A stretch of 64,000 nt of DNA from Candidatus Poribacteria bacterium (GTDB lineage: Bacteria > Poribacteria > WGA-4E > PCPOR2b): the NCBI GenBank assembly GCA_965215015.1, contig OZ244042.1, positions 4,608,001 through 4,672,000 of the forward strand. Direction: 5' to 3'. This document shows, piece by piece, positions 1 to 64,000 of the stretch. The stretch's first letter is position 1. Every line of letters starts with the position of its first letter. The notes beneath the pieces were generated by a model, which did no database searches, was not told where the DNA came from, and was given only the letters and a program-made list of their open reading frames with translations. A program made the translations under genes and the position numbers.

Positions 1-241
1 ACGACAGCATTAACCGTATGACTATCGCCAGAATTGCTAAATAGTATCAGCCCCCACATTGAATTGTCAACAATCTTTTTTTTACTATAGATTGTCCCAC
101 TACACTGCCCATAAACCCAATCACAGTCTTATTTCTCTGGATTCAGTAGATGTTGACTGAATACAGAGAAACGCATATAGTTGTTAGCAGTGAAGCGGAT
201 AACTACTATTTGCAAAAAGAAATAACTGATGGGCAGATATG

Positions 242-628
242 CTATTCTTTCTCGACCTCATCACTTTTTTCAGTTGGCAGCCCTACCGCTTTCCAGCCTC
301 GGAACCCTCCTGTTAGTACAGAAGCGTTCTTGTATCCCATAATCTGTAAGGTATGTGCGGACAGTGAGCCACGGGTGTTGCCGCCACAATGTGCGACAAT
401 GGGTGTGTCTTGATCGGGGACGAGTTCATCGATTTCTAGCTCGATGGCTGCACGGGGCAGCGAAATCGCACCGGGCAGGTGTTCGGCTTCATACAGTTCT
501 TTATCACGCACATCTAGGATGACGACAGGTTCATTATTATCAATAGCCGTTTTCAGTATTTCTGCAGAGGTGTGTCCAATCTGTGCTTGGGCTTCGGCGA
601 GCAGTTGTTCTAAGGTTTTGCCACGCAT
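242..628 (-). CDS. Rhodanese-like domain sulfurtransferase
   Basis: ILDVRD...HLPGA and the active-site loop HCGGNTRG. Start moved to MRGK (628), 9 nt after an AAGGAG RBS. Confidence 0.85.
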   Translation of the reverse strand: MRGKTLEQLLAEAQAQIGHTSAEILKTAIDNNEPVVILDVRDKELYEAEHLPGAISLPRAAIELEIDELVPDQDTPIVAHCGGNTRGSLSAHTLQIMGYKNASVLTGGFRGWKAVGLPTEKSDEVEKE

Positions 629-883
629 AATTCTCATCTCCTTCTGTAAAAATGTTGTGTGCATAAAGGCATAGCGAGAGCTTAAATATGAAGGACTAAA
701 TAATTTCACTGCATCTTTCAATGATAAATAATGGCATTTTAACACAGCCCTTAAACATGGTCAAGCAAGCCTCAAAGTTTTTTAGCTCTTCGATTGGGTA
801 GAGATTTCAAATCTTGTTTCGCGGGAGACTCGTGCCGCACCTAACACGATGTCAATGATATTACTATTATATGGAGGTCTCTT

Positions 884-1339
884 ATGATACAGTCGCTTCA
901 ACAATCCGTTCAATCGGTGATCGATGAAGGGCGAATCGGCAGCCCTGTGTTTTTGCGCTGCATAGTACAAGCACCAATTGAAGCAGCGGACACCGTGGGT
1001 GGCCTCGCCGCCTTGACTGCGATGGGCAATAACTGGATGCCCGATCCGCCGGAGCAAATCTACGCCCTAGATAGCGCAGATACAACACAGATTACCGCTA
1101 TGGTGAAGTATGCCGGTGGACAGTCTGCGCTGCTAAGTGTTAATCGTATTCCGGCGGATCAGGACGTCGCCATCGATTTAAGGTTGGTTGGAAACAACGG
1201 AATCATCTATCACGAAACGCCCACAGGTCCGTATCGCCTGATGAATCCGCTACTTAGCTTAAGCGGCGGGGAAGATTTGATAGACGCAATTCGTCAGGGA
1301 CTAGAAACAAAACAGCCGGTCAAAGTGATGGAGGGTTAA
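884..1339 (+). CDS. Stand-alone Gfo/Idh/MocA C-terminal-like domain protein
   Basis: IDEGRIGSPVFLR and the C-terminal AIRQGLETKQPVKV resemble the Gfo C-domain. No Rossmann N-domain. GGAGG RBS; coupled to the next gene. Confidence 0.55.
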   Translation: MIQSLQQSVQSVIDEGRIGSPVFLRCIVQAPIEAADTVGGLAALTAMGNNWMPDPPEQIYALDSADTTQITAMVKYAGGQSALLSVNRIPADQDVAIDLRLVGNNGIIYHETPTGPYRLMNPLLSLSGGEDLIDAIRQGLETKQPVKVMEG

Positions 1340-1340
1340 A

Positions 1341-2486
1341 ATGAAAAATGGAAAATATGGCGTATTGGTGCTCGGTGGACGACGGACACATCAGGAGAGC
1401 TATGCCCGCTGCTTTGCCGAAGATGAGCGGTGCGAGCTCATTGCAGCTTCCGATGAACTGGATGCGCCCCCTGAATATGTCAAATTGAATCGACAGCTTG
1501 CCGAAGATTTGCAGATTCCTTATATTCCCGATCTGAACGAAGCACTGGCACGTGATGATGTCGATATCGTCAGCTCGTGTGTCCAAAACGAGCGGCGAGG
1601 GCGTGTGAACGTGAAATGTGCAGAGGCGGGGAAACACCTCTATCTGGATAAACCGCTAGCGATGAGTGTCGAGGATGCACAGGCGATTGCGGCAGCGGTG
1701 GAGAAAGCCGGTGTTTGTAACCAGATGTTTAGCAACATGCACACTCCTTGGGCAGAAGCTGCCAAAAAAGCACTGAACAACGGTGAGATCGGAGAGCTTC
1801 GTGCTATCCACTGCGACGTGCTTTTTGCTAAGGGGCATGTTGGCACAGCACCGGTGGGGCGCAAGAGGGTAGAGAAGCCGACCGTTGAGAGATATACCTT
1901 TATCGAGGCGAAACGGGAGATGTTTGATGTTGGTGTGTACCCCGTATCGCTGATTAATTGGCTGACGCAGAAACGGGTCAAAACAGTTTTTGGCACAACC
2001 GCCAACTACTTCTTTGAGGAGCACATCTCATGCGATATTGAGGACTTCGGTGCACTGATGATGACACTAGAGGATGGCGTTGTGGCAACAATCATTGGTG
2101 GACGTGCGGGATGGATGAGCCATGCCAAAGGTGGGGTTCAGCGGCTGCATCTGATCGGCACACGCGGTACATTGGCATTTGATGGCTCGCAACCGCGCCT
2201 CGAAGTGTATGCGGATGAAGAACCTTTCCGACAAACGCCGGCGCATCCGATGGATCCAATGGGAATGTGGTCAAGTACACAAACCGAATCAGGTATGATA
2301 CCTAAACGTCAGTGGGTCGCCGTGAATCAAGCGGGCGATCAGCAAGGACCAGATATGAGAGGGTTTGTGGATTGTATCGAAGCGGGGAGAGAGAGCGAGA
2401 TGAACGCCGCATTTGCTGCACAATCGGTCGCCATCATTCGTGCCGGCTACGAATCCGCAGCGAAGGGCGAAATTATCGCGCTTTGA
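1341..2486 (+). CDS. Gfo/Idh/MocA family oxidoreductase
   Basis: AGKHLYLDKPLA motif, DVGVY, C-terminal AGYESA. Confidence 0.9.
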   Translation: MKNGKYGVLVLGGRRTHQESYARCFAEDERCELIAASDELDAPPEYVKLNRQLAEDLQIPYIPDLNEALARDDVDIVSSCVQNERRGRVNVKCAEAGKHLYLDKPLAMSVEDAQAIAAAVEKAGVCNQMFSNMHTPWAEAAKKALNNGEIGELRAIHCDVLFAKGHVGTAPVGRKRVEKPTVERYTFIEAKREMFDVGVYPVSLINWLTQKRVKTVFGTTANYFFEEHISCDIEDFGALMMTLEDGVVATIIGGRAGWMSHAKGGVQRLHLIGTRGTLAFDGSQPRLEVYADEEPFRQTPAHPMDPMGMWSSTQTESGMIPKRQWVAVNQAGDQQGPDMRGFVDCIEAGRESEMNAAFAAQSVAIIRAGYESAAKGEIIAL

Positions 2487-2587
2487 AATTCAACCGTTTG
2501 TTTGCTTCTTACACCTCATGAACAACTGGATTCGCGTTCCATACACCGCCTTTTACGCATTATGTTTCACTCGAATGGAGTATAGTC

Positions 2588-4657
2588 ATGCGAACTATTA
2601 GCCCCAATGTTAACGGTTACTACGACGTTTCAGATCAGATGATCGATAACCTGCGTCGCCGGGCGGAAGCACATTTTCGTCGACAGGAAATAGAGAAAGC
2701 GGAGTTGACATCGATCGCAGCTTTTGAGGAACACCGCAAACGGGTGGGGGATCACTTTATGAGAGCCATCGGTGGCTTGCCCGAAGATCGCACACCGCTA
2801 AACGTCCAATGTACGGGCATCCTCGATCGCGGCGGGTTTACAATCGAAAAGTTAATCTATGAGAGTCTACCAGAATTTTATGTCACGGCTGCGTTGTACG
2901 TCCCGAAAGGCATCGTATCCTCCCAACCCGCCGTTGTTTTTGTACATGGACATAGTGATCTCGGCAAGTCTTATCCGGTCTATCAGGCGGTCTGCGTCGA
3001 TCTTGCTGCCAACGGTTTTATCGTGCTTGCTGTCGATCCACCGGGACAGGGCGAGCGATTTCAATACTTCGATTCAGGGAAGGGCGAGCGGATTATCGGC
3101 GGTTGCACAACGGAGCACACCTACGCTGGGCTACAATTTACGCTGGGCGGTGCCAGTATTGGTCGGCATTTCATCTGGGACGTCATGCGAGGTATTGATT
3201 ATTTGGAGACGCGTCCGGAGGTTGATCCAACACGCATCGGCTTAACTGGGAATTCGGGTGGGGGTACGCAATCTTGTCTACTGATGATGAGTGAACAGCG
3301 TTTTGCTGCAGCCGTGCCCTGTACCTTCGTTATGACGCTGGAATCGTACATGAAAACAGGACAGGCGCAGGATAGCGAGCAGATTGTGCCGGGGTGTTTC
3401 GCCAACGGACCCGACCACGACGATTATATCACCGCTATGGCACCGAAGCCGGTGCTCATCGGTGCGGCTGCTTACGACTACTTCCCAATTGAAGGCGCAA
3501 TTGAAGCCGTGGATAGAGCCAAGCGAATCTATGCCCTCTATGATGCTGAAGATAACGTTGACATCGCAATCGCTCCAACGCGACATGAGTACTCCTCATA
3601 TCTCCGTGAAGCGTGTGTCAACTGGTACAAGCAGCATTTTCGCGGTGAGTCGCCTGACTTCATAACAGGTGAACAGGAAACTTTGTCTGATGAGGCACTT
3701 TGGGCGACGCCAAATGGTCAAGTACTTGATCTGTATCCGAACAGCAAAACGGTATTTGACCTGAACCGGGAGCGATTGGAAGTATCGTCCGTTTCTCGAC
3801 TTGGGATTGACCACAACACAGGGCGGGAGGAGGACGACATCGATCAGATACGGGAAACAATTACGGGGATTCTTGGAATGCCGGAGAGGTGTAATCAAAG
3901 GATCTATCCTCGTATCATCGCTGAAAACATCGTTGATGGTTACCGGACGGAGGAAATCTTTTTCTTCAGCGAACCCAATATCGTTGTTACCGGAATCTTC
4001 ATCCATCCTCTTGAAGGGGCCACGGTTGAGCAGACTGACCTCGTTCTTTTTGAAAATGGTACAAACGACAACCGAGACAAACGGGAATGGCTCGAAGATC
4101 GACTCGCTTCCGGGCGGCAATTGTTTGTTTTCGATCCGCGTGGCATCGGTGGTGTGCAGGTACGCTCATTCAATCGGGGTGTTCAGCCACATGACGGTGA
4201 ATTCAAACTTGCCTCAGATGCAATGATGCTTGGTATCTCGACGATGGGCTTACGTGTCTTTGATGTCTTGCGTGCATACGACTATCTCCGCACCCGATCC
4301 GATGTCGATCAGATTGGGCTGTACGGGATTGGCAAAAGTGCGTTTTATGCTTACTTTGCTGGTGTGTTAGAAGACGGGTTTGCATCGCTCGAATTGGAAG
4401 ATTTGCTCTACTCGTATCGCGACCTGACAGACACGCGCTACTACGACCAAAAACGCTATAACCTCGAAGTGATGGCGTGGGGCCTCCTGCGACACTTCGA
4501 TCTGGTGGATCTGACACCGTGCTTTGGAGAACGCTCCCTTCGATGGATTGCGCCGAGAAATGCCAAAGGGGAAGTCCTGACAGATGAGGTGTTTGATCGG
4601 GTATTTCTTAGCATTGCCAGGAAGCGGGGATATTTGGGGGACGCGATAAGAGCGTGA
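2588..4657 (+). CDS. Alpha/beta hydrolase (acetylxylan esterase-like, duplicated domain)
   Basis: HGHS, DPPGQGER and the GNSGGG nucleophile elbow. Second degenerate hydrolase domain (DPRGIG, RAYDYLRTRSDV). Confidence 0.8.
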   Translation: MRTISPNVNGYYDVSDQMIDNLRRRAEAHFRRQEIEKAELTSIAAFEEHRKRVGDHFMRAIGGLPEDRTPLNVQCTGILDRGGFTIEKLIYESLPEFYVTAALYVPKGIVSSQPAVVFVHGHSDLGKSYPVYQAVCVDLAANGFIVLAVDPPGQGERFQYFDSGKGERIIGGCTTEHTYAGLQFTLGGASIGRHFIWDVMRGIDYLETRPEVDPTRIGLTGNSGGGTQSCLLMMSEQRFAAAVPCTFVMTLESYMKTGQAQDSEQIVPGCFANGPDHDDYITAMAPKPVLIGAAAYDYFPIEGAIEAVDRAKRIYALYDAEDNVDIAIAPTRHEYSSYLREACVNWYKQHFRGESPDFITGEQETLSDEALWATPNGQVLDLYPNSKTVFDLNRERLEVSSVSRLGIDHNTGREEDDIDQIRETITGILGMPERCNQRIYPRIIAENIVDGYRTEEIFFFSEPNIVVTGIFIHPLEGATVEQTDLVLFENGTNDNRDKREWLEDRLASGRQLFVFDPRGIGGVQVRSFNRGVQPHDGEFKLASDAMMLGISTMGLRVFDVLRAYDYLRTRSDVDQIGLYGIGKSAFYAYFAGVLEDGFASLELEDLLYSYRDLTDTRYYDQKRYNLEVMAWGLLRHFDLVDLTPCFGERSLRWIAPRNAKGEVLTDEVFDRVFLSIARKRGYLGDAIRA

Positions 4658-4818
4658 ATATTTGAGTGAGAGCGGGCTGTAGGGGGATATACTGGCTGAA
4701 GGTTTGCTTGTTCCCGTACTCCGGCACCAAAAGCGAGTCCCTAAATTTTTGCTCAATTAAAGGACTCACAAGTGAGAAAATTTTGGAGATGCCCCCCGGT
4801 GCGTTCGCTAATTTCCTA

Positions 4819-4847
4819 TTGACGTCCTCTTGGGGGAATGCTATACT
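4819..4847 (+). promoter_or_regulatory. Sigma70-type promoter
   Basis: TTGACG-N17-TATACT upstream of the 4905 start. Confidence 0.6.
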
Positions 4848-4904
4848 TTCCTGAACTGTAATCGAAAATGGAAAGTATTAGGGCTTCCAGAACGCGGAGG
4901 ATGT

Positions 4905-7097
4905 ATGAATCGGAAGTTTATCCTGCTTTTAATGAGTTTTTTCCTGTTATGGGGATGCCAGTCCCAAGATCAGGATACTCGACCAACCTCGAAACTGAAA
5001 TCCCAACCGAAAAGTCAACCAATTGTTCCCCCTATCCCCACCCGCTCTGAAGATTGGCCCATGTTCATGTACGATTTGCACTTCTCCGGTAGGAGCCCCG
5101 ATCGGATGCTCAAACCCCCGCTCAAGCTGCTTTGGAAATACAAGACCGGTGGACCAATTCAAGCGAGTCCTGTGGTCGCCAACGGTACGGTGTACGTTGC
5201 CTCCACAGATCACACCCTCTACGCGCTTGACGCAAAACAGTGGGGACTCAAATGGAGTTTTAAAGCGGGGGGCGTGATTCGATACGCACCGACAGTCTGG
5301 AATAATCGTGTCTATTTTAGTGCGCGAGATAACCATATTTACGCCCTCAATGCTGAGACCGGTGGTTGGCTTTGGGAATTTCGATCGGACACATGGATGG
5401 ATTCCCCACCGATTTTGTCAAAGGGGAGACTATATATCGGGGCGTATACCCAGAAGATCTACGTTATTGATGCGACAACCGGCGAATTGGAATCGCAATT
5501 AAGGGGACGGGTGTATATCGATGGGATTGAATATGGGTGTTCACAAGGGCAGTTGCGTCCCATCACACCACAGCATGATGTCAGTACTTGGCGAGAACTG
5601 ACACCACTTACTTATAGTTACCCTGCAATTGCTAACGACGTGGTTTACATCGGCGCACGAGACAATCAAATTCATGCCTTAGACATCGAATCTCGGGAGG
5701 AAATCTGGTCCTATCCAACGAACGGGTATATTGATGCTACGCCAGCCATTTCCGATGGGAGACTTTATGTGGCATCGGATGATGGGTATGTGTATGCCTT
5801 TACCAATGAGGAAGGTGAACCTTCCGAAGGCCCGCCGGATGAACGTCCAATCGGCACGGTGGTACGCGATCAAGCTCCCGTTTATACGGACAAGGATTCG
5901 GGATCTCGGGTCAAACTAACGCTCAACGACGGGGTGGTGCTCCCGATTCTGAATCAAACAGAGGGGTGGTATCAGATTGAACTTCCAAACAGTGAAGTAG
6001 GTTGGATGGATGGAGGCGGGATAGGTGTGTTTGTAGAAACGGATGACATCCATTTTAATGCGGCAATCTGCAAGCACAACCGGACGATAGCACTGATTGA
6101 AGGAGCGGAGGCTCCCCATTGGTCCCCCGATGGCAAAAGGATTGCGTTTTTGAAACGAACCAACCTGTCTGGGCAGTATTGGCGAGCGAGCGAGCTCTGG
6201 ATTTCGGACGCTTGGGCAAAGAGGTCTCGGAGGCTGCATCAGGGAATTTTTTACAACCCTCATCTCTCCTGGTCACTTGATAGCAACTTTATCGCCTTTG
6301 AGGCGCACGACGAATCGAATCAGAGTTATATATGGGCAATCGATTGGCAAACCTTGCGCCTGATTAAGTTGATACAAGGGGACGCCCCTGCATGGTCACC
6401 AACAGCCAATCAAATTGCGTTCAGACGTTGGGAGGAAGGGACGGACATCATTTATCGTATTAATATCGATAAGACAGGTCTTGTGGCGATGGCACATATT
6501 CCTATTGACGGACACATTGTACCGTTCAGCTATCTAGATCCACCGTCGTGGTCCCCTGATGGCAAGCGTATCGCAGTCGGGCTAGACCACCAACATTATA
6601 AATCAGGTCATTCTCGGATTCGCATTCATAATGCGGATGGAACTAAGTTCAAGGAAATCCCCACTCAATCTCAGCGGGTTGCACAGATTACATGGTCGGC
6701 GGATGGATCGCAGCTGGCTTATGTCCTTCGAGGCAATCCCATACCAGATCCTGCGCTTGACAAACAGCTCCATCTTGTTGATGTTTCCACGACTGAGTCA
6801 GATACCGCAAACCAAATCCAAATTCTGAAGCATACTTCTCCCGCGTGGTCACCGCAAGGAAATCGGCTTGCATATATGGAACGTGAGGATTGTATGGGGC
6901 TGCGCTGGAAGGTATGGATCTTGGACCAGAAAACGAATCGCGCCCTGCCGGTTGCACGGACGACACTCAATTTGACTGCTATTACTTGGTTGCCAGCGGG
7001 AAAACGACTATGCTTATGGCATACATCAGAATATCTGCGCGGCGGGAAGTACAAACCTGCCAAGACGAGAGGTTGGATTGTAGAGATTAATCAATGA
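4905..7097 (+). CDS. Lipoprotein with PQQ-like (BamB-type) beta-propeller, SH3-like domain and TolB/PD40 propeller
   Basis: Lipobox LLWG-C; DWPMF and repeated YALDA..G...W PQQ-type repeats; WYQIELPNSEVGWM SH3-like segment; several PxWSPDG repeats. Start at MNRKF after GGAGG. Confidence 0.8.
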   Translation: MNRKFILLLMSFFLLWGCQSQDQDTRPTSKLKSQPKSQPIVPPIPTRSEDWPMFMYDLHFSGRSPDRMLKPPLKLLWKYKTGGPIQASPVVANGTVYVASTDHTLYALDAKQWGLKWSFKAGGVIRYAPTVWNNRVYFSARDNHIYALNAETGGWLWEFRSDTWMDSPPILSKGRLYIGAYTQKIYVIDATTGELESQLRGRVYIDGIEYGCSQGQLRPITPQHDVSTWRELTPLTYSYPAIANDVVYIGARDNQIHALDIESREEIWSYPTNGYIDATPAISDGRLYVASDDGYVYAFTNEEGEPSEGPPDERPIGTVVRDQAPVYTDKDSGSRVKLTLNDGVVLPILNQTEGWYQIELPNSEVGWMDGGGIGVFVETDDIHFNAAICKHNRTIALIEGAEAPHWSPDGKRIAFLKRTNLSGQYWRASELWISDAWAKRSRRLHQGIFYNPHLSWSLDSNFIAFEAHDESNQSYIWAIDWQTLRLIKLIQGDAPAWSPTANQIAFRRWEEGTDIIYRINIDKTGLVAMAHIPIDGHIVPFSYLDPPSWSPDGKRIAVGLDHQHYKSGHSRIRIHNADGTKFKEIPTQSQRVAQITWSADGSQLAYVLRGNPIPDPALDKQLHLVDVSTTESDTANQIQILKHTSPAWSPQGNRLAYMEREDCMGLRWKVWILDQKTNRALPVARTTLNLTAITWLPAGKRLCLWHTSEYLRGGKYKPAKTRGWIVEINQ

Positions 7098-7159
7098 ACA
7101 AATTCTGAGGGGACTTTTGTTCCAGTGGACAATAGCGCCAGTGATGGAAAGGGCTCGCG

Positions 7160-8227
7160 ATGAAACAACTCATCTTTGAGGACATCTATAGTTGGTCAAT
7201 TTTTAGTGAAATGCGCCAGGTCGACTTCAACGGGCATTTATGGGTTCGTCCTGAAGGTAATGTTCTTATAGATCCCGTACCGATGATTGATTCGGATTTG
7301 AACCAATTGGACAAACTGGGTGGGGCTGCACTGATTGTGCTCACCAATCGGGACCATGAGCGAGACGCAGCGTCCTTTCGCAAACACACAGGGGCCAATA
7401 TTGTCATTCACGAAGCGGATGCGGCTGCGTTAGAGGTCACGCCTGACCGTCAAATCACCGATGGTGAGGAGATTGTGCAGGGATTGCAGGCAATCCATCT
7501 GCGTTACGGAAAGAGTCCAGGAGAGATTGTGCTCTACTTCCCTGAAAAACGTGCCGTGCTGTCAGGCGACCTTATCGTTGGGGAACCTATTGGCTCATTG
7601 ACCCTGCTGGCAGATGAAAAGTTGGAAAATCCACCGAAAGCGGCGTTAGAACTACGAAAAATCCTCGCTTTGCCCTTTGATGCGATTCTGGTGGGGGATG
7701 GTCACTCGATTCTCCAAGATGCACGCCAACGATTGACCGAATGCCTCCAACGACGCCCGGACATTTATGTTAATCGAATTAACATTGACGAGATTAATTG
7801 GGTCAAACGGGATGCTCCTGAACCCTACGATTTTGAGGACAAGGACATTGATCCTCTCATCGGAGCGCAACTGTTAGGATATCGGATTATCCGCTTACAC
7901 CCCAACAACGCCAGTTTTCCGATGCACTTTCACCATTTTAGCGAGGAGATGTTCTATGTCATGGAGGGAGCGTGTACGCTCAAAACCCCACGTGGTGATT
8001 TGACGATTACAGCGGGGGATTTTATTGCCTTTCCGCCGGGGGAGGCGGGTGCCCACAAAATAATTAATATGGAGGAGGCACCGTGCACGGTGCTTGCGGT
8101 AGGGATGACCCAACCCCACGGTGTCAGCGAATATCCCGATTCCAACAAAGTTTTTCCCTACGTTTCTGGGCGGCTTTTCCGAAAAGACGACAATGTGAGT
8201 TACTGGGACGGTGAGGTAGAGGAATGA
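7160..8227 (+). CDS. MBL-fold domain fused to a C-terminal cupin domain
   Basis: N-terminal LTNRDHERD, SPGE, GDL and VGDGH (degenerate MBL); C-terminal HFHHFSEEMFYV...GEAGAH cupin. Confidence 0.75.
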   Translation: MKQLIFEDIYSWSIFSEMRQVDFNGHLWVRPEGNVLIDPVPMIDSDLNQLDKLGGAALIVLTNRDHERDAASFRKHTGANIVIHEADAAALEVTPDRQITDGEEIVQGLQAIHLRYGKSPGEIVLYFPEKRAVLSGDLIVGEPIGSLTLLADEKLENPPKAALELRKILALPFDAILVGDGHSILQDARQRLTECLQRRPDIYVNRINIDEINWVKRDAPEPYDFEDKDIDPLIGAQLLGYRIIRLHPNNASFPMHFHHFSEEMFYVMEGACTLKTPRGDLTITAGDFIAFPPGEAGAHKIINMEEAPCTVLAVGMTQPHGVSEYPDSNKVFPYVSGRLFRKDDNVSYWDGEVEE

Positions 8228-8284
8228 GCAGCTATTCAAAATTGTGCAAGGGTTTCAAACCTTCGCAAGGTTGGTTGCTATAGA

Positions 8285-8575
8285 TTATATGTTGCGTTCC
8301 GTTTTGTCCGTTGGACGTGCGGAGAGGTCGGTTCGAGGGGGAATATCCCACGAAATATAATCACACACCGGGCACTGGAGTTCGGCTTCAACAAGATTCC
8401 TAACCTTTCCTGTTTTTCGTGGCTTCCGTTGGGTGTAGCACTGTGTGCAGCGAACGGAGTGTAAATCGTGGGATTCGCCTCGTCCGAAGTGGACCAAGAG
8501 ATAGAAAAGCCCACAAACCACTCCAACGATAGCAAGGCAACAAAGGATGAAAAGTAGGAAAGGGATAATTTCCAT
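8285..8575 (-). CDS. Small membrane protein with zinc-ribbon-like CxxC...CxxC
   Basis: Hydrophobic N-terminus, then CTQC...CPVC; starts immediately after the upstream gene. Confidence 0.5.
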   Translation of the reverse strand: MEIIPFLLFILCCLAIVGVVCGLFYLLVHFGRGESHDLHSVRCTQCYTQRKPRKTGKVRNLVEAELQCPVCDYISWDIPPRTDLSARPTDKTERNI

Positions 8576-8579
8576 TCTC

Positions 8580-10616
8580 TTAAACCTTCCGTAAGTGCAG
8601 CACACTCAAACCGTAAACAATCACGCTTGGGATAGTGAATCGGATTCGCTCCCCACGCGTTTCGTGATGCAGGGTGACTGAATCTTGCTTCTCTGGATAG
8701 AGCCACTCGACCTTTTGTACCACGTAACCCTCCAGCACCTTACAATCCACATGAACCGGGCCGATTGGCTGAGGCGTTTCGATATCCGCCGCCTCATCCT
8801 GCCGGTAGTTGACCCAATGCAGCACCAAAGCCTCATGCCCTTCGGGCAACCAGGCGCGTACGCGGACGAACCAAGGAGCATCAGTCTTTAGATATACTTC
8901 CTCAAGCAAATCTTCCAGACGCCCAAGAAAATCCTGCCCGAAGGAATCGTGCTCTAGAAACGGATATACCGGTAGTTGTACGCCAGCCTGTACTTCCACT
9001 GAATTAGGCTCCCATTGTTCCCCTGCAATATAGCACACTCCCTCCGCTGTTGTGCGTTCTCGGCTTGCGTCTGCTTGCCTCTCCCAACCTACCAATAGAC
9101 TTTCAGGATAAGGCTGTCCGTCAAGCTGATATTTGCCGGTGTCTCCTGTAAAGATAAGTTTTTTACCTTTTTCGACAAATCGTTTGAGGTGTGCGCCCTC
9201 CTCTGGAGATAAACGTTTCACATCAGGCAAGATAAGCATGTGATAGTTCGCAGCACAATCAAGGAGCTGTTCATCGAGAATAATATCGAATAGTAGATGC
9301 CTATCCTCCAACAACCGACCGATCCGCTTGAGTGGTTCTAGGCAATCGGCTTCGTCCTCTAACTCAGCGCGGCGCGGATAGACCAACCCTATCTGTGCCC
9401 AGGGCTGAGCGGGATGCAGAAGGGAGTCGTGATCAGCGAGAAAACGCTGATAGCGGATGACAGGAGCGTAATAATCCTCCACAGCAAAATTCGGATTTTC
9501 ATCGTAGCCCCAATGAAATGCGAGTGCTGCGCCATGATTTGCTGCGGCTTCGGCAATGGACAGTCGCAAACGACGGAAATCGTACTTGTTAATCACAAAA
9601 GGTTTGCCACCACCAGCCGCATAGATAAACCGAGCAGGCATTCCCATATCCGCTAAATAGCCGTGCTTGATGAAACTCATCCCCTTATATCCACCTTGAC
9701 TATACCAGATATAATCCTCATCTTTTGCCCATAGCGCACTTGGCAAGAGGCTGCGTTCATCGTGCGGTTGGAAATCGTACTTGTGATACCACTGTGCCAA
9801 CAGGAGATCTGGCTTCAGCGAGCGACCATGCGCGATATATATTTCGTCCAGTGCCTCTTTGCGACGTAGATGGGTTGCACGGTTGACAGTTAGCTGCAAC
9901 CGTTGTCGTAGCTCGTCCGGACATGCTTGGCACTGAGTTAGAAGATCTGTGACTTCGGCAAGGTCATGTCTCCCAAAAATCTGTCGCAAATCTGTGCTAT
10001 CAAAGGCTTCTTGTAGCCGATCTCGCAGATAGTCTTGACAGTAGCGGCACCGGCAAAAATTCTCGAAGTTATGATGCACATTGAATCCGTCTATCCCTAG
10101 CTCAATGGCTTTTTTTACCATTGGCTTCAGGGTGGCAAGCCAGTGCGGATTGCACATACAACCGCTATACGTCAGATACGGACGGCCTTCGATGTCCCAA
10201 CGTCGTAGTGCCCCGTCCGCCATCCGTTGTTGGGTATCTTCTGCACTATCACAGGGGGCATTTCCGAGAAGGTCCGCTGTCCAGATTCTCTCCCAAGCAC
10301 CGAATAATCCCTGTCGTTTTTCGTGGTTTCCGTAGTTCCATGCCATGCTCATCTGTCCGACAACCCGCGCTCCAGCTTCTTGGAGTTGGGGGATGAGTTC
10401 TGCCGCACAGGCCAGGTTTTCTCTTACGCCAATTAGTGGCATCCCCACCCAGTGGCGATTTACTTCGGGGTCGTCTGCTAAACTGTAGAACATGGGCCCA
10501 AAAGTTCCTACTTGCACGACCTGTAACTTTGCCCTTCTCACATGCTCGACCAGGTCTAACCGCTGCGGTATACTCCAGTGCTCAGCCATACGATTAAACC
10601 AGAAATTTTTCGCCAT
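8580..10616 (-). CDS. Hypothetical glycoside hydrolase-like protein
   Basis: Long ORF with GCMCNPHW, GIDGF, CRCRYC and a beta-galactosidase-trimerisation-like segment (LILPDV). Start MAKNF after AAGGAGG. Confidence 0.6.
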   Translation of the reverse strand: MAKNFWFNRMAEHWSIPQRLDLVEHVRRAKLQVVQVGTFGPMFYSLADDPEVNRHWVGMPLIGVRENLACAAELIPQLQEAGARVVGQMSMAWNYGNHEKRQGLFGAWERIWTADLLGNAPCDSAEDTQQRMADGALRRWDIEGRPYLTYSGCMCNPHWLATLKPMVKKAIELGIDGFNVHHNFENFCRCRYCQDYLRDRLQEAFDSTDLRQIFGRHDLAEVTDLLTQCQACPDELRQRLQLTVNRATHLRRKEALDEIYIAHGRSLKPDLLLAQWYHKYDFQPHDERSLLPSALWAKDEDYIWYSQGGYKGMSFIKHGYLADMGMPARFIYAAGGGKPFVINKYDFRRLRLSIAEAAANHGAALAFHWGYDENPNFAVEDYYAPVIRYQRFLADHDSLLHPAQPWAQIGLVYPRRAELEDEADCLEPLKRIGRLLEDRHLLFDIILDEQLLDCAANYHMLILPDVKRLSPEEGAHLKRFVEKGKKLIFTGDTGKYQLDGQPYPESLLVGWERQADASRERTTAEGVCYIAGEQWEPNSVEVQAGVQLPVYPFLEHDSFGQDFLGRLEDLLEEVYLKTDAPWFVRVRAWLPEGHEALVLHWVNYRQDEAADIETPQPIGPVHVDCKVLEGYVVQKVEWLYPEKQDSVTLHHETRGERIRFTIPSVIVYGLSVLHLRKV

Positions 10617-10842
10617 GTTTCCTCCTTGACCAAATCTTATTTGTGCAAAAAGAAACGTAATAAGCCCTGATTGGGCTAAAATTAACCGCGGAGACGCAGA
10701 GGGCACAGAGAAAAACATAAGAGTTATGTCCAACATTACTATTTTAATGCTTCTCTACGTTTCTCCGCGTTCATCTGTGCTTCGGCTGTCAGTCTTGAAT
10801 AAAAGTCCGCAACGACTTACTCCTACTTCCACTTTGCGCTAG

Positions 10843-12078
10843 TTATGCAAGTGCTTCTAACAGACGGGAGACATCTTCTTGATTGTTGAAGACAGAAGGG
10901 GAGATCCGCATCTTGTTGCCGTAGCGCATTGCGACGTGAACGCCGGTGTTCCTGAGCTTCGCCATTGTTGTCGCTGGGTCCGGCACCGCAAAAGTCACAA
11001 TAGGACTTTCGTTTCCCTTGGGAGTGATGGCAGGATAGCCGAGGGCGGGCAGTTCCTCCATCAGGCGATCGGTGAGTGTTCGTACATGATTACGGATGTG
11101 ATGCACACCCAACCGGAGAATGTACTTCAGGCTTTCTTGTGCACAAACAGCACCTTCGTAAGACGGGTAGCTAACTTCGTAACAAGTAGGGCCGGGGGTT
11201 GGCGTAAAGGCGAACTCCGCGACCTCTGGATCAGGTTCTTCAATCCAAGGGGGATAATTAAAACCCAAGCCGCCGCAGTGCTGAGTGGGCTTCACCACGG
11301 TTCCCTGGAGATCTGACCGCACATAGAGAAAACCAAATCCCTTGACGCCCATCAACCACTTAAAAGTGGAGCACGCAGCGAAGTCGATGCCCATTGCTTG
11401 CACGTCAACCGGCACAGCCCCTACCCCCTGAATAATATCGACGTAGAGATAAGCACCATGTGCGTGGGCGAGATCGCTGATAGCCTTTACGTCCGAGAGG
11501 TAGCCGTTGACGTTGGATACCAGCGTAATAGAGACTAGTTTGGTGTTTTTATCTACTGCGCGCTCCATGTCGCGGTAGTCGATTTGCCAATCGCGGTGTT
11601 TGACGATGCGGAGGTTCTCACCCGCTCCGCTGTGCAGGAGTCCAGCCGCCTGCTGCCGCATTTTGTAGTTGTAGAGCGATGCGGCGTAGTGTAGGTCGTG
11701 GGTGACGATGTTGCCATCGGATAGGTGCTCCTGCATACCGTTGATCAGGTTGCTCTCTGCCTCAACAGCACTGCGAGCAAAAGCGATATCTTCCGGTTGG
11801 GCATTGATGAGTTTAGCAAAGAGATGTTTCGATTCATCCCGTGGTGCTGCCCACGGGGGCCACCACGGCTCGCCGACCTCGTGTGTAACCCAATCGATAT
11901 AGCGGTGCAAGGCTGCAGCGGAGTGAACACTGAGCGGATGTGATGAGGCGTTATCGAAGTATGCAGCTGTCTTTGCCCGCGGAAAATCGTTGCGGACTAC
12001 GCCGAAGTTGGGCGTACCATCTGGGGACGCAATAGCGGTCGCTTGCTCGTTTATGAGAGGAGCTTGGCGCGGGTTCAT
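10843..12078 (-). CDS. Class V aminotransferase (PLP-dependent)
   Basis: YFDNASS, VDIIQGVG, STFKWLMG (PLP lysine), RISPSVFN. Confidence 0.85.
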   Translation of the reverse strand: MNPRQAPLINEQATAIASPDGTPNFGVVRNDFPRAKTAAYFDNASSHPLSVHSAAALHRYIDWVTHEVGEPWWPPWAAPRDESKHLFAKLINAQPEDIAFARSAVEAESNLINGMQEHLSDGNIVTHDLHYAASLYNYKMRQQAAGLLHSGAGENLRIVKHRDWQIDYRDMERAVDKNTKLVSITLVSNVNGYLSDVKAISDLAHAHGAYLYVDIIQGVGAVPVDVQAMGIDFAACSTFKWLMGVKGFGFLYVRSDLQGTVVKPTQHCGGLGFNYPPWIEEPDPEVAEFAFTPTPGPTCYEVSYPSYEGAVCAQESLKYILRLGVHHIRNHVRTLTDRLMEELPALGYPAITPKGNESPIVTFAVPDPATTMAKLRNTGVHVAMRYGNKMRISPSVFNNQEDVSRLLEALA

Positions 12079-12179
12079 GATTGAACTCCAATACTAAGTT
12101 GAGCGAATATCTTGCTCCAACAAGGTGATATTCACTAGGTGACAAGTTTGCAGCTGGTCTTTCACATTTTTGGCACCTG

Positions 12180-13124
12180 CTAAGTTGTATAAAGGGTCAC
12201 AATATCCATGTCCGATAGAACATGTCCTTTACCAACCTGTTGACCGGGAAATTTCACGGAATTGCCCCAAACTTGGGCATGTTTCAACTTTTGGACCATG
12301 TCCTTATGAATCTTGCCTGCAAAATTTTCTATGGTGCTATTGGCAGGGATTATCACCGGTTTCTCATCGGGCACGTTTCCAGACTGGCTTGAACGTGGAA
12401 ACACGCGAATCAATCCTGTGGCTACTCGCAGGGCTTCTTTTAGTGCTTCAAGGTGCAAGTTCTGCTCGGCCGATACTGCAATACTTTTGAATTGAGCAAA
12501 TCGCGTCTGTACTGCTCTTAAACGGCTTTCGGCATTGGGCGCATCCATTTTTGTGTATACGATTAACAAAGGTTGAGGTAATTTCGTTTTAGATAATTCC
12601 GTTAAAATGCTATCCAACTGTTGTGGGTCAGCAGTCAGGTCGTGTGAGACCATTAAACCATCAGCATTAGCCGCCACACTAAGTAAGGCTTGTCCCCGAC
12701 CTCGTCCCTCTGTTGCTCCCTCGATCAGACCGGGAATTTCAACCAGTTGAATCCACAGTCCACCACAATCTACTCGTGCTGGTATAGGTCTCAACGTGGT
12801 GAAAGCGTAATCAGCAACTTTTATCTGCCTGCGAGAGAGTGCCTTGAGCAATGCGGATTTTCCGGCGTTGGGTGCACCCACCAGGGCCATCTGAAAGTGC
12901 CCTTCTTTCTCAACAGCCAGCGTGTCTTTATGTTGTACCTTTGATCGTTTTTGCTGCTGTTGAATTTCTTTGTTGAGTGCCTTACGAAGGTCAGCATAGG
13001 GGCCACTGCGATAGTTAGGTAATTCCTTAAGAATTCGATGGAGTTCATCCTGCTTTTCCTTGCCCACCTTTCCCTTCAATCGCCTTTTGATTTTCTGCTT
13101 CATCACTTTATGAGACATTGGCAT
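12180..13124 (-). CDS. OBG-superfamily DRG-like GTPase with C-terminal TGS domain
   Basis: GAPNAGKS, DYAFTT, EIPGLIEGA, TKMD, SAE; TGS segment KIHKD...QVWG...GQQVG...D.DIV. Confidence 0.85.
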   Translation of the reverse strand: MPMSHKVMKQKIKRRLKGKVGKEKQDELHRILKELPNYRSGPYADLRKALNKEIQQQQKRSKVQHKDTLAVEKEGHFQMALVGAPNAGKSALLKALSRRQIKVADYAFTTLRPIPARVDCGGLWIQLVEIPGLIEGATEGRGRGQALLSVAANADGLMVSHDLTADPQQLDSILTELSKTKLPQPLLIVYTKMDAPNAESRLRAVQTRFAQFKSIAVSAEQNLHLEALKEALRVATGLIRVFPRSSQSGNVPDEKPVIIPANSTIENFAGKIHKDMVQKLKHAQVWGNSVKFPGQQVGKGHVLSDMDIVTLYTT

Positions 13125-13214
13125 AGGGCATTCTCCATATCTGGAAATCGAAAGTATGGCTCAACCAAATGAAACTCGCGCCAGGGACAAAAATTTACAT
13201 GTACTCAACTTTTA

Positions 13215-13238
13215 GATTTGACACTGGATTTGACACTG
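13215..13238. repeat. 12-bp tandem duplication GATTTGACACTG x2
   Basis: Read directly; lies in a divergent intergenic region. Confidence 0.7.
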
Positions 13239-13503
13239 GGAAGTGTACTCGAAAAATAAGGTTTTGCACTGAAGTTTTCACGATTATCTTATCAGCGTTT
13301 GATCAATTTTACAACAAAAATGAGGTCAATCTGTAATTCCATTGTTTTGTCGCTAATATTAAGAAAGGGTGGTATAATATTTAGAACGCATTAGTTGCTA
13401 CCTAAATTAAGCGTGAAAGGTCTCTAGTAAGCACGACCAAATCGCTAGACTGGTGTTTATTCATCCTAAAAGCTTGGTATTATACTACAATGGAGGTGCT
13501 TTT

Positions 13504-14529
13504 ATGCCATTTGGAGGCAATGACTGGCTTGCTTTAACCTCGGAACCGACCTTGGAGCCGGAGATTCCCATTTGCGACCCCCATCACCACTTCTGGGACT
13601 TTCGGACGGAGCGTGTTCCTTATCAACGGTATCTACTCCACGAGCTAGCCGATGACGTAAATAGTGGTCACAACGTCCGCTCCACCGTGTTTGTTGAGGC
13701 AAGGGCGATGTACCGCGCTGAGGGACCAGAAGAGATGCGTCCTGTTGGTGAAGTCGAATTTGTGCAAGGGTTGGCAGCTGCCAGCGCAAGTGGACTATAT
13801 GGCTCCTGTCGAGCTGCGGCTGCCATCATTGGGCACGCCAATCTGAACCTAGGGGAGCGCGTCGAGCCGGTCCTTCAAGCGTTGCAGGCAGCCAGCCCCA
13901 ATCGCTTTCGTGGTATCCGCCATGCCGTAACTTGGGATCCCCACCCAGAGGTGGAAAACACGAGCACCCACAAAATAGAGAAGCAATTGGCTAGCGATAA
14001 TTTTCGAGCGGGTGCGCGGGTGCTAGCACGTATGGGGTTATCCTTTGAGGCATGGATGTACTTCCCGCAGCTGCCAGAATTGGCGGATTTCGCCAAGACA
14101 GTGCCTGACTTGACCATTATCCTTAACCATATCGGCGGTTTGCTACGGGTAGGTCCGTATGCTAACCGGGATGACGAGGTACTCGCCACTTGGCGGAGCG
14201 GCATCGCCGCTGTGGCAGAATGCCCCAATATCAACGTCAAACTGGGTGGCATTGGGATGCCCCGTACCGGTTTTGACTGGCACGCCCGAACAATACCCGC
14301 CGGTTCGGAAGAGCTCGCGGCGGATATGGCCCCCTTGATGAATTACTGCATTGAGCAGTTTGGACCTGACCGGTGTATGTTTGAGAGCAATTTCCCAGTG
14401 GATAAGGTATCATATTCCTACAACGTGATGTATAACGCTTTCAAGCGGTTATCGTCGGGTTACTCGGCCGCGGCGCGCGCTGCTATGTTTCATGATACCG
14501 CCACTCGTGTATACCGGATAGCCCCCTAA
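13504..14529 (+). CDS. Amidohydrolase family 2 (lactonase-like)
   Basis: DPHHHFW, ILNHIGG, MFESNFPVD. Start MPFGG after GGAGG. Confidence 0.88.
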   Translation: MPFGGNDWLALTSEPTLEPEIPICDPHHHFWDFRTERVPYQRYLLHELADDVNSGHNVRSTVFVEARAMYRAEGPEEMRPVGEVEFVQGLAAASASGLYGSCRAAAAIIGHANLNLGERVEPVLQALQAASPNRFRGIRHAVTWDPHPEVENTSTHKIEKQLASDNFRAGARVLARMGLSFEAWMYFPQLPELADFAKTVPDLTIILNHIGGLLRVGPYANRDDEVLATWRSGIAAVAECPNINVKLGGIGMPRTGFDWHARTIPAGSEELAADMAPLMNYCIEQFGPDRCMFESNFPVDKVSYSYNVMYNAFKRLSSGYSAAARAAMFHDTATRVYRIAP

Positions 14530-14760
14530 ACCAATGGTGGTAATTTGCAACTGTTGATACGCTCTCCGGTCAAAGACCGACAGTGAAACGTAAAAACCAT
14601 TTGTTCATTAGTTCATTAGTACAGTCAGATGAGGACACCCGATCACCCGATATTGATAAGATAATAAGTCTTAAATCGCTAAGAGGAATAGGTGACAACT
14701 TGCGTTATAATTTCCCATTACACATACTTTCCGATGTTGTAAGAGCGGCATGACGATATT

Positions 14761-16455
14761 ATGAAAATAAAAAAACCATCAGGCATCAAAAGCGGCTTAA
14801 CAAATTACGGAGATCCAGAATTCAGCGTCTACATCCGTAAGGCGTTTGCGAAAGCGATGGGATATTCGGATGAGGAGTTGGAACGCCCGATTGTCGGCAT
14901 CATCAATACCTTCAGTGGTTTCAATAGCTGTCATCACAATTTTGGTGACCTCATCGAAGCGGTAAAGCGGGGGGTGTTGTCTCACGGTGGATTGCCGATT
15001 GAATTCCCAACAATTTCGCTCGGGGAGATGTTTACAGCACCTACCACCATGATGTTCCGCAACCTGATGGCAATTGACACAGAGGAAATGATTCGCGCCC
15101 AGCCGATGGATGGTGTTGTCCTGTTAGGTGGGTGCGACAAGACCGTTCCCGCCCAGTTGATGGGAGCTGTGAGCGCAGATCGGCCGGCAATCTGCCTGGT
15201 TGCGGGCCCGATGATTACCGGGGATTATCAAGGTGAACGACTTGGGGCTTGCACCGACTGCCGTCGATTCTGGGGTGAATACCGCGCTGGCCGTTTGAAC
15301 GCAGACGAAGTCGCTGAGGTTGAGAGTCGGTTGTGCTCCAGCACGGGGACTTGTATGGTGATGGGCACCGCCAGCACGATGGCAGCGTTAGCGGAGGCAC
15401 TCGGACTGATGTTGCCCGGAGGTGCTGCCATCCCCGCAGTGATGGCGGAACGACGCCGTCACGCGGAAGCAGCAGGTAGAACGATCGTCTCAATGATCAA
15501 AAACGATCTCCGACCGTCAAAGATTTTGACGCAACAGTCCTTCGAGAATGCCATCCGCCTCCTGATGGCGATTGGTGGTTCAACAAATGGCGTCATCCAC
15601 TTGACAGCGATTGCGCGACGCCTTGGTATCCAACTCAATCTTACTGACTTCGATCGGATCAGCGATGAAACCCCTGTTTTGGTAAATCTCAAGCCGAGCG
15701 GTGAGTATTATATGGAAGATCTCTTTAAGGTGGGTGGGATTCCGGTTGTGATGAAGGAGCTCGAAGATGTTATCCATCGAGATGCCCAGACAGTGCTGGG
15801 GAGTAGTATCGGAGAAAATCTCTCGGCAGTGCCTTATCCCCCTGCGTGGCAGGATGTTATCAAGTCCAGAGCAGCACCGCTATTTGAATCTGGAACACTT
15901 GCCAGTCTCTTTGGGAACTTAGCACCACAAGGGGCAGTGCTTAAGCGTTCCGCTGCTTCGCCCAGTCTGCTGACGCATCGGGGGCCGGCAGTTGTTTTTA
16001 AATCGCTCGAAGATCTACACAACCGCATTGATGATCCCAATTTGCCCGTTACCAAAGATCATGTCATCGTGCTCCAGAACGCGGGCCCCATCGGTGGACC
16101 GGGGATGCCGGAAGCAGGCTATCTCCCAATTCCAAAGAAGCTCTTGCGAGCTGGCGTTAAAGACATGGTTCGCATCTCTGACGCTCGGATGAGTGGAACG
16201 GCATTTGGCACGATTGTGCTCCACATTGCCCCTGAAGCGGCTGTCGGAGGCCCTCTAGCGTTGGTGGAGGAAGGTGATCTGATTGAGTTGGATGTCCCAA
16301 ACAAACGTTTGCAATTGCTAGTCAATGACACGGTACTGGCAAAGCGGAGGGATCGGCTTGTCCTTCCTAAGCCACACTTCAAGCGGGGCTATGGGTTGCT
16401 ATACACCCAGCACATTGAGCAGGCTCACTTGGGTTGTGACTTTGATTTTCTTTAG
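14761..16455 (+). CDS. IlvD/Edd family dehydratase (probably sugar-acid dehydratase)
   Basis: GGCDKTVP, GTCMVMGTASTM, GGSTN, GPGMPE, SDARMSGT. Confidence 0.92.
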   Translation: MKIKKPSGIKSGLTNYGDPEFSVYIRKAFAKAMGYSDEELERPIVGIINTFSGFNSCHHNFGDLIEAVKRGVLSHGGLPIEFPTISLGEMFTAPTTMMFRNLMAIDTEEMIRAQPMDGVVLLGGCDKTVPAQLMGAVSADRPAICLVAGPMITGDYQGERLGACTDCRRFWGEYRAGRLNADEVAEVESRLCSSTGTCMVMGTASTMAALAEALGLMLPGGAAIPAVMAERRRHAEAAGRTIVSMIKNDLRPSKILTQQSFENAIRLLMAIGGSTNGVIHLTAIARRLGIQLNLTDFDRISDETPVLVNLKPSGEYYMEDLFKVGGIPVVMKELEDVIHRDAQTVLGSSIGENLSAVPYPPAWQDVIKSRAAPLFESGTLASLFGNLAPQGAVLKRSAASPSLLTHRGPAVVFKSLEDLHNRIDDPNLPVTKDHVIVLQNAGPIGGPGMPEAGYLPIPKKLLRAGVKDMVRISDARMSGTAFGTIVLHIAPEAAVGGPLALVEEGDLIELDVPNKRLQLLVNDTVLAKRRDRLVLPKPHFKRGYGLLYTQHIEQAHLGCDFDFL

Positions 16456-16547
16456 TTTTCACAGGTAACCCAAATCTGCGTTCTCTACTGACCCACATCA
16501 ATCCCAAAGGATAGGAAATTTGCGTTATTTTAAGGAAAGGAATTTTT

Positions 16548-17708
16548 ATGAGTCAACCAACTCGCGTTGCGATACTCGGTCTCGGACAACGTGGGCTGCA
16601 GCATTTGCGGGCTCTTTGGAAACTTCAAGATGAGGGGCTTGTTAAAATTGCAGCGTTAATTGACGCTTTTGAGGACAACCTTGCGGAGACGAAAATCCAG
16701 GGATATGTGGCTGGATTTCAAATAGATGATATCCACACCTCAACAGATTTCGGGGAGACCCTCGCAGCACTACGATTGGACGCAATCTATTTCGCCTTAC
16801 CGCCGGGGGTACACAACGGTGAGATCATCCAAGCGGCGAATGCGGGGGTGCACATTTTCGCTGAGAAACCGATGAGCCTCTATCTAAACGAAGCCGTTGA
16901 GATGGAGCGTGCAATAGAGGCAAATGGCGTCATTTCCACAGCGGGATTCCAGCAGCGGTACGATTCACGTTATGAAACCGTTCACAAATTCCTCGCGGAT
17001 AAGCAACCGGTAATGAGCACGATTATAGTGAACGGTGCGCTTGAAGGCCATTCAATCAAGCATACCAAAACTGAAACGCTGGGTGGGCCCGCCAATCGTG
17101 TCTGGACAGCAAATTACGAATGGTCCGGGGCGACTGTTGTGGAAGGGGGGATTCACCAAACGGATCTGATGCGGTATTGGTTCGGTGACATTGCATGGGT
17201 TGAGGCGAATTATGTCCATCGTGACGCTTCGGACATCGTTGATGGTGGGAATAATCCTTATGCCTACAGTGTAAGATACGGCTTTGAGTGTGGCTGCATT
17301 GCCAATCTCATCCTGTCCCGTCTGCGCCAAACATACTATAACGATGGGTATGAAAGTATACTCTGGACCCATGGGCATTTGAAGTTTGAGGGAAATGATG
17401 TAGTCGCTTACTACTACGATGGTCCATACCCACCGGCGCAAACACCGTCAGAAGAAGCAATTCGCCATCTACTTCCGATGCCTCCTCATGTGGACCCAAC
17501 AGAGCAGATCAGTCGCGCTTTTCTCGGCGCGATTGAGACGGGGGTTTCAAATCGACTGCGGAGTACCTTCGCGAGTGGCATGAATAGCCTTGCCGCGGTG
17601 CTTGGTGCAAACGCCTCTGATCAACTTGATGGCGAACGCATATATCTCAAGGAGCTTCTTGCTGATGAGAGGTACGCTTGTTTCCGCCGCAAGCCTGCTA
17701 ACAGATAG
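16548..17708 (+). CDS. Gfo/Idh/MocA family oxidoreductase
   Basis: GLGQRG, HIFAEKPM, EGGIHQTD. Confidence 0.88.
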   Translation: MSQPTRVAILGLGQRGLQHLRALWKLQDEGLVKIAALIDAFEDNLAETKIQGYVAGFQIDDIHTSTDFGETLAALRLDAIYFALPPGVHNGEIIQAANAGVHIFAEKPMSLYLNEAVEMERAIEANGVISTAGFQQRYDSRYETVHKFLADKQPVMSTIIVNGALEGHSIKHTKTETLGGPANRVWTANYEWSGATVVEGGIHQTDLMRYWFGDIAWVEANYVHRDASDIVDGGNNPYAYSVRYGFECGCIANLILSRLRQTYYNDGYESILWTHGHLKFEGNDVVAYYYDGPYPPAQTPSEEAIRHLLPMPPHVDPTEQISRAFLGAIETGVSNRLRSTFASGMNSLAAVLGANASDQLDGERIYLKELLADERYACFRRKPANR

Positions 17709-17807
17709 TTTCCGCGGATCTACGCGAGTGCTTCTATCGCGATTCAATCTTCTTGACGAGCCATTGCAAGAGTGTTAAGATAAAAGCGGAAGATGAACTA
17801 TATCACT

Positions 17808-17905
17808 AAAAAAGGCATATACGTTTGCCCAATGGAACATCCGTGGATAATCCATAAGGCAACCGTATATGCCGTTGTATCTAACCTAGCATAAAGATTA
17901 TACCA
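17808..17905 (-). ncRNA. Candidate structured small RNA or leader with terminator
   Basis: Minus-strand extended -10 (TGGTATAAT, 17897-17905), a 60-nt irregular hairpin (17814-17873), then a U6 tract. No family assignment. Confidence 0.35.
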
Positions 17906-18041
17906 TATTTTGCCAGATTAATCGAAACAGTTTCTAACCCTCTAATTTAGATTTGGGTGGCGGAATATGCCGAGGACACAGCCAATTCTGTCGCAACACC
18001 AATCAGGTCAGTTCAGTCCCTTCATTTCGAGAGTCCTTGAC

Positions 18042-18242
18042 CTATCGTTGTCTAGTATGAAAAGTGCGAATCTTGTTTTTTCGTTGCCGTTTTAGCTCTA
18101 GGCGGCGGCGTTTTTCGCTCGGCTTTTCATAGAAGCTGCGTCGCCTGATTTCGGTGACAATACCTGCCTTGCCGCATATCTTCTTGAAGCGAGCAAGTGC
18201 TCGATCAAGTGTTTCGTCCGGTTCGACTCTAACATGGATCAT
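18042..18242 (-). CDS. rpsU: 30S ribosomal protein S21
   Basis: MIHVRVEPDETLDRALARFKK...EIRRRSFYEKPSEKRR; GGGGGAGG RBS. Confidence 0.95.
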   Translation of the reverse strand: MIHVRVEPDETLDRALARFKKICGKAGIVTEIRRRSFYEKPSEKRRRLELKRQRKNKIRTFHTRQR

Positions 18243-18317
18243 TATATCAAACCTCCCCCCTTTCGGCTCTTGGGATTTTAGTAACCGGTGACAGGTTATG
18301 AGAGAATAACACCCTAT

Positions 18318-18353
18318 CAACACTTTTTAATCAACCAACACTTTTTAATCAAC
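18318..18353. repeat. 18-bp tandem duplication CAACACTTTTTAATCAAC x2
   Basis: Read directly; upstream of rpsU. Confidence 0.8.
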
Positions 18354-18402
18354 AAAAAGAAGGCGCAGCACAGTAGGATTGTTAGGTGTCCCCTAACAAC
18401 CG

Positions 18403-18450
18403 ACTCCCCAGCCTAAAGGGATGGGGTTCCACTGCGAAGATTTTGATGAA
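18403..18450. mobile_element. Probable IS200/IS605-family terminal hairpin remnant
   Basis: CTCCCCAGCCTAAAGGGATGGGGTTCC...GAAGATTTTGATGA resembles IS200/IS605 end hairpins as I recall them. No tnpA/tnpB adjacent. Confidence 0.4.
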
Positions 18451-18790
18451 AAGATGTGAATTAATGCAATACCTGATAGATACTGATGGAACAGCATGGT
18501 GCCGGCATCTTTCCGATATCTCAACACAGATCAGATTAAGTTGACTTCTAATTGTAGGTGCGAAATAGTCTTGTACCTGCATTACCAAAATCGCAAGTTT
18601 AGTTTCTTGAAATACGGTTTCCTATTATACCAGTTTATACCGTGATTCTCAACAGAAAAATTCGATACAGGCAATATTAATCCCAAAAATCAGTAATGGA
18701 CCTACCGACGGGTAGGGTTTAGATCCGATTTTCGATAGGGTATGGGTAGTTTCCTATTTTTTGGATTGTCTAATTAGCGAGGAGTACGAC

Positions 18791-19789
18791 ATGGCATTAA
18801 AATGGGGAGTGCTTGGGGCGGGAAATGTTGCACAACGCCGAGCTATGCCAGCGATAAATAAAGCGAAAGACGCGGAACTCCACGCGCTACTTTCTAGGGA
18901 GGCTACACGTGCCAAACAGCTTGCAATAGAGCATGGCGCACGGACGTATCACACAACGGTCCAGAATCTTCTGTCAGACGAAGCACTGGATGCAATTTAT
19001 GTTTCAACACCTGTGTATTTGCACTGCGAGCAGGTGATTGAAGCTGCCGAACGGGGATTCCATGTTCTCTGTGATAAACCGATGGCGATGAATACGGCGG
19101 AGTGTCAACGGATGATCGATGCCTGCGAAGCGAACGGGGTGCATTTGCAGATCTGCTTCCTGTTTCGCTTCCATTCCTGTTTTCAGCAAATAAAAAACTG
19201 GGTAGCCGAGGGGCATTTGGGGAAAATTGTCCAAGGACGGGTGCCGTTTCTGAAACCGTTTCCGATCCGGTCGGGGATGTGGCGTGGTAATCCAGATCAG
19301 GGGGGCGGTGGGTGCCTTATGGATCTTGGAGCGCACGGAGTCGATCTGTTACGTTACATCGTCGGAGAGGTCAGTCAGGTCAGTGCATTCTGTAATAGTG
19401 TTGTCCACGGGTACGATGTTGAAGAGACCGGGATAATCATGATGCGTTTTGAGAACGGTGCTCAGGGGTTCGTTGATGCTAGCTTCTCTGCTGCGGGGTG
19501 CGATCTTGTTATTGAGATATACGGCACCGACGGATGGGTGTGGGTCTACAATGATAGGGGTTGGAAGATTAAACTTTCCACCAACAACAAGTCTCAAATC
19601 ATTGACTCTCAGTATGAAGACCTTTACCAGTACCAATTTGAGCATTTTACACGGTGTGTAGCTGAGGGCGAACAACCGATTGTCACAGGACTGGATGGGC
19701 TACGTACTAATAGGATTCTTATGGCTGCTTACGAATCAGACCGGACGGGAAAAGCTATTTCATGTCCTGCGGAATCTCTGAATGGGTAA
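18791..19789 (+). CDS. Gfo/Idh/MocA family oxidoreductase
   Basis: GVLGAG, HVLCDKPMA, GGGCLMDLGAHGVD. Confidence 0.9.
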   Translation: MALKWGVLGAGNVAQRRAMPAINKAKDAELHALLSREATRAKQLAIEHGARTYHTTVQNLLSDEALDAIYVSTPVYLHCEQVIEAAERGFHVLCDKPMAMNTAECQRMIDACEANGVHLQICFLFRFHSCFQQIKNWVAEGHLGKIVQGRVPFLKPFPIRSGMWRGNPDQGGGGCLMDLGAHGVDLLRYIVGEVSQVSAFCNSVVHGYDVEETGIIMMRFENGAQGFVDASFSAAGCDLVIEIYGTDGWVWVYNDRGWKIKLSTNNKSQIIDSQYEDLYQYQFEHFTRCVAEGEQPIVTGLDGLRTNRILMAAYESDRTGKAISCPAESLNG

Positions 19790-19850
19790 TGAATCAGGAA
19801 TACTTGAGAGCAGGCGGTAAATTTCCATGAATAAGCTCTTAGTTAGAGGG

Positions 19851-19926
19851 TGACAAAATGACGCATCAACAATAAAATGCAGCCATAATGACATATTGTC
19901 TCGATTCTAAGCGTGTCAAAATGTCA
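19851..19926 (+). promoter_or_regulatory. Three phased TGWCA-N3-TGWCA-like sites upstream of groES
   Basis: TGACAAAATGACG (19851), AGCCATAATGACA (19881), TGTCAAAATGTCA (19914). Confidence 0.5.
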
Positions 19927-19957
19927 TTGACGGGCAGATAACCCAGTAATAGCAGGG

Positions 19958-19973
19958 TGGCATATCTATTGCA
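19958..19973 (+). promoter_or_regulatory. Sigma54 (-24/-12) promoter of groESL
   Basis: TGGCATATCTATTGCA matches TGGCAC-N5-TTGCW with exact GG-N10-GC spacing. Confidence 0.7.
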
Positions 19974-20032
19974 CATTATTAGGCGTTGTATCAATTTATT
20001 GATTCAAACCTTAACAAGAAGGAGATTAAGAT

Positions 20033-20323
20033 ATGGCACTCACGCCGTTAGGTGATCGGATTCTAATCCGACGCACTGAAGATGATGAGCAGACAACCAG
20101 TGGCGGGATTATTATCCCTGACACTGCTAAAGAGAAACCCCAAGAAGGGGAAGTTATTGCTGTTGGACACGGCCGCTTGCTTGACAATGGTGACCGGCAA
20201 CCCATTGATGTCGCAGTTGGAGATAAAATCCTGTTTGGGAAGTACTCTGGCACTGAAGTGACGTATGAAAATGAAGAGTTGCTGATTCTACGCGAAGATG
20301 ATATCTTGGCAAAGATTAGCTAA
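20033..20323 (+). CDS. groES: Co-chaperonin GroES
   Basis: [27 protein letters not shown]. Confidence 0.98.
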
Positions 20324-20344
20324 TTTTGGAAGTTAAGAGAATGA

Positions 20345-21991
<1,647 letters not shown>

Positions 21992-22099
21992 TCAATGGTG
22001 GTGGTTTGCAAGTGTTGATTACGTGAAATGTGGTGCATAAAAATAATTTGTTCATTGATTCACCAATGCACTTGTGAACCGATGAAGGCTTGAAAGATG

Positions 22100-22133
22100 T
22101 GGAGGGCAGAGATTTTCTTTGCCCTCCATTTTT
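22100..22133 (+). terminator. Rho-independent terminator after groEL
   Basis: TGGAGGGCAGAGA-loop-TCTTTGCCCTCCA followed by TTTTT. Confidence 0.8.
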
Positions 22134-22284
22134 ATTCAAAGAGCGCAGAAGCGCGAAGGTGTCCTAGCGTTGAACCTCCCACGCCAAGTTGCCTTGGCTT
22201 TCTATTTTATTTTCCCTCCCATAAGCCCCATCCTTGTAATGCCCCCTACCTTTCTATCCAGTCTTCTCATTGTGCAGGCCTCCG

Positions 22285-23367
22285 TTATCCCATTCGGAGG
22301 CTGCGGTCCTCCAACGGTAAATTGATTCGAACATTGCCACGGCGATGGGATTCGCGTAGGCCGAGGGCAATCTCCAACGCCTCCCTGCCAAATTCGCCCG
22401 GACAGATTCGCTCTTCTCCCGTTTCAAGTGATTTGCAAACTCCTTCGATTGCATCTACCATTGAACTTCGCGGATACCAAGGGTTGGGAAACTGACATTG
22501 GATAGGCCCACCTGTTTCTGGATGGGTACTCCACAGCTCAAACTGGGCGTGGGCATTGCGTGAGACGATACGCCCTCTTTCACCGATAAATTCGAGCGTC
22601 CATGTGTGCCCTGAAGTTTCAGATTGGGTATTCATCACAGCGCGGACACCGTTCTCGTAGACGATATATCCCGATCCTGAGAGGTCGCTATCCCCCGCAG
22701 CACTCTCTTCGCTGTCCATTACGCCAAAGACCCACTGTGCGGGAGCATCGGCAAACAGGCGAAGGAGCGCGAACGTATGACTGTGCAGATTTGAGAGACT
22801 GGCTGGACTGTGGCAGATCATCGATCTCAAATTACCGATGGCACCGTCAGCAATTGCTTGACGAGCGTTTGTGTACCAGTTGTACCAGTTGAGGTGACAC
22901 GCAATGGCGAGGATGACCCCGCGCTTGTGGCAGGCCTCAATCATCGCGTCCGCTTCGGCCAGGGTGCGGCACATCGGTTTCGTGGCATAGATTGCCTTGA
23001 CACCCGCTTCTGCTAAGCCGATAGTGACCTCCGCACGGGGTTCGGGACGGGTTGTTAGGCAGACGATGTCCGGCTGTTCCTTTTCCACCATCTCCCGGTA
23101 ATCAGTATAAAGGGCTTCGACGCCCCAACGTCGCTTGAAGTCATCCAGTTTGGTTGGATCCACATCAACGGCAGCAATGAGATCCACTCCCCGCGCCTCA
23201 ATCATTGCTGGGGCGTGCGCCCAGGGCCAGGGATAGTGTGGCATTCCGATATGCTCGTCGTCAATCGTGCTGCCCATTCTGCCACATCCAACAACTGCAC
23301 CACGATAGGTACGTTGAGGTTTGCTCTCGTGAATGACGCGAAATGCTTCGCCTTTGGGTTCAGCCAT
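22285..23367 (-). CDS. Gfo/Idh/MocA family oxidoreductase
   Basis: VVGCGRMG and AIYATKPM. Confidence 0.85.
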   Translation of the reverse strand: MAEPKGEAFRVIHESKPQRTYRGAVVGCGRMGSTIDDEHIGMPHYPWPWAHAPAMIEARGVDLIAAVDVDPTKLDDFKRRWGVEALYTDYREMVEKEQPDIVCLTTRPEPRAEVTIGLAEAGVKAIYATKPMCRTLAEADAMIEACHKRGVILAIACHLNWYNWYTNARQAIADGAIGNLRSMICHSPASLSNLHSHTFALLRLFADAPAQWVFGVMDSEESAAGDSDLSGSGYIVYENGVRAVMNTQSETSGHTWTLEFIGERGRIVSRNAHAQFELWSTHPETGGPIQCQFPNPWYPRSSMVDAIEGVCKSLETGEERICPGEFGREALEIALGLRESHRRGNVRINLPLEDRSLRMG

Positions 23368-23441
23368 GAGATTTTCCTTTCGATATCAGTTTTGGAAACC
23401 AGTGCGTAAAGCATGAACCCAAAGCGCAAAGTACCCATTTC

Positions 23442-24146
23442 TTACGCCTCACGCTCTACACTTGACGCCTTCTCTGACTCGTTTCCAAGTTTTGCTTTCA
23501 GTGCTGCGAGGTCATCCTCAACGTTGCCGTTTTCCTCCAACGCTGCGAACTCATCTTCAAGAGTATCCTTCTCAAAATCAGCCATTTCGACAGCGGCATC
23601 CGCCCTGGCTTCCATATCACCGACCTTCTGCTCCATCCGATCGAAGGTGTCAAAGGCACTGCTATCTTTCATCCCCGCCATCGTTTCATGGATCTGCTTT
23701 TGTGCTTTGGCGCGCTTCTGGCGTGCGATCAGCAGATACTTCTTACGGTTGGCTTCTCCAATCTTCAGTTCTAGGGCTCTCAAATGTTCCTTGAGTTGGT
23801 CAACAGCTTGTCGCTGCTTGTCCCATTGGATTTTGTATTCATCCGCGAGCTGCTGCCCCTCATTTCGTCGTGCCAAGGCTTCTCGCGCTAAGTCATCCCG
23901 TTCTTTCTGAACGGCGATGGTGGCTTTCCCTTCCCACTGTTTGGCTTGTTCGGCGGCCTCCTGATACTGTCTCTGAAGACGCTTTTCATCGGCAATTGCG
24001 GCAGCTACCTTCTGTTTTGTATCAATCAGCTGCTCGTTCATTTCGATGGTAACTTGGTTGAGAACCTTTTCCGGGTCCTCCGCCTTGGTCAAGGCATCGT
24101 TCACATTGGCTTTGAAGACTGTAGAGATTCGACTGAAGACGCTCAT
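23442..24146 (-). CDS. pspA: PspA/IM30 family protein
   Basis: MSVFSRISTVFKANVN..L.KAEDPEK; coiled coil; DDLAALKAKLG. Confidence 0.92.
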   Translation of the reverse strand: MSVFSRISTVFKANVNDALTKAEDPEKVLNQVTIEMNEQLIDTKQKVAAAIADEKRLQRQYQEAAEQAKQWEGKATIAVQKERDDLAREALARRNEGQQLADEYKIQWDKQRQAVDQLKEHLRALELKIGEANRKKYLLIARQKRAKAQKQIHETMAGMKDSSAFDTFDRMEQKVGDMEARADAAVEMADFEKDTLEDEFAALEENGNVEDDLAALKAKLGNESEKASSVEREA

Positions 24147-24619
24147 TCTAATATCCCTCCGTATCATAGGTTGCAATTTAAGTTAATTGGACCGCTGGGC
24201 GGTTCATAAAATCGCTTTTGATGATGCAAGGGAATTGCCATTCAGTCTTATTCGAGTTTACCTTTATTATTTATAATAAGTATAATAGCGAATTTGTGCC
24301 TCATTGTCAATCAGTTTCTGGGGTTCATGTGCCCCAGCGTTTTGTGAGTTGATATGTGACCACCCTAATTTTTCACGTTCTAGCTTTGTCTCGTTTCTTG
24401 GCAAAGTATCTCACACATCCAAATATCTAAAACCGTATCAACACTAAAGACATAAAAAAGAAGATAAGTGAGTTTTTTCTGAAACTTGCCCTTGATACTT
24501 AACGTATGTTATGGTAAAATAATGTCCATCACCTCATTTTTTTAAGCAACTTTATATAATAACGTATAAATCTCAACACGCCCTAGCAACTCAGTTAACC
24601 TCACACATGGAGGATAGAT

Positions 24620-25306
24620 ATGGAACTCGGTTCAATTCACGATGCGGCAGCCAACGGTGACCTCGATGCAGTAAAGAAAATCGTTGAGCAGGATCCCTCA
24701 CTGGTTAATCAAGATGACAAATATGAGTGGCGTCCGATATTTCACGCAGGATTAAGACGCCATTACGATATTGTTAAATATCTAATAGATTGCGGCGCGG
24801 ATTTGGCAGCGCATGATGGTTATGTGATTCACTACGCTGGAGAGGTGCCAAATAATAAGGAAGTTGTATCATTGCTCATTGCGTATGGGGGGTTGGATGC
24901 CCATACCAAACCGTCAAGCGAAGTTGCTCGCCAGTTCATATACGCTGTGTTCTTAGCCAATTCGGGACGGGTCAACGCAATGCTGCGTGATGACCCGAAG
25001 TTGGTCCAAGAACGCTACGCTCGTAGCGATACAGCATTGCACCATGCTACTCGAAATGGGGACTTGGAAATTGTGAAGCAGTTGGTTAGCAGTGGTGCGG
25101 ATGTCAACGCCATAGCGGATCAAGGTCATTTTCCGCTGTACTGTGCAGCCGGTCATGGGCATGTAGACACGACGCGGTATCTAGTAGAAAATGGCGCAGA
25201 TTTACAAGCAACGCTTGCGGATGGCAAAACAGTCATTGAATGGCTAAAACAGTATGCGGATCATGACCGTCGCTTGAAATCCACTCTGGATGTATTGGAG
25301 AGATAA
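24620..25306 (+). CDS. Ankyrin repeat protein
   Basis: IHDAAANGDL, TALHHATRNGDLEIVKQLVSSGADVN, PLYCAAGHGH. Confidence 0.92.
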   Translation: MELGSIHDAAANGDLDAVKKIVEQDPSLVNQDDKYEWRPIFHAGLRRHYDIVKYLIDCGADLAAHDGYVIHYAGEVPNNKEVVSLLIAYGGLDAHTKPSSEVARQFIYAVFLANSGRVNAMLRDDPKLVQERYARSDTALHHATRNGDLEIVKQLVSSGADVNAIADQGHFPLYCAAGHGHVDTTRYLVENGADLQATLADGKTVIEWLKQYADHDRRLKSTLDVLER

Positions 25307-25329
25307 TTTACCTTATTCGACGCACATTG

Positions 25330-25608
25330 CTAGGGCGTGTTGACATTTTGCTGGCGTCAATTAGAAATCTATTAAATGTTAACAATTCGTAGGTTGAGCT
25401 TGCTAGCCCAATCGATGTGCAGTAGGTTAAGATTCACATCTCGACAAAACACCCGGACTATAGCGCAATGTTCTCGGTATTTTCGATTTTGGAAAATCAA
25501 CCGACAAAAGTCTCAAGTTGCTTTGAATCCCGATCTTATCGGGGGTATCAGATCCAAGATTCTCAGAACGGAGATGAGTTCAATCCGTCACATGTCAACA
25601 GAACCTAG
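25330..25608. mobile_element. MITE-like element with CTAG ends (IS5-like)
   Basis: Left end CTAGGGCGTGTTGACAT and right end ATGTCAACAGAACCTAG form a 14/17 inverted match. No transposase. Confidence 0.65.
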
Positions 25609-25872
25609 TTGATAAACTAAGGAGGAGCGATCTACGAATCGCGACTAGCTCAATAGTTGGGAATTGGCATTCCCTCCTACACAAAACACAGTAGGGGGCG
25701 TATGAATTGCTCACGCTACAACTATCACGATAAAATAAACAGCTTGATCCACTAGCATACGAAAGTTACGGCATACGGAGTATGTCCACTAGTAGCAACT
25801 TGGATTCTGATACCTTGATGAGATTTGATCCTACAGGTTTTTATTACAAGCATTGATATGGGGAGAGATATA

Positions 25873-26619
25873 GTGAAGGAGATTGATGTACTGCATCATG
25901 CAATCGAGGTGTTCGCCCGTGGTTTCTGTTTTACCCAAAGTTTTACACACCCTTATCTGGCAGAGCGCGTTGGAGAGATTTGGGTGGTACGCGATGCACC
26001 GCGAAAGCGCGGGAACTACCGTAGAGAGGAATGGATTGCACACGGGGTAACACCAGAGGTGATTGACGAGACTGCCCGCAAACACACGCGTGGTCGATTC
26101 GCCGTATGTGCGATTTACGGTGTTCATGAATCCGATCAGCCGCTGCGAGCAGGTTTCAAAGCGCTCAACTATAGACTGGGGAGGACAGAGCCTATAATGG
26201 TGCACGAGTTGAAACGGATTCCACGTTTTGATAACCCCGTGGAGATTGCGCGCGTTACTACAGAGGCTTTGGCGGCCCAACTAAATAAAGCGGCACGGTC
26301 GCGCCAAGTTCTGCCCGAACATTTGGCGAAAAATTCGCCGTTGCGTCAATACGTCGCGCTAGCCGACGATAGGCCGGTGGGGTGGGTTCGCAGCATTGAT
26401 GTGAAGCAGGCTACTTGGTGCACTGATGTGTATGTGGTGCCCGAGTTCCGGCGTCGTGGTATCGCTCGGGCGATGATGATTCAAATGCTGCGTGACGATC
26501 GCGCTCACGGCTCGAAATTAGCGGTGCTTACTGCCAGCCACACGGGTGCTAAACTGTATCCACTTGTGGGATATAAACAGATCGGCATGCTCATGTTGTA
26601 CACACCTAAGAAGAGTTAG
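25873..26619 (+). CDS. GNAT family N-acetyltransferase
   Basis: VYVVPEFRRRGIA motif A, LYPLVGY; GTG start after GGGAGAG. Confidence 0.85.
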   Translation: MKEIDVLHHAIEVFARGFCFTQSFTHPYLAERVGEIWVVRDAPRKRGNYRREEWIAHGVTPEVIDETARKHTRGRFAVCAIYGVHESDQPLRAGFKALNYRLGRTEPIMVHELKRIPRFDNPVEIARVTTEALAAQLNKAARSRQVLPEHLAKNSPLRQYVALADDRPVGWVRSIDVKQATWCTDVYVVPEFRRRGIARAMMIQMLRDDRAHGSKLAVLTASHTGAKLYPLVGYKQIGMLMLYTPKKS

Positions 26620-26857
26620 CCTCACCGGCCTTGTTGTCCATTTTTTAACTGCAACTCCCGAAATTGGTGGTACTATCTAATTGAGGGGTGCTCATAAGTA
26701 GGTTTTGATGCGTATACTTCTCAACACCTCTCCAGGCGTCGGGGACGGCTCTCCTAACCCGTCGGGTTTGGGAACCAGGCCCCTACGATTGACCCAGGCA
26801 CCCTCGCTTGAATTATGCATGCTCCTCATCTAATCATGGGGGGCGTGACGAACTCCA

Positions 26858-26885
26858 GTAGGGAACAACGATTGTTGTTCCCTAC
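26858..26885. repeat. REP-like palindrome GTAGGGAACAA...TTGTTCCCTAC
   Basis: GTAG-initiated hairpin; relatives at 29272 and 34398. Confidence 0.7.
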
Positions 26886-26988
26886 AAAGCAGAACCGGTG
26901 CCTAAGGACCTCGAGTGTTCAACTGCGTAAATCCTATATGGATTACAAGGTGACACGTCAATGCGGTTTTGGTTTTCAAGGGCCCTAC

Positions 26989-28338
26989 CTAATAACGCAG
27001 CCACTTCCATAGCTCACCTACTGTCGGCCGTTTACCATACATCAGTATGCCAATTTTGTATATTTTTCCCATGGCCAAGATGGCCCCAAAGGTTGTCGCA
27101 ATCATCACGGTAATATTGAGTATAATTTCCCATAACGGCGGAGTAAGTACGTTGATTCTCATGAACATAATCAGCGGAGAGAAGAGGGGGAAATGTGAGA
27201 GGGCTATTGCCAATGTGGAGTCTGGGGCGCGAAATAGACCGAACATCAGCATCAGGGGAATAATTAAGCTCATCACGAGAGGGGTTGCGACTTGTTGTGC
27301 TTCCTCTTCGCTGTTGCATATGGCACCGGCAACGGCATAGAGGGTAGAAAAGAGAAAGAAGCCCGATACGAAATAGACTAGAAAATACAAAAATGCTGAT
27401 ACTCCTGTTGATTTGATAATACTAGTGATTTCAATAAGCTCCGATGGTAGTTCCTGTATTCCAAATAGCCCCAAAATAGGGTTGATATTCATCAATAGTA
27501 GACTGGCACAACCGGCCCATATCAAGAACATAGTGAGGCACACTAAACAGACACCGATGATTTTTCCAAGCAGTAATTGATGGGGCTTGATAGAAGAGAT
27601 AATCACTTCCACGATACGAGTTGTTTTCTCTTCGAGCACACTCCGCATCACTGAGGCACCATATAACAACGTAAAAAGATATAAGGAGAAAGTCAAAACG
27701 TAAGTCAACCCTAATTTGACTATGGCTGTCTCTTGGCTTTCGACCTTGCTGGTTTCCTCACCTTTGACCTTTTCTGTTTTGGTTGTAACGGCGTACTCCG
27801 TAAGGCTTACTCGTCGCATCAGCTCTCTGACTTCGTGTGCAGCGTACCCTTTATCTTCAAGTCGCTTGTTGGTGACGATTTGGGAAATAACCCTGCTGAA
27901 AGCACTTTGTATCTCAAAGTTTGTGATGTTTTTCGCGTAATAGTTAACCCGGAGGCGTTCAAAGACATTCTTTGGAATTTCGATATATCCGTGAATCTCT
28001 TTCGCCTCAAGCTGCTGATTCAGTTGTTTTTTTGCCTCTACATTGCCGTTAAAATCCGAGGATTTCTCAACCAACTGATACACTCGCTTTCCTTTATGGT
28101 GGAAAAACGGATTGTCGTCAAGTGCTCCCTGCATTTTGGAGAAGATCTCCCCTGTTTCATCAAAAACGACAAAGGTTTTGATCTCATCGGATTTATGCTG
28201 CAATGTCATCATCAGACTGGGAAGGACCATCACAATAAACATCATCACCGGCATCAATAGGATTGATGCCACAAACCCCTTCGTTTTGACCCGCGTTATG
28301 TATTCTCTCTTGATGACTGTAATGACCTTACGCTGCAC
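26989..28338 (-). CDS. ABC-2 type exporter permease (NatB-like)
   Basis: REYITRVKTKGF, EEKTTRIVEVIISS, LLLGKI; multiple TM helices. Confidence 0.9.
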   Translation of the reverse strand: MQRKVITVIKREYITRVKTKGFVASILLMPVMMFIVMVLPSLMMTLQHKSDEIKTFVVFDETGEIFSKMQGALDDNPFFHHKGKRVYQLVEKSSDFNGNVEAKKQLNQQLEAKEIHGYIEIPKNVFERLRVNYYAKNITNFEIQSAFSRVISQIVTNKRLEDKGYAAHEVRELMRRVSLTEYAVTTKTEKVKGEETSKVESQETAIVKLGLTYVLTFSLYLFTLLYGASVMRSVLEEKTTRIVEVIISSIKPHQLLLGKIIGVCLVCLTMFLIWAGCASLLLMNINPILGLFGIQELPSELIEITSIIKSTGVSAFLYFLVYFVSGFFLFSTLYAVAGAICNSEEEAQQVATPLVMSLIIPLMLMFGLFRAPDSTLAIALSHFPLFSPLIMFMRINVLTPPLWEIILNITVMIATTFGAILAMGKIYKIGILMYGKRPTVGELWKWLRY

Positions 28339-29257
28339 TTGGCTGTTCTCCTTCCCCTTTCACACTTTGAACAAATATCTCATGAAGTGTGGGCTCCATT
28401 AGTTCAAATCGGGTGATGTCCACCGATGCCTCGACCAGTTCCTGTAAGAGGGCCCTATAGTGTTCTGGAGCGTGCAGCTTAACCTCCACGTATTGACCAA
28501 AGTCATTACATCTTTCGACAAATCGAGAGTTTTTAATTAGGTCAATGTTTCCTGAATACCCAATCTCCACCGAGCTCCGACCGAAGGATTTTTTGATTTC
28601 TCGTAAATCTCCTTCAAGCACAATTTTGCCAGCATTTACCAAACAAATCTTTTCACACAGTTTCTCTGCCTGCTCCATAATATGTGTAGAGAAAATGATA
28701 GTTGCGCCGTTGGTGTTGAGTTCAAGCATTAAGTCCTTCAACAGCGTCATATTGATGGGATCTAGACCGGAGAACGGTTCATCGAGGATAATAAGCTCAG
28801 GTTTGTGGATGACGGTGGTGATGAATTGGATCTTCTGCGCCATGCCCTTCGATAGCTCTTCAATCTTCTTACTTTCCCACTCGACCAGATCCATCTTCTG
28901 CAGCCAGTAATCTATTTCATTAGAGACGTTTGCACGGTCCAGCCCTCTTAATTCTGCCATGAAAAGGATTACGTCTCTCACCTTCATCTTTCTATAAAGG
29001 CCCCGTTCTTCCGGCAGATAGCCGATTTGATCCGCAAAATCTTCACTCTGCTGATTGCGGTTGAAGGTAATCTTCCCTGAATCCGGCGCAATAATATCCA
29101 TAATCATCCGGATAGTGGTCGTTTTACCGGCACCGTTGGGCCCCAGCAGTCCATACACAGATCCTTTTTTAATATTAAAGGAAATGTTGTCAACAGCTTT
29201 GAATTCCCCAAAATGCTTGCTGACGCTTTCAACCTGCACTAAGTTCATATCGGACAC
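28328..29257 (-). CDS. ABC exporter ATP-binding protein (NatA-like)
   Basis: GPNGAGKTT, LSKGM, LDEPFSGLDP. Confidence 0.92.
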   Translation of the reverse strand: MSDMNLVQVESVSKHFGEFKAVDNISFNIKKGSVYGLLGPNGAGKTTTIRMIMDIIAPDSGKITFNRNQQSEDFADQIGYLPEERGLYRKMKVRDVILFMAELRGLDRANVSNEIDYWLQKMDLVEWESKKIEELSKGMAQKIQFITTVIHKPELIILDEPFSGLDPINMTLLKDLMLELNTNGATIIFSTHIMEQAEKLCEKICLVNAGKIVLEGDLREIKKSFGRSSVEIGYSGNIDLIKNSRFVERCNDFGQYVEVKLHAPEHYRALLQELVEASVDITRFELMEPTLHEIFVQSVKGEGEQPSAA

Positions 29258-29271
29258 CCTGTTATTCCCAA

Positions 29272-29299
29272 GTAGGGAACGCAGATCTGCGTTCCCTAC
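29272..29299. repeat. REP-like perfect palindrome
   Basis: GTAGGGAACGCAGATCTGCGTTCCCTAC. Confidence 0.75.
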
Positions 29300-29470
29300 G
29301 TTTGCTATTCTGAACCCCTGCTAGGAATCGGATTTTAGAAGCTGGCTAGGTAACGAGTTCACTAGGTAAACAAGTTTATTTCAAAGGAGCACTCACCCTT
29401 CTTTACTCATTCCGCAAAGTGTTCAACTCTGCAAAGGTTTGCAATTTTCACGAGGATACCCCCTTGTGAG

Positions 29471-30985
29471 TCAACCAAGCATCAGTGCCCCAAGCTGCGC
29501 TTCATCGGTTTCCGATGGTCGAAGGATCCCAGCGATTCGTCCGTTATACATCACCGCTATTCGGTCGCTTAAACTCAAGAGTTCTTCCAAATCTGCGGAG
29601 ATGAGTAGAATTGCCTTGGACCGGTTGCGGGCATTAATTAATTGCTGATGCACAAACCGAGCGGCATTGATATCCAACCCGCGCGTTGGGTGTGCCGCGA
29701 TAATCAATTCAGGATTGCTTTCTAACTCGCGTGCTACAACCACCTTCTGCTGATTGCCGCCGGAGAGGGAGCGAATTGGGAGATTTATGCCCCCGGCACG
29801 AATTTCGTACTTTTCAATCACGTTATCTGCAAAATGATGGGCGACTTTTCGTCTCAGCAGTCCATATCTGCAAAATGGGGGTTGATTGTGGCTGCCGAGA
29901 ATCAGATTTTCATCAACCCGGTCATCGAGACTGATGCCGTGTCGATGTCGGTCAGCGGGTAGATGTGCCACCCCTTTCCGCCGAATCTCCGTCGGTGATC
30001 GGTTAGCAATTGACTCGTCATTTAGGGTAATCGTTCCACTATCGCTTTTCCGCAATCCTGTTAGTACCTCAATGAGTTCGCTTTGCCCGTTTCCTTCCAC
30101 CCCAGCGATTCCTACAATTTCCCCTGCGAAAATGTCGAGACCAATCCCATCCAATAAGGCGCGTCCATTCTTGGCGCGAAGTGTGACATCTTCCAGATGC
30201 AGCATGGGTTGACTAGGTTTATCAGACCTTTTCTGAGTTTTTAAGTCGTTGAAAGTTTTTGTGCCAATCATCAACTCGGACAATTCAGCAGCATCCGTCC
30301 CTACTCTGGGAAGTGATGCAACGGATTTGCCGTTTCGCATCACCGTAATTGTATCGGCAACTGCTATTACTTCACTGAGTTTATGAGTAATCAGAATAAC
30401 GCTCTTTCCCTCCGCTTTCAACCCGCGCAAGCAGTTAAATAGCCCGGTAACCTCCTGTGGTGCAAGCACCGCTGTGGGTTCATCAAGGATTAAGAGTTCT
30501 GCTTCATGATAGAGGGCTTTGAGAATTTCCGCGTATTGCTGCGCGCCAATTGGGAGAGATTCCACCTTCGCATTGAGATCGAGATAAAAACCGAGTTGTT
30601 CAGCGAGAGTCGTGATGGTACGGTGTGCTGCCCCTGTGTCGAGAAGGGTTTTGAATCGGCGCGGTTCTTTCGCCAAGACGATATTTTCAAGGGCAGTCAA
30701 CGCGGGGATAAGGGTGAAGTGCTGCTGCACCATGCCAATACCGAGTTGAATGGCAATACGAGGATTGTCAATACGAACCAGCTCATCCCGAAAGTAAATC
30801 TCCCCGTCGCTCGGTTGATAGAGCCCATAGAGAATCTTCATCAACGTTGATTTGCCGGCACCATTTTCCCCAACGAGGGCGTGGATCTCACCACCCTGTA
30901 GCAAGAAATTTACCCGGTCGTTCGCCAGAACTTTGCCAAAGCGTTTGGTGATACCGTACATTTTGATGAGCGGCGCAGTGGTCAT
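29471..30985 (-). CDS. Sugar/nucleoside (CUT2) ABC transporter ATP-binding protein, duplicated domain
   Basis: GENGAGKST, LDEPTAVL, GVEGNGQ, LSGGNQQK, PTRGLD. Confidence 0.92.
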   Translation of the reverse strand: MTTAPLIKMYGITKRFGKVLANDRVNFLLQGGEIHALVGENGAGKSTLMKILYGLYQPSDGEIYFRDELVRIDNPRIAIQLGIGMVQQHFTLIPALTALENIVLAKEPRRFKTLLDTGAAHRTITTLAEQLGFYLDLNAKVESLPIGAQQYAEILKALYHEAELLILDEPTAVLAPQEVTGLFNCLRGLKAEGKSVILITHKLSEVIAVADTITVMRNGKSVASLPRVGTDAAELSELMIGTKTFNDLKTQKRSDKPSQPMLHLEDVTLRAKNGRALLDGIGLDIFAGEIVGIAGVEGNGQSELIEVLTGLRKSDSGTITLNDESIANRSPTEIRRKGVAHLPADRHRHGISLDDRVDENLILGSHNQPPFCRYGLLRRKVAHHFADNVIEKYEIRAGGINLPIRSLSGGNQQKVVVARELESNPELIIAAHPTRGLDINAARFVHQQLINARNRSKAILLISADLEELLSLSDRIAVMYNGRIAGILRPSETDEAQLGALMLG

Positions 30986-31025
30986 AGATAGAGTTTAGGG
31001 ATTTGAGGGGTGGGTGGATAGGGTT

Positions 31026-34000
31026 TTATCTTTTACCTTTCCTACCACGGTGCCAATGTTCAATCAGGTTGGAGGGAATTTCGCGAAGGAACATAGAGCT
31101 TCCTCGCTCATAGTCGTCCTTGCGGCGGATGACCGATGTGAGGTAAAGCCGCTCCTGAGCGCGGGTCATTCCCACGTAGAAGAGGCGACGTTCCTCTTCA
31201 AGTTCCGATAGCGGCTGTCCCTTGCGCCGAATCGGGAATGTCCCGTCCTCCAGTCCCATGATTATCACGACCGGAAACTCTGTTCCCTTTGCTGCATGCA
31301 GTGTCATCAACGTAATCTTATCCGCTTCAATCTCCATTTCATCGGCACTGTTGATTAGCTTCTGATAATCGAGAAAATCGGTGAGGCGTCTTTCAACACT
31401 GGTCGTTTCAAAATGTAAAACGCCGTTCATGAATCTTGCGCGTCTCGCTTCCCAATCCCTGTCTTCCGGGGATTCTTCAATCTGTGTCTGAGTCAGCGTT
31501 TTGATGAAATCTTGAACCAATTGTTGCTCCGTGGGTTGCAGGTCTACGTCGATCCAATCTAATGCCGGACGATGTGTCCGAACATAGCGCGCAGCAGCTT
31601 GGTAGAAGGTCTGTATTCCGCCTTCAGTTCCTTCCTCTATTCCGAGGTACTGTCTGCTCTCTTGTGCAGCAAGTATTCCAATCCCGACCAATGGTAGAAG
31701 TTCGGGCAGAGATCTTACTTCACGGCGGCGCAGATCCTCTTTAATGAGTTCATCAAACACGCGGCGTGTGACATACACGTCCTCAATCGCTCGATGCATG
31801 GTGTCGTGTTTGATATCGAATTTACTGGCGAGTGCTTCTAAATTATAGCTTTCGCGTGGATAGAGCCGTTGCGCCGTGGCAAGGGTATCGTAGTAAGGGT
31901 TGGAAAGCCCACGTTTCAGATAGCGTCCGAGATCGCGTTCAAGCACGAGATTATCAAACTCAGCGATATTATGTCCGATAAGGATTCGATCTTGGATGAA
32001 GCTCAGGAACTGTGGCAGCACCGTCTCAATGCCCGGCTCATTCGCCACAGTTTCGTTGTCAATACCGTGGATACGCATACTCGATTGCGGAATCCTCCCC
32101 GTTGGTTTGACTAGTTGATAGTAACGTTCAAGCTCACTACCGATTGCGCTCAAGCGATTTGCACCGACTTCAATAATCTCCGCACTTTTAGGGTTATTGT
32201 CTATCGTTTCGAGGTCGTAGACGATCATGTCCGCGCAGTTTGGTCTTTCAAAATTACTCAACAGTCGTTGGCACAGTTTTAACGCGGTAACACTGCGAGA
32301 TTGGGTGAGTCGTGATTGATTGAGTTGGAGAACGTTTGCATCTGCGTTGACCGCGGATCCGATCAAGATTGTTGTATCTTCGCGTTCAAGCAGGTCTCCA
32401 AAGTCTCCGATTAGGATGTTGACTCCACTTTCAACCGTTGTTGGGTTTAAAGGTGAACCGGGAGGTAGTAGATCTATATAAATGGAAAGGTCAAGGTACC
32501 GCGCTAGGGTGTTCCTGATGATGTGGGCAGCACAGTAGGAATCAACCCCGTAGCTTGCCATCAGATAGATGGGGTCCTCGCGGTTAATTGCACTATACAG
32601 GATATCTGTCGCAGCGCGGAGGCCGGGGATTTCCGGTTGATTCTCAATCTCGTGCACGTCTTCTGACTGGTAGGGGCTGCGTCTGTGTGCAAGGAGATTA
32701 AAGAGTTTGTTGACAATTGTGTGGATCTTCTCCCCTTCGATCCCCTCATGAAAATTATCAAGCTGTTGGAAAAATTGCCGCACATTCCAACGGGTGAGGG
32801 GACCTACATCATTCGGATAGTCCTCAATTTTTCTGAGCAATGCAATTAAGGTGATACCTTTCTGTTGTGCAAGCCACTTCAACCGGACCAACGTCAAGTC
32901 GTCAATTAGCCGCTGTGGAAAATTGACTGCCATTTCAATATCGCGGGGAAGTTCCCACTGGATGGAGTTCAGGTAGGAGAGAATCCTTTGTGCGTGTTCC
33001 TCGTGAAAGGAGTTAACTCGCCCAATGCGCTGAAACCCGATACGCTCTTGGTGCAGCCAATCAACTAACGTCTCTGCTAATTGGTGGGTACGGTAGAAAA
33101 CCGCGATGTCACCGTATGAGCAGTATCGTCCCTCCACAAGTTTCCGAATCAACGTGATGATATGGTTTGCTTCTGCATCAGGGGTGTCTAGCGTGTAGTG
33201 ATAGAGGGTGTTTCCAGCGTCCTTATGCGTTTTCAGAACGCTCTCTTTCTGACGTGTGTTTTTGGCGATCACCGCCCCTGCGGCTCGCAGAATCTTCTCG
33301 CTGCACCGATAATGCTCCTCTAACTCAACCACTACTGGGTTGAAATCTTCTTTGAACTGTTCAATATATTGGGGACTGGAACCGCGCCAGCTATAGATGG
33401 ATTGATCCCCATCCGCGACGACCATCATGTTATGTTGAGGCGCGCGGGAAAGGAGTTTGAGCAAGGTATACTGTGCGGCGTTGATATCTTGGTATTCATC
33501 AACGAGGATGAAGCGGATGTCGTTGTGGTACTTTGCACGAACATCAGGCACCTGTTCAAGCACTTCGACTGACTTAGAGATTAGATCATCAAAGTCGAGC
33601 GCGTTATGAGAAGCGAGCTTTGTCTGATAGGCTTTGAGTAGGTCAGCAATATCTTGCACTTGCACTGGGTCGTCGATAACTGTTCCATCGCCTAGCCAAA
33701 TTTCATCTTGATCAGCGGTTGGATCTTCCAACCTCATCTTGTATGTGCCGATGATGTTACGCAGCATCCAAGGGGGATAGGCAATCCGATTTTGACGAAG
33801 TTCGCGTAGGCATTCGATCAACACTTCGTCCTGTGTCTCCTGACTGAAAATTACAAAGTTTACCCCTAAGCCAATCTGCTCCGCGTGTTCGCGGAGCAGA
33901 CGGACGCAAAAGGCGTGAAAGGTGTGGATACGGACTTCCAACCCTTGCGTTGTACCGAGCAGCTCTTTGATCCGATTAAGCATCTCCTGTGCGGCCTTGT

Positions 34001-34181
34001 TCGTGAAGGTAACAGCGAAAATCTGTTGAGGTGCTATTTGATGGTTTCGGATCAGATGTGCAATTCGGTGAGTGATGACCTTTGTTTTGCCGGTGCCAGG
34101 GCCCGCTACAACGAGCATGGCGCCATCAGTATGGGTTGCGGCTTCCTGTTGCTTCTCATTGAGTTCTTGTAGGAGTTCCAT
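31026..34181 (-). CDS. UvrD/PcrA SF1A helicase with inserted degenerate DHH-like segment and DEDDh 3'-5' exonuclease
   Basis: Helicase motifs AGPGTGKT, TFTNKAA, DEYQD, DQSIYSWRG, TLHAAKGTEF, EERRLFYVGMTRA. Exonuclease motifs DLET, GHNIAEFD, HRAIED. Confidence 0.9.
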   Translation of the reverse strand: MELLQELNEKQQEAATHTDGAMLVVAGPGTGKTKVITHRIAHLIRNHQIAPQQIFAVTFTNKAAQEMLNRIKELLGTTQGLEVRIHTFHAFCVRLLREHAEQIGLGVNFVIFSQETQDEVLIECLRELRQNRIAYPPWMLRNIIGTYKMRLEDPTADQDEIWLGDGTVIDDPVQVQDIADLLKAYQTKLASHNALDFDDLISKSVEVLEQVPDVRAKYHNDIRFILVDEYQDINAAQYTLLKLLSRAPQHNMMVVADGDQSIYSWRGSSPQYIEQFKEDFNPVVVELEEHYRCSEKILRAAGAVIAKNTRQKESVLKTHKDAGNTLYHYTLDTPDAEANHIITLIRKLVEGRYCSYGDIAVFYRTHQLAETLVDWLHQERIGFQRIGRVNSFHEEHAQRILSYLNSIQWELPRDIEMAVNFPQRLIDDLTLVRLKWLAQQKGITLIALLRKIEDYPNDVGPLTRWNVRQFFQQLDNFHEGIEGEKIHTIVNKLFNLLAHRRSPYQSEDVHEIENQPEIPGLRAATDILYSAINREDPIYLMASYGVDSYCAAHIIRNTLARYLDLSIYIDLLPPGSPLNPTTVESGVNILIGDFGDLLEREDTTILIGSAVNADANVLQLNQSRLTQSRSVTALKLCQRLLSNFERPNCADMIVYDLETIDNNPKSAEIIEVGANRLSAIGSELERYYQLVKPTGRIPQSSMRIHGIDNETVANEPGIETVLPQFLSFIQDRILIGHNIAEFDNLVLERDLGRYLKRGLSNPYYDTLATAQRLYPRESYNLEALASKFDIKHDTMHRAIEDVYVTRRVFDELIKEDLRRREVRSLPELLPLVGIGILAAQESRQYLGIEEGTEGGIQTFYQAAARYVRTHRPALDWIDVDLQPTEQQLVQDFIKTLTQTQIEESPEDRDWEARRARFMNGVLHFETTSVERRLTDFLDYQKLINSADEMEIEADKITLMTLHAAKGTEFPVVIIMGLEDGTFPIRRKGQPLSELEEERRLFYVGMTRAQERLYLTSVIRRKDDYERGSSMFLREIPSNLIEHWHRGRKGKR

Positions 34182-34378
34182 AATCACTACCCCGCTTGGA
34201 TTCATTTTTGTTAATTGTATTTTAACATATCAACACAAACAAAGCAAGTAATATTCAGGCTCATACGAAAAGAAAGTATAAAACGCGAGAAGCGTGAAAG
34301 CCATTGATTCATTGGTTCACTAGTTCGTTGGTGCCCGCCCTGCGGAACTTCTAAAAAAAGCATGTGCAAAGCGTTAAG

Positions 34379-34459
34379 AGAAACTGAGTTTTTGGCAGTA
34401 AGGAACAACAATTCTCCGGTCTGTGACCGAAAATCCGAGAGTTGTTCCCTACAGTTTCT
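34379..34459. repeat. REP hairpin nested in a second palindrome type
   Basis: AGAAACTGAGTTTTTGGCA-[GTAAGGAACAAC...GTTGTTCCCTAC]-AGTTTCT; an empty form is at 63675-63707. Confidence 0.55.
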
Positions 34460-34545
34460 GTTGTACAATTTTTTAACATGAACCAATATCTGAAAGTGGG
34501 AGAGAGACGGCAAGAGCACAGTCATACGCCTCCTACTTAGTCCGA

Positions 34546-36495
34546 TTACCCCTCTGCTAATGCCTCAAGGGCGTTCAGGTGCCAGTCTGGGTCCTCCAGT
34601 GCCTCGTACACAACGCCACCCTCAATGTTTCGAGGCATGGGGAGACCCAACAGATGGCAGAGCGTCGGGGCGACATCAATTACCCGCACCTGCCGCTGAA
34701 GTGCCACGCCTTGACGGACGCCCGCACCGGACAAAATGAACGTCGAGTGCTGTCCACCGATGCCAAAGCTGACGGAGGGGAGTTGCTTGCCATGTGCGCC
34801 ATCAAACTCCGGGCGCAATGCGTAAACCACATCCCCTACAAGGTCACTGGTGAGGTTAACCATTTCGGCGTCTGCATGTGTCAGCGCGAGTGAGAACGGA
34901 TGTCCGCCGGTCTCAGAATCTTTATAGGCGTGAAGGGCGGCAATAATCTCACGCTGGGTAGCTTCATAGTCAGCAGGATCAACGATACCGTGAGGTTCAC
35001 GCCCTTTGAGATTGATAAAAACATGCACCAAGCCGACGTTGATGGCACGGGTCTTCGACCAATCTATCTCTCGTGTTCCTTCCTTGTAGACGATGAAGCC
35101 CGCTTCTGCAAGGACTTCGGCGATATCTACCGAACGAAATTGGTTGGGTGTCCCGCCGTGGTCCGAGCACACGAGGATAACTGTGTCATCGTCCGCGAGT
35201 TCCATCACGCGCCCGATCATCCGGTCAACCGAAGCGTAAGTGCGAATGACACCATCTCGGCAGCGTTGGATTGTTTCAGGGGATGCACCGCTTATCTCGT
35301 CCGCCTGACTCAAGAAGAAGTGACTTGTATAGTCTGGCGCGTGGGTTTCCATCATGAGGACATCCCACTCGCGTGTCTTGGTCAGATGCCCTGCGACATC
35401 GGCAAGCCGTTGATGGTGATATTCCAACGACTCAAAGTAGGTGTCATCATCTATTACACCCAAGGCATCCCGTCCGGGGTTTTGCAGAAAAGTACCGATT
35501 TCCTGATCAATCTCCTGTGCAATTTCGTCGGGAACGGTATAACCTTCCCGGGGCCAAATCTGCGGGACGAATAGTTCAAACGCATCAGCATTTGGGGTGA
35601 GTGTAATCAGTTTCATGCGGACATACCCGTCAACATCAGCCCCATCAATCTCGAAAGTATCCAGCCAAAAATCGCTCCAGTCTCCCACACTAAGCTCCGT
35701 AACGGTATCAGTCCCAGATCGACTGCGGCATATCCGCACGCGATCGTAGCCGTTCTCACCGGTGGCGTAGATCAGTCCGAAGAAGGGCTTGGGAGTGCCA
35801 TGTTTACCACGGTTCATATCTTGCCGACCTCGCGTGAGCGGCTGGATTGTCAATTCAACTTCGCGCGGCGGTTGTGTCGAATCGGGTAGATCCCCCCACC
35901 CTTTCTCATCAATTGATTCCACTGTGACCGGATCGACTTCGCTAACTGTTTGTAATCCGCTTGGATCCAATGTCTCCGGATCTCGTTCTCCACCAATTGG
36001 GCGAGGTGTCCATTTTCCACTAACGAAGAGGTGATAGCCTGCAACCTGATGGTGGTTCGATACGCCTGGTCCCGTGCCTTCCACTTGGATGCCTGTGGTT
36101 ACGGTTGGAGGCCAAGACATCTCCCACTTGACAAGGATCGGTTTTCGGCCAGCGCGCTCCACCAGATTCCAGAGGTATTCGGATTGACACAGTCTCGTGT
36201 TGATACCCCAAACGGTTTGATCTAGCCGCTCCCCCAAAGCACGGATATTGAAATCCATTACCCGGTGGGTGCCGGGCCATGAACCGGTACTGAGTGCTGT
36301 CCATCCCGGTGGAGTCAGGGTTGGAAAAACGCCAATCATGGGTCGAAAAACCCCTTGTTCTAGCAGCCTCCCCATGTTTGGGGCGTGCCCCCAATCGATC
36401 ACATTTTTGACCAGTTCCATGCTGGCACCGTCCATGCCAATTACAATCGCACGTTTCGCTGGAGACAGACTTGATACATTAGAATTTGTACGCAT
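34546..36495 (-). CDS. Alkaline phosphatase superfamily protein (nucleotide pyrophosphatase/phosphodiesterase-like)
   Basis: IGMDGA, PTLTPPGWTALSTG, CSDHG, DVAPTL. Confidence 0.88.
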   Translation of the reverse strand: MRTNSNVSSLSPAKRAIVIGMDGASMELVKNVIDWGHAPNMGRLLEQGVFRPMIGVFPTLTPPGWTALSTGSWPGTHRVMDFNIRALGERLDQTVWGINTRLCQSEYLWNLVERAGRKPILVKWEMSWPPTVTTGIQVEGTGPGVSNHHQVAGYHLFVSGKWTPRPIGGERDPETLDPSGLQTVSEVDPVTVESIDEKGWGDLPDSTQPPREVELTIQPLTRGRQDMNRGKHGTPKPFFGLIYATGENGYDRVRICRSRSGTDTVTELSVGDWSDFWLDTFEIDGADVDGYVRMKLITLTPNADAFELFVPQIWPREGYTVPDEIAQEIDQEIGTFLQNPGRDALGVIDDDTYFESLEYHHQRLADVAGHLTKTREWDVLMMETHAPDYTSHFFLSQADEISGASPETIQRCRDGVIRTYASVDRMIGRVMELADDDTVILVCSDHGGTPNQFRSVDIAEVLAEAGFIVYKEGTREIDWSKTRAINVGLVHVFINLKGREPHGIVDPADYEATQREIIAALHAYKDSETGGHPFSLALTHADAEMVNLTSDLVGDVVYALRPEFDGAHGKQLPSVSFGIGGQHSTFILSGAGVRQGVALQRQVRVIDVAPTLCHLLGLPMPRNIEGGVVYEALEDPDWHLNALEALAEG

Positions 36496-36781
36496 TACAA
36501 GTTCCTTCCTTCTGAGATTTTCGGATTCCTTAAGTGGTTTAAATTGATTTTATCACAGCTCCATTAATCCGTCAATCACTAGAGGGATACAATTTGAGAT
36601 TTACCACTTGTCAAGAACAGGGCAGATCGAGTATATTATCATAATGCAATTCTTAATCGGAATGTTGCTGTAATTTGCGTCTCTAAATCTATGCTTTCAC
36701 AATTGTATGGATTGATTCAAAATCAAGTGATATAATGTGTTTCACTCAAGTTTACGAATTAACCAACCACGGAGAAAATCG

Positions 36782-37759
36782 ATGAATGTAGTTCCAGAAG
36801 AATTTATCCGCGTTATGCCAGATGCACTCCGAGGCTTCATCAGTGAAGCTTTCCAGAAGGCAGGAACTTCGGAAGAGGACGCTGTGCACATGGCACACCT
36901 GCTTGTTCTTACCGATCTGCGCGGTGTGTTCAGTCATGGGACGCGCCAGACGCCGGGATATGTGGACATGATGCTTGATGGCAAAGTGAATCCACGCCCA
37001 ACTGTCCGCTGCATTGATGAATCCCCGACGACAGCGGTCTACGATGGTGACGGTGGCATGGGGCATTTCGCCTCGTATCACGCTGCGAAGGCAGCGGTCA
37101 AAAAAGCCAAAGAGATGGGGCTAGGTGCCGCAACGAGTCGCAATCACTTCCACTTTGGGAGTGCTGGCAAGTATTCACGGCTTGCGCTTGAAGTGGATTG
37201 TGCCGGGTTTGCGGTCTCTTGCCACCGTTTTAGGCACAGCCCTGACGGTGTGATTGCCACGGCAACGGGAGCTTCACCGATGAGTTTCGCGATTCCAGCG
37301 GGTAACCAGCCCCCCATAGTCGCTGATATGGCAACCGGCATTGATGCCAAGCTGCCGTTCAAACAAGCGTTTGAACAGAGTCCCGCTGCCTTCTTCAAGA
37401 TGTTGGGTTTGAGTCATGTGAGTCATGCGCTCGGTGGATTTATGGCAGGCATCTGGCTATTCGATAAGCCGCCAGATCCCCCGACAATCTGGGAAGGTGC
37501 CAATCAAGGTGCTTTCATCGCAGCAATTGACATTTCCCGGTTCCGACCGACTGACGAGTTCAAGGGGGAGATTGACCAACATATCTGCGATGCCCGCCAG
37601 ATGCAACCGGCCCCAGGTTATGACCGATCGGATCTGCCCGGCGGCTTAGAATGGGAGCGCGAACGGGAGTGGGCCGAAGTTGGTATCCCGGTTGGCAAAG
37701 AACATCAGGAACAGTTGAAAATAGTTGCTGAACGGGTTGGCATTCCGCTTCCATTCTAA
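36782..37759 (+). CDS. Ldh_2 family (malate/L-lactate/ureidoglycolate-type) dehydrogenase
   Basis: DLRGVFSHG, DGDGGMGH, NHFHFGSAG, DMAT, LPGGLE. Confidence 0.88.
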   Translation: MNVVPEEFIRVMPDALRGFISEAFQKAGTSEEDAVHMAHLLVLTDLRGVFSHGTRQTPGYVDMMLDGKVNPRPTVRCIDESPTTAVYDGDGGMGHFASYHAAKAAVKKAKEMGLGAATSRNHFHFGSAGKYSRLALEVDCAGFAVSCHRFRHSPDGVIATATGASPMSFAIPAGNQPPIVADMATGIDAKLPFKQAFEQSPAAFFKMLGLSHVSHALGGFMAGIWLFDKPPDPPTIWEGANQGAFIAAIDISRFRPTDEFKGEIDQHICDARQMQPAPGYDRSDLPGGLEWEREREWAEVGIPVGKEHQEQLKIVAERVGIPLPF

Positions 37760-37859
37760 ATATTCACCAATTTTATTAATCTTATTCAAATTTAGTGGGG
37801 GTCATCCTGATAAACTGGGATTTACATATACTCCCCCAAACAGCAAAAGGAGCATTCAA

Positions 37860-38591
37860 ATGTCTCAGATTAAATCCGTTCTATTGTGGGAGAATCCACG
37901 ACGATATATCCGCGAAGCTATTGATGAAGGAACGCTTAGGGGCGCGATTATTCCAACAGGCAGCACCGAACAACACAACGAACATCTGGCAATGATTCAT
38001 GATACCGCAAGTGCAGTGCATGTCTCAAAGTTGGCTGCACAGAAATTGTTTCCTGAAGTGATTGTGACGACGCCGCTGGCGATTGGTGTGTCAGAGCACT
38101 GGATGGATCACAAGGGAACCCTGACACTTCGCGCCGAAGTATTCGGGCAAGTCCTGTATGATGTAGCGGATAGCATGCGTCGTCATGGGATTACAAATAT
38201 ACTGATTATCAACGGACATGCCGGCAACGCTGGGCCCGTAAATGAACGACTGGATGGCTACCGCGAACAACTCGGCATCAACATTGATTTCCACTCGTAC
38301 TGGGAGGCGTATTCCCCTGAGTTTGTCCAAGAGCAGATGGAGACGGGCAGATGCCCCGGTCATGCTGCAGAGTTTGAAACGGCGTTTGCGTGGGCGGCCT
38401 TTCCAGAAAATGTTGATTGGGATGGCGTGGATTATGACAGTGCCAAGCTAACCATTTCCAACCCGCAACAGGCTGAAGCTGATCGGATGTATCATCATGA
38501 CGCGAAGCTGGCGACTGCCGAAAAGGGGCAAGCGATGATCGATGTCGCTGTCGATTGGGTTGCCGGAAGGATGCAGGAGATGATGGGATAG
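37860..38591 (+). CDS. Creatininase family amidohydrolase
   Basis: PTGSTEQHNEHL..D, NGHAGN, HAAEFET. Confidence 0.88.
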   Translation: MSQIKSVLLWENPRRYIREAIDEGTLRGAIIPTGSTEQHNEHLAMIHDTASAVHVSKLAAQKLFPEVIVTTPLAIGVSEHWMDHKGTLTLRAEVFGQVLYDVADSMRRHGITNILIINGHAGNAGPVNERLDGYREQLGINIDFHSYWEAYSPEFVQEQMETGRCPGHAAEFETAFAWAAFPENVDWDGVDYDSAKLTISNPQQAEADRMYHHDAKLATAEKGQAMIDVAVDWVAGRMQEMMG

Positions 38592-38648
38592 CCTTCAGCC
38601 TTGCGAGGGTTTAATACCTTCGTAAGGCTTAGCCGCTGAGGTAAAATT

Positions 38649-39650
38649 ATGAAAACCAAAATTCTGGGCAGAACCGGACTGGAAGTTCCGATTGTGGGTT
38701 TGGGGGCTGCGTTTATCGGGATCCCCACCCCCAATCAAGCCGCTGAGGAATACCCTGAAGATCCCAACAACCTTCGAGGGGATGAATTCCTTACCAGCTA
38801 CATGGAAGAAGCACTCGGTGTACAAACCATCCATGCTGCTATTGAGGCTGGCAGTACACTCATCGACACTGCCCCCCTTTACGGTGGCACCCGAAGCGAG
38901 ACAACAATTGGTCGTGCGCTGAAGGCACGCCCAGATTTGGCTGCCAAATGTACCGTTACTACCAAGGTCGGACAAATCACGATGGATGCGCGGGACTACA
39001 GTTTTGATGCAATCCGGCGTGATGTGGAAGCGAGCCAACAACGTCTGGGTATCGAACAATTTGACGTTCTCTACATTCACGATCCCATGGATATCCCGGT
39101 GGAACAGGTGATGGGCCAGGATGGTGCGTTGGGAGCATTACGTAGACTCCAGAAAGAGGGAGTTGTTCAATTTGTCGGAGTTGCGGCTAATGACCCTCAG
39201 ACGAATACGCCCTACATCGAAACTGGGGAATTTGACGCTGCTATAGTTCCAGAGGCTTGGAGCCTCCTGAATCAGCTGGCGGCGGAACGCATTCTGCCTG
39301 CTGCGGAAAGGGATAATGTAGGACTTGTCATCGCGACGCCACTTGAACGAGGCTTGCTTGCAACGGGTCCAGTAGCGGATATCAACTATCTGGCCCGGAA
39401 CTTCAGTCAGGACTGCCTAGACCACGTTTCCAAAATCCAGAATCTCTGCCAAGACTACAACATTCCGATGGTGGCTGCTGCCCTGCAATGGTGCACCCGT
39501 CATCCACAAGTCGCCTCCACGATTCCGGGGGCTCGCACCCCCGAAGAAGCCGCTGAGAACGCACGGTCAGGGACGGTTGAAATTCCTGAGACCTTCTGGG
39601 CAGATTTGGGACCCCTCGTCCGACATTTTGAGATTGGCGTTGACCGTTAA
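38649..39650 (+). CDS. Aldo/keto reductase
   Basis: LGRTGLEV, DTAPLYG, TTKVG, LYIHDP, IPGART. Confidence 0.9.
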   Translation: MKTKILGRTGLEVPIVGLGAAFIGIPTPNQAAEEYPEDPNNLRGDEFLTSYMEEALGVQTIHAAIEAGSTLIDTAPLYGGTRSETTIGRALKARPDLAAKCTVTTKVGQITMDARDYSFDAIRRDVEASQQRLGIEQFDVLYIHDPMDIPVEQVMGQDGALGALRRLQKEGVVQFVGVAANDPQTNTPYIETGEFDAAIVPEAWSLLNQLAAERILPAAERDNVGLVIATPLERGLLATGPVADINYLARNFSQDCLDHVSKIQNLCQDYNIPMVAAALQWCTRHPQVASTIPGARTPEEAAENARSGTVEIPETFWADLGPLVRHFEIGVDR

Positions 39651-39655
39651 TTAAG

Positions 39656-39952
39656 TAGGACTCACGCCCTTCAGTTTTATACAACAGATACGGACGCAGA
39701 TTTCGCTGATTTTCGCAGGTAAAAAACGATACTAAAAAAGTTACGTTTTCCACACGAAAATGAGGTAATTGCTACTATCTCAGAATTGAGCTTTTTGTTG
39801 TAGACTTTCAACTGCATTTCAAGTAATTACAAACAATTACATTAGGCATACGCCGTATGCTGTCCCCCCCCTAACCCCGCAAGCAGGGGGATGGTACGCG
39901 GAGCGTGCCTGTTACTTTGGGATGATTCGAGGGTTCAACTGCGTAGGTCCCA
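39656..39952. mobile_element. MITE-like element, TAGGACTTACGCA terminal-repeat family
   Basis: TAGGACTCACGC...TGCGTAGGTCCCA (degenerate ends) enclosing REP-like hairpins. Confidence 0.45.
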
Positions 39953-39971
39953 CGTCCTTAGGAAAAATTTG

Positions 39972-40397
39972 ATGAAACAGATGTTAATGATGATGGCTGC
40001 CGGCTTAATCGTCGTTCTGATGGGTCTTGGTTGTAGTTCGACAAATCAGCTTGCTACGGAAATTATATACGACGCGAAAGTGCAGGTAGAAGCAGCCAAA
40101 GCAGCGAACGCTCAAAACCTTGCAACTCAAGAATTGACAGATGCAGAACAGATGCTTACTCGATCAGAAAAGGCATTGAGTACTGGAAAAGAGAAAGAAG
40201 CATATCGGCTAGGAATGCGCGCCCACTTGAAGGCTAAAGTTGCGAGAACCGTTGCTGTTGCCAATCAGGTGGAGGCGGGAGCTAGCAGTTCAGAAAGTAC
40301 ATTGGAGTTGAAAGTACGGGCTGTAGAAGCCGCACATCGAGACCTTGAACAGGCGGAGAAGGAGTTAGAAGAGTTGCAATCAACGCCTGAAGAATAG
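39972..40397 (+). CDS. DUF4398-like lipoprotein
   Basis: Lipobox GLG-C; Ala-rich helical A..A.A...A..EL..A pattern; directly upstream of an OmpA-family gene. Confidence 0.7.
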   Translation: MKQMLMMMAAGLIVVLMGLGCSSTNQLATEIIYDAKVQVEAAKAANAQNLATQELTDAEQMLTRSEKALSTGKEKEAYRLGMRAHLKAKVARTVAVANQVEAGASSSESTLELKVRAVEAAHRDLEQAEKELEELQSTPEE

Positions 40398-40474
40398 ATT
40401 TCTTAAACTAAAGAAACAATTGATTTATACTTAAAAAGGGAATAGCTCTTAACGGTAGTCATTGGAGGAATGGA

Positions 40475-42214
40475 TTGAATCAATTCATGCGATATGCAGG
40501 GCGAAATTTACAATACACAACTTATTTGCGACACGTAGCTTTTTACGCATTCATGGTATTCGGATTTGTGAGTTGTGCCGGAACAGTGGATCCGATTTTG
40601 CTCGAATCAAGCCTGAATGACACGCAGAATGCTATCTCCGACGCGCGGCGGTTAGGGGCGGAAGGATATGCTGCTGAAACATTCAACAAGGCGACACGGC
40701 TATTTGAAGAGGCACAACAAGCCCAGCGTAACGGTGATGGAGTTCAGAGCACAGAATTGGCGTTTCGGGCGGCAATGGAGTCTAAAATCGCAGGTGCACA
40801 GGCTCGTCAACGAATCGCTCAAAACCGAATTGACGAAGCGCACGCTGAAGGACTGAGGGCTGTGATTCAGGAGATGGAGTATAAGACCCAAACGGCACAA
40901 GTTCGGCGGTTAATTGCAGAAGAAAAGACGAAGCGAGCTTTGGCTAGAGCCCTCCGAGCGGAGCAGCGAGCGGCGGCTGCACAAGCGGAATCAGCACAGG
41001 CAAGAAAAGATGCCCAAAATGCTCGGCTCCGATCGCAGATACAAGTTGTTATCGATAAGGTACAACTCATACTGGAGGATGCCAAAGAGACAGGGGTGCT
41101 CACTTACGGCTCAGACAACTACCAAGCAGCGAAGGACCTGATTGTCCAAGCACGTTCTACCCTCGCACAGGACAAGTTTGATGAAGCGGAATCACTTGCC
41201 ACACAAGCCGAGAGCTATGCAAATAAAGCGAGGATTGCAGCCGTTGCTGGAGCGAGTGCCGCTGCTAGTAAATCACAGGCAGCAAAACTGGAAGCACACA
41301 CAAATGCAAAGGTGGCGATCGCCCGCGCACAGTTTGAGATTGATCGGGCAGAGCAGGTCAATGCGTTTGAGCATGCGGCGGGCCTCTTTCAACGCGCTGT
41401 CACCAGCTTTGAAGGGGCGAATATGGCTCTGACAAGAGAGCGGTATGATCAGGCATTGCGGCTCGCCGCACAGGCTGAAAGTAGTGCACATGATGCCTTC
41501 ACTACCGCTGAACCGATTGAACGGGAACGTTTGGCAAAGGAAGCCTTGGAGGAGCAAATCGCTCAAGCCAAAGACGTAGTTTTCCGGGTGGAAGAAACCT
41601 TGAACCGAGAAACACCGGCAGCGACAACGCTCAGCCCTCTACACTACGAACAGGCGAAAACGCTGCTCGCAGAGGCCAAACAGGCACTTGCGAATGGAGA
41701 CTACGCTCACACCATCACAGTTGGTCAGCAGAGCTATGACGACTTGATGGCCGCAATTGAAAAGGGAAAAGAGATTGAGGCAGTTGAGGCCCGGATTCTT
41801 GATGCCGCCGCAGCAATTCCTGACGCAGAAACGGATCGAACCGAGAAGGGTGCACTCATCCGATTCAGTGGAAACCTTTTCAAACAAGGAAGTTCGGAAA
41901 TCAATCCCCAATTCTTTCCCAAGATTCGTCAACTTGCTGAGGTTATTAAAACGTTTGTCGACTATAAAGTGCAAATCGAAGGGCATAGCGACAGCAGTGG
42001 GGGAACGGGGGTAAATCTGAGGTTGACGCAGAAGCGTGCTGATGCGTTCATGAAATACCTCACTGAAAAGTGCGGTGTACCGCTGGAACGGATGACCGCT
42101 ATCGGTTTAGGTGAAGCTCATCCTATTGCGGATAACAATTTTAAGGTGGGCAGAGATAAAAATCGGCGGATTGATACAATCCTTCTGACGAGGGAGCTAG
42201 AAATTTACGAATGA
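40475..42214 (+). CDS. OmpA-family lipoprotein with repeated DUF4398-like helical domains
   Basis: FVS-C lipobox; C-terminal IEGHSDSSG...NLRLTQKRA...NRRID OmpA domain. Confidence 0.88.
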   Translation: MNQFMRYAGRNLQYTTYLRHVAFYAFMVFGFVSCAGTVDPILLESSLNDTQNAISDARRLGAEGYAAETFNKATRLFEEAQQAQRNGDGVQSTELAFRAAMESKIAGAQARQRIAQNRIDEAHAEGLRAVIQEMEYKTQTAQVRRLIAEEKTKRALARALRAEQRAAAAQAESAQARKDAQNARLRSQIQVVIDKVQLILEDAKETGVLTYGSDNYQAAKDLIVQARSTLAQDKFDEAESLATQAESYANKARIAAVAGASAAASKSQAAKLEAHTNAKVAIARAQFEIDRAEQVNAFEHAAGLFQRAVTSFEGANMALTRERYDQALRLAAQAESSAHDAFTTAEPIERERLAKEALEEQIAQAKDVVFRVEETLNRETPAATTLSPLHYEQAKTLLAEAKQALANGDYAHTITVGQQSYDDLMAAIEKGKEIEAVEARILDAAAAIPDAETDRTEKGALIRFSGNLFKQGSSEINPQFFPKIRQLAEVIKTFVDYKVQIEGHSDSSGGTGVNLRLTQKRADAFMKYLTEKCGVPLERMTAIGLGEAHPIADNNFKVGRDKNRRIDTILLTRELEIYE

Positions 42215-42260
42215 GGGATATTTGCCAAATTTGTAGGTTTCCACGGAGGCTTGGAGACGC

Positions 42261-42560
42261 GTGCCAGATCGAGATACATTTCAAAAAATCGAACCGTTCA
42301 TCGTCCACCAAATTGCACAAAGTTTGTTTGGAGATCGGTATATCATTATTTACGATAATACGATTCAGTTTCACAGTCATTGCTATCATGTCAAGCGGAT
42401 TGAGGACACAACGCACCTATACACCGGATACTACTATCTCATGGACGCAAATACGCAATTGGCGATGCAGACTGATGAGGATTTCGCCGCGCCGGGAAGC
42501 TACGGGGCAATCTTCGATTCGGCCACAGGAGAAATTGTTGGTTATGATGGGGAGGGATAA
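42261..42560 (+). CDS. Hypothetical protein (99 aa)
   Basis: GTG start after GGAG; protein-like composition; no family recognised. Confidence 0.6.
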   Translation: MPDRDTFQKIEPFIVHQIAQSLFGDRYIIIYDNTIQFHSHCYHVKRIEDTTHLYTGYYYLMDANTQLAMQTDEDFAAPGSYGAIFDSATGEIVGYDGEG

Positions 42561-42606
42561 CACAGCAAGCTTGACTTCGTGAGTTTCGGCGAAGATCAAC
42601 TTTTAG

Positions 42607-42635
42607 CTGACAAATGCGGGCGCGTTTAATGTACT
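42607..42635 (+). promoter_or_regulatory. Degenerate copy of the tRNA-operon promoter (cassette 1)
   Basis: CTGACA-N17-TGTACT, homologous to 44720 and 46441. Confidence 0.6.
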
Positions 42636-42648
42636 TAAAGGTGCTCTC

Positions 42649-42683
42649 GCGGGAGTAGCTCAGCAGTGGAGCTCTACCTGGCC
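42649..42683 (+). pseudogene. 5' half of tRNA-Gly(GCC), copy 1
   Basis: GCGGGAGTAGCTCAGCAGTGGAGCTCTACCTGGCC; 31/35 identical to 46483-46517; ends at the anticodon. Confidence 0.85.
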
Positions 42684-42746
42684 GTGGGAATTAACTATTG
42701 CCTCTTTTAACCCTTATGTATGGCTTACTAGCACGGAGGAATCAAG

Positions 42747-43523
42747 ATGAAGGCTAAACTTTTTCAAAGATTGGTGCTCCTTCTTTTTTGCGTATCCTTA
42801 CCCTGCTTGATGGGAGCGTATCGTATTACGCCTACAGAGGGATTGAGTATCTCCTCTATGGTTAAACTCTCCAATCTGGTGTTTACCGGAGAAGTTGTCG
42901 AGATGGAATTTGTCTTTCGAGAGGATCTACCACCTCAGTTTACGACAGATATCACCGTTGAGGTCGAAGCGATGATTAAAGGAACACCCAATGCCGGAGA
43001 AAACCGCGTGAAATTCATGATCCGTGGCGGAGAGGGTGTCCATCCCACAACAGGAGAGTCGCTGATATGTATTGCAACAGGTGCACCGCAGTTTGAAATA
43101 GGGGAGAAGGTGCTTATCTTCTTGCTAAGACACACGCGTTTGATAGAACACAGGCGTTTAAGGCAGCTGTCACCGCCCCCCTATGAGGGGCTGGCACCGG
43201 TGTGGTGGGGAAACAGAAAGATAGTGGATGAAAAAGTATCTGTGCCCTATACGTTCCAGAAAAGATTATTTGAGAATGGGCAGTGGAGAGATAAAACTCA
43301 AATGAGGGATATTCATCTCCCAATTGATTTGGCACGGCAGATTGCTCAAGCGGCATTGCAAAATGCCGAAGCCGTTTCAACGGTAGAAGAGCAGATTAGG
43401 ACCTTTGCTAAAAATGCCCCGGTGGTGCCAGGTGAGAACCCCATGCCGGGTCAGGTGCTTCTAGACAGTGTTGAGGCAGCAATCACACCCATTCTCCCTC
43501 AGGAACGAATGGAGGAACAATAG
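42747..43523 (+). CDS. Secreted protein with TIMP/NTR-like OB-fold (cassette 1, gene A)
   Basis: Signal peptide; pattern S...MV..S.LVFTG.V...TDITV.V...IKG...GG...G.P.F..GE.V.IFL. Fold call is from pattern recognition. Confidence 0.65.
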   Translation: MKAKLFQRLVLLLFCVSLPCLMGAYRITPTEGLSISSMVKLSNLVFTGEVVEMEFVFREDLPPQFTTDITVEVEAMIKGTPNAGENRVKFMIRGGEGVHPTTGESLICIATGAPQFEIGEKVLIFLLRHTRLIEHRRLRQLSPPPYEGLAPVWWGNRKIVDEKVSVPYTFQKRLFENGQWRDKTQMRDIHLPIDLARQIAQAALQNAEAVSTVEEQIRTFAKNAPVVPGENPMPGQVLLDSVEAAITPILPQERMEEQ

Positions 43524-44354
43524 ATGTATCCGTTGCTGCGGCACAATGGTTCGGATGTTGAGTTTAATGACGAGACAGTGAAATTTCGTTTAATCAACGC
43601 TGGGGAAACACAACGCTCCCCAGGTCAAAAAGATGGTTGGAATGTTGTAGACTAGGGGATTATAGATCCATCACACCGGCTTGCAGAGGCCCATGTATGG
43701 TTCAGTCCCAATAATCCACTTCAAATCATTGAAGCCGACATAATATTTGACTACTATCAGCCATACGCGGCGCACAGTAATAATTTTCCCTCCGATAAGT
43801 ATTGTATTCGTAATGTTGCCACCCACGAATTTGGACATTGGGCGTTGTTATTAGATGTTTCTATAGGGGATTGCCCAAGCTATGCACCTTATACAATGTT
43901 TTCGCCGGGGGAACCTCAATTTAACATACACTCACAAGAGTCCCTTGAATGTGAAGACAAATATGGTCTTTGGTATACCTACAATGAAATGACCTTTTCT
44001 GCACCTCCTGTTCTGGCTAAACCTGAAGTTGTCAATCCTCCAACTACGACTAGCGTTGTAGAACAGACAAGGCTTTTTCAGAACTACCCAGACCCTTCTA
44101 ATCCGGAGACATGGATACCCTACGAGCTTTCAGAAGACGCTGATGTGACCGTTGAAATCTATGACTTAACAGGAGCTATGGTAAGGAAACTCGTCTTGGG
44201 GAGACAAACCAAAGGACGATATATCGACAAGAGGCGGGCCGCCTTTTGGGATGGAAGGAACGAAAGGGGCGAGTTAGTCTCATCAGGTGTTTATTTTTAC
44301 ACGCTTAAAGCAGATGAGTTTTCAGCAACACGCAGGCTAGCTCTTTTAAAATAG
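43524..44354 (+). pseudogene. Matrixin-like metzincin with C-terminal sorting (FlgD/T9SS-like) domain; 5'-deleted, internal TAG
   Basis: In frame from ATG 43524; TAG at 43653 (TGG in the paralogue); NVATHEFGHWALLLD at about 43812-43856; YTMF Met-turn; QNYPDPSNPETWIPY...WDGRNERGE.VSSGVYFYTL. Confidence 0.8.
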
Positions 44355-44391
44355 GGTGCTCCTTAAAACCTTTGCTTAAAATAATCAATAA

Positions 44392-44555
44392 TAGGACTTA
44401 CGCAATTGAACGCTCAATGCGTTATAGTTCGGCACTTCATCGCCGGTGCCCATACCCTCTGAGGCCCAATGAATCGGGCAACTACAACAAAGGTTCCATT
44501 AAGGAGCTCGTAGTGAACAACTATCGGTGTTCCCTACTGAAGTGCGTAAATCCTA
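44392..44555. mobile_element. MITE-like element with TAGGACTTACGCA/TGCGTAAATCCTA ends
   Basis: 12/13 inverted termini flanked by a CAATAA direct repeat; internal REP-like hairpins; duplicated at 46112-46275. Confidence 0.65.
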
Positions 44556-44719
44556 CAATAAATGGCAATTTCTTACGCCCCATTGAGCAACCCACTTGTC
44601 CTCGGCGGGGTTTTTCCATGTTAGTCGGTAGTTATATGCGTGTTCATCTTGAAAATTAATGACAATTCCCAAATCGGGCGAAGGATAAGGCGTGAATGAG
44701 CCATAAAATCGACTTTTAG

Positions 44720-44748
44720 TTGACAAATGCGGGCGTGTTTAATATACT
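44720..44748 (+). promoter_or_regulatory. Near-consensus copy of the tRNA promoter (cassette 2)
   Basis: TTGACA-N17-TATACT. Confidence 0.75.
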
Positions 44749-44761
44749 TAAAGGTGCTCTC

Positions 44762-44796
44762 GCGGGAGTAGCTCAGTCGCGGAGCTCTACCTTGCC
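44762..44796 (+). pseudogene. 5' half of tRNA-Gly(GCC), copy 2
   Basis: GCGGGAGTAGCTCAGTCGCGGAGCTCTACCTTGCC; 32/35 identical to the real tRNA; ends at the anticodon. Confidence 0.85.
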
Positions 44797-44859
44797 CTGG
44801 GAATTAACTATTGCCTCTTTTAACCCTTATGTATAGCTTACTAACACGGAAGAATTAAG

Positions 44860-45609
44860 ATGCAGACTAAACTTTTTCAAAGATTGGTGCTTCTTCTTTT
44901 TTGCGTATCCTTACCCTGCTGGGCATATCCTACTCTACCTACAGAGGGATTAAGCATATCTTCTATGATTGATATGTCGGTTCTGGCGTTTACCGGAGCA
45001 GTTGTCGAGATGGAATTTGTCTTTCGAGAGAATCTACCACCTCAGTTTACGACAGATATTACCATTGAGATCGAAGCGATGATTAAAGGGACACCCAATG
45101 CCGGAGAAAACCGCGTGAAATTCATGATTCCCGGTGGAGAGGGTGTCTATCCCACAACAGGGGAGTCGCTGATATGTGTTGTACCGGATGCACCGAAGTT
45201 TGGAATAGGGGACAAGGTGTTTATCTTCCTGAGAAAACACAAGCGTTTAGCTAGACTTCCAGTCCCTCATGGAGGACTGATAACGGGATGGTGGGGAAAA
45301 AGAGAGATAGTGGATGAAAAAGTATCTGTGCCCTATACGTTCCAGAAAAGATTATTTGAGAATGGGCAGTGGAGAGATAAAACTCAAATGAGGGATATTC
45401 ATCTCCCAATTGATTTGGCACGGCAGATTGCTCAAGCGGCATTGCAAAATGCCGAAGCCGTTTCAACGGTAGAAGAGCAGATTAGGACCTTTGCTAAAAA
45501 TGCCCCGGTGGTGCCAGGTGAGAACCCCATGCCGGGTCAGGTGCTTCTAGACAGTGTTGAGGCAGCAATCACACCCATTCTCCCTCAGGAACGAATGGAG
45601 GAACAATAA
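44860..45609 (+). CDS. Secreted TIMP/NTR-like protein (cassette 2, gene A paralogue)
   Basis: Clear paralogue of 42747-43523; the last ~100 codons appear identical. Confidence 0.7.
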   Translation: MQTKLFQRLVLLLFCVSLPCWAYPTLPTEGLSISSMIDMSVLAFTGAVVEMEFVFRENLPPQFTTDITIEIEAMIKGTPNAGENRVKFMIPGGEGVYPTTGESLICVVPDAPKFGIGDKVFIFLRKHKRLARLPVPHGGLITGWWGKREIVDEKVSVPYTFQKRLFENGQWRDKTQMRDIHLPIDLARQIAQAALQNAEAVSTVEEQIRTFAKNAPVVPGENPMPGQVLLDSVEAAITPILPQERMEEQ

Positions 45610-46074
45610 ATGTATAAAAAATCGCGGACTGGGCTTTCGTATCAGTCGTTTCCATTCTCGCCATATCCGGGAATGCCTTGGGAGAGATTCCATGTTCATT
45701 AGACTCGTGTGAGGATCTGTCTGAAGGAGGCCATCTAATATCCGGGAGGAGATGGAATCAACCCGGGACCCCTGAGAGAGTGAACTATTATGTCGGCGAG
45801 GAGTGGATTAACATGCCTGCCTTAGCTCCTGATGTATCCGTTGCTGCGGCACAATGGTCGGATGTTGAGTTTAATGACGAGACAGTGAAATTTCGTTTAA
45901 TCAACGCTGAGGAAACACAACGCTCCCCCGGTCAAAAAGATGGTTGGAATGTTGTAGACTGGGGGATTCCAGTTGATGACGAGTCTGTCGCAGAGGCCCA
46001 TGTATGGTTCCGTCCCAATAATCCACTTCAGGTCTGAGTTTTCAGCAACACGCAGGCTAGCTCTTTTAAAATAG
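45610..46074 (+). pseudogene. Matrixin-like gene copy 2: frameshifted signal peptide, catalytic and sorting domains deleted
   Basis: ATG TAT A6; adding one A gives MYKKIADWAFVSVVSILAISGNALG. After NNPLQ the sequence jumps to the last ~40 nt of the copy-1 gene. Confidence 0.75.
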
Positions 46075-46111
46075 GGTGCTCCTTAAAACCTTTGCTTAAA
46101 ATAATCAATAA

Positions 46112-46275
46112 TAGGACTTACGCAATTGAACGCTCAATGCCTTGTAGTTCGGCGATTCATCGCCGGCGCACACACCCTCTGATGACCGATGAATCGGGCA
46201 ACTACAACAAAGGTTCCATTAAGGAGCTCGTAGTGAACAACTATCGGTGCTCCCTACTAAAGTGCGTAAATCCTA
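46112..46275. mobile_element. Second copy of the 44392-44555 MITE-like element
   Basis: Part of the tandem duplication. Confidence 0.65.
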
Positions 46276-46440
46276 CAATAAATGGCAATTTCTTACGCCC
46301 CATTGAGTAACCCACTTGTCCTCGGCGAGGCTTTTCCATGTTAGTCGGTAGTTATATGCGCGTTCACCTTGAAAATTAACGACAATTCCCAAATCGGGTG
46401 AAGGATAAGGTGTGAATGAGCTACAAAATCAACTTTTTAG

Positions 46441-46469
46441 TTGACAAATGCCAGCGTGTTTGATACACT
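46441..46469 (+). promoter_or_regulatory. Promoter of the tRNA operon
   Basis: TTGACA-N17-TACACT. Confidence 0.75.
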
Positions 46470-46482
46470 TAAAGATGCTCTC

Positions 46483-46557
46483 GCGGGAGTAGCTCAGTGG
46501 TAGAGCTCTACCTTGCCAAGGTAGAGGTCGCGGGTTCAAGTCCCGTCTCCCGCTCCA
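46483..46557 (+). tRNA. tRNA-Gly(GCC)
   Basis: Full cloverleaf; CTACC-TTGCCAA-GGTAG anticodon arm; GGTTCAAGTCC; CCA encoded. Confidence 0.97.
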
Positions 46558-46561
46558 ATGT

Positions 46562-46633
46562 GGCGGCGTAGCCAAGTGGTAAGGCCGGAGTCTGCAAAAC
46601 TCCTATGCGTCGGTTCAATTCCGACCGCCGCCT
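46562..46633 (+). tRNA. tRNA-Cys(GCA)
   Basis: GGCGGCG/CGCCGCC acceptor stem; GGAGT-CTGCAAA-ACTCC; U discriminator; CCA not encoded. Confidence 0.95.
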
Positions 46634-46647
46634 TCATTCCTTAATAC

Positions 46648-46721
46648 GGGCGGTTAGCTCAGGTGGTTAGAGTGCTTGCTTGACATGCAAGAGGTCACTG
46701 GTTCAAATCCAGTATCGCCCA
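46648..46721 (+). tRNA. tRNA-Val(GAC)
   Basis: GGGCGGT/ATCGCCC acceptor stem; CTTGC-TTGACAT-GCAAG; GGTTCAAATCC. Confidence 0.95.
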
Positions 46722-46739
46722 TCTATGTTATTGAATACT

Positions 46740-46763
46740 AAAGAGCCGAAAGGCTCTTTTTTT
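46740..46763 (+). terminator. Rho-independent terminator of the tRNA operon
   Basis: AAAGAGCC-GAAA-GGCTCTTT then a T run. Confidence 0.85.
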
Positions 46764-46858
46764 ATTGAAGGACGCTCGGAGAACAGGAGTTTACACAAAT
46801 TGAACAGGAATCGAAGCTAGGAAGAGCTTGCAAGAAATGCCAATAACTGGAGAGGATT

Positions 46859-48676
46859 ATGGAAAATTCAGAAAAGGATCTGCTTTATAAAATCAGGCAC
46901 AGCACCGCGCATGTGATGGCACAAGCGGTCGTGGAGCTTTATCCAGACGCTAAACTCGCTATTGGACCACCGATTGAAAACGGATTTTATTACGATTTTG
47001 ATCTCGGAAGCGATGGCGATGGCAAGCCGCTTGCATTTTCGCCGGAAGCCCTAGAGAAAATTGAGAAGCGGATGCGACAAATCGTCGCCGGCAAACATGC
47101 GTTTAATTATCGGGAAATCAGTCCTGATGAAGCACGCGAACTATTCAGAGATCAGCCCTATAAATTGGAGTTGATAGAGGGACTCATTGAGGGCAATGTC
47201 GATGAATATGGGGCTGCGATCGATGGAACACCGGTTGTGAGTACTTATCAGCAGGACACCTTTGAAGACCTCTGTCGAGGGCCTCACGTCGGAGACACAG
47301 GCGAGATACGCCCCGATGCCTTTAAGCTTTTGACTGTCGCCGGTGCATATTGGCGGGGCGATGAAAATAAAGCCATGCTTCAACGCATCTACGGCACGGC
47401 GTGGCACACCAAGGCAGAACTCAAGCAGCACCTTCAAATGCTTGAGGAGGCGAGAAAACGAGACCATCGCAAACTCGGCAGGGATTTAGAAATTTTTATC
47501 TTTGATGAGGACGTCGGGCCTGGGCTGCCCCTGTGGCTGCCAAACGGCGGCATCGTCATTGAGGAATTGGAAGCACTTGCCAAGGAGATGGAGGAGAAAA
47601 GAGGGTATGATCGGGTCAGAACACCTCACCTCGCCAAAGACGCACTCTTTCAGCGTACCGGTCACCTCGCGCATTATGCCGAAAGCATGTATCCACCGAT
47701 GGAGATGGAGGGCGTCCGTTACTACATGAAGCCGATGAACTGCCCATTCCATCACAAGATTTTTGATAGCAAACCGCGCAGCTATCGCGATCTGCCAGTT
47801 CGCTTGGGCGAATACGGCACATGCTATCGCTTTGAAAAGAGTGGTGAACTCTTCGGCCTCATGCGGGTGCGCTCCATGCAGATGAACGACGCACACATCT
47901 ACTGTTCGGAGGAGCAGTTTGAAGAGGAATTTATGGGGGTCGTTGACCTATACCTCGAATATTTCCGTATCTTTGGTATCGAAAAATATGTGATGCGTCT
48001 GAGTACACACCACAAAGCTGGACTTGGCAAAAAGTATATCGACAATGAACCGATGTGGCTCAAAACCGAAGAGATGGTCCGTAACGCGATGCGGAATGGT
48101 GATGTGCCTTTTGTCGAGGTACCTGATGAAGCCGCTTTCTACGGTCCCAAAATTGACGTGCAGATTTGGAGTGCCATCGGCAGGGAATTTAGCCTCGCCA
48201 CGAATCAGGTCGATTTTGCCGTACCGGCGCGATGTAATCTGAGCTTTGTCAATAGAGCAGGCGAGTCCGAAATCCCGATCTGCCTCCATCGAGCCCCACT
48301 CGGCACGCACGAGCGGATGATTGGCTTTCTGCTTGAGCATTATGCCGGCAAATTTCCCGTTTGGCTCTCACCGGAACATGCGCGCGTAATTCCAATCAAC
48401 GACAGCCACAACAACTACGTTCAGAAGATTGCTGAACGACTGAGAGAAGCCAAAATTCGTGCACAAGCAGATCTGGGGCCCGACCGTATGAATGCAAAAA
48501 TTCGTCAAGCCCAGTTGATGCAGGTGCCGTATATGCTTGTCGTTGGAGACAGAGAGGTTGAGGCTGGCACTGTTTCTCTCCGGAAGCGAGATGGAGCACG
48601 TCAAAATGGCTTGCCTGTGGAGGATTTTATAACCGCTGTCCAAGAGCGCATTGCAACACGATCGAACGAACTATAG
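46859..48676 (+). CDS. thrS: Threonyl-tRNA synthetase (lacks the N-terminal TGS domain)
   Basis: RHSTAHVMA, DLCRGPH, RDHRKLG, KPMNCP, AFYGPKID. Confidence 0.98.
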   Translation: MENSEKDLLYKIRHSTAHVMAQAVVELYPDAKLAIGPPIENGFYYDFDLGSDGDGKPLAFSPEALEKIEKRMRQIVAGKHAFNYREISPDEARELFRDQPYKLELIEGLIEGNVDEYGAAIDGTPVVSTYQQDTFEDLCRGPHVGDTGEIRPDAFKLLTVAGAYWRGDENKAMLQRIYGTAWHTKAELKQHLQMLEEARKRDHRKLGRDLEIFIFDEDVGPGLPLWLPNGGIVIEELEALAKEMEEKRGYDRVRTPHLAKDALFQRTGHLAHYAESMYPPMEMEGVRYYMKPMNCPFHHKIFDSKPRSYRDLPVRLGEYGTCYRFEKSGELFGLMRVRSMQMNDAHIYCSEEQFEEEFMGVVDLYLEYFRIFGIEKYVMRLSTHHKAGLGKKYIDNEPMWLKTEEMVRNAMRNGDVPFVEVPDEAAFYGPKIDVQIWSAIGREFSLATNQVDFAVPARCNLSFVNRAGESEIPICLHRAPLGTHERMIGFLLEHYAGKFPVWLSPEHARVIPINDSHNNYVQKIAERLREAKIRAQADLGPDRMNAKIRQAQLMQVPYMLVVGDREVEAGTVSLRKRDGARQNGLPVEDFITAVQERIATRSNEL

Positions 48677-48851
48677 TGGGCTAAATATTTTTATCAGCAC
48701 GTATTTACGTCCCTTTCATTGCCACAGCTGTGATCTACACCTCATGCTAACTGAGCAAGCAGGTACTTAGCTGGGCATGCTTGATTTATTAAGGAGTTAA
48801 ATATTAAGTTTGAGCAACCTAGGGGTAAGGAGCTAAATATGCCAACAGAGG

Positions 48852-49031
48852 ATGTTTGCAATAGGACACTCAATACACGAGATTGACGATTTTATTGAGA
48901 TGTTGAAAAAACACAAGGTTGATTGTTTAATTGATGTTAGAAGCCAGCCATATAGTAGAATTGGTCCGCGACTCAATAAAGAGAGATTAAGTTCAGCCTT
49001 AAAAAGTGCTGAGATCCTGTACACACCTTGA
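48852..49031 (+). pseudogene. Truncated DUF488-family N-terminal fragment
   Basis: MFAIGHSIHEIDDFIEMLKKHKVDCLIDVRSQPYSR...; stops after 59 aa; AT-rich. Confidence 0.65.
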
Positions 49032-49144
49032 GAACGCTTTTAGAGTCCTGTACAAACATCTATTTCGCAGTTTCACTCGGTGTTGAATTTAATGGATGGT
49101 ACTATAAACTGATAGCAGGCGTTGTATATCTCTAATAAAAAGCT

Positions 49145-50332
49145 ATGAAACGTATATACCTAGACCATAATGCAACAACCCCAGTCCACCCGCAGGTACT
49201 TGAGGCGATGCTGCCCTTTATGACGGAGCAGTTCGGCAACGGTTCGAGCATCCACGCCTATGGACGTGAGGCGCGTAATGCGATTGATGACGCGCGTGAG
49301 CAGGTTGCAGCCCTTATGAACGCGAAAAGTCCGAGTGAAATCATTTTCACCAGCACCGGGACGGAGGCTGATAACTACGCCATCAAAGGGATTGCCGAGT
49401 TGCAGCAAAGACGCAATGGCGGCAATCATATCATCACCTCTTCAATTGAGCATCACGCTGTGTTGCATACATGCCAATATCTTGAGAAACGTGGATTTGA
49501 AGTAACGTATCTCCCTGTCGATCGGTATGGACGGATTCAACTCGACGATCTGTGCGCGGCGATTCGGGACACAACAATTCTTATCTCTATTATGCACGCC
49601 AACAACGAAACAGGAACGATTGAACCGATTGCGGAGGTTTGTGAAATCGCTCAAGCACATCGTATCCCTGTCCATACGGACGCGGTACAATCCGTTGGTA
49701 AGCTACCGGTTGATGTTCAGGCGTTGGGTGTTAGTATGCTTTCGCTTTCTGCACACAAGATTTATGGACCTAAGGGAATCGGCGCGTTGTACCTTCGACG
49801 TGGCACACGGTTGGAAAACCTACTTCACGGGGGTTCACATGAGCGGAACCGGCGAGCAGGCTCCGAGAATGTCCCCTCGATTGTTGGGATCGGTCAGGCA
49901 GCAGCATTAGCGAAGAAAGAGCGAGAATCGAACGTTGAGCATCTGAATCAATTAACGGGCAAGTTACGCCAAGGATTGCATGAAGGTATCGATTATATCC
50001 ATGAGAACAGTGATCCTGAAAACAGTTTGCCCGGAACATTGAATATCTCTTTTGAGTATATTGAAGGGGAAAGTCTCATCTTGCGATTGGATATGGAGGG
50101 CATTTGTGTCTCAACAGGTTCAGCCTGTACTTCTGGCTCGATGGAGCCATCTCACGTTTTGGCTGCCCTCGGTCTCCCACCGCAATTGGCGCAAGGCACC
50201 GTCCGGTTTTCACTTGGTAAAGATAACACGGAAGCGGAAATCAATGAAGTCATCGAAAAAGTGCCCAAGGTTGTTGAGCAGATGCGGGGGATGTCGCCAG
50301 CGTATAAAAGATTCGCTCATGTAAGGAATTAG
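49145..50332 (+). CDS. iscS: Cysteine desulfurase (IscS/NifS type)
   Basis: YLDHNATTP, HTDAVQ, SAHKIYGPKG, STGSACTSG. Confidence 0.92.
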   Translation: MKRIYLDHNATTPVHPQVLEAMLPFMTEQFGNGSSIHAYGREARNAIDDAREQVAALMNAKSPSEIIFTSTGTEADNYAIKGIAELQQRRNGGNHIITSSIEHHAVLHTCQYLEKRGFEVTYLPVDRYGRIQLDDLCAAIRDTTILISIMHANNETGTIEPIAEVCEIAQAHRIPVHTDAVQSVGKLPVDVQALGVSMLSLSAHKIYGPKGIGALYLRRGTRLENLLHGGSHERNRRAGSENVPSIVGIGQAAALAKKERESNVEHLNQLTGKLRQGLHEGIDYIHENSDPENSLPGTLNISFEYIEGESLILRLDMEGICVSTGSACTSGSMEPSHVLAALGLPPQLAQGTVRFSLGKDNTEAEINEVIEKVPKVVEQMRGMSPAYKRFAHVRN

Positions 50333-50551
50333 TGCAACAGAAGCTGCAGTGGCTTACTTCCCAATTTATCAGGGAGTAACTCTCCCCCTGCTTGCTCCCC
50401 TCCACGGTTGAGGCATAGGGTTCAGGGTAACTCTCCCCTACTCGCCTCCCTTCCCCGCTTGCGGGGAAGTTAGAGGGGGTCGGGGGTTCTGCTACAAGAT
50501 CCCTTAAAATGACCCAACAATTTTTTGCATAACTAACATAAGGAGAGATCA

Positions 50552-51097
50552 ATGGCGAAAAAACTAGCGAAAAATAAATATCAGAAGAGACACCATCGTC
50601 GCGGCGAAGACCGTTTGCGCGGCGACAAAATCGATTTTTACCTTTCGATGGCGTATTCGGAGGACTCGGAGGACAGGATAGCTGCGATGGAGAATCTATG
50701 TCCGTGCCATGTTCGCAGACGGATTGATGCCGTGTGGGAAGCACTATACCGTGGGCTTCAAGACCCCGATATAAATGTTCGCAAGGCAGCGTGGCATACC
50801 CTCGACGATGGCGGGCGACCGAATGATCCACAGTTACAGCCAATTCTTGAGAAGATTGCAAAGAAAGAAACGGATCCAAAACTGCGCCAACGCGCAATCG
50901 ATCTCATTCAGTCTGCCAGACAGTTGGAGGCTAAACATCGGGAACTGGTGGCACAGGGGGCAGATTATTTTCCTGGGAAATGTGACTGGTGTGGTGCGAC
51001 CGACGTGAAAGTAACGTACGATTATGAGACAGAGTTTGAGGGGATTGGTCAACAGAAAAGGTTTGCCCTGATGTGTCCTGATTGTGCTGGTGTATAG
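50552..51097 (+). CDS. HEAT-repeat protein with CPCH motif and C-terminal zinc ribbon
   Basis: LCPCHV, LQDPDINVRKAA; CDWC...CPDC. Confidence 0.7.
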   Translation: MAKKLAKNKYQKRHHRRGEDRLRGDKIDFYLSMAYSEDSEDRIAAMENLCPCHVRRRIDAVWEALYRGLQDPDINVRKAAWHTLDDGGRPNDPQLQPILEKIAKKETDPKLRQRAIDLIQSARQLEAKHRELVAQGADYFPGKCDWCGATDVKVTYDYETEFEGIGQQKRFALMCPDCAGV

Positions 51098-51118
51098 CGT
51101 TTACAATGACTTCCCGGT

Positions 51119-51391
51119 TCAAATGCCTAATTGCCTGAGTAAACTCGTGAGGGGCAATTCGTCAATCATTCCTTTTGGCACACAGATTCTACAATGTGCG
51201 ATCGCCTCCGCACCCGTCTTACAATCCATTAGGGGGTTTGGCACTAATTCATAAACGATCCAAGAGAGTTGCAGCATCAACTCTGCAATCGTCTTTTCTG
51301 CTTGCTCTAACCGTTCTGCTAAGGTTTCAAGCGTTTCTGCCCTCGTAAAAAACCTCCTTTCATCTTTATCTAGTGTACGGTGAACTACCAC
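51119..51391 (-). CDS. Hypothetical small protein
   Basis: Coiled-coil-like LETLAERLEQAEKTIAEL; the best RBS precedes an ACG codon at 51346. Confidence 0.4.
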   Translation of the reverse strand: MVVHRTLDKDERRFFTRAETLETLAERLEQAEKTIAELMLQLSWIVYELVPNPLMDCKTGAEAIAHCRICVPKGMIDELPLTSLLRQLGI

Positions 51392-52215
51392 ATAACCCGA
51401 CCGTCACAGTTGATGTCCTGTCCCGTCATGCTTGCTGAATCATCCGAGGCGAGAAAGAGTGCCAAGGCAGCCATCTCTTCGGATCCCGATCCTTTTTCAC
51501 GATAACCTTCATCGGCACACCACCTGCCTGCGAGAACACCCTTCGGATCTGGACGTCCGATCCGCTCGCGAAATGCCTCCTCATCAAAGAACTGATTCAT
51601 GTACTCTGCCCGGCCCCTCGCCAATTCGACGCTTCTCTCCTCATGCCCGCCCGGGCAGATTGCGTTGACATTGATGTTGTAACGTCCAACATCGGCGGCG
51701 AGTGTCCTGGTGAAACCGATCACCCCCATCTTCGAGGTGGCATATGGTGCTCTGTGGGAGAGTGGCTGTTTACCCGTGCCCGAACTAAAGTTTATGATTT
51801 TCCCATATCGCTTCTTTATCATTTCGGGCAGCACTGCTTTGCAACAGAGGAAGTGCGAATCGAGGTTGACGGAAAGTGTTTGTTTCCACTCCGCTAGGGT
51901 CATATCCCAGACATCTTTGGTCGGCCCAGCGACGCCCACAACATTGGCGAGTATATCGACTGTACCCAAGGTTTCAATGGTTTCCTTCGCCATATGGTTC
52001 ACTTCTTCCTCTTTTGAAACATCGGTCTGAAAGCAGAGAACCTGTCCACCAGCGGCTCTTATCTTCGAGCCAACTTTCTCCTCCAATGCCGTCTCTGGAA
52101 TCACATCGCACAAGGAAACCGCGGCCCCCTCTTCTGAAAATTGCAGGGCGATTGCCTCCGCGTGCCCCCTGCCAGCACCCGTAATCATTGCGACTTTACC
52201 ATCCAATTTTCCCAT
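51385..52215 (-). CDS. Short-chain dehydrogenase/reductase
   Basis: TGAGRG, YATSK, NAICPG. Confidence 0.92.
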   Translation of the reverse strand: MGKLDGKVAMITGAGRGHAEAIALQFSEEGAAVSLCDVIPETALEEKVGSKIRAAGGQVLCFQTDVSKEEEVNHMAKETIETLGTVDILANVVGVAGPTKDVWDMTLAEWKQTLSVNLDSHFLCCKAVLPEMIKKRYGKIINFSSGTGKQPLSHRAPYATSKMGVIGFTRTLAADVGRYNINVNAICPGGHEERSVELARGRAEYMNQFFDEEAFRERIGRPDPKGVLAGRWCADEGYREKGSGSEEMAALALFLASDDSASMTGQDINCDGRVMW

Positions 52216-52249
52216 GAAACCTCTCCCTCCCTTCAGAATCCTTTTTCAA

Positions 52250-53278
52250 TTATTCCGGCTGGAGGCAAACCTTGCCAAAGTTTTTCCGCGCTTCTATGAT
52301 TCGATGTGCCTCCGCTGCTGCTTGTAACGGCAATACTTGAGCGATAATCGGCGTCAACTTTCCCTGCTCGGCAAGACGGATAATGGTCCGAAGCTCAGAG
52401 GTCGTCCCCAGTGCCGATCCCATTAGTGTCAACTGCTTCTGGTACATTTTGCGGATGTTAATCTCGCCGATATCCCCCGTCGTGACACCGCACGAAACAA
52501 GGCGTCCTTTTTTCGCGAGGCTTGCTACACTCTGATCCCATGTCGCTGCCCCAACATGCTCAAGGACAACGTCAACCCCTCGTCCGCCTGTCGCATCCTG
52601 AACGGCTTCGCTGAAATCGGTTTGCATGTAGTTGATTGTGAAATCGGCTCCCATCTGACGGGCACGTTCCAGTTTTTCATCGGTACTCGCGGTCGCAAAG
52701 ACGCGTGCACCGCACAGTTTGGCAATTTGTAAGCCAGCACTCCCAACACCGCTACCAGCGGATAAGACCAGCACATCATCACCGGGACGGATTTGCGCCC
52801 GCGTCACAAGCATGTGCCATGCCGTAAGGTAGGCGATTGGGAGGGCGGCAGCATTAACGTATGAAAGATCGGCGGAAATCTGAATGGCGTTTTTAGCGGG
52901 TGCTTTCACATATTCCGCATAACCGCCGTTGGTCTGAAAGCCCAAAATCTCCTGAAAGTCGCACATATTTTCGTCGCCATTGAGGCAATCCGGGCACTGT
53001 TCGCAAGGGATGCAGGGCGAGAGTAGCACCCAATCGCCGACAGCGACGTTGTGGACTTCCGTTCCGACTTCGACCACCTCCCCGGAGATGTCAGATCCGA
53101 GGATGTGTGGAAACGGCTGTACCTCCGGACGATCCCGTCGAGCGCGGATATCGAGTTGGTTTACCGCACACACCTTGACTTGGACCAACACTTCTGAGGG
53201 TGTAATGACCGGGACCGGGACTTCTTCGTAACGGAGTTTATCAATTCCGCCCTGTTCGTGGAAAATGATCGCTTTCAT
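52250..53278 (-). CDS. Zinc-binding alcohol dehydrogenase family (MDR)
   Basis: CEQCPDCLNGDENMC, AGSGVG, NFGKVCL. Confidence 0.9.
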   Translation of the reverse strand: MKAIIFHEQGGIDKLRYEEVPVPVITPSEVLVQVKVCAVNQLDIRARRDRPEVQPFPHILGSDISGEVVEVGTEVHNVAVGDWVLLSPCIPCEQCPDCLNGDENMCDFQEILGFQTNGGYAEYVKAPAKNAIQISADLSYVNAAALPIAYLTAWHMLVTRAQIRPGDDVLVLSAGSGVGSAGLQIAKLCGARVFATASTDEKLERARQMGADFTINYMQTDFSEAVQDATGGRGVDVVLEHVGAATWDQSVASLAKKGRLVSCGVTTGDIGEINIRKMYQKQLTLMGSALGTTSELRTIIRLAEQGKLTPIIAQVLPLQAAAEAHRIIEARKNFGKVCLQPE

Positions 53279-53363
53279 GGAGCTCCTTCGCCCTAACAAT
53301 TCCAAACACCATGAAGAATAAACGTATCGAAGGTTTTTATCTTCTCATGAAATTATGAGTTCA

Positions 53364-53699
53364 TCAGTTTGTCTCATCAAAAAACCCCGTCTGAGTAGCA
53401 TCTTTATCGATGTTTTGACCAGAACTCAGTTTCTCACGACGTTTTATAATCTTCTGTTCACTTCCCTTGATTCTTTCCAAAGAAAAATCATGGGGATTTT
53501 CAAGCCTTTCTTTAATAAGTTGGCAGTGTTCCTTATCAAGTTCGCAGCCAATCCATCTTCTGTTATATCGCTCACAAACAATATAAGTTGTTCCTGAACC
53601 TCCAAAGGGATTGATCACCCAATCACCCTCATTACTGGACGCTAAGACAAATTTCCTGACCAGTTCTTTTGGTTTTCGGGTCGGGTGTACTGTCTTTTC
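53364..53699 (-). pseudogene. C-terminal fragment of a beta-class N4/N6 DNA methyltransferase
   Basis: EKTVHPTRKPKELV...SSNEGDWVINPFGGSGTT...RRWIGCEL. No start codon and no motif IV region. Confidence 0.75.
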
Positions 53700-53708
53700 T
53701 TATTATGA

Positions 53709-54524
53709 TTAACCGTACGCTCCATGCTCAAGGAACCCTAGCAATCGTCGTAACCTCGGATTGGCGTCTTTGTAGATGTGTTCTGGCATGTTGTAGTTCA
53801 TGAACGGATAATATTTATGTCCAATCATGCGGCGGGCGTAGGTAACCTGTGTAATATAGCGGATTCGATTGCTGCGATTAAGTCCCCCATGATGCCACAC
53901 CTGATTGTTGAACATGACGACACTTCCCGCTTTGCCCAAATTATACTGAATCTTGCTCTCCCACTCTGTTCCTTCAATTTCAGGGGGTGGACCCATACCG
54001 AACAAATGGGAGCCGGGAATCACCTCGGTGCCGCCGTATTTGATCTCGGTGACATCCGTCAGATAGTAGTTTGCGGTGAAAAACATGACCGACAAGCGGA
54101 TATTTTTCGGTGGTTTGCCATCTGTAACAGTGAAATGGGGAGCATCATCTTGATGCCATTGTGTTATACCACCACCCGGAAAACTCTGGAATGAGTTGTT
54201 GTGGATGACGTGGCAATTCGGAGCAATAAGGGCTTCGGCGAAGCTAACAATAGGCTCTAAGTCAAATAGCTTGAGGTTGGTTTCGCTGGTCTCAAACAGC
54301 CGGTGGGCGAGTGCGGTGCGCTCATTTACACCATTGAGACCGTTGGGATTTTCTTTTAACGCCCAATCCAAGTCTTCGCGCATCTGGGCACACCAATCTG
54401 GTGGGAGCACATTTTGCAAAAACAGAAAGCCGTCCCGGTGGAATTGATCCACCCATTCCTGAATCTGTGCTTCGTTCACAATTTGATTGGCTAAATAGTT
54501 TCCATTTTCTGCAGTTTGGCTCAT
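53709..54524 (-). CDS. Phytanoyl-CoA dioxygenase (PhyH) family
   Basis: FHRDGFL, WHQDD, IPGSH, WHHGGLN. Confidence 0.9.
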   Translation of the reverse strand: MSQTAENGNYLANQIVNEAQIQEWVDQFHRDGFLFLQNVLPPDWCAQMREDLDWALKENPNGLNGVNERTALAHRLFETSETNLKLFDLEPIVSFAEALIAPNCHVIHNNSFQSFPGGGITQWHQDDAPHFTVTDGKPPKNIRLSVMFFTANYYLTDVTEIKYGGTEVIPGSHLFGMGPPPEIEGTEWESKIQYNLGKAGSVVMFNNQVWHHGGLNRSNRIRYITQVTYARRMIGHKYYPFMNYNMPEHIYKDANPRLRRLLGFLEHGAYG

Positions 54525-54663
54525 AAGCGATCTCCTTGTGAAATGTGGAATATAGCACCTAAACGAGTATGGTATACCGGCACTAGCCGTTTGTCAATAT
54601 CAAATTCCGTTGATGGAGGGACCTCCGATATCCATTTGCACACGCTTAGACAAATAATCCTCA

Positions 54664-55823
54664 CTACAATTGCACCGAAATAATCTCGCTATCCCGCAAC
54701 GGTTCTGGCAGATCGTCCGGGAAACTCCCAATCTCCCGGAAATCAGGCACAGGCAGCGGAATCCCACCCTGATTGATTGATGCTTCCGAAACCAACCCTG
54801 GCACCGTCATGTCAAGGGATTCGTAAACATCAATTGAGGGCTTTGTGTCCTCAATAATTGAATCGACAAACTCGCGGATCTCGAAATAATCGCCACCGCC
54901 GTGTCCAGCGCGTAGGGCCTCTTCCGGCGGATTGCGCCACATCTCTGGCATAAACTCCTCCTCGAAATCCCACAACGAGCACCACTCCATTTTCTCAGCA
55001 TAGTCCGCCAACCAGATCTTCGGGGCATCTCCAAAGCCGCGGGGTGCCTCATAACAACCCTGTGTTCCTTGCAAGCTGTAATAGGTGAGATTGTGGGGAC
55101 GATTGGACAGCATATCAACCCGGATTTCGATCAACCCGCCATTTGTCGTCTTGCACATCATCGTCGTACTATCTTCGTTTTCGTAATGCACACCGCGTGG
55201 ATCGCGATAATGGTGCCCTGTGCCGAAACAGGAGACGGTACAGACGCGCTCATCAAACCATTGCAACACAGGACCGAGACTATGCGTCGGATACGTTGAA
55301 CCGTTGCGTCCGGTTTGCCATTTGCGCCGCCACTTCGTTCTTTCATTACCTGCCTTCAGCTCGTGGATATACGCGCCTTCACCGAAGTAAATCTCGCCAA
55401 ACAGGCCGCGCCGAGCAAGTTCGCGCACCAATACATTCGGCTTCATATAGGTATAGTTCTCCGCCATCATATACTTTTTCCCACTCTCTTTGACCGCATT
55501 GACGAGGTGCCAACACTGCTCAAGATCTGTTGCGGCAGGAACTTCGGAGAGACGTGCTTTCCTTCCGAAAGCGCAATGACAGCTTGGGGCACATGCAAAG
55601 GCATCGGTGTCGAGACAAGGATTACATCAAGGTCTGACTTCGCCATCTTCTCAAAGTCCGTGTATCGCTCCTCAACCCCATGCTGATTGCCTACCTGATT
55701 GAGGATTTCGTTATTAATATCACAAATGGCAACGAGGGCAGTTTCATTCACAGTTTGGAATGCCCGGATAAACCCTGAGCCACGGGGGACTCCCACCAAA
55801 CCGACTTTCAATTCGCTTGTCAT
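54664..55823 (-). pseudogene. Gfo/Idh/MocA oxidoreductase split by a 1-nt deletion
   Basis: GKHV|(L)SEVPAATDLEQCW..MMAENY; the frame changes at about 55550. Confidence 0.75.
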
Positions 55824-55880
55824 AGACTTATCTTTCTGGTTGCATGTAGTTGATGGATACCTTTGGAGGTTGATGTTTTT

Positions 55881-56360
55881 TTATTCGTCCGACTCTTCCT
55901 CTTCCTGCTCGTATACCAACGGCTTTCCCACGATTCGTGCTAATTCAGTTCCCTGTATTTCCACTGGATTTAGCGGATATGAATGGGTAACGGACAGTCG
56001 TGAACCATCGACGAGAAACAAGTAAAGATGCCAGATTTTAATGAATTTCCCGCGATTTCCAATTCTCACAGAGCGAATCCCGGAAAATGGCAACGGCCGT
56101 TCCCGAAAAAAAAGAAGCAGGATACGCCGCCGCCATAGAATATCGCGCTGCGGAAGCCGGATGTTAATCCGCAGGGTATAGGTTAAGAGATGCACACCGA
56201 TGAGTAAGCAGGGCACAGCAATCCATATCCGGTCGTCCGCCTTGAACGTGAACATGAGCAATCCAGCCGCTGTAAACCAAATCAGGCTAGAAAGTCGGGA
56301 GGCGAGGCTGCGTTTGAGAATAATTGTGTCTGGATTGGGGCGTTTTAAGATAAGAGCCAT
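55881..56360 (-). CDS. Hypothetical membrane protein
   Basis: Two TM segments followed by a soluble domain. Confidence 0.6.
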   Translation of the reverse strand: MALILKRPNPDTIILKRSLASRLSSLIWFTAAGLLMFTFKADDRIWIAVPCLLIGVHLLTYTLRINIRLPQRDILWRRRILLLFFRERPLPFSGIRSVRIGNRGKFIKIWHLYLFLVDGSRLSVTHSYPLNPVEIQGTELARIVGKPLVYEQEEEESDE

Positions 56361-56496
56361 AGGCGAAACTCATACTAACCGTTGGTTCTAGTTTGCAACT
56401 GTTGATACGGGCTCCACGAGAGTGAAACATGATGCGTAAGTTAGTTCATTCAGATGGGTGGTGGACTTCACCGCATCCCTATTGGCCTTGATAGGG

Positions 56497-56788
56497 TAGG
56501 ACTTACACAGTTGAAGGCTCAATACTAACACCAGAAAAGGGAGCGCAATGGTCATCGTGGGTTGAAAACACCCGGACTATAGCGCAATGTGCCGGGCGGA
56601 TGGAGCCGGGATTATCGCCCCATAGTATCTGGTATTCTATGGCACTAGAATCATGGTATCCTCGACGATTCATCGCCACAGAACACAATTTCCAACGCCC
56701 GATGAATCGGGGGTCTATAGCGGGAGAACCACCAGGGATCCCGTAAGGCACACAGATCGGTGTGCCTTACTGAAGAGCGTAACTCCTA
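56497..56788. mobile_element. MITE-like element of the TAGGACTTAC(G/A)CA family
   Basis: TAGGACTTACACAGTTGAA...ACTGAAGAGCGTAACTCCTA; shares AAAACACCCGGACTATAGCGCAATGT with the 25330 element. Confidence 0.55.
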
Positions 56789-56942
56789 TAGAGGTTGGCT
56801 TTGAGTCATTCAACCTAACCTACACTACTGGTCGAGATAGGAAGCCCAACCTACGGGAATGATGTTGGGTTTCACGGTGCCCGTTCAACCCAACCTGCAT
56901 CTTGTACGGCAACGTTACCAGCGATCCGTCCAATTCCGTTTG

Positions 56943-57326
56943 CTACACTTCAACCTTGTAGTTTAGTTCAATTTCATCGCCCGGCATACCGCGGAACCCC
57001 CAATTGTGCTTAGGTGTCTCGGTGATTGTGATTTCAAGGTCTTGTGGGAGAATATTCAGCTGTTGGTGAACCCTTTCAAAAAGCAGGCGAATCAGGTTTT
57101 TCTTCGTTTCTACAGATCGACCTTCAAACATACTAATCTCGATAATCGTATACTTTGTTGTGCGTCCACTGGGATAATAGAAATCGGAGGGGTCTAGCGG
57201 AAAGAAGCGGTGGGCTCTTTTATCCTGCGGAAAATGCAAGGCATCAACCACACACGAATGAATCACATCGGAGAGCTTCGCTTTGATAGGGCCAAGGTTC
57301 TCTTTGAATCCTTTAATCTGCGACAT
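56943..57326 (-). CDS. Tautomerase family protein
   Basis: IEISMFEGRSVETKK...EITITETPKHNWGFRG. Confidence 0.85.
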   Translation of the reverse strand: MSQIKGFKENLGPIKAKLSDVIHSCVVDALHFPQDKRAHRFFPLDPSDFYYPSGRTTKYTIIEISMFEGRSVETKKNLIRLLFERVHQQLNILPQDLEITITETPKHNWGFRGMPGDEIELNYKVEV

Positions 57327-57345
57327 TACGTTTCCTTTTAGCGAG

Positions 57346-58203
57346 TTAGGCTGTCAAAATCTCGACACCGGTTTCCGTCACACGCACGGTATGCTCCCAT
57401 TGAGCTGACAACGAACCATCAACAGTAACGACCGTCCAGCCATCTGACAGTGTCGTGCATTCGCAGCGGCCGGCGTTAATCATCGGCTCAATTGTAAACA
57501 CCATGTTCGGTACCATCTGGGGACCGTCGTTTCTTCTGCCGTAGTGGGGTACCTGAGGGGCCTCCCAGAACTCTAAACCGGTGCCGTGCCCACACAATTC
57601 ACGCACAACAGAATATCCCCGACTTTCAGCATGTTGCTGGATTGTGTAGCCGATATTCCCAATCCTGGTGCCGGGGCTCACTACATCAATACCAAGGTAC
57701 ATGCACGCTTTGGTTTCCTCGATCAGCATCAGAGCTGCCTCTGACACTTCACCAATCACGAACATACGGCTGGTATCGCCAAAATATCCATCTAGAATTG
57801 GAGTGACATCAACGTTGATGATATCCCCGCTCCTCAAGACCGTATCATCGGGAATTCCGTGACAAATGACATTGTTGATCGAAGTACAGCAGCTTTTATT
57901 GAATCCCTTTACATCGAGGGTCGCAGGATAGCCCCCGTGGTCGCATGTGTATTCGTAGACCCATCGGTCAATGTCATTGGTTGTGACACCAGCTTCAATG
58001 CGCCTTTCCAGCATGTCCAAAGTTTTCCGCGCCAATTGACTGCTTCGGCGAATACCTTCAATCTGTTCCTCAGTCTTGATAATAATCCTTGAAGTCATTC
58101 GTGGTTGAGATGTGCTTGATTTTTTATCCTGCTTGAGATGGCAATTTTTATATCTTTTGCCACTCCCACACCAGCAGGGTTCATTTCGTGATAGTTTTCT
58201 CAT
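57346..58203 (-). CDS. map: Type I methionine aminopeptidase with N-terminal SEC-C zinc motif
   Basis: RNEPCWCGSGKRYKNCH; CHGIP, DVT..DGYFGD, GHGTG, TIEPM, AQWEHT. Confidence 0.95.
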   Translation of the reverse strand: MRKLSRNEPCWCGSGKRYKNCHLKQDKKSSTSQPRMTSRIIIKTEEQIEGIRRSSQLARKTLDMLERRIEAGVTTNDIDRWVYEYTCDHGGYPATLDVKGFNKSCCTSINNVICHGIPDDTVLRSGDIINVDVTPILDGYFGDTSRMFVIGEVSEAALMLIEETKACMYLGIDVVSPGTRIGNIGYTIQQHAESRGYSVVRELCGHGTGLEFWEAPQVPHYGRRNDGPQMVPNMVFTIEPMINAGRCECTTLSDGWTVVTVDGSLSAQWEHTVRVTETGVEILTA

Positions 58204-58282
58204 TAGTTTTACGATTTTGCTCAGATCCTGTTCGGAAAAGAACGGTTAATCTCGTCGTGGTGAAAGGTTGTGGATTATCTAT

Positions 58283-59044
58283 CTACCACGTCTCGAAATC
58301 CCTGATGCAGGCGACAACCTCACCAGTGATGGCGTTAAGCAAGGATTCTCCCTTTTCCGGCGTGGCGTATTGAGGTTCCCCCATTGCTCCAGTAGGTGCC
58401 CACGTGACCAGTCGCTTGGCGACATTGATGCGTCCACCGTGCTCGCTGTGGAAAAACGGTGAATCTACTAGCGGCGGACTGGACGTCACCCGGTCCATCC
58501 GCATTATCTCGCCGTGCAGGAACAACATCATTGAGGTTTCGTACTCACAGGCATGCGTCAGATGGGGCGTCTCCATCCCGTGAAGTTCTGGTGCCATCGC
58601 CGGTTCAGCCACCGTCCAATAAGAGGACAACGCAATCCACATATTGTCATAAACATCCGATTCGTTCGCCAGTTCTGTGATTGCTTGCGTGCCAGGGACT
58701 ACATTTCCCCCGTGACCGTTGAGTAAAAACACACGCTGAAATCCCGCCTTGGCGATAGATCTGACGATGTTCTTGATCATCAGTGTGTAAATGTGATTGG
58801 GGACGCTCACAGTGCCAGGGCGATCTAGATGATGATCTGACGCACCAAGCCATAACGTCGGCAGCAGATAGATCCGCTCACTGAGTTGTTGTTCGATTCG
58901 TTGTGCCACTGCGGTTACAAGATAGGTATCTGTCAGCAGTGGAGAGTGATGACCATGCTGCTCTAGCGATCCGAGCGGAAGAACGACGACCTTATTTTTA
59001 TCTGCTTCCTGAATATCAACCCAGCAGTTGTTTCCATATTGCAT
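58283..59044 (-). CDS. Creatininase family amidohydrolase
   Basis: PLGSLEQHGHH..TD, NGHGGN, HACEYETS. Confidence 0.9.
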   Translation of the reverse strand: MQYGNNCWVDIQEADKNKVVVLPLGSLEQHGHHSPLLTDTYLVTAVAQRIEQQLSERIYLLPTLWLGASDHHLDRPGTVSVPNHIYTLMIKNIVRSIAKAGFQRVFLLNGHGGNVVPGTQAITELANESDVYDNMWIALSSYWTVAEPAMAPELHGMETPHLTHACEYETSMMLFLHGEIMRMDRVTSSPPLVDSPFFHSEHGGRINVAKRLVTWAPTGAMGEPQYATPEKGESLLNAITGEVVACIRDFETW

Positions 59045-59148
59045 ATCAATTTGTTCTCCTAAATGTAGTCCCTGCTTTACAATTTATATTTCATACCGAT
59101 ACTATATGGTGGTTAAATGGTGGTTAAGAAGTTCATAGCACAGTCTTA

Positions 59149-60372
59149 TCAAACACACAACCGATCCAAAGCCTCCGCCAGTCGGTCTATCCCTGTGTTG
59201 ATTGTTTCGAGACTAACCGCATAAGCAAACCGAAGATGCCCGGGCCTCTGAAACTTGCTCCCCGGCACTGTTACGACATTTGCGCTCTTAATTAAGTAGA
59301 GTGCTAACGCTTCGTCCGTGTCGAGGAGTTGTCCTTTCGGTGTCCGACGACCACAGTAGAGGCGCATATCGGGGAAAAAATAGAACGCGCCCGATGGACG
59401 ATCCCAAACTGTATCCTTCACTAGTTCGCTAAAGCGTTTCATCAAAGCATCTCGCCGCACACAAAGTGCATCCCGGATTTGGTATCGTAGGCGCAGATCT
59501 GCATCTTTCCGTAGAAAATGTGCGTACCCCTTTTGTGTAGGTAAGTTGACGCACGAGGATGTATTTCCCTCAACATTTGCTATTACCCCCATCACCGCTT
59601 CCGGTCCTGCAATAAATCCCAAGCGAAGCCCTGTGCCTGAAACCTCTTTGGACATGCCCCCAATGAGCAGGGTCTGATTGGGAAGGTATGACGCAATACT
59701 CACATGTTCGAGACCATCATAGACAACGGTACGGTAAACTTCATCAGACAAAACACAGATCTGTTCGTGCTTTCCAATGATTTCGGCAAGTTCTTGTAAT
59801 AATGAAGGCGGATAGACTGTCCCGGTTGGATTATTTGGCGAATTTAGTACGATCAGCGCAATCGTATCATCTTGGTTCAGAAGGTCTGCTAATTGATTGG
59901 GATCCGGCAGGAAATGTGCATCGGTCTCCAAGACAATCGGTGGTTTACCCGTCAACAGGATAGGGAGATTCTCGTACGATTCGTAGGTTGGGGCAAACGC
60001 GACCAATCGATTCCGGCGAGAACTCGGATTCAGCATGGTTACACAGACTTTGAAGACCGCATCTTTGGGTCCAGGGCAAACGACAATCTCCGATGGGGAA
60101 TAGTTTAACCCGAACAGACAAAGATCTGCATGAATGGCTTCGAGCAATTTTGAATCGCCTGCCGCTGGAGAATAATGCGTCGCATCATCCATTACGGCTT
60201 GAGAAATCGCGATTTTCAAGAGGTGAGGCACCGGAAGCTCTGGGTTCATTTCACCAATTCCGAAATCGTAAATCTGTTTTCCTTCCAACCTCGATCTATC
60301 CGCTATCGCCTTGATTTCCAGCGTCGGCGATAATTTTATCTGTTGCGCCCAAGTTGATGGCATTAAACCCAT
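59149..60372 (-). CDS. Class I/II PLP aminotransferase (aspartate aminotransferase-like)
   Basis: NSPNNPTG, SDEVY, MSKE.SGTGLRLG. Confidence 0.9.
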   Translation of the reverse strand: MGLMPSTWAQQIKLSPTLEIKAIADRSRLEGKQIYDFGIGEMNPELPVPHLLKIAISQAVMDDATHYSPAAGDSKLLEAIHADLCLFGLNYSPSEIVVCPGPKDAVFKVCVTMLNPSSRRNRLVAFAPTYESYENLPILLTGKPPIVLETDAHFLPDPNQLADLLNQDDTIALIVLNSPNNPTGTVYPPSLLQELAEIIGKHEQICVLSDEVYRTVVYDGLEHVSIASYLPNQTLLIGGMSKEVSGTGLRLGFIAGPEAVMGVIANVEGNTSSCVNLPTQKGYAHFLRKDADLRLRYQIRDALCVRRDALMKRFSELVKDTVWDRPSGAFYFFPDMRLYCGRRTPKGQLLDTDEALALYLIKSANVVTVPGSKFQRPGHLRFAYAVSLETINTGIDRLAEALDRLCV

Positions 60373-60634
60373 AGAAGGATTCCCTCGTGATTTGTGAGAT
60401 GATGTATTGATGAGTTCACAGTACCCGAAACCAATCGAAATAATAGCATGAATCGTACAAGGGCGTCAATCCCAAACTGCTACTGGTTTAGGGCAACCAC
60501 ATGTGAATATTACGCTTGACAAAGGTCAGCCAAGTTGGGAGTTGCCAACAAGCAGCTGAAAGCCCCATGGGACACCGATGACTTGACCACTTTTTTCCAT
60601 CAATCCGTTGAGTTGATCACCGATCAAAAAAACA

Positions 60635-60663
60635 TTGACAGTCGAAAAACGAAAGACTATACT
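60635..60663 (+). promoter_or_regulatory. Sigma70 promoter of argC
   Basis: TTGACA-N17-TATACT. Confidence 0.7.
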
Positions 60664-60728
60664 GATAGCAAAGGTTCATCTCATTATCCAACCGTTCCTG
60701 AATCAGAATTAACAAAAGGAGGCAGATT

Positions 60729-61700
60729 ATGTACAGAATCGGAATATTCGGGGACACCGGCATGGTGGGTCAAGAGATTGAAAAAGTCTTAGAAAATCAC
60801 GATCAGGTTGAAATCTGCTTCAGGAAAAATTCAAGAAGAGAAGAAGGAGCGTTGAACTCCTGCGAGCTGGTCTTTCTTGCGACGAAAGATCCAGAATCAA
60901 TGACGTATGCACCACCAATCTTTGAGCTTGGAAAGAAAGTGATTGATATGAGTGGTGCATTCAGATTTCCTAGAGAGGAATTTGAGGGAGAGTACGCGCC
61001 GCGAGTTGGACTGAACCCTTATGAGTCAGCGGATTATGTTCCAGAATTGCTAGCGGAAGCCGTTTATGGGATGCCAGCACTACTGCAAGATCAGATCGCT
61101 CAAGCAAGGTTAGTAGGGAATCCGGGCTGTTACCCTACAAGCGTTGTTCTGGCTTTAAGACCGCTTAAAGGGCTTGTCCAAGGCGAAGCGACAATTGTAG
61201 CAACTTCAGGAATTTCCGGTGCCCGAAAAGAGGTTGAAAAGGCACCCAATGAGATTACGTACGCTTACGGCAGAAGGCACAAGCACGTTCCGGAGATGGA
61301 GCTATATTCTAGTTTTCGTGTGAATTTTACCCCCATTGTCCTCCAGTCTATTTTTAGGGGAATCAACACGAACATCAGGGTTGAATTGGCAGAGCCGCTA
61401 AAAAATCTATCTGAGGAAGCAGCGGTTGAACAGTTGAGTCAGACTATCCGAAATGTCTACCAACCGGAGGATCTGGTATTTATCGTGGAAGATACCGCTG
61501 ATAAACAGTGGGGCACGCGCGATATTGCCGATACGCATAAACTCCTCGTCAAAATCAGGGTTGATGAAGGGTTTGCCTATATCTGTTCCCTTGAGGACAA
61601 TCTTGGAAAAGGTGCTGCCAGCCAAGCAGTTGAAAACATGAATATTATGCTCGGACTGCCCCGGCTGTATGGTATTGACCCGGTTTATAGTACGAGTTGA
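60729..61700 (+). CDS. argC: N-acetyl-gamma-glutamyl-phosphate reductase
   Basis: IDMSGAFR, NPGCYPTS, SGISGA, HKHVPE, DNLGKGAASQAVENMN. Confidence 0.92.
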   Translation: MYRIGIFGDTGMVGQEIEKVLENHDQVEICFRKNSRREEGALNSCELVFLATKDPESMTYAPPIFELGKKVIDMSGAFRFPREEFEGEYAPRVGLNPYESADYVPELLAEAVYGMPALLQDQIAQARLVGNPGCYPTSVVLALRPLKGLVQGEATIVATSGISGARKEVEKAPNEITYAYGRRHKHVPEMELYSSFRVNFTPIVLQSIFRGINTNIRVELAEPLKNLSEEAAVEQLSQTIRNVYQPEDLVFIVEDTADKQWGTRDIADTHKLLVKIRVDEGFAYICSLEDNLGKGAASQAVENMNIMLGLPRLYGIDPVYSTS

Positions 61701-61838
61701 ATTAGGTGTGCAAATTAACCTCCACAAGCAGGGAACTATGCAGATACACATAGGGAGGGCTCGGCGGCTTCAATTGATGGTACTGGTGCTGTTCCAATCC
61801 CACCGGGGGCCTGTGCTCCAAACCTGAATATCATTCCA

Positions 61839-62267
61839 ATGACCATCCCTGTCGAACATATCCCTCCACCCCCGTATCAGATGGCTTCCGACCCGTATCG
61901 CCCCTTATACCATTTTTCGGCACCGGCAAATTATCTGGAGGATCCGAATGGCACAATCTACTGGAAGGGCAAGTACCATCTCTTTTACAAGTACAACCCT
62001 GATGGTGCTTTCGATGATTCCAAGCAGATGCATTGGGGACATGCTGTCAGCGAAGACTTGGTGCACTGGCGTGATCTCCCCATCGCGCTGTCACCGACTC
62101 CGGTCGGTCCCGACCGGCGCGGTTGCCGGAGGGGGGGTGCAGCGGTAATTCAAGTTTTACTTGATGCCGGTACGGACAAAACTATCAAGACTGTCAACGG
62201 TGATACTCCAGCCGACTATGCACAACGTCGTGAGCGACCGGAGGAGATTATTCGCCTGCTTCAATGA
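61839..62267 (+). pseudogene. Chimera of a GH32 N-terminal fragment and an ankyrin C-terminal fragment
   Basis: RPLYHF...YLEDPNG...YHLFY...[12 protein letters not shown], then [22 protein letters not shown]. Confidence 0.7.
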
Positions 62268-62334
62268 GTATAGGGAGTTTTCCAAAACTGACCAAGATGT
62301 TGATTGATAGTGCAAATTGTCAAAGGAGAGTTTA

Positions 62335-63240
62335 ATGGCCCCAAACAGTTATCGTGGTATATTCACCATCCCATCCACGCCCTTCCGAGAGAACGGAGAG
62401 GTTGATGTCCCCAGTTTCCAACGCATGATCGATTTTTGTATCGAGTGTCGGTCACACGGCTTGGTTTATCCTGTGAACGCTAGTGAGTTTACCGCCCTTA
62501 GCGATGCAGAGCGGTTTCAGTTGTCGGAGGTGCTCGTCAAGCAGAATGCCTGTCAATTGCCAGTGATTATTGGCGTCGCGGGAGTAGCGCAGGAGGTCGC
62601 GGGCCGGTTCGCCAAACACGCCCACGATATTGGTGCAGATGGTGTTATCGCTATGCCGCCGTACATCCATCATATTTCTGAGAGCCTCGTCTTTGAATAT
62701 TACCAAATAATCTCAGATGCAGCGCAAATGCCGGTTTTCATCCAGAACAATATGCCGCCTATCGGGTCAAATCTGTCGGCAGAGTGTTTGCTCAAACTCT
62801 GTAGGGAAATTGAGCATATCGAATATATCAAAGAGGAAACGCTACCTAGCACGACAAAACTGACCGCTGTGATGGAAGGAAACGATGGTTCATGCAAGGG
62901 CGTATTCGGTGGGGCAGGCGGACGCTATCTGATTGAGGAATATAGACGCGGGAGTGCAGGGCAGATGCCAGCCAGCCATGTCACTGATGTCGTGGTCGGA
63001 TTATGGGACGCCTTAGAGGCGGGCGATGAAGAACGGTCAACCCACATTTACAAAGAGTTGGCACCGCTGTTTTTCTTTGAACATCAACTCCCCGGCTGTT
63101 ACAAGGAGGTCCTATATCGGCGTGGGATTATCGATTGTCCGCTCAAGCGTAATGGAAAGATGCCGTTAGACGAGGTCGCCTCAAAATACTTGGATGAAAT
63201 TCTCGCAAGGCTTGAACCGCTGATGACTTGGAAGATATAG
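62335..63240 (+). CDS. DapA/NanA (dihydrodipicolinate synthase) family aldolase
   Basis: TPF...G.VD, ASEFTALS, MPPY, YIKEE. Confidence 0.88.
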   Translation: MAPNSYRGIFTIPSTPFRENGEVDVPSFQRMIDFCIECRSHGLVYPVNASEFTALSDAERFQLSEVLVKQNACQLPVIIGVAGVAQEVAGRFAKHAHDIGADGVIAMPPYIHHISESLVFEYYQIISDAAQMPVFIQNNMPPIGSNLSAECLLKLCREIEHIEYIKEETLPSTTKLTAVMEGNDGSCKGVFGGAGGRYLIEEYRRGSAGQMPASHVTDVVVGLWDALEAGDEERSTHIYKELAPLFFFEHQLPGCYKEVLYRRGIIDCPLKRNGKMPLDEVASKYLDEILARLEPLMTWKI

Positions 63241-63269
63241 CCATAGCGCGTGATGCAGCAGAAAGCGAA

Positions 63270-63707
63270 AAGCGGCCAACCCCAAGGGTCGCCCCTACAG
63301 GAATTGAGCCAATGTAGGGGCAGGTCTTGTGCCTGCCCAAAATACTTGCTTTAAGGTAGTCCCCCCCGCTTGCGGGGGAGGAACGGGGGGGACAGCACGG
63401 CGGAGCACGCCTACTACCGTCGGATGAACTGTAGTCGCTCGATTCATCGGGCGTCGTGAGTCATATAGATACCAACACTGGCGTACAATCGTCGGCACTC
63501 GACACGGTTGCACAATGTTTCGGGTGGATTGAGCCAGAACTGTCGCGCAATATACTAGATATTTTCAATTCACCAAACACTGTCGAGTAACACACCCAGC
63601 ATTTGATGAATCACCGAACTACGAGGGTTTGAACGCTCAACTGTGTAAATCCTAAAGTGTAGGTATAGGAATAGAGAAACCGAGTTTTTGGCAAAAACTC
63701 GGTTTCT
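63270..63707. repeat. Cluster of REP-like hairpins
   Basis: GTAGGGCAGG...CCTGCCC, CCCCCGCTTGCGGGGG, GTAGTCGCTCGATTCATCGGGCG, AGAAACCGAGTTTTTGGCAAAAACTCGGTTTCT. Confidence 0.65.
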
Positions 63708-63717
63708 GTTCTTCGGG

Positions 63718-63999
63718 TTAAGGTATAACCGCATCTTCTCCGAGGTGTTCCTGTATCCAGTCTCGGAGGGGGACATCCTCGTCTTTTGGGGAGGTGTATC
63801 CCAATCCCCCTGTGCTAGCACCCAACAACTGTCGCCGAATTGGGTCGCTACGCTCCATATAGTGGTCAACGGTCATATTATCCCTCGGTCGCAGCCACCG
63901 ATAGCTATAACCGTAGAAAAGCACCTTTCGGGTGATATTTGAATGGTTGGGGCTCGCGGCATGCCAGATTCGTCGATCGAAAAATACCGCGGTACCGGG
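63718..63999 (-). CDS. PhyH family dioxygenase, C-terminal part (runs off the window)
   Basis: PGTAVFFDRRIWHAASPNHSNITRKVLFYGYSYRWLR. Confidence 0.8.
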   Translation of the reverse strand, partial: PGTAVFFDRRIWHAASPNHSNITRKVLFYGYSYRWLRPRDNMTVDHYMERSDPIRRQLLGASTGGLGYTSPKDEDVPLRDWIQEHLGEDAVIP

Positions 64000-64000
64000 T

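Follow-up and report, generated by a model that had tools for sequence, protein, structure and literature searches.

Tandem cassettes headed by promoter-bearing 5' half-copies of a tRNA-Gly gene in a Candidatus Poribacteria bacterium

Islands that leave a 5' tRNA fragment are uncommon, as an earlier note on the DNA described here remarked: the Islander table has 159 of them among 3919 (PMC4383910). The Islander procedure, as set out in that source, discards candidates without an integrase ORF and candidates below 2 kb; units like those reported below would therefore be rejected. Pelagiphages integrate in the middle of tRNA genes and supply a partial 5' end (bioRxiv 10.1101/410191), and the work of Zhao & Williams (2002, J Bacteriol 184:859; cited in PMC6563490) is placed with reversed-polarity tRNA-gene integration. 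Arrays of elements with partial tRNAs between them are known, as are degenerate remnants (bioRxiv 10.1101/2020.12.28.424599). CIMEs retain attL and attR but not integration genes (PMC6323972).

The window, a stretch of 64,000 nt from a Candidatus Poribacteria bacterium (contig OZ244042.1), contains three copies of a module which consists of a sigma-70-type promoter, a short leader and nt 1-35 of tRNA-Gly(GCC). The repeat search places them at 42601-42683, 44714-44796 and 46435-46517 (83 nt, 90-92% identity). Alignment stretches each to about 92 nt: R1 (42592-42683), R2 (44705-44796) and R3 (46426-46517), all on the plus strand. Every module closes with the tRNA half (42649-42683, 44762-44796 and 46483-46517), the final three bases of which are the GCC anticodon; ARAGORN puts the anticodon of tRNA-Gly at position 33. 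The copies are 2113 and 1721 nt apart and only R3 runs on into a full tRNA; on all of this the repeat search and the tRNA calls agree with the earlier note. The note also proposed that further half-copies be sought. In the 5.94-Mb genome, the half-tRNA pattern matches exactly these three sites, and the reversed control gives 0 matches.

R1 is contiguous with the ancestral left flank, the final gene of which is a conserved 99-aa gene (42261-42560, plus strand; ORF list). It is a decayed copy of the tRNA-operon promoter (CTGACA-17-TGTACT) joined to a tRNA half with four changes, three of them in the D-loop; its mean identity to the modules of 19 relatives is 75.2%. R2 has the promoter TTGACA-17-TATACT (11/12 in the hexamer scan), and all three changes in its tRNA half are in the D-loop. 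R3, which with the remainder of the tRNA gene occupies 46426-46557 (plus strand), has a conserved-type promoter, TTGACA-17-TACACT with TG (10/12), and is 88.7% identical to the relatives' modules. R1 and R2 have derived changes in common. A promoter had been claimed for each cassette; a stable-RNA promoter does stand ahead of each copy of the first cargo gene (gene A), but the R1 hexamers fall below the scan pass, so the label is weaker for R1 than was assumed.

The intact tRNA-Gly(GCC) gene (46483-46557; Rfam 73.4 bits) is single-copy in the genome; only insertions that rebuild the gene can therefore survive. It is followed by the rest of the ancestral tRNA operon, namely tRNA-Cys, tRNA-Val and a terminator-like hairpin (46562-46759, plus strand), after which thrS starts at 46859.

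In 17 of 19 same-genus genomes, the left flank (from about 41091) aligns continuously through 42683 into the intact tRNA. Of the other two, one carries an IS that separates the flank gene from the promoter, and one differs in its flank. All 19 have a single 5' half, and this genome is the only one among 159 of the order with several halves at one locus. The single copy in 19/19 and the direct join in 17/19 identify 42684-46517 (3.8 kb) as an insertion at the anticodon loop, with the 5' part repeated upstream. The empty site expected among relatives thus exists. The variation in cassette number that was also anticipated was seen in none of these 19 genomes. The junction recurs in another assembly, whose protein P0015 is a single ORF running from the tRNA half across the leader into gene A. 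Sequencing runs from three studies, one of them perhaps the source, have contigs that contain at least 0.7 of the sampled words. Contigs in two runs, X7 (42355-42700) and X8 (42548-42698), bridge the junction of flank, R1 and leader; those of a third, X1, show 0 differences over parts specific to the two cassettes.

The insertion is made up of two units, each of which reads leader, gene A, gene B, MITE-like repeat, promoter and tRNA nt 1-35. Register shifts of 2113, 2107, 2086, 2308/2307 and 1720 restore both units to 2335 nt (2113+222 and 1721+587+27), in line with the 2.33 kb estimated earlier. The units have a 63-nt leader in common (42684-42746 and 44797-44859, plus strand), which ends at the ATG of gene A, as had been noted; in leader 1 the ATG is preceded by GGAGG, and a search of this leader for a significant fold found none (z = +1.5). 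Gene A is intact in both copies and gene B is broken in both. A1 (42747-43523, plus strand) encodes 258 aa and A2 (44860-45609, plus strand) 249 aa. The B1 remnant (43524-44354, plus strand) encodes a protease of metzincin-like type (HEFGHxxxLxD) whose C-terminal domain is FlgD_ig / T9SS-like; 222 nt are missing from the 5' end of the remnant, which also has a 1-nt insertion and an in-frame TAG at 43653-43655. The B2 remnant (45610-46037, plus strand) keeps the 5' end but has a frameshift in an A6 run (45616-45621), and about 587 nt of it are missing, the HExxH motif and the C-terminal domain among them. The MITE-like repeat (about 165 nt, no strand assigned, terminal inverted repeats GGAyTTACGCA) lies at the same unit position in spacer 1 (44389-44559) and spacer 2 (46109-46279), and dozens of copies are dispersed here and in every genus genome. 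A terminator-like hairpin in spacer 1 (44595-44609, plus strand) is a consensus match only. The cargo genes belong to families which are multi-copy in this clade and are not obviously foreign DNA.

The gene A product is secreted, with a TIMP/NTR-like OB-fold N-domain in the predicted structure (pLDDT 88.2). Gene A has no Pfam match and no sequence similarity to TIMPs. Fold searches match the N-domain only: Agrin NtA at E = 5e-4 (TM 0.44 on the target), and TIMP-1 and TIMP-2 at probability 0.96-0.98. The models thus indicate an OB-fold NTR module, followed by a second beta domain and a helical tail. In TIMPs, a conserved N-terminal Cys chelates zinc; in gene A, the invariant and nearly invariant alignment columns hold no Cys and the TIMP-type N-terminal Cys is absent. 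The products of A and B are predicted to bind (complex score 0.85 against 0.00 for the best control), with the mature N-terminus of A modelled against the zinc-site residues of B; the score may reflect likeness to solved MMP-TIMP complexes, of which 2e2d, 3ma2 and 2j0t are among the fold matches of gene A. Metzincin/inhibitor pairs occur elsewhere, as serralysin has a periplasmic inhibitor. The arrangement resembles MMP-TIMP in that an NTR/TIMP-like protein is encoded beside a secreted HExxHxxxxxD protease, but A differs from TIMPs in its sequence, in the missing Cys, and in its additional domain and tail. On these models, A is probably a TIMP/NTR-fold partner and a candidate inhibitor of metzincin B.

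The two units are mosaics of one another. The N-parts of A1 and A2 are 74% identical and the C-parts 98%; in columns 43211-43510, 298 of 300 positions match between units. The A1 N-part is 89% identical to a metagenome protein (P0002) and that of A2 is 83% identical to another protein (P0008), whereas the C-parts have at most 75% identity to any other protein. A1 and A2 are thus two allelic lineages, each with nearer relatives elsewhere; this is compatible with more than one insertion, and also with an old duplication. The earlier note held that cassettes had been inserted iteratively. The derived changes common to R1 and R2, the MITE in the same place and the 98% identity of the A C-halves point to common ancestry of the units, with gene conversion or unequal crossing-over.

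A second case is found in the same genome. An 84-nt, 88% identical copy of the pre-tRNA leader and 5' part of tRNA-Leu(CAG) lies 1685 nt upstream of that gene, with two TPR-protein genes in between. The 5' part is single-copy in 19/19 genus genomes, and both flanks abut on one tRNA in at least 14. At both loci, the copy joined to the tRNA keeps the relatives' sequence and the displaced copies bear derived changes. Each insertion ends in the anticodon arm, and exact identity is lost after the last anticodon base (nt 36 of the tRNA in Gly, nt 37 in Leu). That the same part of two tRNAs was struck argues for a site-specific process directed at tRNAs. In the Gly half-copies identity ends within the 7-nt loop (TTGCC/CT and TGGCC/GT versus TTGCC/AA, the slash marking its end), so a fully conserved overlap region is not seen. 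The two targets have no obvious sequence in common; two specificities would therefore be needed. The Leu repeat begins 3 nt inside the -10 hexamer, and the rebuilt tRNA-Leu is therefore without its ancestral -35. This is odd, and counts against an element which supplies a working 5' end.

The cassettes are integrase-less, as had been proposed: the ORF list and the domain search show no integrase in either of them. A nearby tyrosine integrase was also looked for elsewhere. The genome has 11 PF00589 matches, none within 66 kb of any tRNA; there are none in the part of the window examined, and the nearest to the locus is about 420 kb away. In a sister family in which 148 genomes have a match, 10 loci were checked, and no recombinase is present upstream of tRNA-Gly at any of them. 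No integrase-bearing version, circle or empty-site variant was found in viral, metagenome or genome collections or in the run contigs, and no R-to-R joint is present among the contigs listed.

The best fit, held with a little over even confidence, is reversed-polarity tRNA-gene integration, with the element supplying the 5' part; we infer the enzymatic step, because no recombinase was found. A cassette circle, or else a larger island that has since eroded, would have recombined site-specifically at the anticodon loop through a tyrosine integrase which acted in trans and has since been lost. As the unit carries the 5' tRNA part and a promoter, its junction with the 3' half rebuilds a complete tRNA gene equipped with a promoter. 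The displaced chromosomal promoter and 5' half would be left facing the cargo, and the outcome would be an integrase-less, CIME-like remnant between direct repeats. The array could have arisen when a second, allelic cassette entered the rebuilt tRNA, or by unequal crossing-over between the 92-nt repeats. Gene conversion would then have homogenised the 3' half of A across the units, and both B genes would have decayed through deletions and a stop codon. If this is correct, gene A would be transcribed from tRNA-type promoters, with a 5' UTR of about 105 nt starting with the tRNA half.

Rather unlikely, but free of any need for a recombinase, is replication template switching or illegitimate duplication-insertion. 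A nascent strand would have left the tRNA at the anticodon region, copied A-B elsewhere and re-entered upstream of the promoter; selection would have kept the whole tRNA, with A behind a strong promoter, and unit 2 would have followed by unequal crossing-over. The lack of any recombinase nearby and the native, multi-copy cargo families suit this account, as do the unlike left ends of the repeats (at about -50 for Gly, within the -10 hexamer for Leu) and the derived changes of R1 and R2, which are expected of sister copies. It must, however, place two independent breaks in tRNA genes, which make up about 3.7 kb of the 5.9-Mb genome, and both in the anticodon arm, although a random junction could fall anywhere 3' of the promoter at no cost. 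Nor was a source locus with the leader or spacer found in the genome or the family; the matches were to the MITE, apart from a single weak one, in another genus, to part of B.

Nuclease-triggered homing would also dispense with an integrase: a break in the anticodon region of an empty allele would be repaired from a filled one, with the promoter and 5' half as homology to one side of the break and the 3' half to the opposite side, and ordinary recombination would copy the cassette between strains. The cassette is flanked by exactly the homologies which such repair requires, and other populations, with recombinant A alleles, show the same junction. Homing is nevertheless unlikely. Neither cassette bears a nuclease gene, two tRNAs call for two cleavage specificities or a structure-specific enzyme, and spread is accounted for but the origin of the first junction is not.

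It is quite improbable that the promoter was captured by plain tandem duplication, in a donor with A-B natively upstream of the tRNA-Gly operon, and imported by homologous recombination via the promoter/tRNA homology. Once the junction exists, the structure equals a duplication of the stretch from leader to anticodon; the joint of spacer and promoter could be native in such a donor, and close A alleles (72-82% identity) are present in other assemblies. But A-B adjoins tRNA-Gly in 0/159 genomes of the order, the nearest A homologue (69% aa identity, in G014) is a solitary gene in unrelated surroundings without a tRNA in its vicinity, and for tRNA-Leu the accident would have to have been repeated at the corresponding part of the tRNA.

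A false tandem join of two strain variants of one cassette is very improbable: the comparison does rest on short contigs, none of those listed spanning 44344-44860, but many positions and unlike deletions set the three repeat copies and the two units apart, the D-loop of R2 has a sequence of its own, 30/30 bins of the stretch have depth in X1, and, a weak argument, unit-specific contigs there have a depth of 5.5-7, compared with 7.5 and 10.5 in the flanks.

The locus was earlier likened to an integron-style array. As in integrons, small cassettes are stacked in order at a single fixed site, and promoters point into the cargo. The likeness goes no further: the locus has no intI-type integrase, attI or attC, the only inverted repeat inside the units being that of the MITE; each unit brings its own promoter, in place of one platform promoter; and the anchor is an essential tRNA gene, rebuilt at each step. 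In the E. coli long-term evolution experiment, the rnk-citT tandem duplication is reportedly a case of promoter capture. There, as here, a tandem repeat sets a strong-promoter copy before a gene; here, however, what is repeated is inserted DNA that relatives lack, and the same arm of two tRNAs is broken.

The resemblance to CIMEs and tycheposon islands lies in the att-like direct repeats without integration genes and in the head-to-tail stack at one tRNA with partial tRNA copies between. By definition a CIME descends from an ICE and is mobilised in cis; neither an ICE nor a helper was seen here. Tycheposon arrays have partial tRNAs at att sites; promoter-bearing 5' halves go unmentioned in the main text of that account, where the word 'promoter' occurs 0 times (bioRxiv 10.1101/2020.12.28.424599). 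Two parts of the Islander signature are present: there is a full tRNA with 5' fragments (nt 1-35) upstream on the same strand, and the intervening region is absent from the relatives' empty site; an integrase within the element was not found. Compared with reversed-polarity elements (the Islander 5' tDNA anticodon class and HTVC019P-type pelagiphages), the units have no integrase gene in or near them, are just 1.7-2.1 kb long, and at Gly hold the whole promoter within the repeat. They agree with these elements in the 5' part supplied by the element, the breakpoint in the anticodon arm, the intact gene at the downstream end, the displaced 5' fragment upstream and the site which is empty in relatives. 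Reversed polarity is already known but rare, and on the best fit it takes the form here of a tandem array of mini-cassettes with no integrase, which gene conversion and decay later altered.

Three copies of an 83-nt direct repeat are found by repeat search at 42601-42683, 44714-44796 and 46435-46517 (90-92% identity), with spacings of 2113 and 1721 nt; by alignment, the block common to the three copies (R1, R2 and R3) is about 92 nt. In every copy a -35/-10 pair is followed by a short leader, whose last bases are TGCTCTC, and by nt 1-35 of tRNA-Gly, through the GCC anticodon. Within the window, ARAGORN and Rfam detect no tRNAs but Gly (46483-46557), Cys and Val, which makes R1 and R2 half-genes. 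Downstream of the anticodon, both run into a 63-nt leader and then the start of gene A. The module and layout described in the earlier note are confirmed by direct reading, the repeat search and ARAGORN/Rfam. Its proposal that the unequal periods conceal units of one length also holds: register shifts show that unit 1 is missing 222 nt, and unit 2 is missing 587 nt plus 27 nt in gene A, which restores about 2335 nt per unit. The half pattern has three matches in the 5.94-Mb single-contig genome and none in a reversed control. A structured leader was rejected; 123-nt stretches from just upstream of both half-tRNAs were not more stably folded than their shuffles (z = +1.5 and +1.0), and beyond the three tRNAs Rfam returned one sub-threshold match only.

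The tRNA-Gly-Cys-Val locus of 19 other species of the genus was aligned to the window. In 17 of the 19 the site is empty: the alignment is unbroken from an OmpA-family gene via the 99-aa gene that ends the ancestral left flank to 42683, after which come the tRNA 3' half, Cys, Val and thrS. The 5' half is single in all 19. The DNA from 42684 to 46517 is extra, and lies in effect at the anticodon; because the ends are direct repeats, the insertion point is placed to within 92 nt. These empty sites support insertion at the anticodon with capture of tRNA promoters, as had been proposed; transcription of the cargo itself we infer. Among 159 genomes of the order, only the genome studied (G000) has several halves at one locus. 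In G127 there are two halves, each on its own contig, and one is at the edge of its contig. The tRNA-Gly(GCC) gene is single-copy in G000, where the remaining Gly tRNAs read CCC and TCC, and any surviving insertion must therefore rebuild the gene. Two relatives were rejected as carriers of a variant cassette. G003 merely has a different left flank, and G005 carries an ordinary IS (L033 116-1503; 394-aa DDE-type transposase, inverted ends, CTCACTTTTT target duplication) precisely where the 99-aa gene gives way to the tRNA-Gly promoter.

The copy joined to the tRNA is the conserved one. Of the 19 relatives, 18 keep an unvarying TTTGATACACTTAAA around the -10, and all share an invariant 5' half; R3 retains both and has a mean identity to the relatives of 88.7%, compared with 75.2% for R1 and 78.4% for R2. 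R1 and R2 have several derived states in common: TTTAAT[G/A]TACTT, an upstream T-run shorter by one T, GGTGCTCTC, and an A-to-G substitution where the D-loop ends. The -35 of R1 additionally lacks its first T; a hexamer scan gave 11/12 for R2 and 10/12 with TG for R3, and did not list R1. The D-loop (5 nt; 42664-42668 and 44777-44781) holds three of the four tRNA-part changes of R1 and all three of those in R2, while all stem positions are unchanged. R1, R2 and R3 are all closest to the same relative, G007, and this comparison does not single out the copy that arrived with the element.

The two units are colinear save for their differing deletions, and one MITE-like repeat of about 165 nt occupies the corresponding position in each, which points to descent from one ancestral unit that already contained it. 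This repeat (44389-44559 and 46109-46279) has terminal inverted repeats GGAyTTACGCA and dozens of copies in G000; a query containing it gave 42-307 first-look candidates per genus genome. Gene A is less uniform. Over residues 1-157 the copies A1 and A2 are 74% identical (dS 0.15-0.41 and dN/dS 0.39-0.56 in three codon windows up to 145), and their closest other proteins differ: P0002 (89%) and P0004 (87%) for A1, P0008 (83%) and P0009 (80%) for A2. Over residues 158-258 they are 98% identical (dS 0.04 over codons 145-258), with at most 75% identity to any other protein; in columns 43211-43510 the units match at 298 of 300 positions. By these identities gene A is a mosaic, and two allelic cassette lineages predate a partial homogenisation of the array. 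The allelic pattern fits two successive insertions, and it fits equally an old duplication with later partial conversion of the copies. The sister-like relation of R1 and R2 favours exchange within the array.

At least 0.7 of the sampled words are found in seven sequencing runs, which belong to three studies; one of these may be the source. No RNA run is among those listed, and runs labelled 'sponge metagenome' have only a small share, at most a hint of habitat. In the four runs compared, the junction of flank, R1 and leader is bridged by contigs in X7 and X8, and X1 contigs include unit 1-specific and unit 2-specific pieces with no differences. The contigs are short and none crosses the array; the tandem order rests on the assembly. 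An X5 contig joins 45305-45857 to 43551-43723 and has G at 43654 where the window has the A of a TAG; a population therefore exists in which gene B is free of both the 5' deletion and the TAG stop. Depth is absent at 43357-43507 in X5 and at 45471-46074 in X7. No R-to-R joint, as expected of an empty site or circle, is listed in the contigs of the four runs, which drop rare variants. One X1 joint, from 44486 to 46139 (side 23), falls in the MITE and is probably another copy of that repeat. In another assembly, a 1524-nt contig encodes P0015, an ORF with tRNA half, leader and gene A in a single reading frame; it aligns to the window from 42666 (VELYLAVG...), and, judging from the codons, its first residues would fit a canonical D-loop.

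The units encode only genes A and B. Gene A encodes a protein with a signal peptide and without a Pfam match. Its family is present in multiple copies across the clade, with a match in 22 of 41 genomes searched (G000 included) and 31 matches in a large protein database. In a structural model (pLDDT 88.2, pTM 0.80) the N-domain matches NTR/TIMP-type OB folds, including agrin NtA (E = 5e-4), PCOLCE NTR, and TIMP-1 and TIMP-2 (probability 0.96-0.98). Gene B encodes a secreted HEFGHxxxLxD protease with a conserved downstream Met and a FlgD_ig / T9SS-like C-terminal domain. Some of its homologues have Pfam matrixin or M43 domains; the protein P0114, which bears the NCBI name 'Candidatus Poribacteria', has only the C-terminal sorting domain in common with B. 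An intact, overlapping A-B pair is present in G020, a member of another genus (L008 1501-2277 and 2258-3334). The predicted complex of this pair scored 0.85, and the best of three controls scored 0.00; the mark used is one that 116 of 157 solved complexes attain, as do 2 of 215 mismatched pairs, counts which are approximate and come from alignments of our own making. At least 78% of contacts are shared between runs, partner pLDDT is at least 87, and the modelled interface brings the zinc site of B (H180, E181, H184 and D190) to A residues 24-29, the predicted mature N-terminus. The model supports binding of B by A, without showing it; the pass may reflect likeness to solved MMP-TIMP complexes. 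In G000, A1 (42747-43523) and A2 (44860-45609) are intact and B1 and B2 are broken, each differently; on one reading, orphan inhibitor genes would be being retained. The frameshift of B2 lies in an A6 run (45616-45621), where A7 would keep the frame, and could be a real slip or an assembly homopolymer error. The cargo is notable in its own right: a bacterial protein of TIMP/NTR-like fold is paired with a metzincin, and two diverged inhibitor-like copies are kept while both protease genes decay.

Partial copies of all 49 tRNA genes were sought genome-wide, and just one was found beyond Gly. At tRNA-Leu(CAG) (5713162-5713247), outside the window, an 84-nt, 88% identical copy of the pre-tRNA leader and 5' part is present at 5711438-5711521, 1685 nt upstream. 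The layout of this locus (G000:C1:5711438-5713247; L046 3439-5248) is that of tRNA-Gly, with an insert encoding a 317-aa membrane-anchored TPR protein and a 142-aa TPR protein, the latter with paralogues elsewhere in G000. The Leu 5' half is single-copy in all 19 genus genomes, and in at least 14 of these the flanks on the two sides meet at one tRNA, overlapping by about 82 nt as expected. As at Gly, it is the displaced copy that is changed, and the copy joined to the tRNA has the leader of the relatives. Exact identity stops past the last anticodon base, at nt 36 in Gly and nt 37 in Leu; in Leu, weaker similarity (five of the seven following bases) extends through the 3' side of the anticodon stem. 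The Leu repeat starts merely 3 nt inside the -10 hexamer, so the rebuilt tRNA-Leu is without the ancestral -35 and may rely on read-through from the displaced promoter. Just upstream of this locus (L046 24-3323; G000:C1:5708023-5711322) are tandem paralogues, each encoding a secreted protein of about 290 aa; one scanned copy matches Pfam Laminin_G_3 (concanavalin A-like lectin/glucanase superfamily), and relatives have more copies upstream. Elsewhere outside the window, ARAGORN calls a 'tRNA-Asn' within a 39-nt-period tandem array (G000:C1:2313614-2314022), pieces of which (20-35 nt) repeat at about 40 scattered genome places; the call is probably spurious and the array part of a repeat family.

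All tRNAs of G000 were checked for 3' fragments within 25 kb of their own gene, and none was found. Since tRNA genes make up only about 0.06% of G000, two independent insertions in the same arm of two tRNAs are not reasonably attributed to random breakage; they are the main argument for a process that, from sequence comparison, would be tRNA-directed and site-specific. An RNA-mediated origin, in which a tRNA half joined to mRNA is copied to DNA, was considered because the Leu repeat begins at about the transcription start; it is rejected as a general model, as the Gly repeat includes the untranscribed -35/-10.

The searches for a recombinase and a source were negative within the collections covered. 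G000 has 11 tyrosine recombinases (PF00589); all lie more than 66 kb from any tRNA, and about 420 kb separates the tRNA-Gly locus from the nearest of them. Ten sister-family loci were read, from 148 genomes with a match; in these there is no recombinase upstream of tRNA-Gly, and the upstream gene encodes a sigma-70 factor. No integrase-bearing or other copy of the cassette was found in the viral, metagenome and genome collections searched: viral contigs gave no gene A relative among 194 pattern matches and no match to the tRNA-Gly 5' half, and genome contigs gave no close gene A relative among 94 pattern matches and no match to a tRNA-Gly(GCC) 5' half whose next base is not A. The sole junction-pattern match in metagenomes, contig L094, lies inside coding sequence unrelated to tRNA or gene A, and is taken as a chance match. 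A close A homologue in G014 was rejected as a source locus; its homology begins only 19 nt before the ATG, and it has neither a B gene nor a tRNA.

The explanation we favour, with somewhat better than even confidence, is reversed-polarity, site-specific integration of integrase-less cassettes or island remnants into tRNA genes, by way of an enzymatic step that we infer; the cassettes would later have been arrayed and partly homogenised. Each unit must bring a promoter, because the essential single-copy tRNA must stay alive; as a by-product, the displaced stable-RNA promoter would be wired to cargo. A bolder proposal, which we consider rather improbable, is that recombinase-less, promoter-bearing cassettes entering tRNA genes at the anticodon arm and rebuilding them from the 5' side amount to a gene-capture platform of their own, and a widespread one. 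With every entry the old tRNA promoter would pass to the cargo already in place; an enzyme acting in trans or recognising structure would drive the process, and at the tRNA-Gly locus diverging protease-inhibitor ('immunity') genes would be held under strong expression. Standard island finders, which demand an integrase and a minimum length, miss such cassettes. The second case in G000 suggests that mini-cassettes of this kind are under-counted, being filtered out by these tools. The responsible enzyme, if found, would define a simple system, provided by nature, in which genes are stacked at one fixed site of strong expression.

Mobile DNA classically lands in tRNA genes, and in almost every described case the element brings its own integrase and replaces the 3' end of the gene; 5' polarity is documented, though rare. 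The likeness to an integron drawn in the earlier note fails on every defining feature. Closer parallels exist among tRNA-associated elements. The Islander account counts 159 islands with a 5' fragment and 3760 with a 3' fragment, and describes rejection of candidates without an integrase or shorter than 2 kb (PMC4383910); a review citing Zhao & Williams 2002 describes 5'-distal recombination as considerably less frequent (PMC6563490). A limited literature search found no description of stacked, integrase-less, promoter-carrying mini-cassettes of 5' polarity at a tRNA. Pelagiphages are reported, from sequencing and PCR, to integrate mid-tRNA and supply a partial 5' end (bioRxiv 10.1101/410191). 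Prochlorococcus islands are described as element arrays parted by partial tRNAs, together with degenerate remnants (bioRxiv 10.1101/2020.12.28.424599), and integrase-less CIMEs as keeping attL and attR, with tandem accretion also known (PMC6323972). The tRNA-Gly locus presents the opposite polarity in its smallest form, with an enzyme-free cargo of 2 kb.
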